A DNA stretch of 63,461 nt, counting the filler, from Choristocarpus tenellus KU-1152 (Eukaryota > Protista > Phaeophyceae): the NCBI GenBank assembly GCA_964200185.2. It is 11 parts of 11 records of this genome, joined end to end, with 100 filler letters (N's around TTAATTAATTAA, not from the genome) between each part and the next. Parts side by side here need not be neighbours in the genome. Positions count along the whole stretch, not along the records: positions 3,296 to 22,274 come from CAXNAD020000502.1; 10 more parts are not named here. The stretch is one strand, 5' to 3'. Positions 1 to 63,461 of the stretch are shown here, in pieces. A model generated the notes under the pieces. It searched no databases and was not told the origin of the DNA. It was given only the letters and a program-made list of their open reading frames with translations. Numbering within the stretch: position 1 is the first letter of the stretch; each line of letters opens with the position of its first letter. The translations under genes and the position numbers were made by a program.

Positions 1-25
1 GGCGGGGGGGGGGGGCGGGGGGGGG

Positions 26-77
<52 letters not shown>

Positions 78-1998
78 AGGAGCCTGTGTGACAACTTGTG
101 TTTCTGTCTCTCCTGAGATGGGAGTTGGTGCTTGGGTAAGGTGTATAAATAGGGCAGTGATGCCATACTGTACTCAACCTGACGCATGAATGATTTGTTA
201 CTCGTGCCATGGTTGATGGGGTTGTGAACATATTTGAAGAGTAACATTCCCACCAATGTCCAATGTGAGGCGTTTGTTGTATGTATTGATCCAAAGGGAT
301 GCTTTTTACTATACGAGGTCACATAGTCCTTAGATATTATTGTCACCACAGTAGAGTGGTTATATAGTTGAAAAAAATATTTCAGATAGTAGTGCTGTTG
401 TTTTGCTTGTTTTTTTAGTTGGTTTTATTGTTCTCATTTCTCACCATATGTGATGGGCTAGGGTTGAAACTGGTGTTTTTAAGGGTTCAGAGATTTTATT
501 GTGGATGTTTGTTAAGGATGATGGAGAGTGGAATATCTGGCTTGAGCAGTCCAGGATGTTTATGTATATATATACACACGTGGAGAAATGCCACCCAGCA
601 GGATGCTTTTGGAAGGTGTTTTGTGTTGCATAATATTTACCTTTTGTAAGGCGTTTTCTGTCTCTGTGTTTGGTTGAGTTGCAGGTTGAACAGTTCACAT
701 GTACTACTTCATGGGGTACATATTCTATATAGTATTGAGAGAGCGATAGTGCGTACACCTCTATCCTTCAAAATGACAACAGTATTCTATTTGTTAATGT
801 ATGTATTATATATATATATATATCTGTGCCCAAAGTATGTGCCGTGGATGTTCTCTTGACGGGGAGCTATTTTCCTACTTGTATGCTCTTCCAAATTTGT
901 TTTGTTGAGTAAGAAAGCTTATATGTGCATATCTTTGCTCTCCACACTTTTGCCTCAAATACAATCAACTCTGCAGGGAAGCTGTGGCCAAGGACGTACA
1001 AGGTTAAGCTGCTGGCTTGAGAGACTGGCGTGATTTATCACTCATAGAAGGGAAAAGGACCTATCTGCAAATATTTGAAATGAGGCAATCCTCTGCGTCT
1101 TGTAGTGTTCTTTTGTGTTGCGACATCAGTAACATCAGTGAAACATGATGCCGTATGTTTTTGAAGTACCCTTTTGCAATATGGTGACTAGTTCGGGAAA
1201 TCTTCCATTTCCATGGAGTAGAAAATATGGGGTAGGCAGGGTGGTATTATATGAAGTCTGAGTGGCTCATGTTTGTGAACTATGCTAGTTGTAATGAACT
1301 GTTGACCGAAATCGGTATGTGTTTACTTCACTGGTTTCCACCATGAGTTAATTACATGTTGGATATCTGTATATTTTGTGGTAACACGTAATTATGGAAG
1401 AACTATTGCACAGGAGAGGAGATCTTCCGTTCTTTTTGATGTGAGGAAGAGAGTGCTTACTGTCAAAATCCCCTTTTTTTTTAATAGGACCTGGTGTAAA
1501 TGTTTTGTGAGGGTTACAAGATGTCCTTGATGTGCACTAATTTAATCAATTTCGGGATTGTTATCTATGATGACACTTCAAATGAAAAAGATCTTCGGTT
1601 TGAAGCCCCCTGTCATGCACTCACTTGGGACAGCACAGAGTAAAAGTGAGTGCGGAAATACTTCGATGACCTGGTGCCCACTGCCACTGGAGAAGGATTA
1701 GAGGTCTGGAACAGACTCATGGCCAAGAGACTTCTTGGTCACACTTCCGACTTTTCCAGACAACCGTGAAAGGGAAAATGGAACCTCCCGTGTAATCACT
1801 CCAGAACTAATATTTTTGTGTGTGTTTAGTTTAAATTTTTCAGCACAGTCCACGAATGCGCCCACACATTATCATTATCATTATTATCATTATCATTGTT
1901 AAATTCAGTGTCACGATGGGTCCATACACTCTGGAGACCTCTCATGAAAAAAAACAAACGATATTACACAATAATAGTAAAATAAGTACAACCGTCAT

Positions 1999-2720
1999 TC
2001 AGCAGGCAGTGGCGTGAGTAGGTGTGCCCTCGTCTGCCTTGTCTGGCTTAGCTTTTCTGCTTTTACGGCAGTGTACACCGGTTTTCACAGTTTCGATAAC
2101 ATTCCACTTGCGTTTGAAGTGCTTTGTCCCATCGACTGCATGCCTGGACCATCGGTGTTGGTGGTCCATTGCAAGTCTACTCCACCCCTCAAGCGTGATC
2201 TCGAACCTTTCACAGTTCGTCTCTGCAAGCATTTTTTTGTGCAATTACAGATACATTTACAGCATCCCACTACAACACACATCATCTCGGAGCATGGTAC
2301 ACACCCGCCAGTCCTTCTTACTCCCTCCCCCTTGTCCACCTTTGCTTCTTTACCTTCCATCTGCAAGTTGTTCCCCAGGCATCAAAACACCGGAAAAGGA
2401 GCAGTAGTGTCTAATGTGAGAGATACCGAAACGTTTGATGCGGATTTTGATGGATATGGATATGCCAACAACAAAAACAAAAATATACAGTTTTGTGTTG
2501 ATCCGACTTTTTTTTTTTCCAACCGAAAAAGGGTACAGAAGTAAAGTAGGGCAGGTCGAAGTAATAGCAAATGTCTTACGTACTCCACCGTATGATTTGA
2601 AACCGAATCCCAATGTACCATGGGAAATATAGAGCAAGTTTTGCTCGTAACAGTTGCTTCTAACCAGGGTTTTACCAAGAAGGGTCTGCTCTGCTAACAG
2701 CTTGCCCTCATTGTACATGC
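1999..2720 (-). mobile_element. Degenerate 3' end of a non-LTR (RTE-like) retrotransposon ORF
   Basis: Minus-strand fragments 'LYISHGTLGFGFKSYGGVRKT' and 'FEITLEGWSRLAMDHQHRWSRHAVDGTKHFKRKW' resemble the RTE C-terminal pattern (G.L..G.R..GG.RK ... W..lA.D...W...V..G...F). Broken frames. Confidence 0.4.
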
Positions 2721-3195
2721 TGCGTGTATGTTACAGAGGTGATTCAACAAAGGTTGACATTTTTTTTTGTTTGCTGGTGTTGTGGGGAGGAAGTGATGTA
2801 CTCCCGAGTACTAGGTAGTTATTAACTTTTCATTAGTGCTTCTTTTCTTTTCTGAAGGTAGAGAGTGTGTCACATGAAATATATATATATATATATATAT
2901 ATACGTATTGTTTTTGAAATCTAACATTAGCCTAATCTTCTCAGGCCCATGGTTAGGGTTGGAAAAAGAGGCGACATGCAATAGTGAGGGGTAGGTAAAA
3001 CTGAGGAAGCCATCAAAAAGAGTGGAGAAAAAAGAAAAACCTCAACCAGGTGTATCAAAGTAGCTCCAGTCGACACCAGCACCAGCGAGTACCAACACTG
3101 AATCCGTCCCCCCCCCCCCCTTTGAACACTCAAAGATCCAATGCAGCCTCTAAAAATAATTTAGAAAAAAAATAGAAAAAATTTGTAGTCCATAT

Positions 3196-3295
3196 NNNNN
3201 NNNNNNNNNNNNNNNNNNNNNNNNNNNNNNNNNNNNNNNTTAATTAATTAANNNNNNNNNNNNNNNNNNNNNNNNNNNNNNNNNNNNNNNNNNNN
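3196..3295. other. Artificial contig-joining spacer (N44 + TTAATTAATTAA + N44)
   Basis: Identical 100-bp spacers at 3196-3295, 22275-22374, 24896-24995, 29900-29999, 33998-34097, 43063-43162, 45990-46089, 51143-51242, 57945-58044 and 60781-60880. The 12-mer puts stop codons in all six frames. Confidence 0.97.
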
Positions 3296-3389
3296 AATGC
3301 CTACAAAGGCTTCCTTTAACGGCCATACCCCCCCTGTTTCTTTCTTAGGTGTAACCTCCCATCTTTAACAGTAGCCTTTTTTTTCACAC

Positions 3390-3533
3390 CATTATCCCAT
3401 ATTTGTACACAGGGTGTTGTAGGAGGTATAGTTATTCATTTCCCTACCCCCTTGTTTATATTAGTGTACCCTTCTTTATTCGCATATTTTTGTTATGTTC
3501 TCGTCCAGTCCATTTTTCTTCCAACTGTTGCAA

Positions 3534-3564
<31 letters not shown>

Positions 3565-3960
3565 CTTTTAACATACATCTACTGCCAATCCCCAGTTCTT
3601 ACTTTCGAGACGTTCACCCCACCTTAGATTCCCACCTACTGCCTGTCCATCCAGGACTCTGCCATTATCTGTACTTAATCTCGTAGCTGCGACTCAACCT
3701 AGAATCTCCACCTACCCTGTGGCCTCATTCGGTACTCTGGAATCCTATGTAGGTTTTCTTATTTGTTTTGTTTTCTATGCCACGTTATTTCCCAGTTTGT
3801 AGCTATAACCCATAAATTCTATGGCCTTCCTGTCCATCTAGACCTCCATCTATTAAAATGGTTATCTTCAATCTTTGATCTTCAACTTGTTCATACACTG
3901 GTATTTGATATCCTGAGTATATCAACAATATAAGATGTCAAGAACATGATTTCTATTTTT
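3390..3960 (-). repeat. Dispersed degenerate repeat (probable retroelement relic); second copy at ~62940-63170 in opposite orientation
   Basis: The reverse complement of 3720-3810 (tagctacaaactgggaaataacgtggcatagaaaacaaaacaaataagaaaacctacataggattccagagtaccgaatgagg) aligns by eye with 62977-63058 (tagctacaagttgggacataccgtgatataaaaacaaaaaaataagaaaacctgcatagatatttcagagtaatgaatgagg). Similarity continues on the flanks. Confidence 0.6.
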
Positions 3961-4399
3961 GTTTAAAAGTAGGTTCTGTAAGAAACAATTAGATGATGGA
4001 AGAGAATATCTTTGTATTGTGAAGATTAGGAGATAACCTACAGATTAATGAACTAAAATATGGAAGAGTTCAGGAATAGGAAAAATTGTAGCAAGTAAAT
4101 TGCGATTAGTGATTAGTCATCCAAGGAATAGGATTGGTTTGTTGGCAAACCCTCCCCCCCCCTTAGGGTTGAAGGCCCACTACTCCTTTCTCCTTCCTTA
4201 CTTCATCTACAACCTGTCCAACCCAATAAGGAATTAAGAAAGTAATTTATATGCACCAGTCTTGGGAAACATCAGCTTCTTCAACATGCCAGGTAGCATT
4301 ACTTATTGAAGTGTGCTAAGTTTTCAAGGTTAGCATGAATTGATTAGAGGAGGAATCCCGATGGAGGCGGCCATCAGTAACAGCAGATGTGCTTTGAAG

Positions 4400-5660
4400 A
4401 AGTCCTGAGTATAGAGGAAGGACATCAGCAACTTTAGTTGAAGATGGTGTGGAGGAAGTTGAGTCTAACTTCAAGGATGAAGATGAGGAGGCGGTTAGCA
4501 AAACCGTGCACATTGCAAGATAGGGTCTGCAACGACTCATCCCACTCCCTACGAAGTTCGTGGTGTACAACAATGATGATGATGGAGAGGGATATTCTAC
4601 CTACGACTCATCCCACTCCCTGCGAAGTTCATGGTGTACAAGATGATGATGATGGGGAAGGATATCCTACTTTGGAGATAAACTTCCTTTTGTGTGCTTT
4701 TATGAGCGGATGAAAGGATATTCTTTTCACCCAGGACAATGTAAGAGTGAGCTGCGCCAATTTTGATGAAACAGGATGAATTAAGAGAGGAGCCCAAGAA
4801 GTCAGTAGTATGGCTATGGCGACTTTGGTCATGGGCTTAGGTGGACTTGCACAATACATTGCTGACAATTATGAGAGTCCATCAGATGCGTTTGAGGCAC
4901 CTAGGAATCATTTTCCTCGCAACAGGATTACGGAAAGAGCTATTTTGTATTACAAGCTAAATTCTCTTCATCCACCTGTGGGAGAAGATCTGACCTTATC
5001 ATTAAGTAGTTGGACAAGCTGGTGAAGAAGATGAGGTCGATTAATGATGAGCCTAGCACGGAGGTCCAGTAAAGCACAATACACAATGTATTGCCTTGAT
5101 GAGGAGTACTTTGTCGGGATCAGACAGATTACTGGAGAAGGGGCGTGCAGTTAGACCCAATCTACAAGAGAGAGAGCTTGCGAAGCGTATCGGATGTGTA
5201 AACATCAACAAGAAATAGACGAATGGATAGCAATTATGGGGCACTTGATAATGGATGGAGCCTGTGCAAGAGGTGGAACTACAGGGTGTTGAAAGGGTCG
5301 ATAAGTGGGACATGTGGAGTGCTGGTTGTGTTTAGGACTGCACTTTCAATCTTCTTGCCCTTCTGCTGTTTACTCACATTCCAGATCTCACGTAGGTGTT
5401 TGCCGTGTTTGCTGAGGGAAAGGGTCCAAGGCTTACAGCTGCCCTCAACATGATGGGGCTGTTGGGTTGAATGGGCAAGGATCAAGTAAATCTGGAGCAA
5501 CCACTCCAGAAAAGAGGAAAAGCAGGAAAGGAAATGGGAGAGGTGACAGTAAAAATGCTGGTGAGATTGGAGAAGGAGGAAGCATAGCCAATGGTACACC
5601 TTTGCAGTTTGGCAAATTATCATCGGTAGGAGATGATGGGAATACATCTAGTTCGCGCTG
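4400..5660 (+). mobile_element. Degenerate LTR-retrotransposon gag (copia-like) with decayed zinc knuckle
   Basis: 'MATLVMGLGGLAQYIADNYESPSDAFEAPRNHFPRNRITERAILYYKLNSLHPPVGEDL' fits the copia gag (UBN2-like) helical pattern. 'CRVC*GKGSKAYSCP' at ~5401-5445 is a decayed CX2CX4HX4C. Stops and frameshifts throughout. Internal 71-bp duplication at ~4532-4670. Confidence 0.6.
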
Positions 5661-5709
5661 GGGGGCATGTTACAGGCAATTATCGTGTCTACTTCCGCGC
5701 TCTAACCAG

Positions 5710-6220
5710 TGTGAGCAGTCTTGCTATGACACTCCCTATTTTTTTGTTATTGTTAGATATCTTTGTCTATATTTCTACTGCAAATTTCTATGTGAAAGTG
5801 AGACACGTTTGTATCTTGTATTTATTTGTGTTTATAATTCTGAAAGGAGAGAATCTTTCTATGACACAACCCTATTTGAATGTTATGGTGGTTTTGTGTC
5901 TGCATTCATCTATCTTGATAGTTGTGAAAGGGGAATGTCTTACATGACACTTACCTGTTTTTATGTTATTGTAAGACATTGCCTTTGTACATATCTTCAG
6001 AGTTCCTAGAGAGGGTAAGCCTTTCTATGACAACACCTTATTTCTCTTTGACTGTGAGATATTATTTTAGTGTCCTGTAGCTGTTTGTGCTTTAGTTCTG
6101 AAGGAGGGGAGTCTATCGAAGTACCCTAATTCAGTGTTATTGTGTATTGCGTCTATATTTCCCTTTGTTCCATGGTTTTGAAAGAGGGAGTCCTTTTAAG
6201 ACAATACCCTAGTTTGGAAC
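5710..6220 (+). repeat. Degenerate tandem repeat, about 6 units, mostly 80-90 bp
   Basis: Recurring core GAAAGRGGG-n-TCTTTCTATGACAC-n-CCCTATTT-n-TGTTATTG at ~5712, 5841, 5925, 6008, 6099 and 6180. Confidence 0.7.
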
Positions 6221-6689
6221 GAGTGTGACTCTGGTATAGGAGGTTAAAACATAGGCTACTCATTTGTTTCCTGCCGATATGATACACATACTACCAGCTT
6301 GTACTGACTGTTGATTGGTGCACTGCACTGGTTGTTAGTGTTCATTTATATATTACGCATTCCAACTCATCATCACATCGATGACAGTAAATAGAAGCAT
6401 AGCATCAGTTGATATTCAGTTGGTCCACATCACATACAGGAACATCATAGCACACGTCATCCAAGTCACTTCGGAACTTGCATCAAGTGCGTTCCACTGT
6501 TACCTTGTGTTCCCCTTTCTATTTTGTTATTGTTGTCATCTCTGTTCTTCCTTTTTATATGACAAAACCCCAGATGCACGGTAATTGTTGTTTATCATTT
6601 TATTGATTGTCGATGTCCCCTCACTGAGCACCTCAATGCCACTCTGCAAACTGTGTATCAAACACACACACATGGATGTAATATAATCA

Positions 6690-7230
6690 GAGTTAAAACC
6701 ATCTGCGGAAACCCTTGCCAGTCAAGGTAACAAGCCTCTCCACAGAGCATGAACTTCTTTCGTTGTCTTCTACGAGCTTCGCAGTCCAGATACAGCCTTG
6801 TGGATTGGAGTTACACATCCCAACATGGTAAGCTTGTGGAGCGTTTTGTAACACAATGTATGATTCGATAATAGCCTGCGCATTGACCTCTGGTTCAGGG
6901 AATACCTGACCAAGGAAACGCGCGTCAAGGGCACCCCTATCGCGTTCAGTTGTACCACATGAAAAGACAGCTCCCAGAAACATTTCAGAGTCTTAGAAAT
7001 ATCCCCCTCAATACACAACCAGGGTTTCTTGTTACGCCTTCATAGGTCGTAAGGCCCTCTCCAATAAGGGCACTTGAGTTTTGAGTGTTGAGTTCAGAGC
7101 ATCCACAGATGAGCAGATGTTCGTGGCTTGGGAAGCCACACATAATCCCCCAACATAAACATTGTAGAAGTAGTAGGAGATTATGAGTGACTGAATCGGA
7201 TTCATTTTTCAATGGCATTTCACCTGTTGC
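6690..7230 (-). mobile_element. Second degenerate gag-like relic (LTR retrotransposon)
   Basis: 'EGDISKTLKCFWELSFHVVQLNAIGVPLTRVSLVRYSL' resembles the copia gag G.d...fl..f..l..qL.aiG.pi motif. Broken reading frames. Confidence 0.35.
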
Positions 7231-8891
7231 TTGAGTTCATACACTATTAAAATACAGCAGTTGAGGTACTATTTTATGGTTTGCTTGTGCCAAGCCAAAA
7301 AACAGACCTTATTGACTGACATGCCTTACTGAGGAAAGCCAGGTTAAGTCATGAGCCAACATTTGGGGTCTGAAATGCCTTAAATGGACTTCTTTTTAAA
7401 AAATGCCTGTAACGGCTCAAAAAATGTTCTTAAAAATAGTGTTATACACATGTGTACAGCTTGGATTTTTCAGTAAGGAGTCACGTTGTGTCCTTGCAAT
7501 ATTATGCATGATTCATCTGATCCCAGCGAGAAAAACAAAAGTCGGTAATGATTAGTTCATCGGAAATAATGATGTACCCCATCTAAGGATGGGGTAGAGT
7601 CACTATTTGGACAGCAGTTACACGGCACAAACACTGTAGATAGTAACACAGTCATACCACAATAAACACTCTGGATGCCATGGTTTTCTAACCACCTTCT
7701 CGTTGCCCTCCTGACTTGCAAGACAGACTTTCTAAAATGAAACAAGAAATGGCGATTCTTTCAGCAGAGATACACAATTATATGAACAGCCTTTGTTCTA
7801 TGTGTTCAAAGCACCAAGGTTTTGGAACCTTGTTGTGTGCCCAAGACCTTGTCTCCGAACATCAATTACTTCACAAACCTCGAGATGTGCCCACATTCCG
7901 TGGCAAGTTGGCTGAAATATCAGTGGGAGGACTTAGGCTGCTGACAGTGCCACCATCAAGAAAACAGTGTGCGGTTAGCGGGTTGGCGGATACTTCAACC
8001 TTCTTGAAAGCATCCACTTTAGACACCTTGGGGACGTGTGGCACATAAAAACACAGAACAGTGCTATCTAGTGTCCTTGTTGACCATCATCTAACCAAGA
8101 AAATTAAGGACAGGTTCATGGCTACGAGTAGTGAGTACCTCAAGGTGGAAATGCTGGGAATGGTACCTATAGTTCTAGACCAGAACATTGTTGTGTAGGT
8201 GGATCATCGGGAGTAAAGCTGATTGAACATGCAATCTGGCACAGCATTCTAGGAATTCTACTTCATGTTCCTTGGAGGTGGGTTATCTCAGGCGATATAT
8301 GCATACTCCAATGTCACAACCAATGGGTAGTACAGCACTACTACACACTACCAGAGTACATCAAATGAAAGAATAAAAAACATGTGCAAAACTGAGGCAG
8401 TAGACAAGTGACAGTATCTGCGCATCTATGTTGGGATGGGACAGGCACACAATTAGAACTTACACAACATTTACGAGCCTTGGACGACTTGTAACAATAA
8501 TTTGGTTGTGCATGATGCCATGACTTTAGGATCAGATGGTTTGTAAATTGTCCTACAGATCTTAAAAAAACCTCTACTTAGCACGTAAGCTGTCCAACAA
8601 CACATGTATCAAGATGCTGCATTGGGAATGTTGCCCTTAGTTGTATCTACCGCTCAACCTAGACCATCAACATCTGTCACTGGTCAAAGGGTTCCACAGA
8701 CTGTCCACTATCTCAATGAAGCATTAATAATAAATGCTAAGTAACAAAAAGCAATTATCTCATCATCTAATACAAAGAAATACAAAGAAAAAGAATGGAG
8801 GAGCAATTTTTTCAGCAAGGTCTCTGTGAATGGTAATGGAGGAGAGCAAGGTGTTCCTCAAGCGTAAACAAAAATAAATGAAATGGAAATT

Positions 8892-10458
8892 TTATCGAGG
8901 TCTGGACTCATCTTGTAGCAGAGTCAGAATCTTGCTGAATGGAGGTCGATCACCTGGCCAGCTTGCCCAACACGACTGCATCAACTGGTGCAGAAGACTA
9001 GGGGCGTTGTCGGGGATGTCAGGGCGCCCCCCACTGCAAACCTCCAGAAGGACATCCATCGGCCTCCCCACATCTGCCCAAGGCAACTTTCTGGTCACAA
9101 TTTCCCAAACAACAATGCCAAAGCTGTATACGTCACTCTCCAAACGTATCCTTTCCTGATTCAAAACCTCTGGAGCTGACCACTTGAGAGTCAGGCCAGG
9201 CTTGTGCAAGGTGGCTAGGGTGGTGTACTCCTCAACCGTCCGTACCGTGCCAAAGTCAGCAATCTAGAAAGTATAGGTATTAGAGGGTGGGAATTGCAAG
9301 TTGAAGATTGGGGAGGGGCCGATCCACCGCATGCAAAGTACAATATCCCAGCGGAAGTAATTCTAAAGATAATTTCGTGAACACATGTGGAGACAACTGC
9401 AGATGTGTAGCAGGTTCTGGAATGAATCGAGGTTGACCAAATAGTTTCCATTTAACACACTTCGAAATCCTTGATACAGGACGAACAGAAAAGCTATTGC
9501 CCTCTTGGGAAGACACAGTTTATAGTACATCTTGGAACAATATAGGGTGTGTGCTTGTCCCTCACTCATTCTTCTTCCTCACTCGTCATCTCACTCAGGC
9601 TCGACATAACATATTTGATGTCTTCCACTTTGACTGGTCATAGTGCTGACTCATGTAAGTACAGAACCAACTCTATTATATGGGCACCATTGATTGTTCT
9701 AGAGGTGATTACGATATTTCGTGGTGGGAGCAATATGTTATTTCCTTACTTAGAATGGCCTCCATATGAGCAATGAAATAATCTACAAGTTCTTCAAGAA
9801 GTGGAACCAATACTACCATTCAAAAAGGAGGCAATGGAGAGGTACTGCTTTGAACACTCTTACACAGAACCCCAATCAAGTCCACCACTTCACCTCATGC
9901 ACTACAACTTGAACACTTTCAATATACACACACCTTAGCTTGGTTCTTGTTGTTCAGGAGAATGTTGGCAGACTTGAGGTCCCCATGAATCATCCCCTTC
10001 GAGTGAAGGTACTCCATCCCCAATGCAATATCCAAAGTCAGAGTGTGAGAAAAGTGCTCCTCGAGTGGTGCACTGTCTTTGCTCAGCAATGACCTTAGGT
10101 CTCCCCCCTCCATAAACTCCATGAGAAGTACAAGCCTTCCTGGCGATTTTGTAATGGCACCATACACATTGACGGTGTATTCAGACCGAAGGAGTACCAT
10201 GACATGTAGCTCCTTTGCAAAAGTCGTCTTCAGGCGTTCAGCAGCTGGTGCATTGTTGTCCAGGTCATTGAAATCCACTACCTTTGCCGCAGCCAGATGT
10301 CCATTGTATTCCACGAGCTCCACTGTGCCGAATCCTCCCTTGCCTAGCTTGGCCACATCTGGGAAGAATGTTACCTGATCCTCTGGCACCTCATGCTGCT
10401 GCAGCATTGCTGCCCTTCTACGCTTCCTTTGAGCAGCCTTGCGTTGGAGCTCTTGGGA
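8892..10458 (-). CDS. Exons 5-6 of the receptor kinase: TKL-type protein kinase domain
   Basis: Exon 9934-10458 carries GKGGFG...HGDLKSANILL...QAK. Exon 8892-9263 carries IADFG...TLKWSAPE...SDVYSFG...WASWPGDRPPF. The intron between them is phase 0, GT-AG. Confidence 0.93.
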
Positions 10459-13400
10459 CTGGGTTTGAGGGAGCGACAGTGGGGGGCATAGAGTGTGAAT
10501 AGAAAGGCAATGCAGAATTGAGCATATTGTTTCAACTGTTTTGAACTGTGTTCTCTGCACACCCAAAATCTTGGTCTTGTGCTTAGCACAAATCGTTCAA
10601 GAGAGAGAAACATCAGGGGCTTTACACTTGCCGGGGTAACTGTCACAGACCAGGGCCATGAAATGCCTCGGTAAGAGCGTTTTTTAAGGCTTAACCAATG
10701 CCGTAGGGATTTTAGGTGGGTCAGTCCATGAACTGAGTCTATAAAATCATATGCTAAGTAAAAAAAGGGTCGAGTCAGGGCCTTCAGGGGTTACTACCTG
10801 GCTGGCCAGCAGGCCAGCTCCCGAAAGATATACTACATAGTACATGGAAGGACCAGGATGGACGGTTCACACATGAATTGTAAATTTCAACCTTCGAAGC
10901 AAATAATTTGTAGCTTAATGTCACCAACATATTTACAATTTCTTAAGTAATAAACGCAATATAGATGAAACAACAGGAGTAATCCATTCACTGAAAAGAC
11001 TGGTCTGGGACATCAAATGCATTTAATGGTACAAGCCTGGGTGAAATGTTATTTACCCGTGCCAGGTCAGAGAATGAGAAACATTTGAAAGCCAGTCCAG
11101 GAGTCATCAGTAATACTACAGGGTCAGGCCTGCCCAGTCAACTGGTGGTCTGGTGTAAGACCCTCGAAATATCACTATGTTGATCTCTCTACAGTTATAG
11201 TATTTCGAACAATGTACTCAATGCATACAATGACCCAAGTGCGACAAGATGGGTTAAGACATGTAGCATTTACCACTACGCAGTGGAAGATGTGATCAAT
11301 ACTTAGAAATCCAAGCGCAACACACACAAAACGTAATATACACAAAGTAGGATACCTAAGGAGGCAATTTTGAAGGTTTAGAATGCACACTACTCCCAAG
11401 AAGAATGTATCACAACATCTTGATATGCACCACATTCCATACAAGTTTCTGCGTACTATTGAGCTTGTCCCATGTAGCTCAGGTGGTCGTCCGCTCACAT
11501 TCCGTGACAGGGGTGCTTGGGTTTGTACCCCCATTACAGATTTCAGATATTCTTCGGAGGATATTTGATGGTAATGGACCACGTGGAAAAGTGCATCGGG
11601 AAGGTGCACCTTGACCCTTGCTAACTTGAGTTAAGTCATACTAAGGGACGCGCAGAAATATCTGTATCGCGGTGGCAAAGATTCATTGCAGATGGAGGGA
11701 GTATGCACCAGATTTGAGGGAGGAGGCAGAGTGGCGAGAAAGATTAAGGCTTTCACTAAGCAGTGCAAATAGTGTAGTGCAATGGGTAGTTTGTAGGGTA
11801 GAAGTAATAGTACAATGTGCACTGTTATTTGACTACGGGTCAGGGGGCCAGGTAGGGTGGAGGTAATGGGGAGTTCCAGGCTACCAGTAAGCATATTGAA
11901 ATAATAAATAGTAATGGTAATAGTAATAATAGTAATGATCCTGCAAAAAAGATCAAATAGTATTTGCCACAAGAACACAAACTTCAGTTCAGTAGAAACG
12001 AGTATATATTCTATCTCATGCCTGGACAAGGCTATCCACAGCAGTGGACGTCTTCCTAGCAACGTTCAGGGCCTCAAGCGCCATTCCAGTCTGCAGTCGC
12101 TGGAGAGTATCTCGGAGGGCTTCCTCTGCCTCCGCTTGACGCCTCTTGAAAAGGGTTGACGAGAACATGCGACCCATTGTGCCCTTGGCTAGAAAGCACT
12201 GCACGATCTGTGCAAGAGAAACAAAGGGAGGGTTACATTTTGGGTTTGTGATCTACGATGGTTCCATGTGCTTACATGTTCACAGGATGAGGGTATGAAC
12301 TCAGCCAAGAAATGAGGGTAGGGAAGCATTCCATTCCACGCAGCCTTCAAATACTAGGGGAGATGGACAGTTACTACAAGAGTGGGTAAGGCTAGAGGCA
12401 CAACCTGAGAATATTGGAAGAGTGAAAGAGTGGTTCAGAAAGGAGGTGCAAAGGATGGATGCTACATATTAATTTCAGATATCTAGATAGTCTTGCGGTT
12501 CCATTCCGTGGCTTGATGATCAAATGGTGGTATCGCTTGGTGTATGCGTTTTGTCCTGCAATGATATAGTCAGTTCGAAGCTCAAGACAAGAAACTGACA
12601 GATGCAAGTAAGAAGAATGGATAATAGGAGAAAGTTGGTAAATACAACCGAAACGACACCTGCACCAAGCATTCCCCTCAAAGTAAGAAACTACTGTGCA
12701 CCTCAACACGATCTAGTCTCACTACAGTAATCGATGTTTTCGGGACTATTTATAAAGCAGAGGACTTCGTAGACAATACATATGTACTGCACAAGGTATG
12801 GTTTGCAGTAGAACGCAGCAAAAAGTGTGTTAGATATTTTGAGGCATGATACTTGTGTGCATTGACCAACTAATCCACTGTATGGTGGGCGACAAATTTC
12901 CAACACAAACATAGTTGAAACATGCTTTTAGACGATGCATTGTGTGACACACACATTAGAATACAAAATGTACAAGGTAACAAAGGGGTACACGTAAGGG
13001 TCACCCCACTGAAACGCAAATTCAGTCTTCCTTGCCACTTAAGAGAAAGAGGATAGTGTGAGGTTTTCAATATGTCAGTACTAAACACTCTCCTTGCTCA
13101 TCAATTGCAGGGTGAGAAATTGCAAACATACTTCGTAGTGGTTATATGAAACAATTGTTCAGCATTCTATCCCAACAATCTCTGAGCACAAAAATCTGAA
13201 TCGCAGTTATAAAAGAGGATTGCAAATGTTGGTATAATGGTATCAATAGCTTATGCATCTGGGGTTGTCCCGTCATAATGTTTGATGTAGACATAGGATT
13301 TAAAAAATAAAAGCATATTCGTGATGCCCGTCACAATGCCCTCCAGAGTTCGGGCTTCGTTTTTGTTTTTAGTCATTTTTTTCTTTTTTTGAAGAAAGAG

Positions 13401-16400
13401 CGGTCATATTGGGGTTTGAACCAAGGATTGTAGATCACCAAGAGTGGCAACAGATGCACTATTACTTGATTGGAGTACAGGGTTTTTTAGGTCGGAAAAA
13501 TGCCTCCCTACCCTTTCTTTCTGTGTGTTCGTGCACCCACTCTTTGACCTCGGCAAGGATGTCCTTGTCCAGGCCCAGAACGAAACGCCTCTCATCTCAC
13601 CCTTGCTCGTAGACCTTGATGTGGCCCTTAGTTATGAAGTCTCTCTCCCATTTACTCACAGTTTCCAACCTGACCATTGCATATCCTGCTGCCATCTCGA
13701 GCGCCATTTGACGGTCTTTCCCGTTGTTTATACACAGGTACAGGATTCGCAGTGTTAGAGCCTTTACTATCACATTTCCTCGTTGAGCACCGGAAATGGA
13801 TTGCCTTCTTTCGGGCTTCAGAGCCCTTATAGCCCAACCCGAACACCTTCTTTCTCGATTCCTAAGCCGCTCTGGCTCACATAGCTTCCAAATAATAGCC
13901 AGGGCCTGCGGCAAGTGTTGACTGCTAAGATATTCTACACCCAGGTTTTCACTTAGGCATTTCCTGAGCGCAATGGCATGCAGTTGCACTGCTCTCCACC
14001 CCAACCTTCCCTTCGGGCGGCCACTATGTTTCCTTCGCCCACCATGACCAGGCTTCCCCACAGACTTCGTCACTGTACCACCTGGTGATGGAATCGCCGC
14101 TCTCTTTCTGCTTTTCCGAGGTGGCAGTTCTTGTAAAGCAGTTCTCCGAAGTGATCGAAGGTCCAACCACGTTTGTGTGGAAATAAATGCTTTCAATGCA
14201 TCTTCTCTCAGTGTCAGTGTCGCGACCGCGTGGTCCATTTCACGATTCAATCATGCTGCTGCCCACACCACTCACACTTTCTTGTCACCTAACATCGTAC
14301 TCAGTTTCACACGGTACTTGTTTTTCCAGTCCCTCTCGACAGAGGAAGGTGCCGAGGGTAGATCCAGACGGCAGAGTGGCCTCGGCGCCTCTCCTTGTCC
14401 CACCACCGCGGTTCATGTTGCAGTGTAAGTCACGTGCGTGTGTCCTCACAGGAAGTCTGTAAAAGGCGTTAAAAAGACGTCCAGAAATCTTGAAATATTT
14501 TTCGGTACAACCGCACCAGTCAAACTTGGGCAGGGACCTACCCAGGACCAGTTTTCTCCAAGCAGTTCAGCCAAACACTTCATTTTTGTATCTTTTGAAG
14601 TCGTAACCTTCAAAATTGCACGGGAGATATTCCTCTACGTTTTTTTTTCCATTATTTGATCGGGACATAGCTCCCGTTCCCTGAAGCTTATACAAGCATT
14701 CACTACAACCCTTCAAAAGCTCTTGTCATAAGCTTTCATTTGATATCTATATTGTTATACATCTATTGCGGCTATACGGTGAAGAAATTCAAGATTGCCA
14801 CAGAGGGCGAAGCTACTGGAACCACTTTAACATTTAGAAGCTACGAAGCGTAGAGGATGGATTCGCCATAATAAAAAACTTCCATATTTCAGCATGTAAG
14901 CTACTTATACTGGAGTAGTTGGTGATTCTCGCGCAGTACTTGTCTTTATCTTATGAACTATGGCACAAATCAAATGTAAAAAAATATACCTGCCTTCAAA
15001 CACGTGAATATACAATGTGACTTGTTATGCAATTGACTCTGGTTGAGACGGTCCCAACGAGACACAACCAAGTACCACAACAAACCTGTAAGACAGGAAA
15101 CAGAGAGAGTTGCCAATGCCCTTTCTTCAGCACCAATTACCATACATTTATAGTCGATCACATGGACCACATAGCGGGGGGATTGAGGGAGATCACTAGT
15201 TGAACTGGTTATGCACATATTAAACCCCTAGCATCACAAACACAAATGTAATGGAATTGGAGCTCACTGAATGTCGATCACCTTGACAAGGTCTTCAATT
15301 GAGGAGTGTGCGTCCTCGAGAAGATCCGTAACAATGGCTGAGAGAGTCTGCAAAATAGGGAAGCAGACCAGATGGCAATCAAAACGAGTACAGATCAGGC
15401 ACAAGGGCAAGCATGATGAATCCTGGTAGATGAAGGACAGTGCAGAAACAAAGGAGTTTGGGGAGAAGCAAGGGGATGTGACAGTCCAGCAAAGTAGCAA
15501 AAACTGAACAACATGTGAGCTGAGAACTCAACCCTCAATCTCACCTTTTGTGAGCTGACTTCCTCAAGCATTTTGAGCATTGCATCACACCACCTTAGAG
15601 ATTTGGCCATATCCCTCTCGTTCTCCTTGTAGTCAGTTGTCAGAGTAGCCATCATCCCAATGAGGGTTGCTGTCTCCTTTAGGAGTGGCAATGTGGAACT
15701 AGAAGCGAGCTGAAGAGCAGCTGAAGCAACCCGTTTCGACATTTCTGACAGGCTTCCGATCTCACCAATGTTATCAACACCAGCACATAAAATACCAGAC
15801 CCCACCACAACAGCGGGTAACACTCCAACATGATTTTCCTTTTCACTTGCACAGTCGTCCAGACCGTTAAACATCCCCAACTCTACCCCATCCTCATCTG
15901 TCTGATTTCTTGACTTTCCTTGGACATCCCCCTTGCCTCGCTTATGACCCTCATCTACTGGACCCATGTGACGTAGCAACACCCTGTGACCAGACATGTC
16001 AACAGCGAGCTCGAAGGGAAATGAAGCTGTGCTTGTCCTCATAGGTGTTTGCCTCTGACAAACCTTGAGCGGTGAAGGAGGATGGAGTCGCCTCCAAACC
16101 AAGATAGAAACAGACAACACCACTGCCGTGGCACCAACCGCCAAGCCAATCACAAGTGCAAAAGATGAGCTGGAGCTGGAACAACAATATGGGATGGGTG
16201 AGTGTCAATCGTGAGTGCAGGTTTGTCGAATTTTCGTGTGAGAATAAATTTCCTCATCAACTTCAGGAAAGCTCTCCAAGGTCTTTGCCACAATAGCATC
16301 AGTGCAAGGTATGGCAGGTTGGGAATGCCAACTGGAGAATGAGTGTTGTGCAACGGATAGCTGAGGCGCACACGTGCAAGTAAGGTATCTATAATTAACA

Positions 16401-18114
16401 TGTAGCACAAGAGGTGAAGGTGGATGATCGAAGTGAGCAGAAGGATCCTACTCGTACCACTATGTATCAGCCGTACCAGCCATCCCAAATGTACATCCGA
16501 GAGAGAGGTATTTCCTTCTTCAGCAAAGAAGTAATTTAACATACTACTATTACTTCATTCTCCATGAAGTTTACATCCTTCTGCCACCTGTTATCCAGTG
16601 TCTTGCTTCCACATCCATATATTGATACAATATGTGCATAAATAGAAGTTTCATGATGCTACATTGGGTAGGTTTAAACTCTCACAGTACCTCAGGATAA
16701 TACCTGGGCATTTGAAGCATCCAAAATCACGGTGCCACAGTTTCTATGTTGGTTGAGGGGGAAGATACTACCTTATTTCTGGAATGTGCAGCAACAAGAA
16801 GGTTGCTATTGCTTCTCCTTACCACAAAAGAAGAATACTTTGCATACCTTTGTTGACTTGCTGTCATGTCTCTATTTCAGAGGGCTAGTACCATAGGTTT
16901 GTGTGGGACGCAACCAACTGAAAAAAAGTTGGGAAAGGGGGCATAACTACGATCATGAGGAGAACAAAGAAATAAGTTCAATGTAGGGGTCCTGATGCTT
17001 ACCTTGAAATGTTTTCATACCATGTGACGCGGTGATCGTCGGCAGAAGTGGAAAGAACATCTATGTCACCATCGCCATCCAGATCCACTGCGATGACAGA
17101 GGTTGATCCCTCTGCCTCTGATGTAAGTAACTTGTCACTAGAGAAGGTGCCACTGCCCAAGTTCTCATACCATCTCACGCTGTCATCGTCAAAAGATGCG
17201 GAAAGGACGTCTATATCACCATCCCCATCCAGATCTGCTGCATAGATGTAATAGGCACCTAATGCCTCCGAAAAAATGTCTGTTCCACTTGAAAATGTTC
17301 CGTTTCCATCAATATTCTCATACCATCGGATCGAATGGTTATCATGATTAGCTGAGACCACATCCAAGTCTTCATCACCGTCTAGGTCGGCTGCATAGAT
17401 GCTGTATACTTCTGGAACGTCTGAAGCGATAACTGTACCATTTGTGAAATTTCCCAAGCCATCCAAATTTTCAAACCATCTCACACTACCATCAATTCGC
17501 GATGCAGAGAGCACATCCATGTCACCATCACCATCAATGTCGACTGCAGAAACAGACCAGACCCCTTTTGCTTCAAGTGTTATGGTCTTGTTTGTTGTGA
17601 AGTTTCCATTCACATTCTCAAACCACACAATTAAGCCTGTGTCAAAAGAGCCAGTTAGTATATCCTTATCCCCGTCATTGTCAAGGTCTTCCACATATAG
17701 AGCATAAGGTTCCACCAACATCATAGATGTGATGACCACTCCCTCAAAAAATTCACCACCCTCATTCTCATACCAAACCACATAGTCGTCGAAGAAAGAA
17801 GTCGCCAGTACATCCATATCTCCATCGCCATCTAGATCAGCAGCAAACACATGACCTGCCCCATTGACCTTTGAGCTTATTACCGTTCCTTGCGAAAACT
17901 GCCCAAAGCCATCCTCATTCTCATACCATTGTATTGTGTCATCCTCCCAAGATGCTGACAGTACGTCAAGGTCACCATCTCCATCCAGGTCAGCAGCAAA
18001 CACTGTCTGCGCTTCTGAAGCCGATGTTGAAAGATCAGTTCCACTGGAGAAGGTCACAGCAGCAGCACCCTGAGCCCACACCACAAAAAACACAACTTGT
18101 ATCCACATGGTCAT
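8892..18114 (-). CDS. Receptor-like kinase: signal peptide + 7x FG-GAP beta-propeller + TM + MLKL-like four-helix bundle/brace + non-RD TKL kinase (963 aa)
   Basis: Model: complement(join(8892..9263,9934..10458,12022..12207,15282..15347,15545..16175,17003..18114)) = 2892 nt, open throughout and phase-consistent. All introns are GT-AG except one GC-AG. Signal peptide MTMWIQVVFFVVWAQGAAA; seven DxDxDxDxD motifs; TM FALVIGLAVGATAVVLSVSILVW followed by RR; kinase motifs GKGGFG, AAK, HGDLKSAN, DFG, WSAPE, SDVYSFG, RPPF. Confidence 0.85.
13400..14680 (-). mobile_element. Truncated IS630/Tc1/mariner-like transposase (N-terminal/HTH region) inside intron 3 of the receptor kinase
   Basis: ORF 13597-14250 ends 'ALEMAAGYAMVRLETVSKWERDFITKGHIKVYEQG*' and continues in frame as 'DERRFVLGLDKDILAEVKEWVHEH'. 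This fits the N-terminal region of DDE_3-type transposases. No catalytic domain is retained and the boundaries are approximate. Confidence 0.5.
15545..16175 (-). CDS. Exon 2 of the receptor kinase: TM helix, cytoplasmic linker and first helices of the MLKL-like bundle
   Basis: Acceptor ttgttccag|C and donor AAG|GTGAGA. A hydrophobic 23-mer is followed by RR; later comes PLLKETATLIGMMATLTTDYKENERDMAKSLRWCDAMLKMLEE. Confidence 0.8.
17003..18114 (-). CDS. Exon 1 of the receptor kinase: signal peptide and FG-GAP (integrin-alpha/VCBS-like) seven-bladed propeller
   Basis: Seven repeats of consensus A..V.AADLDGDGD.DVLSAS..D..V.WYEN..G.F. The exon ends at AG|GTAAG (phase 2). Confidence 0.92.
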
Positions 18115-20369
18115 ACAACCTGCTGGTGTGATTGAGTGGGGAAAGGTGGGAAGGGGACAGGGACAGGTGCAGCCCCGAATGTGAGGAACATGACTCACAG
18201 AAAGAGTAGAAGGCAGAACCAGGTTCTTTGCTGTACAGATGCAAGTAGTGAGGAAAGCTGGACGAAATAGAAATCCCAGGTGTTCCCTGCATGACTGATT
18301 CCGGAAACAAGCCTCATATACAGGCAGCCTTAAACCAGGACATGAACAACAAAATTAGAAATCCATATCATCAGCACATAGGTAGACTCAGTCCAACAGA
18401 ATCAAGTGCAGAATAACCCATGTGGGTCGATTTTGATTGCATCTACTATCACATAGTCAACTCGAACAATGTAGGAGAAAAGTGTAGTCATCATCAATTA
18501 CTCAGTACAAGTCTTGGTGAAGGCCCAGCCGTGCACATGCAAGTCAACGAACAATAGTCTTGTTCGACTGAACTCAGGCTGTACTTGCTTGACATGAGAT
18601 TAAAGGCTTCCTATAACCTGTTTCCTGTCTACTACAGCACTAAGGGCATCATATAGCATCCACCCTATGTCACTATTAATTCACCCTCCACCAACAATGT
18701 ATTGCATTCCCTCACCCTCATTTTTCTACTCCATCCTATGCCGCTCTACATCATCTGTCACAGCAGTACAGCAATACGTACAATACCAACTCTGACCTAA
18801 GAAACAGATCTTTTGCAAGTGGTAAAAGAATACTTGAGGTCTACGTATGTGACAGAAAAACGTTTGTAATCTCTTTCTGTGTTGTTCGCCACCAAAAGAT
18901 TTTGCACCTTTGGCCTTGTCCTCAACTGCTGCTGGACTTGCCAAAACCACCCTTCTTGGTCCTCCAAACGTACATCACGCACACGTGCCCTTCCTATTGT
19001 AATCGTTGATCCCTTCCCAACACTGTCGGGCACGCCCATCCTATGCTACATTATCAACCGTCCCTCCTCCTCGGGTACCAGTACTGACGCAGGGGGAAAC
19101 TCTTACAGCGACTGTACCAAAAGAGAATATAGGAGAAGCACCTTCGATTCTATCCTACTCCACTTATCGGCGATAGGCAGGATTTGAGTGGTCCAGGTCT
19201 AAAACCCTCCAAGTCTCGTTGTTTCCTACGCATAGGTTGAACTCTACCGACCATTGGCAATCATTTGCAAAGCCTAGGGGTGCCAACTTCTTATCGTTCG
19301 TCACCATGTGAGGTTCAGCATGCTTCAAGTATTGGGAAAAAATAATTTGCATAAGGTCTTTCCCAACATCCCTTCTACAAACAATGGCACCCTGCAAATC
19401 ACAGACTCCGCACGAAAACTTGCTGTGGGTAGTACATTACTCCATCCTCTGCGACGCATGTCGCGAATCTTCTAGATCTTCCATTCATCCCAAACCCGAC
19501 CAGATACCCCCGGCTATGGCCTGTTGGTAAGATCGATTCATCATCCCGAAGGACTACACGACAAGAGGAGGACTGTGATCGATTTTTGCGGCTGTGAATA
19601 TACTCACCCCAACCAACTACAGTGTATTCCATCTTTTTTTGTTCCATACATTGCGACGCAGACATTACCCAGCGAGTTGGGTACCCCTGGTCAGGTAAAA
19701 TCCGACCCAAACCAGGGAAAGCACTCTTGAGAAAATATGCAATTTGAGGATCTAATCAAGTTCTCGCTCCTCACCAAACCTTTTTCGGTTCCAATATCAT
19801 AGGAGTAACACCTAGAATTGCTTTCAACCCTGCCCACAGTCTGCTTTCTCTTTCCCCTTAACTCGAAGTGACCTCCCCTCCCCCCTTTCCTCCATAAGGT
19901 ACCCCACTTCCTGGTACTAGCATTCTATTATCACATCATCCAGAAAAAAATTGAGGGAACCTACCTGTAGAACGTTCCCGGAAACTATTTTTTTTTGTAC
20001 TCCATACTATTGCAAAAAGTATTTTTCATTTTTATTTATCTCAACATCCCCTTTTGTATGTAAGGTAAGTCTGGAAAGCATGTTTGTCTTTTATTATACC
20101 GTTATTGCCGTATGAATATACCGTTACATTGTGGTACCAATTACCAATTAAGGTTCTCAGTCAAGGATTCCACGGACAGACTTTCTATTTTTATTACTAT
20201 GCCCTCTGACATTTTGCAGATGTGTCAGGGGAAAAAATGTTCTTATAGTGTTCTTATGTTTAGGTTATTTTATTTCTTTAGGGCAAATAACTTATATTTT
20301 TATGCCCTCTGACATTTTGTAGATGTGTCAGGGGGGAAACAAGTGAGAGTTTATGAAGTAAACTGAGTT

Positions 20370-20520
20370 TTGTGGGCGGCGAATGCCCTTCGTCACTGAT
20401 TGCCAACCATCCCCATTTGATGACCAACCAGTGCAAATGCCCTTTGTCACTGATTGCTAGCCATGACATTCGATGACCAACCAGTGCAAATGGCCTTCGT
20501 CACTGATTGCCAGCCATCCT
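20370..20520. repeat. Short tandem repeat, about 3 units of ~52 bp
   Basis: The unit gatgaccaaccagtgcaaatg(c/g)cctt(c/t)gtcactgattgc is repeated just downstream of the YR relic. Confidence 0.75.
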
Positions 20521-20689
20521 TTCAACCCACACAAGTTCCCACTCCCCTCAACCCCACAGCAGTTCTCACACCACTCAACACCACTCCCCAATCATCCAAG
20601 AAGACATCTACCCCGCCGTAACTTGACCTCCCCTCCCCTTTCGGGGTGGATTTCTTCTCTCTCATCTCGTTACCTCCTGACCTGGTTGT

Positions 20690-22250
20690 ACCCAATCCTT
20701 CCTACTCTCTGCCAAGCCCTCTGACACTGACACTGGATCCTTCTGGTTTGTCCTAACGTACATCATAAACGCCCTCGACTTCCCCCTTCCTTCCCGCTGT
20801 ATTACCAGTTCTGATACCCCCATGTTCGCCACTCTCGTGGCTCCCCCTATCCTCCCTGAATGCAAGGCATACTCCTCGGGTTTTAACTTACATTCCTTTT
20901 GACCCTGTAAATGTTACCTCTACCTTTTCTGCCTGGTGTCTATCCTCCCACCTTAAACTTTCTACTCTCCTCCTCCATACTATGTCCCTCCTTACTGCAA
21001 AATCTCCATGTACTCCTCCCCCTTCATCCTAGGCCCGCAATTCTGAGTCTCTGACTAAACAGACGAACGAGAAACCCAAACCTAGCCTTGTCAGTTTACC
21101 TTCCATACCTAGCATTTCAGAGCCTTTCTTTGTCTCTACAATCATTCTCCATGTTAGGGGTCTCCTCTTACTGGGCTCGCTCCCTACTTTTGTATGACTC
21201 CTCCCTATCCCTTTGAGCACCGATTGGATCATGACATGTTGTGTGGGGAGTTTGAAGTTGATGACATGTTTATGGTCGGATTGGGTTGCTGCTATCTTAC
21301 CCTTAACTGTACTTACTTAGTCCCCTCTACTTCGGCACTAGAAACACATAAATTCTGCTAGGGCCTTCACTACCCATATACTCTGCTAGGGCCTTCACTA
21401 CACATAAACTCTACTAGGGCCTTCACTACATCTATCTCTCGACTCCCAGGGTCTAACCACCTACTCAATCCTCTCTATGTATGGAACTCAGACCATTGGT
21501 CCCAAGCTTCTTCATAACACTCCTGAGTAGATGGCGCAACCGATCCTCTGGCGTACAATGCTGCGAGGCACTCGGACACACCATCTTCCCTTCCCAACCC
21601 ATGGGCTGTTCCTGCCAGTCCATATGTGGTCAAACAAGTCACAGGTTAGTTTGAATCTCGTCCCTCTTCCACCTCAATACACTAAATGCTAGGTCATTCT
21701 TTCTCCCTGTAACGTGTTCCACTGTGAATGACCATTCCCCTGCTGTCTCCTATATCCCCATTATTCTCATCAATCCCCCCCACCCTCCTATCCTTCGCCC
21801 CTCCACGCTTACAACATCAATGCACTACTTAGTAGTTGTCCCCTCCAAGCAAAACTGGATCTCCCTTCTTGTCTGCCTTCCCTTTCACCTTCATGACCGG
21901 TATCCATGCATTCAGTACCATTCCTAGTAACTCTTAGACAGTGAATGATATGCTCCTTTCTTCTCCCTTAATCACACTACATGTAATATCACCCTTCACA
22001 TGTTCTGGAAAGTCAAACCTCCACTACTTACCCGTCTCTACATTGTACCCCCCTACTGCTGAGAAAATCGCATCTGAGTACCAATTCATCCTTGGGGCCT
22101 TGACACAAACCCTCAAGGAGGGGGAACTCACGTTTTCTCCCTCCTCTGCCAGCCCATGTTCTACCCCCACCTCCACCAATACAAATCTTCCTTAAACTCT
22201 CTCCCTATCCTAATCTCCCTATCTCCTTCTCTTGGGCCTTCCCCTTGTAC
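20690..22250 (-). mobile_element. Degenerate DIRS/Ngaro-like tyrosine-recombinase retrotransposon (YR plus upstream RNase H-like remnants)
   Basis: 'HSGRIGGATRVANMGVSELVIQREGRGKSRAFMMYVR' matches the YR HS.R.GGAT...GRW.S.af..YvR boxes. 'VLKGIGRSH...RRPLTW...LGFSFVCLVRDSEL' matches YR box I. 'EHVTGRKNDLA' upstream resembles the RNase H hv.G..N.lAD motif. Multiple stops. Confidence 0.8.
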
Positions 22251-23701
22251 ACCCTGCCCCCCCCCCCCCCCCACNNNNNNNNNNNNNNNNNNNNNNNNNN
22301 NNNNNNNNNNNNNNNNNNTTAATTAATTAANNNNNNNNNNNNNNNNNNNNNNNNNNNNNNNNNNNNNNNNNNNNCCGCATACAGAATCAAGAAGGCGGGC
22401 TTTAAACGAGGTCTGAACAGATAGATAAGTGATGCCTCTTTTTTTTTTTTCTATGGACTGCGCACTACTCCAAAAAACTTACTTCTGTACAATAAATGAT
22501 GCAACTAATACCATGGGGGGACACGGTACGATCTAAGGACATCTACCGCCAACATCGCCATTCGTTCAACACACACAATCTACTCTTCTACGCCTGGTCA
22601 TACCGTCCTACACAAACTAAACCCTAAACCTATCCTGACTGCCGCTTGCTTGGAGCCAGAGCAACCGAGAGGGGGGGTGCCGGTGAGCTATGAGGGGTCC
22701 CTCTGACTCTTCCAGTGGGCCCTTAGCATGTCATCGGAGCACACAGCCCATAGCTATGGAGTGCATTTTGGTTGTTTTGCGAGTATTTGGTGAGTCACCT
22801 CACCTTGCAGAATCAAGCTGTCCCTATCAACACTCTTTTCTTCGAATGTCTTTCATGCCCTCAAAAAATAGTTGAATATCCCTACAATTCAAACCTACAA
22901 CACCCCCCCCCCTCTCTTGGTTTCTGTTGACTCGCTTGGGGTATCAATTCTGACCCTGCAGAGACCTTCTCCTAAACATATATTATAGCAATAAAGAATT
23001 TCGGAGTACCTTATCATTCCTAGGTCACCTTCATGTCAAGCAGAGCAACTCTGAACAAAACGGGATACTAGTAGAGCACCATCCAATCGTCGAGATACAT
23101 CATTCAACAAGACCCCAATACCACCACGGCAAGATGGGCAGGGCCGGTCGGGTAGTCAGAGACGGTTTTTCCCACCAAGTGCTCTTGAGCAGATTGCTGT
23201 GACACTGAAGGTGAACTACCAAACAACACATACTTCGTATCATACAAGGTGGGTATCATTGCCTCCCTGTGCAAGTCAAGCATTTAGAAAAAGTAAACTA
23301 CTGTAGAAAGAATCGCACACACACACACATATATATATAACATAAACAGCATTGAAACCATCTCAATGGGTTTCATGGTACCAAACATAGACAATAAATA
23401 TACCATCGGACTTTGAGTCCAAATCGGAGATTCCTGCCAACCAAAAATAATGGAGGGATTGTGACAATCAATATGCGATTCTTAGAAGGTGCATTCCCAA
23501 TATACATACATACATACATACCGATGATGGTATATGTGTAACACTATATATACCATCATCAGTTTCTCTCAGGGCATCTTACCAGGACCGGAGGCTTGCA
23601 TGTCCACTGTTGGCCATATCATCATGGCCTGGCCATGTTGAAACAGTCGATGGCCATGGATTTAGCCATGTTTAAAATTGGTTTTACAGGGTTGGCTGTC
23701 A

Positions 23702-23740
23702 GTTCCGTTCCGTTCCGTTCCGTTCCGTTCCGTTCCGTTC
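23702..23740. repeat. (GTTCC)n microsatellite
   Basis: About 8 units read directly from the sequence. Confidence 0.9.
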
Positions 23741-24835
23741 ATATTGAGTAGTGACAGCCATGGCCTCAACCAAATTCGAACCTCCTTACACCTGGCCAGC
23801 CAGGGGCCTTGGTCATGTTGAAGTAGCAATGGCGATGGACTCGGTCATGTTAGAAAATCTTATCCATGGCCGGCCCAGTTGACTCTTTTTTTTTTCCCCC
23901 TCAGATCAGTAATGTCATGGGCGTGCCTCCCCATTTACCATTCACTTTCCTTATATCTTGAATCTCGTATCTCATACTACAGTGAATACCAAATACTCCA
24001 GTAAATATATCATAGATTAGTAGGTTGCTTTACATTTCAAAAAACACGGTTGTGTCTTACAATATTCTCAATCTCCAAATGTATGTGGCGATCAGATCTA
24101 AGGGACACCTCCAGTAGCACATCTCAGGTTGAGAGTCTCACTCAGTGTCTTTCCTGCTCACCAAGTGCGAGAGATATCTCCATTGACAACATCTAAGATA
24201 AAGAGATTCACTGAGGAGAACCTCTCTCACGCAAAACATTGCCAACCAATCCTCCCCTGATCCACAGTTCTAGTTCTGGGAAAAATCTCCAATGGACTCA
24301 TTGTTTCTGTCTCAAATCCTCTTGAGAGATTATGGTCTCTTTGAGACCCTCTTTGTGTGCTCCTTGTTTCTTTCAAGGCTGTCATGAATAACTTTTATTG
24401 GTTGTGTCATGTTGTGGACAGCTCCAATTCAAGCATTGGATTTGAACTGGAGCTGTTCAGTTGTTCCATTCAGGTTTGTCCTCGCCCACCTTGCTTGTGT
24501 AGTCAGGTGCACTGTCTTGAGGGTTGCCTTCACTGTCCAGCTTGGCAGATCTCACTGTTCTTCTCTACCTTGATGCTGTTCCTGTTCACCTCAACCCTGT
24601 CTCATCAACACAACCTGGTAACTGGAGTCGCCAACCACAAGCAGAAATCTGACCAATGACTCAATAGTATCTGGGGGGGTTATTGTGGTGGTCGTGGCAG
24701 CTGTCCATTTGGGGCCCATTTCTTCATGTCGCGATTTTTGGGTGACTTGGTAGCAAATGTCGGATGAACAATGTAAGTGCACTTTTCCTGATCATGACCC
24801 AAATGGACAGCCTGGTGTAGACCTTCCCCTCCCCG

Positions 24836-24880
<45 letters not shown>

Positions 24881-26150
24881 ACACCCCCCCCACCCNNNNN
24901 NNNNNNNNNNNNNNNNNNNNNNNNNNNNNNNNNNNNNNNTTAATTAATTAANNNNNNNNNNNNNNNNNNNNNNNNNNNNNNNNNNNNNNNNNNNNTGAAA
25001 AACCCGTGGGAAGCCAAGCCCCAAATGGACAAACAGTGCAAAACTCGTACCCTCTAAGATACTTTCACTCAAACCCCTCTGTGCCCATCTCCCTGGTGAC
25101 TCCAGCTTAAAACGCATGACATGTTTAGACAGTGCCACTTGCGTAGTTACTGCGACAATTTGGCGTAGTTGGGATTTAACCGCTCCTTTCCTGCTATATC
25201 CTCCGCTTCCTCTCCCCTCCACCGTGTTTGTAGCCAGTCATCTCCAGGAAGCATTCGGCTTGCTTGCTGAGGCGCCCAAACCTTTCCACCGCGAAGGTGT
25301 TGAGGTTATAACTACGAGGATCAAAAGAGCCCTCGTGGGTGCACTTTCACGCCTCGGCTGGTGCAGCAGCCACAACATTGCTGGTGGATGAGTGTGCAAG
25401 ATGGGAGGTTGCCTATATTTCTGCAAATGTAACATCTAGCAGAAGGCCTTTGTCCTGGTAGGGAGCTGTTCCAGTGTCCCCCAGTGCCCCTGCATGGAAA
25501 ACTAGACCCATGCAGAGATTTCTGTCCACCGTGAAGGGGCTGCTGTCCTCCGTAGTGCAAGGAATGCCCATACCCTTGCATAGTTGGCTTAGGCGCTTCA
25601 CCATGGGTGTGTGCTGTCGAACCTGTTCTCCTGCCCTGGGGCAGGTACAGGCATGTCTGGTAACGACATTTTGCCTCCTGCACCCCGCCGCTGGGCACCT
25701 GTTTGAGAGGACCTCCTCCCTCCCTAGGGATCTGCTGGCTGTAAGCTTGAATTCTAGAGGGGGAATCTGGCATGCTGGCTCTAGGGGTTGCCTTGAGGCC
25801 CAAGCGTTTGCCCATTGTCCACACTGGCTCCGGTAGCGTGCTAGGGTAATGAGGAGCTCTCCTTCCTCTGATGTACTCCACTAGGTAGGCCAGCTAATTG
25901 TGTCCGGAAGGAGTCGAAACGGACCCTGTTCTGGAGGCATGTGATCTCATGTTGAGCCCTCCTTGTGATCCTGGCGACATGGGCTGCCAGGATGTGGACC
26001 TCCGGGGCAGGTGCAGGAGATGGTGTTTCCCCCCAGGTTACCCAGTGTTGGCCAATGATTTCTACAAGATCTTCAGAGGTGATACTTGTAGAAAGGAGGG
26101 TGTGAATGGACAATCCTAAAGACTGTACTGTGGGACTCGCGCATACAGGT

Positions 26151-26331
26151 GACCCAAAGTATCTGTGTGGGGGGGGTGGTCTACACCAGGGTATCCATTT
26201 GGGTCAATATCAGGAAAAGTGCATTTACATTATCCTTCCGACGTATGCAACCAAATCACCCCAAAATCGCTACATTAAAAAATTGACCCCAAATGGACAG
26301 TCGCCACCCCCCGCCCCAGATACTTTGGGCC
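26151..26331. mobile_element. MITE, subfamily B (TIR CCCAAAGTATCTG...CAGATACTTTGGG)
   Basis: Terminal inverted repeats with internal CCATTTGGG / CCCAAATGG. Related copies at 48896-49122 and ~24661-24830 (partial), and ends on both sides of the 45990 gap. Confidence 0.7.
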
Positions 26332-26773
26332 AGCTTGTGAGAAGGACTCGCCATGAGGCCGTTGCTGCCTTGCTAGGAGGGCGGGGAGAGTAGTCAACAG
26401 CGATCCTACGAAAGTCGCATTTTGGCGGTGTTTCATAGAGGAGAGGCCCAGACCCCCCGCATTTGTGGGCATCTGCGCCTGTACTTGTTGGTGGGTCTCT
26501 AGACGTACAGACCCATGGTTACACCCTCCCTCAAAGAATCCGTCGCCTTTGTTGAGTCTGCTGCCTCCATTATCCTCTCTAGTGTCCATGATGAGGTGTT
26601 ATCTGCTTGCTCCATGGTGGAGTGTGCCAGGAGGGAGGGAGTGACCCTTGCAAGATAGCCTAGGTGGGAGGAGAGGGACCAGGAGTTGAGTAGTCAGGCC
26701 ACCTGTTTGTCCTCCATCTCGCTGAGGTGTGTGGTCAAAGTTCAATCACCTCAGCCATATGGGCTTGGATAAA

Positions 26774-27032
26774 GAGCCAAAGTATCTTAGAGGGTGGAGC
26801 CGCGTCCATTTGAGGGTCAAAATCCAATGTCACGAATTTGATGTAGTCTTAGCTATCATGTACGTTAGGGAGTGTCAATATCTATGTTTCGGACACACCT
26901 TTTCATAACGCATACATTTTACCTACTCCTAAACATTTTGGAGTAGGAAAATGTCATAAAAAAATCCATGGGAAACCAAGCCCCAAATGGACAAACAGAG
27001 CAAAATTCGTACCCTCTAAGATACTTTCTCTC
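26774..27032. mobile_element. MITE, subfamily A (~260 bp; TIR core AAAGTATCTTAGAGGGT)
   Basis: Perfect 17-bp inverted repeat (26779-26795 / 27011-27027) with GAG...CTC termini, flanked by AAA/AAA. Confidence 0.85.
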
Positions 27033-30000
27033 AAAGCCATTTGTTCCCACGGGAGACCTCAATGTGACAAAACCATTGGGGTTCTGGGCTAGTTGATCCC
27101 TACAGCAGACAGAAGCTCCAGTTCTGATGGCTTGGGTTGGTAACCCTGGGGAGGTGCGGCGAAGGTCTTGTCCATATAAGTCAATGTCTACCTCATGAGG
27201 TCAGCTTTTAACTGCTCGAAAGCAGCTGTGGTGTTGGGGCCGATCTCCCTTGCAGATATGGACGTGTCGTCCAGATAGCTCTGGGAGGAAATCCCTTGGG
27301 ACCCAAACGCAGATTGGAGCTGCTGTGGCGCCTTATGTGTTGCCACGCAATAAAAGAGGGGGCCTTGGAGGTCTCCCTGCTGTGCCCCTGATCTTGATGG
27401 CAGGATCTTCATCCCTCCCTCATCCAGGGGGTAAAGAAGGTTTCGGGTGTCCCCATATACCTTGGAGACATAAGGCAGGAGTCCTGGGAGATTCTCTGGG
27501 AGAGCCTTGATGAAAGCTGAGCGGCGCGCACACTGTTGAAGACATTTCTTCCGTCTAGACTGATGACTGATGACCCAATTCTCCACACTCATTCCTTAGG
27601 CGGATATCTAGGAGTGCACGCTCTACTCCACTTGGGACCTTGACACCAAATTGTCCTATTCCACCGAAAAATTACTCCAGGTAGGGGTGCCAGTCCGAGC
27701 AGAAAGCTAAAGAATATGCCCTTCTGAAGAAAGACCCGCAGGCGACTGGGCGACACTTCTCCCCAATTGCGGACAGTCTGGAGTTTGTCTGAAATATCCA
27801 GAACTCCAGAGGGAAAGAGTCCGGGGGAGGTGTAGGCCAGCCGGAGAGGACCCTGAATCCCGCAATGACCGTGTTGCAGCTTTGGATCACCACAATCGAG
27901 GAATCTCCAAGGGGGCGAGTGTGCTCCTAGCACAGCCCAGAGCCCCAAGGACAGAGGAGACATTCTGTGTGCTGGTCTCCAAACACCCGAGTGAGAACCA
28001 GGATGAGCTTAGGCAGGTCATCACAGACGCAAATGACAGGGTACCAGGGAATTCAAGATCTGGGGAACAAAGGTACTGCCCCCTGAAGAGGTGTACACCC
28101 CCACCTCCCTTTGAACGGCCTTCATGAGGGCAAACAGCAACTCTGCACCAGGCCCTGATGCGATGCGCCCTAGCCACATCAGATCAGCCATCACGACAGA
28201 TGTTGGTCACGAAGAAGTAGCAGAGGCGTTTGCAAAACTATGGGGGGGCCTCTCTATGTCTGCTGGTCCTCTGGGGTCATTCTAGTATCCATGCTACCAG
28301 CTCTTGGATATTCCCTGAAGCCACCCGGGCAAACCTTTCCTCCCTCAAGAACTTTCCATCATTTGCCAGTAAGAGGCCAGATATCATGTGGAAGAGTTTG
28401 GACGCTCTCATGACCCCCCTATGGTTGGTGTCCTACCCTGCAGCCTTGGGGCTGTTAACTCATATATCAGGAGATCCACTGTGTGCATGTGGGTGATTGC
28501 GTGGGCAGTGTGGAACCTGCCGGGGACCTTCTTAACCATGAGGATGTTTACCCGCTCCAGGGTCTCCATCCGGACTTGGTCAAGGGCAGAAGCTACACTT
28601 GGAGCTTGAACCTCCGAAGGCAGACGTGGATGTGGTGATAGGTGGCCTAGATTTCCTGTGGAGGGAGGGGGTGTAGAGGGGGTATGTGGTGGTGGTGATG
28701 GTGGTGATGGTGGTGACTGGGTGAAGTGGGTTGGGGTGTGGGGGTAGGGAGTGCTCTGACCTGTGGAGTGGGATGGGTGGGGTGTGAGTTTTGGCACGGG
28801 ATGTTGTGTAGTGAGAAGAGGTGGATTTGGGCTGCTGCGGTGTTATTCAGGTGGGTTATGAGCCCACCGGGTGGGTGTCTTTGGCTGGTGAGGGTGGTGT
28901 AAGTGCGATTGAAAAGCGTGGGAATAGGTAGGTGCGTTCCACAGTAGGGGCATGTGAGAGGGTGGTTGATGCCTTTGCAGAGGTAACCATGGATTTGAGG
29001 TGGAGCAAGCACCAACAACGGAGGGTGTCTTGGTGGTCTGGGAGGAGAGGCTCTAGACAGCTTGGGCAGGGAGGAAAGAAGGGGGAGGGGCTGGGGAGTG
29101 GGGGCGTGTGATGGAGAGTATGCGAAATATTGGGATGGCAAAAGGGGTGGAAGACGATTGTGAGTGGATGGATTCCAGCACAGCTTCGGTTCCTACACTC
29201 CTCTCCATGGAAGCGTAGTAGTGTTCTGGGCAGGCAGGGGTGCGGCAGGTGGGTCACTGGATGGGACTGGGCGCGGAGGTATAGAGCCGAGGCACAGTCC
29301 AGATCAAGTGCGTATGTGCAGGAGAAGGAGAGTACTGGCCGTTATGTCTGGAAAAAACAGGCTGCACAGTGTTCCGGTGTGAGCTGACGTGGTTGTTGAG
29401 GTGGTCGTGGGTTGGGGTCACCAGTGGAGGAGGCTGGCCATCGAATCCCAGTAGTACCTATTATCACTGTCTCTCCTGTCTCCTCCTCGTCGTTGTCGTG
29501 GAGGGGTGGCACCCTCTCCCTGCGACCTTCGTCATAATCCTCTACTGCCTCTCCAGCCCCATGCCCCTGTGTGCCCATTCGATTTTCCGTCCGACCTTTG
29601 CCATCCTGCAAAACGAAACCTGTCCGCCTATTCCCGAAGAAGAGTGGTGTGCTCTGCTTATATTCCTCCCTCTCCGTGCCTATCTCGTGGGCCCCCGTCC
29701 CCATCCTCGATCACCTCCACAAACTCGTCCTCCTGTGAGCCCATTCCGTTCTCTGTCCGTCCTTCTCCATTCTGCAAAATCGAAGCCTGTGCATCTATTC
29801 CCAAAGCAGGGTTATACACTCCACTTATACCAGTTCCTCACCCCTGCCTGTCTCGTGTTGCGTTGTCGCCTTCCTCCATGACCTCCACAGCCCCATCCCN
29901 NNNNNNNNNNNNNNNNNNNNNNNNNNNNNNNNNNNNNNNNNNNTTAATTAATTAANNNNNNNNNNNNNNNNNNNNNNNNNNNNNNNNNNNNNNNNNNNNC

Positions 30001-30938
30001 TGCACCAACAATCATAACACCTTCAAGAAGCACTAGCAATATGTATGTCCCCCCCCCCTCTGCCACCCAGTCCCTGCCCTCCATGTCCACAGACATCATT
30101 AGAAAAGCTCTCACCCGGACTCTTGACGCAATTGCTCCTGAGGAAGATGATCCGGAAACAACCTTACGTAACCCCACACTAGTGCTGCCATCACGGCTGG
30201 CGAAGCTCCCCCTACAATGTACAGTTGCCAAACGTGGAGGTCCGGCCTGCTGGAGACCAGAGTGGCAGCCGTGGAACCTGCCCTCACCCCCCCATCATCA
30301 CATGTCAACACGGTGGTAGAGATATTAAAAGGTGCAACAGCGATATATGAACCAAAAATAAAAGGCGTCTGCATTCAGAAACGAAGACACAGAGTACACA
30401 CATTACCTTATTTTAGTGACTGTGTGCCTATGTGGCACACTCTTTCGGTACAACAAGTGCAGCCACTTTCAAGTTCATATATATATATATATATATGTAT
30501 ATATTGTCTATAACTAGTACAAATGTAGGGTTAGGGTTAGGGATCATAAGTGGCCGCTGGTAAGAGGCAGGGTCCGCGCACAGACGTTTTTTTCTGTGTT
30601 GTCTTTGTGCATCCATACATAGGTGTAATAGAGAAGGACAATGATTAGGTCAGAGCACACGCCACTCTAACAAAAACACCTTCTAATCTTCAAACAAAAA
30701 CACCACAGGTCCTGTGAAACCCCACACAATCATATCTCACCATATCACAACTTCACTGCACATGAAAAAAAAGATTCCGAAACACAATTGTTCTGCAATC
30801 ACAGGGAATACCACAATACCACCTTTGAAAAATGCCAACGGGGCTCCCAACATCACCACTCCTACCATCCCCACTCGTCCCTCCCGCTCCTACAGAGTGG
30901 CAGGAGGAGGAAGAAGAGTTAAAAAAGGAATAACGCAC

Positions 30939-33699
30939 CAAGGATTGCCCCAACCTGTGCCCCAGCGATGATCAGACCATATGACGCCTTGGCAGCCTCG
31001 AGATCCACTGTGGCATTGGTGAAGGCCCAAAAGAGAGCTACAGAGAGTGATCCATACGTCTCTATTGCCACGTAAGAGACCCACCCCACAAGTCGGAAAG
31101 GGTTTGCCTCCTGATTTCCCATGCCAAAGCGGGCACTCTTCAGAAAGAGGCCCAGGACAATGAAGATTGTTGTGTACGACATTCCCAGGATGTAGAACAG
31201 CTGTTGTGGAAAGAGTGGCCACACCACGATGAGGACAGTGGCGACGGGATTTGAACATATGGTAAAACAATAACACACAAGGTTAGGCTTGCTGTCCCTT
31301 TCTGGCAGAGGGGAGTATAGCGTTGTCTGAACGGAAGGGGGGGGCGGGAATAACAAGGATTTCTCATTTCTCATTTCTCATTTCTCATTTCTCAATGGGC
31401 TGGCTGGAGGTTGAGAAGCGGATGGGTGGACTCTGTAGAGGGAATATGGGAGGGGTACTTGGGTGGTGAGGGCTGTATCAAGATTTTTGTTTGAATACGG
31501 GTGTGATACTCACAGCGTAGTATAGGACAGAGTAGTATTCCGAATGTTGTACCTTCACCCGATACACAGTATGCTTTAACTGCAGTGGAAGCATGGACTT
31601 AGAACATGAGGTGTAGAGGACAGTTCCGGATACTATGTTACGGAGTACTGTACATCAGTCAATGGATTGCACGATATAATGCGTCGGGTAGCTACAGAGA
31701 TAGGGTTACCCACCATGTGGAGGTGGATAAACGACATACTAAATACAGATGAGGGAAACATGTATGATCATTTTGGGGGCTACTGCGCTCTCAACGTGAC
31801 GGCTACCACTCAAGTGTTGCGTCCAGTTTGTTGAGAGCAAGGGTGGGGCACATAATTGTAAAAGCAGAGGCAAAGGGAAGAGTGAACGTTTCAGACAGAA
31901 GAGCTCACTCCTACAGAACTAGAGCAATTGGCAGGGAATCATACTGGAACTGGCAGGGCATCTGGTGAGACATATTAGTGGGGCTTTTGGTGGAAAAGGT
32001 GAGGGAAATAGTGTGAATGGAAACGAGGGGACAAACCCAGGGGACATTGTGGGAGAAAGGGCGAGCTCATCTTGAGTTGGAAAACTACCGTGCATAATAC
32101 AACCGAGGAAATCGATATCGTCCTTTTGGGCAATAGTCATCTCTACAGGCACCTGATAGGACTAAATACTTGTTGGAGAGGGAAAGTGTTATGCATATCA
32201 TCGTGAACAGAACTGGAGTTCTAGATGGAACTAGGTTGCATTTTCCATAGGCAATGCTTGCGAAAAAAAAATTGAAAAGAGAGAATGATGATGATGATCA
32301 CACCCACTCTAAACAAAGAGCATTGTCTTGTCTTCATATATGGCCCAAAGCCCTGAGTCACTGTAACCCCTTAGAGCATGCACTGGGTGGAAGGATTTAG
32401 ACAAAGCACAATGGTAGAATAGCTACATAAGGAGGCGGAGGTGTGCATATGGAATGTGGACCTCCAGAAAAACAGATGAATCAGTTGCCCTCCAGCCTCT
32501 CACACTCCAGTGCATTTCCACCCCTTGTTAATTCGCACGCTATAGATTCACACACACACTCCTTGTATGCATGACTCTACTACTTAAAACTGGATCTTCA
32601 ATGGTGCCTGATCAGTGGTTCTAGCCTAGAGAACGACTATGTTGACGGTGACACTGCAACACCATATCCATTGATACAGATATAAGAGGTACCGTTCACG
32701 CTCTGGGGCACAGGTAAGGTTTTCGGAAACTGGTAACCAGGGTGACCAGAGATATTCTACTAAATACCTACCTAATTCAGGGCTCGCTTTAGGGCAAGTC
32801 AAGCGGAGGAGTAACGATCAAATGGTGCAGTGTTGGAGTCCCCACTGTAAGCTGGTCAAAGAGTACTCTCGCTCTCCCCTCCTCACCGTGGGCTTGTTAC
32901 AGGTGTCGATGAGCCTATTGTACTGTATCACGAGCAGTAGGGTGACAAACACAGATAGAAGCTTGGCAGACGGCTGGAATTCCATACCGACAGTCCGCTC
33001 GAGAACTGTATCTTTCATGGAGTCCAGCAACCAGAATCCACCAATTATGGAGAACAGCATCAGAGATAGCTGCCCGGGCACCAGCAAAACATCGGGGCGG
33101 TAGGAGAGGGCGCATTGGACAATGTCGGAGAAGTCAAACACTAGAACATCAATGAATGTTTGGTTCGCCAAGGAAATCTTGGTTCCCTAGATCCTCTCAC
33201 ATTTGTCTAAGGTAAGGTTGGCCATTGTAAGTTTCCAACTCCCCATGACTGTTCCACGTAGCGAATATTGAAGAAACACTGTGGATAATCCACAATCTAA
33301 CAATAAGACTTGCTCAAAAGAGCTCGACAGTTGTGCATTGGAAGTGCTTCTTCCCAACATTTGATCCAACACTCTCCAAAATTGACAAGTCGAGGTGAGG
33401 AGGAAAATGCACTAACAGCAGTCCGACAGCTTAATTGTAGGTCTAAAGCTCACCCATGCAATCCTTGAGATATCACCCGCCGGTAGGTTTCCATAGAGAA
33501 ATCGTAGAGCGTGTCTTCCATACCAGACCTTGTCATCATGACTCCCTACCTCTCGCCCCAGGTATTCCGCCGCTTTCGCATCTCTCCGTGCTTCCTTCCC
33601 CAGTCCATCGCTTTGCATTGAACCCAAGAGGGGCCTTGACTGATCCTCATCATCATCCCCTGAGATGCTGCCAGTTTCTTCCTCATCTACATCAGGCAT
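30939..33699 (-). CDS. TLC/NTT-family ATP/ADP (nucleotide) transporter, first three exons (3' part not found)
   Basis: Exons 33454-33699, 32887-33069 and 30939-31200 are GT-AG and phase-consistent. Motifs: FSIIGGFWLLDSMKDTV, QPSAKLLSV, YVAIETYGSLSVALFWAFTN, AKASYGLIIAGAQVGAILG. Confidence 0.85.
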
Positions 33700-34847
33700 G
33701 GTCAAGTTACTTCGCAATGAAGGTGTAGAGGCAAAGGTATCAAACTTAGGTGATGGATGAATTGTCACTCCTGTGAGATAAATCGGAGAAATATGCACCA
33801 CAGAGCTAGTTCCAGGGCGGCCTATCCACCAAAAACTATCTAGGGTTACAAAGTGAAAGAATTTTGATTTTGAAATGAAATGAAACCGGGTAGAAATATT
33901 TCGATCTATTGAAAGAACCTACTAAATTGTGGAAAGCATGTTTGTCTGTTATTATACCGTATTGCTCGTATGCCATATACCGTTATACCGTGGTACCNNN
34001 NNNNNNNNNNNNNNNNNNNNNNNNNNNNNNNNNNNNNNNNNTTAATTAATTAANNNNNNNNNNNNNNNNNNNNNNNNNNNNNNNNNNNNNNNNNNNNGGG
34101 GGGGGGGGTTCATCAGCGGTTGTGGGTGGGTACAGGTCTTGCAGGGATTGTTCTTGGGAGTTGTAAAAATTTTGAAGGGATTATTCGTCTTCTTTGGTTG
34201 TAAGAGTGTTGAAGGGATTATTCTTGACGTTCTATGGATACCGAGGGGAACAGGAGAGACTTTTGTGTTTGAAAATAGGATTGCATGGGCTGGGTTGGGA
34301 GGGGTGGGGGGAGGGGGAGTGCGGGAGGGAGATAGTGTAGTTGACTCTTGAAGATGGCTATTGATGTATTCCATTTGTTGACCTGTTGGAGTGGTTGGTG
34401 TTGACATTCACAGGCATGAATGTTATTGTTATCATTACTATTATTATTAGTGTTGTGATTATGACTACATTTATTATTTTGACTATTATTAAGATTGTCA
34501 TTTTTGTTTTATCAATGTCATTTGTTATTGTTGTTATTTTATATATAATATTTTTATTAGTAATAATGTTGATGCTCTTATCAGGAGAGGTCTGTTCCTG
34601 CTGTGGTTTGTTGTTGCTCTCTTAGATACATAGACATTGGCGGGTGAATGTGTAGGATGTTTTAACTCTTTTGCTGTGGCACAGAAAGGGTTAACTTCAC
34701 TATATATATATATGTGTGTGTATGTGTATCTTAACAAAACGTATTCTCTAATGTAGGACAATATATAAAAATATACACCAAAAAAACCCACTAACATCCA
34801 TAACCCTAACCCTGACCTCGACTGTGACCCGAAATAAAATGAAACAG

Positions 34848-37800
34848 GTGGCATTTGACAAGGGCGTTCGTGCTCCTACAGTCACCTTGGATGGCGATAC
34901 GGTGGAGCCGCAGGGGACCCTTACCGGAGGCTCCAAGTCTCAGCTCGGAGTGGTCCTGGCACGTTTGGGTGAGCTTCAGGAGCATGGTGAGAAGCTTGGG
35001 GCGGTGGAGGAAAGGTTACGTCAGGTCTGCCATAAGCTGGAGAGGTTGTCTGAAGACTCTGCACAGGTAAGCTCTATGATTTGAAATTGACAATTGAATA
35101 ATTGAATAATTTGGTGGGTAAATGTATATATATATATATATATATTGTTAGAAGAAAGAAATGTATGTATGTATATATATATATATATACTTCTTTTTCT
35201 AGGGTATGTGTGTGTAAGAAACTTTATATATTTTTGTGTTTTATGTTTCTTGAATGGGACAGGTGTGGATGTGTTTGTTGATGTATATGGCAATTTCCTA
35301 TGTTTTCTTTTGTTTTGCCTGATATTTTTGCACCTCTGATTAGAACGAACGAGTGATGAATGAAAATAGATATATTGTGGAGTTTGATGTATATATATAT
35401 ATTTTATTTTTTATTTTTATTTTTTTTGGTGTTGTGCTGGCTCTTGTTTTTTTCTTTTGCGTTTTTCTTTTACCAATTTTTTTTTTGCTCGAGCTCTGTT
35501 CATTTCGTTAAGAAAAAAACGATAAAATGAAGAGTTGTAGAGTTTGACTTTCATTTCGTTTGTTTTCTGTTTGTAGAATCTTCCTATATGCATGCATGTG
35601 TGTATGTGTGTGTATGTGTGTATGTGTCTATCTTTCTTATGCCTGGGGGAAGAGGAGCACTGTGTACACGGATGCAAGTTTGATATCGATTTGATCAAAT
35701 GGATTATTGTCTACGTCAGTGGGTATAAAAATAAAAATAGTGTTTCGCCACTGTATATAATGACAGAACTAAAGACATCTCCATGTAATGACTTTTGTAT
35801 GAGCTATACAGTATAGTGAGGATGGAGGAAGGGAGGGGTGCTTTGCATAATTGCTATCCTGTTCTTGCCTAGGATTCCAATTTTGACCTGTTTTCTTCCC
35901 ACCTCACTGTCCTCCTCCTCCTCCTCCTCCATGGCATATTCTTTTTCATTCTCTTGGAGAGCATTATGCTGGGTAGTATACCCTCTTTTGACACAGTGAA
36001 TTACCTCTATGGACGCCTCTATCAACTAATACTGATGACCTAATTTCACCACAATAATACACTGTGGAGGGAGGCATTACCAACCTAGAAAACGCCTGAT
36101 ATGTTTATAAACAGTGATCTTGTTTATTCCTGACTGTGCCCCAGTTCACCCACTGCTGCCCGTGATTCTCCATCAAGGTATTTTTTTTTTTAGCAATATT
36201 TTCTTTTACTCAATTATTATTATAATTATGACTATTGTGCGATTTTCTATTCCTTTTTTTTTCAAGTATATTCTTGTGGTACACTTAATCGCACACAACT
36301 TTTGTTCCTTTTTTTCTATCACATTTTTTTTTTTGAAAAGAATGATTCCGCACCGCCTATCTCTCCAACCCTAACCCTGAACCTAAGTATGCTACGTTGA
36401 ACCGTGAGCTGGAGGTTAGAAGTGCCGCTACAGATGTGCTTCGAGAACGCCTCAGTCAGTCTTCCCACAGTCAGCTGGCGTCCAAGCTGGAGGAGACCAA
36501 GGGTGCATTGTCTGAGGCTCTGGTGGCTGTGGAGGCTGCCACTGCGACTGCCAATGCCGCCAAGGAGAGGTGAGAGACAGTTGACTTTGTTGGTATCTCC
36601 TTTGAGTCGCGTGGGTTTGGCTTTTGAGGGGGGTGGGAGGGGGGGGGCTTGGTCTTCCTTTGGTGTTTGTAGAGGTGTTGTCAAGAGGAGGCGTGTGTCG
36701 TTCGTCACCTTTTTTTTTTTGAAGGTATTATTTTTTGTTGGTGTTTTTTGGGTTTGGATTTATTTAAACCCTGAAGGGCTTGCAAATAGAGTGTTATTTT
36801 AATATTATTATTATTGTTATTATTATTATTATTATTATTATTGAAAAATGTATATTTATGTGTATGTGGCTCTCCGAGAATTTGTTTTGCTTCCATTTGA
36901 ATTAAAAAATATATATATGTTTGCATTGGTATGGTGGACGGTGGATGGATGGACTTCTAGCAGAACAGGTGTAACCGATTTAAGTATCAACTTCTTCACC
37001 CAATCGGTTGTATTCTTGCTGACTCCTGTGACACATACCCCCATACTACCCTTGCTCTTCACCTTTTGATGTGTTGCGATGGCGATGCAGTGAGTCAGGA
37101 CTCCTGGAGCAATGCCAGTCTTAACGTGCCAATGAAGGATTCTTTTTGTTTCGTTAGAGGTTTCCCTGAGACATTCGGATGTATGAAACCGTAGTAGGAG
37201 TCCCTGTTCAATGGTTGGCGAAAAGAACACTTTTTCTTATTTTTATTGTGTGTGTATGTAAGTTATCTTTTCTGTTCTTTTCTTTTCTTTTCTTTTCGGG
37301 TTTTGTTTGTTTCCCTGCTCTCCTGTGTGTTAGCCAATCAAACCAATTGATTAGTGCTATTGGTGTGTGTGACACCAACCCATGTCGTCATGCATGCCTG
37401 GCTGGAATGTTCACCTGTGGGGGGTGCTTTTTGTGGCAAGTGTGGTCGAAGAGCACGTGCGTAAAAAAAATAAATGGGTGCTTCCCTTCACTGCGTCAAG
37501 AGGAAATGGATGTCTGCTGTTGGGAGGGGGGGGAGGGTTTTAAAAAAACAAAAATGTTTCTAATGCAATAGATGGAATTGTCCTCTCCTTTACCGTGAAA
37601 TGTGTCCTGTGTGATGGTTGAGGTTAGTTGTTGTAGAGTGAAAGCATCTTAGAGGGTACAAGTTTTGCCCTGTTTGTCCATTTGGGGCTTGGCTTGCTAT
37701 TTATTTATTTTTTGACATTGTCCTCTCCAACATTCTTTCGGAGTAGGTAAAACGTGTACGTTATGAAAAGGTGTGTCTGAAACAAATATATTGACACTTC

Positions 37801-38046
37801 CTAACGAACACGAAAGCAAATTACATCAAAGTCGCAACATTGGACCCCAAATGGACGCGCGGGTCTGCCCCCTAACCCTAAGATACTTTCAATCGTATTA
37901 CCAACTCATGCAGTTTGAACAGACACCCTCACGGATACACAAACATATCATGGGTAGTTAGTGGTACCAGTGTTCAGTGCCATGTGATCAGGTTAGCCCT
38001 TACCTCAAACTTAACTACTTGACTTTTCTCCTCTTGATCTGCCGTT

Positions 38047-38115
<69 letters not shown>

Positions 38116-41100
38116 TCTTCTTTTTTTTTTTTTTTTTCTCTTTTTTTTTTNNNNNNNNCCTTTCCTTTCCTCCCCCCCGCTTGCCCCCCCCCCCCCCCCC
38201 CCCCCTCCCCAATGTTAGTATTTCCAAACTTTATCGTTCTGGCAGATTTGCACGTTATCTTTACTTTTCCTTGTGTGCATGTATGAAACTAACTCTGACA
38301 TCATTTTTTGTCCTTGACCAGGAACAATCTAATGAAGAAGGAGGAGTCGAGCTTCCGTGAGGCCCGTGAGAAGCTTCTAGAAGACCTGGAAAGGCGTGTG
38401 AAGAAAGCCAAGGCCGACGTGGGGGCAGCGGCGGCAGAGCTCAACAGGGTTAAACAGTGTCTGGGGGTTGAGAAGATGGAGTTGACGCAGCTGAGGGAGG
38501 CGGGTTCGTCGATGGCGGAGCAGCTGGGGGCGGCTGAGAATGGACTGGCAGTTGCAGCAGAGGAGGCAGCTGTTCTCAAGGCTGCTACATCCGAGAAGAA
38601 GAGTCTCTATGAGGAAGCCAATGGTAAGAGAAGAAGGGGAAAAAAAGGAAGGCGAGGGGGGGGGGGGAGGCGGGAGGGGATGCAAGGGAGATTCCGTATG
38701 ATCTTTGTGATAAGATGGTTAAGGTTTTATGGTAGTTTTGTATGGTGCAGTGGTAGTGTTGATAGCGTTGAGAAGAGATGAGTTTTTTTTAATGTGAAGT
38801 GCTGTAATGGTGTGAGGTCTTTGTCCTGAGGATTGTTGTTGTATTGGTATTCCCAGTCTTCAAGGGGTTGTGTTTTAAGGAGATTTTAGTGTACTTTCTT
38901 TTTGTATTGAAGTTATAATAATAAGAAGAATTATACTAATACTAAATATGTGCACACTCTGTATGTTATTTTTTGTAAATGATTGGTTCTAAAAAATGTC
39001 ATTTGAACTCGGAACAAATATTTTAAAAAAAGGCAATTGGTTTCCGCCTAGAAGTTTCTTGGAAAAGGTAGTTTTCCTTGCTGTGTCAGAATTTGCTTTC
39101 TGAAGCAGATAGATTTTTTGAAGTGTTTCCCATTTTTTTATTGTAAGATTTGCCATCAGCGCACCGTAGCACTATGGCATTATATATGAACTTGAGGCGT
39201 CAGAAATTGTCTCTGGAGATGTGAGAAGACAGGTTGTGTGGTTGTATTTGCTGACAGGCATGTCCCGTTCCATCATAGAAAATGCTTAACTACCAAAAAA
39301 TACAGATCATTTCATAAAATGAAATGGTAAAATCTAAAAAACCACACTACTTCCCAGAGTAGCTCTTCACCAATACACTACTGTATAAAGTTCATGTAAT
39401 TATGGTAAAGATACAGTTTGGATCAAGGAGGGGTTATGAATTATAAAAAACCCACATACATTGTTCTTAGAATCAAATATTTTTGTTACTTTAAATTATG
39501 AAATATTTGTTTCCACGAGCGTGTGCTCACCGTGGAGACTTGATATATATATAGTTTTTTATGCAGCACTCCCCTCTTGGATAAACTCTTTAACGCACGC
39601 CTTCTTCGATTTAATTGAATTCCTCAAAATTAATTAATTGAGAGAGGTAGTTCTCACTAGCAGTCTTTGGTTCTCAACAATTGGTATGCAAGAGGCGTGC
39701 TTGGTATACAAACTGTAACTGTAACTGTAACTGTAACTGCGGTGCAATTCAGAGGAGTCCAACTGATTTGCTCTAGTGTTCCTCCCCTGGTTGTATTATT
39801 TATTTTTTTGCCTTTTTGCACTGTATCTATTTTCACTGTATCCTGCTGCCCTTGGTCGTGTCGAACGGCTCTCCCTCAGGTGAGCTGGAGTCACTAAAAG
39901 TTGAACAGGCGGAGCACGATTCTTCTCTTAAGGAACTTGCAAGGCGAAAGGATAAGGCGTCAAAGGTGTGCTATATACAACTGAACTGTTCTTGATTTGT
40001 TTTCATTTTTATCTGAGGCATGACTGTTTGCTTGAGGGGGTAATGTAGTACGCATACTCTTGGCTCAGGAGGATGTGTAGAAGTCTCTTGGCTGTGTGAA
40101 GGGACCTGGTGTGTGTGCAGGTTGACATCCACTGGTGGTTGCTTTACCGGTTCTGCATATGTTACATGTGTCTGGGTGTCTGGGTGTGCTGGGCCTGGTA
40201 TTTTGAAATAGAATGCCTCATCGTCAATTACTTGGGAGATCCTCTGCGCAAGCCCCCCTTTTTTTGGTATATAATGGGGTTGATAGTTATATTGAAGGCG
40301 TGAATGGGTTTTGTACTAGTGTGGGAACGAATGTTATCCTTTGGGTGTGACTAGTCCTCCCCCCCCCCCTCTTATCATATCAGTGCAGTAAAAGGCTCTG
40401 CTAAGGCGGCGCAGCAAGCAAGCGTGTGAGGTAAACTGACAAGTGGGCGAGGTTGAAAAATGGATGACAATTCTATTGGCCGAATGTGGGGTAAAAACAA
40501 AAAAGAGTTTCTATTTTTGCTACCGTCCGTACATATCTCGGAGTGTAAAAAAAAAATTGTACTTTTCTAAAAAAAACTATTTTTGCTACCGTCCGTACAT
40601 GTCCCGGAGTGTAAAAAAAAAATCGTACTTTTCTCAAAAAAAAATAAATCAGTTCTATTGTCGCTGACGGTGCAGAAGAACGAAAGAAGAGTGGTACTGT
40701 TTTTTTAACCCTGACCCTGACCCTAACCCTCACTCTTTTGACTCTTTTTGTCGGTACGCACCGCCTTCCATAAAAAAAAAGGTTCAGCGTACTGCGGAGC
40801 TGGACCTGAAGAAGGTGGATCACCGATTGAAGTCGTTCGTTTCAGAGAGGAAGAAGAGGGAAGGGTTCGTGAGGGTGATGAAGGACCAGCACCCGTGGAT
40901 AGAGGAGGAGCAGAAGCACTTTGGGGCCCAGGGGACGGACTTTGACTTTGCGAATGGAGATCCCGTTGCAAAGCAGAACCGCCTCAAGGAGTTGGAGAAG
41001 GAGCAGAAGGCGTTGGGCAAGAAGGTGAGTTTGGGGGAAGGCGTTTGGGTTGGGGTTTGGTTTGGTTTGGTTTTGATTTTATTTTTGTTTAGTCGGGGTG

Positions 41101-42950
41101 TAGATCTCTGATCGATGGGATGGGTTTGTTATGGGGATGGAAGGGGTGGTGCAGGTGCTGTGGTGTGTTAGTGTCTGGGTACATGATCTGTGTGTGGTAG
41201 GCTCTGCTATGATTTGTTTGTGTTGATAGTTTGTGAGGAAGAGGTTTCGAGTTAGATAAACATGTTTGTGATGCCTTTGTAGTATGGTGGAAGGTCTTGG
41301 TTTGATCGTGGAGTGAGATGTTGCTTGGAGTTTATTTGTGTTTTCTTTTCACCATATTTTACCTTTGCGGGCATGGAAGAGATATTGTGCAGGCTGTATG
41401 CACTATGTGATACTTAGGTGTTGTGTATTATGTGTTACATAATATGTGTTACGTATTGTGTGTAATGCATGGATATAAGGGTAGATCTCTACTGCAGACA
41501 TGGTGTATCTATCTGTGGGGGGAGATTGAGGGAAGGAAATTTCTTTATTCATTATGTAACTTGTGGACAAGGATTGAGTGGTACAGTCCTTCAAAAATAG
41601 GATGCAAACTGAGAATGGGATGCAAACATAGAATAGGATGCCACTTCAGAACAGGATGTAGCCTTAGAATAGGATGTATTGTGATTGTGGTTCTTAGTCT
41701 CTAAAGTTAGGTGCAAAGGAGGAGATTATCCTGTCAGTTGTGGTTTGTACTGGAATGAGCTGCCCAAATTGGAAGGGCAAAAAAGGAAAGAGAACCTAAA
41801 GTATAATAAAAAAAATATATATATATATATCAGTCAGTCCTTCGACAATGTCGTAAGAAAAAATATAAGAAATACCTAAAGTAGTTGTTTGGTTGTGTTT
41901 TGGTGACAGTGATGAAGGATCGACCAATCAGAAGGCTCCCACCTCACAAAATCCTTTTTGGGTTTGGCTGTATCTATTGTCTGCAATCGATGCAACTTCT
42001 TCCCTAATAATATAAATAATAATGGGTGTAAGGAAGAAGGGGACACGTTCTATTGTCTTAATGATGGTGGCCCTGACCCTGACCCTATCTATGCTGTGAG
42101 ATACCATTGGTGCATTGTTTTAACAGGGTTAGGACTATTGCTAGGATTAGGGTTAGCCTCTCTCTCCCTCTCGCCTTCCCTTGCCATAAGAAAACCCTGT
42201 ATAACCCTGTCTCCTTCTGCCGCACTAGTCCTGCCCATTCCCTCATCCCATCGTGCTTGTATCAATTCTGCTTCTCAATGCTTGTGGCGGGCTGTGTTGT
42301 GATGACAAAATAAAGATCAACAAGACACTGCTGAGTCAGCTGGATAAGACGGAGACACAGTACAAGGAACTAGTACACAAGAAGGAGGTCAGCTTTCTGT
42401 TTGTCCTCCCCTTTGGTAGTATGTGCAGCACTATGATATTATGGTTAGGGTTAGGGTTAGGGTTAGTGTGGTACGAAACAGTTACACGTTTTGATTTATT
42501 TTATACGATATTTTTTGTTTCTTCTGTTACATGAATGTTTAGGGCATTCCTAGCACTTCATACCCTCATTGCCATGCCTGACATTCAACTTACCCCCCTT
42601 GGAAGGCGATTGCTGTTTTGTCCAAATAAGTGTGAAATCGACATCTGGAGTGGTAGAAGCAGATGTGCTGTTTTCAGGGGCAGTCGAAGGACCCCCACAT
42701 ACTGGAAGACAACCTCCTGTTAGCTAGGAGGGCCCTCGGGTTTGCTACAGAGTCAACAAATGCATTCTATTCTATTGGTTAGGTTTAGCGAGGAGTCTTT
42801 TTGATTGGTCTAAGCCTCGGTTCTCGTGTTGCGTGTCCTTGGTTATCGCCGTCACACCTCGGTGTGTTTGGACAGGTTGTGGAGCAGGACAAGTGTAAGA
42901 TCCGGAAGGTGATTGACGAGCTAGATGAAAAGAAGATACAGGCCTTACAG
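34848..42950 (+). CDS. SMC2: Structural maintenance of chromosomes 2 (condensin), internal exons from the hinge C-terminus through the second coiled coil
   Basis: Exons 34848-35066, 36388-36569, 38322-38623, 39880-39965, 40782-41024, 42316-42387 and 42876-42950 join in frame. Motifs: VAFDK...TVTLDGD..EPQGTLTGGS, HPWIEEEQKHFG..GTDFDF, KKINK, VEQDKCKIRKVIDELDEKK. Confidence 0.92.
37636..37894. mobile_element. MITE subfamily A copy (opposite orientation) in an SMC2 intron
   Basis: gagtgaaagcatcttagagggt ... ccctaagatactttcaatc, flanked by GTA/GTA. The interior is the reverse-complement homolog of 26774-27032. Confidence 0.8.
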
Positions 42951-43681
42951 GTGGGTCGGATAGGGTGTTGGAGGAGTTACAGGAGTTGACACGGGATTCA
43001 GCGCGCGTGGACACACACACACATTAAAGAGCCAGTCCACACATTTAAGAGCCAGTCCACACNNNNNNNNNNNNNNNNNNNNNNNNNNNNNNNNNNNNNN
43101 NNNNNNTTAATTAATTAANNNNNNNNNNNNNNNNNNNNNNNNNNNNNNNNNNNNNNNNNNNNATCTATTGATTTCTAGTACCGTTATTCTTCCATGTAAT
43201 CCAGTAATGATCCCCCCTCCCCTCCCCCCCTCTCCCATCTAAACCGAATACTCCACCACTTGGTAGTGGTATGACTCCTGTTTTCTTTTTATTGAGTACT
43301 ACTTTTCGTCAGCACTCCTTCTCTTTCCGCATCACAGAGGACAAATCTCCGACCCCCACGCTTAGAAAGAATATAAAGCACCAAAACACAGACCATGCAC
43401 ATTCACTCACTTCTCTTCCTGCAGCGTAAGGTGGTGACTTGGAGAGCTTAGGGGAAAATAACCTGGGTCTTTCTCTACTTCCAGCTACTACTCCAAGTGC
43501 ACCCAATAGGCTGTTTGTTTGATGAGCAGACAAGCAAATAACACTAGCAAAGCAGCCCACCCACTAAAGAAATAGCACCGTTCTCTTTTGTTGTTGGCCT
43601 CAACCAATGTTCTAAAGTGAAGGGGATAAAAATAAAACTACGCAGAAATAAATACTACTACTACTATGTACTTAAGTGCTA

Positions 43682-44849
43682 CAGTGTTGGCAGTCACCTC
43701 CTGCATCAACTTTGTCGTGCCATAACTTTTGATGAACGACAATTTTTTTCATGAAGATTCGTTTGTTGTAATCGCATCAGCATGCTTAACCTTATTTGAT
43801 GGGTCTCGGTTGGTCAACTTACAGCAATCGTGAGAAATAAAGGACCATATTTAAATCAAGTAGTCCGCGCGAGCGGTTCGCACGTGGGTGTCACGCGTCG
43901 CGCGCGAACAGCGCATTGAAGGATGATTTTGACGCCTGAAGAGGTCATCTTCACGTGGAGAACATGGGCGTTGTTGTTTCTCCATTCTCTTTCCATTATT
44001 TCCCGTTTATGCGATGTTGTCATCTGCTCGCTAAGGCTCACTCATGGGGGCCCGGACCTCTGAACTAGACAATCCATGCCAATTCAAATGAAGTATTCTG
44101 AAGGTGCAGGCCTCCTGTGAGACTCAAATGTCTTGTACACCTTGTCCAATTTGGTGCACTCCATGCCTTTCTCGCTGGAATATATCAGGTGGTAAGCAAT
44201 GCTCAACCTGAAGAACCTCTCCATGATTACTCTGGACAGCCTCCCTTCCTCCTTAAGACTCACAGGATTGTTGACTCTCATCCCAGGTAACGTCTAGTCA
44301 CAGTGGCCTCGTACTAGTGCTTCGCCCGCCCCCAGACCATCTCTATCGGGTTCAATTCACAGTGAGTGGTACTTTGGAAGCATCAAGCAGTGTCCTATGA
44401 GACTCTCAACCAGAATCGTGTCCTGTGAGTGGCTTAAACAGTATTAAGCCGAGGTTAGCCCACGTACCGTTTTGGCGGGTACCAATCTTGATTTTTTTGG
44501 AAGGGTTGCGAATTAATCAACGATCAGCATATCAAATGAAAGCTCTGGACCTAAGCTATGATTGGTGCAAAGGAATTCTTTCGTAAATATGTTTGGTTGT
44601 GATATTTATTTTCGGAACATTTCCAAGGTTGTGCCGAAACCATTCGGTTGCGACGAAACCATTCGCTTAAACTTAAACTTTTCCAAATACTTTTCCAAAT
44701 ACTTTTCCAAAAAACTTACTTTGCACCAATAATAGCTTAGATCCAGAGCTCTCAGCTTTCATTTTATATGCTCATCTTTGTTTAACTCGTTGGGCAACCC
44801 TTTAAAAAAAAAAAGATTGGTCTCATCCTAGAGGCAACTGCCAACACTA
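43682..44849 (-). mobile_element. Non-autonomous IS630/Tc1/mariner element with TIRs, TA target-site duplication and a transposase C-terminal remnant
   Basis: TA|CAGTGTTGGCAGTCACCTC ... GAGGCAACTGCCAACACTA|TA. The minus strand encodes a decayed 'LPKYH..ELNPIE..WGRAKH..RGHCD' and 'RFFRLSIAY...KTFESHRR'. Confidence 0.85.
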
Positions 44850-46533
44850 TACAAAAATACTGATAGAAAAATACCTTTCACATTTATGACAAGCGTTACT
44901 TTTACAGGGGTTATGATGACATTGAGCTGGCTTTTCATTGGTTTTTTTCTGGCATATTTGAAAAATAATATTACAAAAATATTAAGGTGATACAACAGAT
45001 ATAACAATAAGAGAGTTTGTAACACAAGAAACAAAAAGTAAAGGAAATACAACAACTGTTGAAGAAGTTGATGTTTTTAACATTTGTGTATATATGAAGG
45101 TTTTGACTAATTCCTTATTGGGTTAAACATGTTGTAGATGAAGTAAGGAAGGAGAAAGGAGGAGTAAGTGTTCGAGAGCGAATGGAAAAGGGTTGTTGCA
45201 ACCAAATCAATCCTATTCTGTGCATCACTAATGACAAATCACAGATTACTTCCTACAATGTTTCCTATTCCTCAACTCTTCCATGTAACTGTTCCATACC
45301 TATTTCCTACTCTTCAGAAGAAAAACATATCCAGTTAGCTGGTCCCTCGGCCCATTCTCATTCAAATCAAAGCCTTCCTTCAATGGTAGAGGTGTTCTCT
45401 CCAGTATCGAGCAGATACTCTATCACTCCCTCAAGCATTCAGCCAATCAAACCAACTTGGATTCTCAACGCGCAATGCAACTCTCGAACTGCAAAAGACA
45501 CCAAGCATAACAATAAATTTAGAGTTTTGTGCTTCTTACAGAAAAGTCCTTCAGGTACACCACAAGAAATGTTTACTGTTTGTAGTGTATTTGGGAACAA
45601 GTAAACTAAAACAGAGCCAAAGCAAACGAGAGTTGCATTTTAAGGATGACCGCAAACGTATGCAACATTCGACTTTTTTTACAAATGCGTATAGGATATT
45701 TTCCGAATTGTGACTAAAACTTGAAATAATAGATAAATCAACCCTCTCAACTCAAACTTAACATTTCATCCATAGAAATATGGCTGAATTACAAAAGATA
45801 TAAAACTGGCCTACAATGCAAAACGACCAAAAACTGGGTACTTGTTTACTTTTGCTCAACAACTATACATTATGTTAATACTTGAAACTCCTCCTAAACT
45901 GATGGGTCAAAGTATATGGGGGGGGGGGGGCCGGCGTCCGTTTTTTGACCTGACGCTATGAAGGTGGTCTACAAGCAAGAGGAGAGGCCNNNNNNNNNNN
46001 NNNNNNNNNNNNNNNNNNNNNNNNNNNNNNNNNTTAATTAATTAANNNNNNNNNNNNNNNNNNNNNNNNNNNNNNNNNNNNNNNNNNNNACCCCAAATGG
46101 ACAGCCGCCACCCCCTCCCAGATACTTTGAGCCTTTTTCATGCCGTTTTTCCGTTTTCTGTGTGACACAGTTAAGAAAAATGTTTACAACTATGAAAGGT
46201 CTGTCCGGAGCAAGGATATTGACACTTGCTAACAAACACGATAGCCAAAATCCATCAAAATGATAACATTGGACTTATGACCCCGAACGGACGCAGTCCT
46301 ACCCTCTTAAATGCTTTGACTCAAGTATGTTCACCCTTCGTTGTAGAGTTTTAGCACCTTCAAACCATCAGAAAGGCAGGAAATTGCACAAGACTCCTGA
46401 CATATGCATAGGTTGTAAGGAATTGGTTCTGAGGTGTCCATGGCATCCCTATTTCGCTCTTCAATCTGATTGCTTCTGGTCCAAGGCAACAACAAAGGCA
46501 TAGCTACCTCATATACATGCACTTCAGTAAAAT

Positions 46534-49346
46534 AACCAAACTACGGTATAATACAGTTGTACAGCAAGAACCTGTTGTTTGGTCATGGACTTTGATGGTT
46601 TCGTCCTTTGAGGCAGTCACGATCAAGGGCAGGTTGCCTTCACCTCCCCCCCAGGGTAAGAAAGCACACGAAGTGGTATCATGTGTATGACCTGTAAACT
46701 CCTTGACAAGTCCACCAGTACGCAGATCCCACAGCTGACATAGTTTTCCAAAGTGTACATAGGGAAATTGAGGGTGGGCAGTACTGAAAACTTTGGAGTG
46801 GTCGAGTTTCAGGCTGTGTTGAGATAAGGAGATTGTGCATTCACCTTGTCTATTCCACTATGGAGTAAATGCTTGAAATGAACAGTAGCTACCTTTCTTA
46901 TAATACCTTTGCTTCGCAGCCCACACTGTTGAAGCCCTTACTGGATGTTAACACCTGCCTCCCATCAGCAGATACATCCAGACATATCTGAGTGCAAAAT
47001 ATGCAGGTGCAGGACCGAGAATAGCTAGGTGTGAGACCTTGGGGTACTACTCCAAGAAAAAAATCATGAACAAGTTTGATAATGTGGTGGGTAGGCTACA
47101 GGAAAATGAACTTTCGGATTATCTCAGTTCCATTGATTGATTGATTAACACATATTAGTCTGATGTATGATGTAATAGAGTAAAACTAATTGAGAGATAG
47201 GCAGGTTACGACCTTTTGCATTACAAGCCATCCTTCTTGACTTGTGCATGAGACGCTATTTCTTGGCTTTATGTCCACAATAGTGTACGCAAAATTAATA
47301 TCCCTCCTCTCCACACACAGAGTGATACCAAATTAGGAAAAAGTGGCTCTTTCTGCAAGGGTACGAAATGACATCTTCTTGCCCTTTCTCGAGATCCTTC
47401 AAATGCAACCCTGCCTACCGCTCAATTGGTTTGGCTCAATGGTAATTGAACATTTGTCATATATTTTTTGGCATTGCAACAATTCTCTTCTTAAGCAATG
47501 ACATTTCTGCACAACATTTCACGTGTTGATCAAAAATTGTGTGCTGCACAACACCAAATTATATGGTTGGTCAACGGTGTCGCAGGTGTGACATACAATT
47601 CCATCACATCAGCAACAGATGCTCATTCCATATGTGCGCAGCAAAAAAACCCTTCAAACTTCAGCATTCATTCACTGAGTACGTAGGGAGTGGAGAAATT
47701 TGGTTCACTTCTCTTTGCATCCATCAAGTGCACTGTGTTGACTGCCCTTTGCAATTCAAAACGTTACACACAAATGTATCCAGTCGTCAGCTGTTTCTAC
47801 ACACCAACAAGACAAATTCTTGTCTTCCTTCTTCCACACCCCTCAACTGATTTATTTTCATATTAAAACAGCATCATGAACAGGCAAGCCATTTTGGCGG
47901 CAACAATGAACGAGAAGTGGTATCAACAATATGAAGTTGGTGTGTCCACCTACCGGAAAGAAGGTGTACCCTCTCATGACCTGCACAGGGGATATCATTC
48001 CTTGTCGTGAATCCCACAACCTGAGTTGCAAGTCTTCACCCCCTTGGGCAATGCAGCTGTCGTCCCCTGAAAGAAACTTGAGACAGGTTACGAGGTTTCG
48101 TGGGGTCTTGGAAGATGTTGTGCACACTCCTATTGCCAAGTCCCACAGACATAGTTGTGTATCCCTGGAGCCAGAGCATAGTACCGTCTCAGCTGCAATA
48201 AATACAAGGAGGGCAAGGTAGTTGAAGAAAAGAACGGGTTTGGCAGAGAGTAAGTGACATAGAAGAACACATCCTAGACATTGCATATCGAAGTAGAGTG
48301 ATATATAAATTCACGTCTCACTGTTTGTTGCATTGGTCCATGTTTACCTGTGCTAAGCGATATTGCGCTGCATGTGAGAGTATGGCCCTCCATCGTTTGC
48401 AGCGCTGTAGGTCGTGACTTGGTCCATTGCCTAACTGTGGTGTCCCTTGAGCAACTGTAGAACATGTGAGTTTTTGGTCCATACAAGACACGATTGATAG
48501 GTTTGGAATGGCCTGTCCACATGAACAATTTCTTCAAGTTCCTGCATTCTTCCAGAACCAGTGTCTGCACAAGGAAGGTAGATCGGCAAGATATGTAAGT
48601 CCATGGAATCAGAAGAGGCGAACAACTTGTGGTTTGTGCGAAATGGAGGAAGATGCGATGGGTTCTTGTGCGAGGTTGTGAATAGGCGAAGGAAAGTTCA
48701 CCTTATCTTCACCGCAAGTTATAAGGTGGTCCTTGTTCACACTGTTTGACGGGGTTCAGGAAGGAGTATGATCAGCTGTATGCGAAGGAAAACAAGCTGG
48801 TGTGGAAAGTGTAATCTTTGAAAGGGGGTATGAAAAGAGACTACTATGAGCAGAGGGACAAGGCTCTTTTTGTTAGAGTAGTATATATAGTTACCAGCTC
48901 AAAAGTATCTGGGAGGGAGATGTCGGCTGTCCATTCGGGGCCCATTTCTCCAACTCGCGATTTTTTGGTGATTTGGTTGGATGCGTCGGATGGATAATGA
49001 AAATTCACTTCTCCTGATCAGGACCCGAATGGGCATGCTGGTGTAAACACACACACACACGCACGCACACGCACACGCACACGCACACGCACACGCAAAC
49101 GCACACACAGATACTTTGTGCCTACCCGAATTATTGTAGGCGTAATCGCACGCCTTCTTAATCGAAACAAATTCGTCTCCACCTTGCGATGCCAAGGATT
49201 GCACCCTTGTGAGGGGAAGGAGAGGAGGACAGCTGAAGACCAGGAATGATTTGGGCGTCTCCGCTTAATCCCACATAAGTGACAGCAATATCACCTCTGA
49301 TCTTAGAGTACTCTTGTCTACCTTCGCTTGAGTTGCAAACACCCAT
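46534..49346 (-). CDS. WDR31: WD40-repeat protein, WDR31-like
   Basis: Exons 49183-49346, 48702-48741, 48348-48564, 47954-48192, 46907-46987 and 46734 to ~46572 (3' end uncertain) are phase-consistent. Motifs: CSRDTTVRQW, SGSRDTQLCLWD, PRNLVTCL, GGEDLQLRLWDSR, DVSADG..LTSSKGFNSVGCEAKLWDLR. N-terminal MGVC. Confidence 0.75.
48896..49122. mobile_element. MITE subfamily B copy in WDR31 intron 1
   Basis: aaagtatctgggagg...gtccattcgggg ... cacagatactttgtgcc. Confidence 0.65.
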
Positions 49347-50559
49347 TGAACCATTGCAACGATCCTGTGTGTGATAGAATAGTAAAAAATATAGTTTGTT
49401 CCTAGGTGTCGATTCAGAAGTCAAGGAACAACCAATGGACGATTAGTAGTAATTATCAATTACACTGTTGCTGTATATTTTACAGTAGTCTTGTTTTCTT
49501 CCCTAAGATCTGGAAGATGTCGGTGATCACAAGATCATAATACTTGAAATTGCGAAACCGTGGTTGTAACGTCGAAGAAATTAGTTTGATCTTTTCCCCT
49601 AATAAAGACTGTGAAATTATACCATACTCAATCAGCCCCAGGAACTGGGAATCGTGGCCAGGAGATCTTCCCCCCTACCCTAACGATCCGGCCTTGAAGC
49701 ACAGTGTTTCCCTCAAACCTCGAAGAACCCTGCTTGGACATTGATTCGGGCGTGCTGCGTGCCTTCCTGAACCACGCTTGATTTTATCGCACGCACCTCG
49801 TGTGGAGCAACAACTCATTATTAGATAAATCACCGCCAGCCACTTGGAGACCGCCAGAATGCTCGCTTTGGCTTAAGGTCCAGATTCCCAGTTCCTGATC
49901 TCTTTGGCAATATGAAGTGTCCAGTAACTATGGCACCATTGAAACAAACTCGTGCAAATGTGTACCTCTATTCCAAAATCAATTATCAAAAACTGAAAAT
50001 GGGTCTCGAAAAAGCGAGGAACTCCTACGGGTACAAACAGCTTTCCTTTGAAGTGTATCAAATTCAGTCGTTATGGTGGCCATGTATATGTATACATTTG
50101 GGGTCTGGGCAGAGTAGGAAGACTCTGATTTTTGAAAGTGATGTTGGTGGTGAAGAAGATATATATACATACAGGCAATAACATTGTAGTCCAACTCTTA
50201 TCACAGTTTGAAGATGTATTCGCTAGAGAGCGTTTGTCTTCAGAACGTGGAATGCTGCACTACTTGCAAAACCGAGAATGTGTGTCGATGAACCCTCAAA
50301 ATATCACAACGTTCACTAGGTTACATACAATTAAGCTCTTCGAAGCATACACACTTCAAATGTATGATATACTCTGAAGTATTGTCATATATTCCTACTA
50401 CTTGCTGTTAATTTGCAGGTACTCGTAATGTAAGGGGGGGAGTATATCAAAAGTAGTGCCCTCGTTCTCTATGTATGAGACTGTCTGATCGAGTTCAGTA
50501 GATGATGCTTCTTCCCTCATTTCTGGAACGCTTTGTTCAGAACTATAATTTGACCAATA

Positions 50560-51142
50560 TAGTGTTGGTAGTCACCTCTAGGATGAGGCCAGTCTTGATT
50601 ATTTTTTAAAGGTTGGCCAACGAGTAAAACGATGATCAGCATATCGAACGAAAGCTCTTGATCTACGCTATCAATTTCCGTAAAAAGGAATCCTTTCGGA
50701 AAATTATTTTGGTAGCATTAAATTTTAACCGAATGATTTCGGCACAACCTTGAAAATGTTCCGGAATGAATTATCACGACCAAACATATTTTTCCGAAAG
50801 AATTCTTTTGCGAAAATCGATAGCCTAGATCCAGAGCTTTCATTTGATATTCTGATCGTCGATCAAATCGTTGGGCAACCTTTTAAAAAAAAATCAAGAT
50901 GGTCACCAACAAAACGGTACGTGGGCTAACCTCTGCTTAATAATGTTTAAAGCACTCACAGCACACGATTCTAGTTGAGCGCCTTGGAGGACACTGCTTG
51001 ATGATTCCAAAGTACCACTGTGAATTGAACCCGATAGAGTTTTTTCTGGGGGCAGGCGAAGCACTATGTACAAGGCCACTGTGACTACACGTTGCCTGGA
51101 ATGAGAGGCAACATTCCTGTCTGTCTTAAGGAGGAAGGGGGG
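50560..51142 (+). mobile_element. Second copy of the non-autonomous Tc1/mariner element, truncated by a gap
   Basis: Starts TA|TAGTGTTGGTAGTCACCTC and is the reverse-complement homolog of ~44240-44849. Encodes 'MIPKYHCELNPIE' and, after a frameshift, 'WGQAKHYVQGHCDYTLPGMRGNIP'. Confidence 0.85.
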
Positions 51143-52844
51143 NNNNNNNNNNNNNNNNNNNNNNNNNNNNNNNNNNNNNNNNNNNNTTAATTAATTAANN
51201 NNNNNNNNNNNNNNNNNNNNNNNNNNNNNNNNNNNNNNNNNNTCTCCTTAATTTTCTATGCTCCTGATCTACTCGAATTTTATCCTGATCTTTTCTAGAG
51301 ACTTTACCTTTTTGTGTATATCATTCCAATCTTCGCATCCAGATAATACACCACATAAGGATACGAATATAATGGCGCTTAAATTATGCTTTACTTTACC
51401 GATCATTCTTGGGTCAGAAATCTATTCTATTCTTTTCAATATCTCCATCTTTCTTATCAAACTAAAAAGATGAATTATAACCTGAATATTCGATTAACTG
51501 ATGATGTAAAATTTTATACAATTGCCCTGACTTAGTAAGAGCCTCTTCTAAAATACTCGTCACAAGGCTAGATATCCAGCACTCCAAACAAAGCAATAGA
51601 CAACAGTATCTTCCCGTATTCGTGAAAAGGTTCAACAGGTGAGAGGTGTTCTGTTGTCGTCATCCCTCCTTGAAGCACTTCCAGTTCTGATGTATATTCT
51701 TACATCCTCTGCTTACCTCCCATTCAAATATCAACATGCTTGCTGAGTGACAATCAATGTTCTCCTGAAGACTGATGATAGGATCGAAGTACAGGAATCA
51801 CACTCAGTTGGGCTCGATCCTTGACATCTTGCACTTCTCGTCCAAGCCTTCTTTACACTAACTGGACTTGGAATTGGCCCCAGACCTTTGAATGCTATCC
51901 TGGCCACACACTCCGAAAAAATGGCTATCAATACAATTGTTGTAATTAGGGGATCTTGCAGGAGCAAGCGGCCCATCTCAACCATTAATGGCTCACATTG
52001 TACCTCACACACTTCTACCCTTCCAGGTATTCCTCGCTTTCTTTCCATTTCTACCAAGGTTTCAGCAAGATCCTCTTCTGTCGTGTTCTACCTGAATGCT
52101 TGTTGCAGTCCATAGAGAGAGAAAAAGAGGAGGTTTATGATAACCTCAAATGCAGTATCGATGCTGGACACGATCATGACGAACATGGCCACAGCGAAAG
52201 AGTGGCACATCCTCATCAGCAAGCACCTCAATAATAGAGTTTAGCCTTCTTGAAAACTATGTGCCTTTTCGACTTTGTACCTGAGTCCACACTTCTATGC
52301 CAAGGATGTATATATCTTCTGCCGGTTAAGGTTTTTTTGTGGTAAATGAGATCCTCTGGGTAGAGGGAACATTCATAGTTTTCACTGCTTGAAGCTGATT
52401 AATGGAACTTGGGTGGTTGATTGTGTCCTTGACGTCTTACTTGGCCCCTCCTCGACCTACTCTAGAGAAGAAGGTAGAAGTGACGAAATAATCGATCCAA
52501 AGGTTTTCGGTTTCAATTGGACTGCTGTAAGTGGAATGGAGTCGACTCAATATCCACGATTCACAACACTGGTAATTAAGCTGGATCACTGTCGTAATAC
52601 ATGGTATACAAAGGCTCCCCTAACATGACACTTTATAGAAACAAAGACCAAACAAGAAAGGAAATATAATACATGCAAGGGCCAAACCTTTATACCATCA
52701 TCCACTACACAAAGAAGTAAACGCCTTCCAATGCACCTGTTCGGTCAACAACATAATTTCCTCCAGTTCTGTGCAACAAAACAAACTCTCAACTCCTTTC
52801 AGCTTGCACCAGCACAGCGAGTGCTCAATATCGTAGCGAGTACC

Positions 52845-55800
52845 TCACGTAGCCTCCAGCCCATACTTACACAGCAACATCTCCGGCAGCAAGCTACTCA
52901 TTGTGTTGTTCATCCATGCTATTGTCTCTGTTGTGATATTGTAGTCGTTGAAATTTTGCTCTGTGCTGGCTCGAACCTATGTTGGAACATGGAGAGACGG
53001 TGGAGGATGTACTGTTTCTGGTGACAATCATTCGTCATTTCCTTCATAGACCTTGGTCACATATCACCTCGATGTCCGCCAAAGAAATACGACAGAAAGT
53101 TAGAGAGTAGAATCGTTCCTGTACCACAGGCCAAACTTGCGATAAACCTATAGATGTAACAGATTGGAGTGGGTACTTTGGAATGAATGTTTGAAGAAAA
53201 ATCATGGACACTACAATGCTTGTGCATTTCAAGCATCGATACTTGGCATTTGAGCTGCACATTTGACTGCTACTATCCCACAACCTTGGGATTGCAATCG
53301 GGTTCTTGTCTGATACCACCCTTGCTTTGCATAGTCAGCAATGCTTCTTTCGTCGTTGCCTCCGCAATGGTGCGAATCTCTTCACTGGTGACATTCAACG
53401 AGAACCAAGAAGCTAAGGCCGAGTACGAAACCTTGGATACCTGCAGCAAAGCCAGCAAGCAACATCATCAGGAAAACATCATAGCAACAAGACCTCGATT
53501 TGCAATAGTCACTCGCACCAAACATTCCAATGCTCAAGAGGAGAAGGCCAATGATCAACACATACTCATGGCAACACCTGAGACACAGATGACCAAGAAA
53601 AATAGCTGGTGGTCTTTTCCATCTCTGGCATAGGCAGGTAAGACCGGAACAATTGATGCTGTGACATCCTCAAAAAATCTTGTCCTTGGTCTGTAGATAT
53701 TTATTCCTACATTTTTTACCAGCTACACAGACATATCAAGTAAATTCTTATTTGCAGAGAGAGGAGCAGAACGTTTCTTACTCTATTCTAAAATAATTAT
53801 CCAATCCTTACATTCGCATGACACCCAACCAGTGTGTCCCGTTGGCAAACTCTGTCCCAAGTGGGGTGAGTACAGAGTATACACTCTTTCGTGGAATTGG
53901 AACGTACGATGAGACAGAAATTTACCGTTCGGTCGAACTTCTTACCGCTGAAAACAATGCACATACCTGGAGATCTTCGTAGTAGAGCACCAGTGAAGTA
54001 TCCCTGAGGACAGTTGTGTGCCACACCCACCGCTGACGTATCCAGGAGGCGAGAGACTGATGAAGAGAGAAGAGAGAATATTGTAAATTCGTCGAGAGTT
54101 GATACACTGATATCAACTGGAGGGGGAGAGTAGCGATTAATTCTACCTGGGTATTGTCTACTCCAACCACGAATATGATATGATATTCCCCTCAAGGTCG
54201 CACGTCAATGCCAGGTAGGATTGGTTTTGAGTACTCAATGATCGACCTTGCTTGACTTGTGGATCAAGACAATACTAAGGGCAGTTATTTGCATTCACCT
54301 TCCGAAGACACTTAAGGGTAAACATCCACGTGTGTCCAATAATGCATGCGGATTGAAAATTTTGGTGGGAACTTGTCCGCCATAAAATTTATCAAAATAG
54401 ATGGCCAATACTCAGGAACAGGGATGGTTGAATCGTATTGGGTGTATGTAATGAGTTTGCTCTACCACAACATTGAATGGACGGTATGGTGAGTACTCTC
54501 TCCACTGTTGTGTCATCAAGACTACTCTCTCATGGAACGAGGGCTTACCTCAAACCTTGTCCTGATGAACTCTTCCATACTAGTGTCTGAGATCCCACGA
54601 TAATAGTACTCTGATATCACCACGTTTCAGGGATCTCTAACAATGACAATCTCACTGGGAATAGAGTTAGATGAGGAGGTAGGAGGGTTGGTGCGGAAGT
54701 GAGTTGAAAATCTATTATTTTTCCAGATCCCATAGCAGCAGCGATAGGCAAATGTGGAGACCCCTTTCCACCATAGAGGGACCGATTAACAAGTGCATGA
54801 TGTTTCTATCTCTCCTCAAATCAAATGCTTTAGGCTACTGCAGAGTACGCAAGTTCAGTTCTGAAGGAGAGGCCCTCAGACCCTACATTTGTCTGAACAC
54901 GAACACAGACGACTCACTTTTGCTAGCCACAATGTGAAATTTTTGAATTGCTTACGCTAGAACCTAAGATCGCAAAACACTGTAGGACATGGCATTTCAC
55001 CCATTCTTGGTGGGGTTTTTTGAGTCAGGGAGAGTACAGGGGTTGGTTGAGCTGTGCCAGAGTAGAAAATGGACTGGGTGAGTCCTACTTCAGGATGACA
55101 ATTGTATCAGGTATATATTCACGACCCTATCTCTTTCGTGTCGGGAGCATGCACTTACAAGACATTTCAAAGCACTCCTGATTATATATACACGTCTTGA
55201 TCATTTTTACTCATTATTGTTCTGGATCCCAGTGTCAGATTTTGTCGTAACTAGTGCTCGGTGTTCCAGCAGGCAATCAGGTGGATGATTTAGAAGATCA
55301 CACATTCTTACATCCTTACCGTATATAGGAGTTCCTCATCTTGCAATCAGTTGGGAGAAACCTTTCCAGCTCGGCACGTGTGGGTTTTTCATCATTTAGG
55401 CATGGAATAGAGTTGTCCACACCCAAAGAATGAGGTCTTGGGGCACCACAGGATTTCAACCCAGGTATGATATGCGTTTGACGTTCCTGGATGGCATATA
55501 TGTGGAATGGTGATATAATAGACATACTTCGAATCAATATATTCCAAGTTGAGAGATAGAATTGATATAAAATAACTCTAGTGGAGCATATTGGAGACCC
55601 AAGGCAACAGAACCCACTATTCCTCACGACCTAGGCGCACTGTATTCACATCGAACACAGGATATCAAGTATTCATGTCCTTACACCACCTCCATCTGGA
55701 CATCATTCACCCTGAACACAACGAACCTTTGGCCATTTTGCGACATGGAAAAACTGCGCATGTCCCCCTCTAACAGACACCTGCAGGTTGTTGTGGGAAG

Positions 55801-57228
55801 TTCTGTTGGGGAATGTGCCATCGTCTAGAGTTTACACAATTCTTCAGTGCTAGTTTTGACCCATCTTTCGCTCTCCCTCTACAACACATGCTACATCGAA
55901 TTTGGGTGACATATATATTCACAGAACAATTGACCGACAGTTGTATCCCTTGCATACCCGTTTCATTCCAGATCTGATCTATCTTCTACCAGGAAATGCT
56001 CAGGTGGTTCTTCCCTAGACATTCCCAGGCCATTGAAATGCACAGGGGAACCCCCCCTATCATACCTTTTCACTTCTTTGAACGAAGCTTAGGGATATTT
56101 TCAGTGTTATTTTCCACAAACAGGTTAGGATTAGGGTTAGGGTTAGATTTACATTGTCGAAAGTGAGTGTGCGATAGTGAGAAGCGGTGGATCCTTAAGG
56201 TGTCGTCGTTGGTCACTGCACACTACATTACTCCACCACCTCTTAGGGTTGGAATGTTTTCTTTGCTCTTCGTTCAGGATATTTTCCACACACAGTCGGA
56301 GTTAGGGTGAGGGTGAGGTTTTCAATAATGCGTCCGAAAAAGTACAAAAAATTGTTATTGTGGAGGTTCCCAAGGACAGTGGGGGTTGCTGAAGACATGG
56401 GGGTTTCCTGTTCGCTGCACCGTCAGTAGTGACAGAAGAAACTGCTAGTTACTGGCGGTTGCGGAAATGCTAAATGGATCCCATACACGAGGAAATGTGA
56501 CGAAGAGTACTTGTAGGTCTTTCTCGGATAGCTTTGACGATAATATTAAGAAGAAAACTCAAGTCTACGACTGGATTCAGATCTCCTCGTCTCTACTCGA
56601 AATAAATTTATATAGAGTCAAGACCTTCTCGGGATGTTCATTGCACTACGGGAAATGTTGTCATGGTGGTGCGGCTGGAAGTAGTTCACCAGGAGGGAAA
56701 CATTAGGGGGAGACTTGATCCTATTGATGTGAAGTTTGTTATGGATGTTTCAAATAAACACCAGTACGGACATCTAGACGTACTCCGGCTATTCTTCGTT
56801 AGGACCTACTTCTTACACTTAAATGATGTCCGAGGATGTAAGATACAGTGCAATACGAGAGAATCACGCACGAAAAGGGAAGTACCTCTCGAAAACAACA
56901 AAACATAGCTTCAGACCTACAGCATATACACACATATTTATACAGCGCTCTGCCCAAATCTGGTTGAAACCTCTTACATCCTGGTTCTGGACACTAACCA
57001 TCACCTGTAGTTGGAAGGACTTCCAAATAGCTTAAGAGCTGTTATCCATACGATGACATTCATCCACGTCGTACCAGACTTGGCCTCCCCACGAAGTCGA
57101 ATTTCATGTTCATGGTAGGTGTGAAGAGTGGTGGTGCTATTGTCATCATGATCGGACACAGTGACATCCACCGCTCTAATCACGACCAAAAACGTTTGCG
57201 TGACCAGCAACAAGAGCAGCAGCAGCAT
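52845..57228 (-). pseudogene. PAPS-dependent sulfotransferase with a signal peptide/anchor; premature TGA in the 3'-PB motif
   Basis: Exons: 57005-57228 (hydrophobic N-terminus; RGEAKSGTTW = 5'-PSB); 55320-55486; 54549-54654 (IVRDP*NVVISEYYY); 53967-54056 (LVLYYEDL); 53285-53440; 52845-52976 (VRAS...TIAWMNNTMSSLLP...KYGL). The last five are phase-consistent; linking exons between 55487 and 57004 are unresolved. Confidence 0.75.
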
Positions 57229-59122
57229 CTTAGTGTGTGAGACACAGGAGGTCATGGCTGACACAAAATGGACGGACCGGATTGTGGAAATCGAAAGTTA
57301 ATCAAGTTATCAAATCTAGAAGGAGAGGTTTTTTGACCTATATAAACACATGTGATCACTTTGGTTTGACGGAAGTTCCTTGTCTTTATGATATTGAGGA
57401 ATCATTATTGTTACAGGCGAATAGCGTGAGCGTTTCTTCTTGTATTTCAACGAAGTGCAAGCATTTGTTACACGCGAATAACGCGAGCATTTTATCCTCA
57501 TGTTTCAGGATATACGAACATTTATGACAGACGTATAGTGTGAAGATTGTTTCTCGGGTTCGAACAAGTACGAACTATATACGATATTAGTAACACATAG
57601 GTAGCCTTTCTGGATAAATTATTATTTTGAGAAGATGCAGAGTAAGATTCGGAATACCTACGTAACATTACAGAGGTAAATGTCTTAGTCACTAAGAAGT
57701 TGAAGAATAAAGGCTTATTTATGATTGGAGTATACCTACAGATTAGTTGATAGAAGAACAACGACATTGGGTGGATGATGAAAATAATAAGAGAGCTTCT
57801 TAGTGGTAACACACTTTTTACCTCGATTATGCCTTAGTCTATCTTTTGAACGAAACATTGAGTCAAGCTTTGAGCTAAGCACTGAGTGGAGTATCAAGAG
57901 AAGGCTATCTGACACCCCACAACTCGTTGTAAAAGGCAACGCCCNNNNNNNNNNNNNNNNNNNNNNNNNNNNNNNNNNNNNNNNNNNNTTAATTAATTAA
58001 NNNNNNNNNNNNNNNNNNNNNNNNNNNNNNNNNNNNNNNNNNNNAAAGAGGGTATAAAACGGGAAAGAGGGGTGGGTGAACTTGTGGGGAGTGGGTGTCA
58101 GTGAGGTGGACATGTGTACTTCCAGGGGTCCTCCACTCCCTCAGACGGTATGAGGGGGCTAGATGAGTCGGGATAAATTGCTTGCCACAATAAGGGCACC
58201 ACCACACAGATGTATAATAATCCATTGGCAGGGCTCTCCATTACATGTCACAACTGACAAGACTTTTTTGTGCTTCTTGATGGGTTATAATTTATCACAA
58301 AAAGCTGTCGCTCTTATTTCACTCAAATGCTTCACACCATATCATCTTGTTTGCGATATTATGGTTAGTATTACTTCTATCCTTACTATTTGTTCAACAT
58401 AATGCCTGTAGAAAAATATCCCCATGTCTCAAGCAAAGATGCCGATGATGCTAGCACAGTGGGATGTCGTAAAAAGTGCACAGTTAAATCCTATTTCTCA
58501 CCCACAGTGAACCGCAACATTCCACTTCAATGCTTTCTAAGAATTCAACAATATTTGTACTGCACAACGGTGGCTTCATAGTAAAATGTGAGGTTTGCAA
58601 AAAAATGTGTGACCTGAGATAGCAGCTATGGAAATATCCTGCTCTCCTATTCTTACATAGAACGTATGTCCTCCAGCTTGTATAATAGCCCTGCTGATAT
58701 TCAATATTTGATAACAAATCGTTACTTCTGGAATGTTACCACACTATTACTACTCGTGTTTTTTATTTTGCTTTCCACGTAGAAACAGAGTTTTCTTCAA
58801 ATCATGTACAATTGGAAATCGATTTATACATATTCTTGGGGACTATTGTGTGGAAAAACCCTACCCCCAATATTCACTCCACCAAACATTATTAATGTTT
58901 TCCAGTGAAGCAAGGATTGCTACATTCGTGTAACATGCAATATACTCCGGAGTACCTGGTATTGGACACATTGCACATACACATTTCATTGCATCATCCC
59001 CTAATCATCTCTCTCTCTTTCTTATCTATCATCTCGTCCCCTTCCCCCTAGCCTCCCTCGGGAAAAAGATTAGTCTAACCCCTGTTCTCATGTGTGTGTT
59101 TCCTGTTCCATTCTCTGTGCAG

Positions 59123-60687
59123 GCATGTGGATCTGCAACTCACTTTCCTCATGCCCCACTCTGCTTTTCTGGATGCTGCCCTGATGGAATGACGTGAGAC
59201 TAAGGAAAAATTAATCATGGATGTTTAGTTATCATGATATGAATAACATAATACCAAGAATATTCAATAGGTTCATGTTGAATAATTCTCAATGAATGTT
59301 CAATGATGAACAACAATTAATGGTGAAAATGATCATTGAGTAATCGACCACAGTATCAATATTGAGATACCACTACAATCTCTAAGAAACTACATATGTT
59401 GGTGACAGAGTGGTATCTTCACATCTTAAGAATCAGAAATCGGGTTTAAAACCAAGCTGAACCGCTTTCTTGACTTCCTTGTGCTTGGAGGATAAGGATA
59501 GGACATTAAGCATCTTTGGTGGGCCTGAATGGCAAATATGAAGATGGATGTGATTACCCACGCAATAAACAAGGACTAGGGGGGTGAGGGCCTACAGACT
59601 AAACTAAGCAGGAGGACCGTGATCTCAGTTTTTGTCAAGAAATTGAGATAAAACTATATTGCTAGTGCGCTAGTCTTGTGCAGAAGCTGTGCCTTGGTGA
59701 TACAATAGTAGTCTTCCAATATCTTGCTTTATGAATAAATGCTTCAAGTAATGAAAAATCAACATAAAAAACATTCTATGCCCACAGACGTTGCCGCGGA
59801 GTGAAAGAAAATGTAAGAGACCAGGGCAAAAGTTTCAACGGAGTTTGCATTGCTTACAAGCAAAACACCTTCATGTGCGACTTTAGTTGCCCAGTACCCT
59901 ACAACAAGACAAAGATGATGCTGCTGTGCTTCTCGTCTAGTACATTTATGCTCCTTTTAAGTACGCCCAGACTTACGCCTAGTTGTATGGTATAGTACCT
60001 CCCTTGAACGACCTATATCAGTCAACCACTACTGGAATGCGTAGAGGAAGTAAGACAGGTTATCTAGTGTCGGGGACAGTAGGTGGTTAAGGAGTAGTTT
60101 GTAGCTCAAATCTTCTTAGCAATGTTTCCCAGACGGTATGACAACTGTTTATGTAGCTCATTAATTCAAAGTCAACATCGGCTTGACATCTGTGCCTCCT
60201 TTGATTAACTGATACTGTTTTACATTGCTCCTATTTACATATTGATCTTATCAATTTGCCCTACTGACCCTCTCTCCTAGACACATTCTGAAACAGCATT
60301 GTGCTTGTGTCACTTGAACTCAATATGCTGTAAAATCAGAGCCGACTCATCAAGGATATGACTTTTGATAGTGTATCATCGTCTCCTGGTGAAAGTACAA
60401 CACATACCACGAAGTACATATATATATACAGGTGCTCTGATAACGACCTGGAAGCTTGCACTGACTCAGCAGTCGTGGGATATACCACAGACTATGTGCC
60501 AGAGGCCTTGGCTGGAGTTACACTTGAATACGACTCTGACTACATCACTGGGACTGACACTGACAGGGCCGGGGTTGATCAACTTGACTGCTCTGTACTA
60601 ATGGGTGAGAAAATAGCGGGAAAGGAGGCAGTACATGTACACAACCTGGCTGAATATATATCTGAGGGGAAGTGGTGGGTAGTCCAG
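59123..60687 (+). CDS. Two exons of an uncharacterised Cys-rich/acidic protein
   Basis: Exons 59123-59193 and 60432-60687 have good AG/GT sites and matching phase 2: ACGSATHFPHAPLCFSGCCPDGMTCSDNDLEACTDSAVVGYTTDYVPEALAG...EGKWWVVQ. Confidence 0.5.
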
Positions 60688-61031
60688 GTGTGGTGTGAAT
60701 CCTATGTGCGCATTTTGAGAGTTTCTTTCAGGTTGAGTTTTTTTGCCTCCCCTCTGTTCTCCATCAATTTGCATGTCCATNNNNNNNNNNNNNNNNNNNN
60801 NNNNNNNNNNNNNNNNNNNNNNNNTTAATTAATTAANNNNNNNNNNNNNNNNNNNNNNNNNNNNNNNNNNNNNNNNNNNNCCCCTCCCTCCCCAGCATAC
60901 CAGTCAGTCGTGAGCAAGCAACGGGGTGGGTGGGCGGGAAAGCTTGCTCGGAGGTCATCTTGATCTAGCCCTCCTCGTCCTACCACACCAGCCCCAGGTT
61001 TACTTTCCAATTCAATACTGGCCATTCCTTC

Positions 61032-61290
61032 GAGCCAAAGTATCTTAGAGGGTAGAGCCGCGTCCATTTGGGGGCTAAAATCCAATGTTGCGATTTTGAT
61101 GTCATTTTGGCTATCTTGTTTGTTAGGAAGTGTCAATATCCTTGTTCCGGACACACCATTTTATGGTTTTATACATTTTACTTACTCCGAAATATTTTGG
61201 AGTAGGAAAATGTCGTAAAAACCCTGTGGGAAGCCAAGCCTCAAATGGACAAACAGGGCAAAACTTGTGCCCTCTAAGACACTTTCACTC
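61032..61290. mobile_element. MITE subfamily A copy
   Basis: gagccaaagtatcttagagggt ... gccctctaagacactttcactc, flanked by a CTTC/CTTC direct repeat. A right-end fragment is also present at 24996-25070. Confidence 0.85.
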
Positions 61291-61947
61291 CTTCTTCTCT
61301 TCTGCCTCCGCCTACAACCTATTTCTTTACCTTCTCTCCTCTCTCTCTCAACCATTCAGTATTTAACTCTTCATTCACACCCTCTTGCTACATTTTACTT
61401 CTTTCCTGTCCCCACCCTTCCCCTTCTTACCCCCAACCAACCAGAGTTCTTCCGCCCACAAAACTCAGATTACTCCATAAACTTTCCCTTTTGGGGCAAA
61501 AGAATTATGGTTAGAGGAGGACACAGGGGGAGGGAGAGGACTGGGAGAAAAATATAAATTAGCAAGAGGGTTAACGAAGACTTAAATACCGAGTGGCTAG
61601 GAGAGGGAGGAGAGACGTTAAAGAAAGGAGTGGGAGATGGAGACACAATGGAAGAAGGAATGGGCAGTATTGAAAAGAATACCTAGGGTTGGTGGTACAG
61701 GACGAGGAGGGCTAGAACAAGACAACCTCCGAGCAAGCTTCCGCCGGAACAGATCAAGACAGAACCCGAGCAATCTTTCCTATAGGTGAAAGAGAGGAAG
61801 GCCCTGTGGAAAAGGCGGGGGTGCTTGAGAACCAGATGTATAATGGTAGGCAAGAGCCCACAAGGCAAGGGGGATGATGACTGTGACGATGAAAAATATT
61901 GTAGATTGGTGCAGGGTAGGAATGGGACAAGGGTGGTGAATTTGGTA

Positions 61948-62440
61948 TAGATTCAGACACAATCCAAGGGGTATCCGGGGGGAAAATCCATACAAAAGAA
62001 TAACGAAGGACTGACTGCAATGTTATCGTGGAGTGAAATAGGATGACACGTAAGTGACAAATCAGGCCAATCCCGACAGTTGGTAGATGTATGGTAGGAA
62101 TTAGACGTGGGCAGTGAAGTCGGTAGATTCAGGCACAATACAAGGGGTATCCTGGGAAACCCATAGAAGAAGAAATAGCGAAGGATTGACCACGATGTTA
62201 TGGTGGATTGAAATAGGATGGACGTGTAAGGGATTAATCGGGCCAATTCCGACGGTTGGTAGATGTATGGTATGAATTAGACATGGGTAGTGAAGTGGGT
62301 AGATTCGGACACAGTGCGAGGGGGATCCAGGGAAATCCATAGAAAAAAAAAACGAAGGACTGACCACAAGGTTATGATATAATAAAACAGGATAGACACA
62401 TCAAAGCAATGAATTGGACCAATTCCAACAGTAGTGGTCC
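61948..62440. repeat. 176-bp tandem repeat, ~2.8 copies
   Basis: The unit start TAGATTC.GRCACA recurs at 61948, 62124 and 62300, with similarity across the whole unit. Confidence 0.85.
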
Positions 62441-63461
62441 TGGCAGAGGGGGGAATGCATGTTAATATTGTAGGCTATAGATACTAATACTTTATAGGTG
62501 GGTACACACAGTAGGACGGAAAAGGGTTGAGGGCCATGCCGGAGTTACAATCTAAGGGGTAGACGGGCACGAGTAATAGAGTTGAAGGTTTTTGTCACAA
62601 ATATGTTTTTATTCCATGGAGTCCATGGAAAATAAGAGATGATGGGTCAGGGTAGGAGTAGTGTGCCTGAGACAATCTTGTAGAGTGACTGTAGGTTAGA
62701 TATCGCTGGGAACGTAGAGCTGGGTCAGATATTAGGTCTATATCGATCGGTAATAGAGAGCACGGGTTGTTTTCTGCTGCCTATATAGTTCACCCAAATA
62801 CATAAGTTAAGAAAAATCGAACAGCGAGGGCTTATTGCAGGATGATGTAGAGGGGACCAATCGGCCAAAGGATCATGCATGGAAGACACGAGGCTAGTAA
62901 TAGGACATTATTAGGCATAGGCATCTTGTTTATCAATGGTTACGTCAATATAAGTAGTCATAGAATTTATGTAGCGTAGCTACAAGTTGGGACATACCGT
63001 GATATAAAAACAAAAAAATAAGAAAACCTGCATAGATATTTCAGAGTAATGAATGAGGATAGTTGGTAGGTAAGAAGTTTAGGTGGAGTGAACGCCACGA
63101 AATTAAGAATTGGGGATTAGCCGTAGCCCCTGCACCACCGTGCGTACAAATGTGGGATAACCCTGTGAGTAGAGGGTTACTGTTTACCACGGTAGTCTAC
63201 ATTCTAGGGCTCTAGATTGCTTGATGGCAGAGAAAGTCAGGATCGAGGAAAGATATGTTACGCTTTAAGGAAGATCCGTTAGCATCCTTTCTAAAGACAT
63301 TATCAAGTCACCACAGTGAAGGAAAGTGATATTTAAAAAAAGGTGTGCCCAATAGTGGGATAATCAGTTCAAGTCAATAAAAGGGGCAGGGAGGGAAGAT
63401 ATTCAGGCACAATAGGGGGGGGGGTTAGATACTATGGTATGGCATGAACGTCTCCAATAGT

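Follow-up and report, generated by a model that had tools for sequence, protein, structure and literature searches.

Complex multicellularity and receptor kinases arose in brown algae separately from those of animals and plants. Receptor kinases of the LRR type are reportedly known from them (Cock et al. 2010). Members of LRR and beta-propeller types have since been described (Denoeud et al., bioRxiv 10.1101/2024.02.19.579948), and the literature that we searched on these proteins mentions neither an intracellular helical domain nor a link to MLKL. Animal MLKL consists of a four-helix bundle (4HB), a brace and a pseudokinase (PDB 4BTF, 6ZVO). In plant MLKLs and in the CC and CC-R domains of plant NLRs (Rx_N, RPW8/NRG1, MLA13), the corresponding bundle is N-terminal and is fused to an NB-ARC or kinase-like domain within a soluble protein. 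Fungal HeLo, HeLo-like and SesA domains act through a membrane-prone helix at their N-terminus, and their trigger is amyloid or NLR signalling. Here we describe a predicted bundle that instead lies inside a membrane receptor, between membrane helix and kinase, an arrangement absent from the literature searched and in which neither the membrane-prone N-terminal helix nor the amyloid/NLR trigger of the fungal domains was seen.

The window, a 63,461-nt stretch of joined parts from the genome of Choristocarpus tenellus KU-1152, carries on its minus strand a gene modelled with six exons and 963 codons. Its features are as follows.

17003..18114, minus strand: exon 0, with start codon, signal peptide (MTMWIQVVFFVVW...) and FG-GAP/VCBS repeat ectodomain
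15545..16175, minus strand: exon 1, with membrane helix, linker of about 110 residues, then predicted bundle helices alpha0, alpha1 and alpha2
about 16162..16094, minus strand: membrane helix in exon 1, with RR directly after it
15751..15545, minus strand: bundle part of exon 1 (e1), alpha0 to alpha2, matching the family profile
15282..15347, minus strand: exon 2 (e2), 22 codons, first part of alpha3, with transcript joints on both sides
12208..15281, minus strand: intron 2, 3074 nt, absent from the transcript contig
about 13170..14940: high-copy repeat within intron 2, delimited by DNA-run depth
13597..14250: 217-codon ORF inside this repeat
12022..12207, minus strand: exon 3 (e3), 62 codons, end of alpha3, short turn helix, alpha4 (LFKRRQ motif) and start of the linker
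9934..10458, minus strand: kinase exon 1, with basic linker QRKAAQRKRRR, QHEVPEDQV, GKGGFG Gly-loop, AAAK lysine and HGDLKSAN catalytic loop
8892..9263, minus strand: kinase exon 2, with IADFG, SAPE, C-lobe and stop codon

This gene is transcribed and spliced as RNA in Choristocarpus tenellus. The evidence comes from a sequencing run (X3) that is not recorded as RNA and is RNA-like by depth, with about 385 over exons versus 1-3 over introns. One 3683-nt contig from it maps to 16181..15545, 15347..15282 and 12207..12022, with joints from 15545 to 15347 (197 nt skipped) and from 15282 to 12207 (3074 nt skipped), both bordered by GT..AG on the minus strand. The original prediction had split a cryptic helical domain over three minus-strand pieces (15751..15545, 15347..15282 and 12207..12022); these are real exons, and the transcript joints fall exactly at the proposed breaks. 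Its lower limit was also placed correctly, since the loose end of the contig at 12022 continues into the kinase exon at 10458 and thereby marks the true donor of exon 3. At the other loose end, 16181, the contig continues into the final part of the FG-GAP exon. A pseudogene or a set of chance ORFs is ruled out by the spliced transcript.

Splice sites from e1 to e3 follow the canonical pattern, each in phase 0 (AAG/GTGAG at 15545; AG/ACT...AAG/GT around e2; AG/ATC at 12207). The donor of exon 3 is GC (CAG/GCATGA), making the intron that leads to kinase exon 1 a GC-AG intron; the acceptors of the two kinase exons read cccag/TCC and tag/ATT. Exon 0 ends in TCAAG/GTAAGC in phase 2, with donor and phase verified, and the acceptor of exon 1 (ttccag/C) is in frame with it. 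On a profile built from 20 relatives, the three exons match colinearly (e1 at 67.8 bits over positions 14-77, e2 at 10.1 over 91-107, e3 at 44.8 over 108-165), which is far beyond chance.

The deduced protein thus begins with a signal peptide and an FG-GAP ectodomain, crosses the membrane once by a helix, and continues through a disordered linker (about 110 residues), the helical domain and a basic linker to the kinase. Pfam assigned exon 0 to FG-GAP_3 (6e-69, eight stretches), a beta-propeller-type fold, and the kinase exons to PK_Tyr_Ser-Thr (2e-25 and 3e-23). Signal peptide, ectodomain, single membrane helix and a TKL-like intracellular kinase with HGDLKSAN are shared with brown-algal receptor kinases, and the join between exons 0 and 1 that unites them here is backed by the transcript. 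The helical domain is shared as well, as alignments and the profile scores of e1, e2 and e3 show. Kinase identity to family members, which have HGDLKSAN in common, is 43-60%, and the kinase exon is 43-49% identical to Ectocarpus and Scytosiphon members. What differs is the ectodomain, with FG-GAP/VCBS repeats in place of the LRR or SBBP-type propeller of described brown-algal receptor kinases; with the FG-GAP exon as query, the sole matches were VCBS proteins of bacterial type, 30-52% identical. Taken as a whole, the product is probably a single-pass receptor kinase with an intracellular helical domain of remote MLKL_N type and a TKL-type kinase, and we regard this as the best explanation.

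The helical domain is conserved among brown-algal receptor kinases, with 96 database matches that include Ectocarpus LRR kinases. The five-helix domain is the conserved hallmark of the entire family: it occurs in receptors of LRR, SBBP-propeller or FG-GAP type as well as in some soluble paralogues. Exon 1 is 51% identical to paralogue P0008 of the same genome, exon 2 aligns with the corresponding exon of P0008 and of paralogue P0001, and exon 3 has paralogue matches at 81% to 33% identity; the exon junctions of P0001 are identical to those at the locus. An annotated spliced protein of the window gene itself was not found, and a word search with the P0008 domain gave P0008 alone. Whole-domain tests were accordingly run on spliced relatives with protein ids, and the exons of the window were examined singly.

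Structure models of paralogues predict one extra helix (alpha0) and then four helices packed as an up-down bundle; the connectivity of the model is that of MLKL, and the loop between alpha3 and alpha4 carries a short helix, as in MLKL_N. Structure prediction had been proposed as a check on the domain, and the compact bundle that it returned rules out a plain coiled coil. The domain model superposes on the mouse MLKL 4HB, the Rx CC, the MLA13 CC and the NRG1 CC-R, with scores in the noise range for helical bundles. Foldseek against the PDB gave nothing at E<0.1, and Atlas searches gave nothing specific by shape and, for exon 3 alone, nothing clear by features.

Most likely, the helical domain belongs, as a distant relative, to the MLKL_N/HeLo-like/plant CC four-helix-bundle superfamily. 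It could also be a lineage-specific juxtamembrane bundle or dimerisation module sharing no ancestry with MLKL_N, its weak matches reflecting only the resemblance that antiparallel four-helix bundles share in general; we think this unlikely. Eight relatives match Pfam MLKL_N (PF22215, gathering cut-off 27 bits) in one shared register and over nearly the full profile, and the best match, the excised domain of P0015 (27.7 bits, E 2.2e-6), is at least about three orders of magnitude better than those to unrelated families, of which the next is DAHL (E 0.0018). A lineage-specific origin would, however, fit the low scores of the seven others (12-21.7 bits), the lack of any match in P0001 and P0008, the closest spliced paralogues, and the weak matches of five members to GIT1_C, another four-helix-bundle family. 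It would likewise fit the searches of PDB sequences with the family profile, which recovered no MLKL, and the structural comparison, in which designed helical proteins ranked above MLKL. Against it stand the other recurrent matches, to Rx_N or SesA (P0029 against SesA, E 0.005-0.009), which together with fungal HeLo and HeLo-like domains are recognised as distant kin of the MLKL 4HB (PMC10197012), and an independent language-model search, in which the neighbours of the closest paralogue, itself a member without a Pfam match, were again MLKL_N clusters. Pfam found no match in e1, e2 or e3 taken one by one, and PF22215, searched against the genome in six-frame translation, gave only two weak matches elsewhere and none at this locus. 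The proposed likeness to MLKL_N therefore holds at the level of the family, through eight weakly matching relatives, the language model and the predicted fold, and is only partly supported, because the exons of the window, like the two closest paralogues, lack a match. Routine annotation missed the domain because full-length proteins score under the cut-off (P0015 and P0113 at 23.4 and 22.9 bits) and because introns split it.

The order of bundle, linker and kinase resembles that of MLKL, and QHEVPEDQV does stand directly before the GKGGFG Gly-loop, as originally noted. A soluble MLKL orthologue with N-terminal 4HB, brace and pseudokinase would account for this order, and is nevertheless extremely improbable: it is contradicted by the transcript, in which the FG-GAP exon continues in frame into an exon opening with a membrane helix, and by the relatives of the encoded protein, which are annotated as LRR receptor kinases. 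The N-terminal location implied by that picture has to be abandoned, as signal peptide, ectodomain, membrane helix, linker and an extra helix all precede it. All catalytic motifs are kept (Gly-loop, AAAK lysine, HGD...N and DFG), and the kinase looks active by its motifs, unlike the pseudokinase of animal MLKL. The two-domain model of bundle plus kinase recovered only kinase-domain matches in the PDB and did not superpose on full-length MLKL, and the linker between the two domains in paralogue models has one helix only, at low confidence, where two more had been proposed; the MLKL-like brace and overall arrangement were thus not recovered. It is in our view very doubtful that these surface receptors carry an MLKL-type executioner of their own, in which ligand would turn the kinase on and the tethered bundle, once unlatched, would assemble into oligomers and either breach the plasma membrane or act as a cation channel, the bundle and TKL-kinase cassette sharing ancestry with animal and plant MLKL. 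If true, a single protein would link the recognition of patterns to a death resembling necroptosis or to calcium signalling. An executioner of this type has its bundle at a free N-terminus; here the N-terminal helix cannot be released because the bundle is internal and tethered, and we know of no RIPK3-type partner for the brown-algal protein. The same constraint favours a homotypic adaptor of MLKL_N-type fold and ancestry, comparable to the death domain in IRAK/Pelle kinases, which would recruit soluble bundle paralogues without contacting the membrane. Candidates exist in the same genome: the annotated model of P0008 has a bundle and a kinase-like domain and no membrane helix, its Gly-loop and catalytic loop are degenerate (HGN for HGD, seen in this paralogue only), and a further protein has propeller, membrane helix and bundle without a kinase. 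The gene models of these paralogues may, however, be incomplete, and we consider the adaptor role possible and somewhat unlikely. By analogy with MLKL, the bundle may instead work as a switch that sits on the cytoplasmic side of the plasma membrane under the control of the kinase, a tentative reading to which we give a little under an even chance. The kinase would become active once the ectodomain binds its ligand; the bundle, set free by phosphorylation or by a change in conformation, would self-associate and then either act on the membrane or bring in partners. The output could be ion flux or cell death, as with MLKL and CC-NLRs, or assembly of a signalling complex alone. Membrane permeabilisation as the output of such a switch, again argued from MLKL, seems improbable.

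A bundle of MLKL/HeLo/CC type may be common to the whole brown-algal receptor kinase family. If it lies family-wide between membrane helix and active kinase, a module of cell-death executioners and NLR resistosomes would be wired directly into the cell-surface receptors of a third lineage. Immunity and signalling in brown algae could then be approached with a testable idea, and the age of the pairing of bundle and kinase would gain a new data point.

Intron 2 also holds a high-copy repeat, over which DNA-run depth rises to 1000-23000 (13167..14939) versus about 20 alongside. At least 151 copies of its ORF were scored in the genome, out of 1887 candidates, and most copies contain stops.

A 19-kb contig (G000:C502) from a genome of 164 Mb carries the locus on its minus strand. 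The original prediction placed an MLKL N-terminal-like domain across three exons; all three of its peptide pieces are contained in minus-strand ORFs, and the splice sites around them are canonical, every one in phase 0. A six-exon model of 963 codons, with phases verified by arithmetic one exon at a time, is consistent throughout and has no internal stop in any exon.

Exon model of the receptor kinase gene (positions of the window)
e0: 18114..17003, minus strand, exon
e1: 16175..15545, minus strand, exon; 3' end AAG|GTGAG at 15545
e2: 15347..15282, minus strand, exon
e3: 12207..12022, minus strand, exon; start at 12207
k1: 10458..9934, minus strand, exon
k2: 9263..8895, plus stop, minus strand, exon

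Transcript evidence came from X3, a run that is transcriptome-like by depth and, like the other sequencing runs, carries no RNA label. Across 11000-16900 of the window, its reads reach a depth of ~385 in exons versus 1-3 in introns. A single 3683-nt X3 contig covers 16181..15545, 15347..15282 and 12207..12022, skipping 197 and 3074 bases at its joints, both GT..AG on the minus strand. The gene is expressed, and the ORF peptides, canonical splice sites and spliced contig bear out the three exons at their predicted places. The contig's loose end at 12022 continues at 10458, in the kinase exon, which makes CAG|GCATGA, a GC donor, the donor of e3; it coincides exactly with the lower coordinate of the prediction. 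Intron 3 combines this donor (12014-12027) with an ordinary AG acceptor (10452-10466), as the transcript's loose end confirms. From the other loose end, at 16181, the sequence carries on into the final part of the FG-GAP ORF upstream. The contig also includes ~2.8 kb upstream of e1, ~1.6 kb more than the FG-GAP exon contributes as coding sequence (17003-18198 and upstream); the surplus represents a long 5' UTR or additional upstream exons. The gene's own spliced protein (8892-18114) was not found in the protein collection, where paralogues from this genome are present as NCBI 'unnamed protein product'. The locus may have no public gene model, or one that is split or exceeds the length ranges searched.

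Exon e0 supplies the signal peptide and, in eight stretches, FG-GAP/VCBS repeats (Pfam, 6e-69). Exon e1 opens with a hydrophobic helix of 23 residues and then RR; ~110 residues of linker and the beginning of the helical domain come next. The kinase, PK_Tyr_Ser-Thr in Pfam (2e-25 for k1 and 3e-23 for k2), has the motifs GKGGFG, an AAAK lysine, HGDLKSAN, DFG and SAPE. Signal peptide, FG-GAP ectodomain, membrane helix and kinase together therefore define a type-I receptor kinase, and the sequence places the helical domain after the membrane helix and before a kinase that appears active. Between alpha4, the last helix of the up-down four-helix bundle, and the Gly-loop, a stretch that might correspond to the MLKL brace, the family keeps a basic motif, RRxRRQxKL, which reads QRKRRR in the window; at most one helix is confidently predicted for this stretch in a model of the paralogue P0008.

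Six-frame searches found eight more loci with matching exons in the same genome, and annotated spliced proteins are known for two of them, P0001 and P0008. P0001 (L014, G000:C7963) has a signal peptide, SBBP beta-propeller, membrane helix and helical domain, with exon junctions identical to those of the window gene; the annotated protein lacks a kinase, and the 2 kb of contig that remain yielded no kinase exon. P0008 (L016, G000:C1564:1-9000), the closest relative, combines the helical domain with a kinase-like domain, at identities of 51% for e1, 61% for e2, 44% for e3, 58% for k1 and 53% for k2. In its kinase-like domain HGN replaces HGD and the Gly-loop is degenerate (GKGNFS), and a membrane helix is absent from the annotated model. 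As annotated, P0008 has a soluble, MLKL-like layout, encoded in the genome of the window gene; the 5' end of its gene model may be incomplete.

At E<=1e-3, an exhaustive HMMER search with the P0001 domain as query returned 96 proteins; the full domain is covered in about 19. Named members are proteins of Ectocarpus and Scytosiphon, including the Ectocarpus 'leucine rich repeat kinase' proteins CBN73941 and CBJ29593, ordered LRR, helical domain, kinase. The literature describes these proteins as brown-algal receptor kinases, with LRR and beta-propeller types. Exons e1, e2 and e3 match a profile of 20 relatives colinearly (67.8, 10.1 and 44.8 bits); a Cys in alpha2 and, in alpha4, the Arg of LFKRRQ are among the invariant or near-invariant positions, and the catalytic motifs are all kept in the window kinase and almost all relatives. 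The window gene, whose ectodomain is of FG-GAP type, is a new member of the known family of brown-algal receptor kinases. Neither the intracellular helical domain nor a link to MLKL was found in the literature searched on these kinases, and an MLKL_N-type bundle inside active-kinase receptors of the family appears there to be a new recognition.

We scanned each alignment row (n=24) singly against Pfam. MLKL_N (PF22215) was the commonest family, matching eight rows, always across profile positions ~23-135 of 142. P0015 scored 27.7 bits (E 2.2e-6, cut-off 27); P0005, P0011 and P0003, at 21.7, 21.4 and 20.9 bits, and four weaker members fell below the cut-off. Five members matched Rx_N and one SesA, two families considered remote relatives of the MLKL bundle (PMC10197012). 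For P0008:120-310, an AlphaFold model (pLDDT ~90 over residues 20-150) shows a compact bundle, not a long coiled coil, with helices at 18-35, 39-58, 63-85, 90-116, 120-123 and 127-153. A protein-language-model search with the P0008 domain returned MLKL_N clusters (scores 0.91 and 0.90) despite the lack of a Pfam match, and an Rx_N cluster as first structural neighbour.

Other results speak against an MLKL-like domain. MLKL_N was not matched in Pfam by any window exon taken singly, nor by P0001 or P0008, and matches of full-length proteins fall below the cut-off. No MLKL appeared among PDB sequences with the family profile as query, Foldseek gave no significant match for the bundle model, and neither an Atlas shape search nor a search with exon 3 alone added anything. 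The genome's best six-frame MLKL_N match (L022, G000:C19562:488-616; 18.4 bits, profile positions 4-46) is situated outside the receptor kinase loci and may mark a further gene with a bundle. One alternative is that the bundle has no MLKL ancestry and serves purely in dimerisation or regulation; we consider remote homology of the helical domain to the MLKL_N/HeLo/CC bundle class likely. The predicted MLKL-type bundle is partly supported: the resemblance is real at family level, but remote. It is not N-terminal, since it follows the signal peptide, ectodomain and membrane helix, and the protein is not MLKL-like but a receptor kinase with all catalytic motifs kept.

HeLo and MLKL domains work via a free N-terminal helix (PMC10197012), whereas the window bundle is internal and tethered, coming after an ectodomain, membrane helix, linker and extra helix, alpha0. 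A two-domain model of P0008:135-573 (pLDDT 80, pTM 0.78) best matches the kinase domains of FES, BRAF and CTR1, and no superposition on full-length MLKL was obtained. The data establish an expressed receptor kinase in which a helical bundle common to the whole family separates membrane from kinase, and the bundle may serve as a membrane-proximal switch under kinase control. Activation of the kinase by ligand would change the packing of the bundle, which could self-associate in turn and either act on the inner leaflet or recruit partners. Alternatively, the bundle could be a homotypic adaptor recruiting soluble paralogues with the same bundle, for which P0008 is a candidate partner given its degenerate kinase motifs and the missing membrane helix of its annotated model.

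Across 3296-22274, no tRNA and no Rfam family were found. The 3-kb intron 2 contains a high-copy repeat (window 13170-14940; DNA-run depth 1000-23000 versus ~20 alongside) with a 217-codon minus-strand ORF at 13597-14250. This ORF has no Pfam match and at least 151 scored copies (1887 candidates) genome-wide, most with stops; the repeat is probably a transposable element. A TA-rich microsatellite at 3456-3578 is read as YIYIYI in two ORFs.
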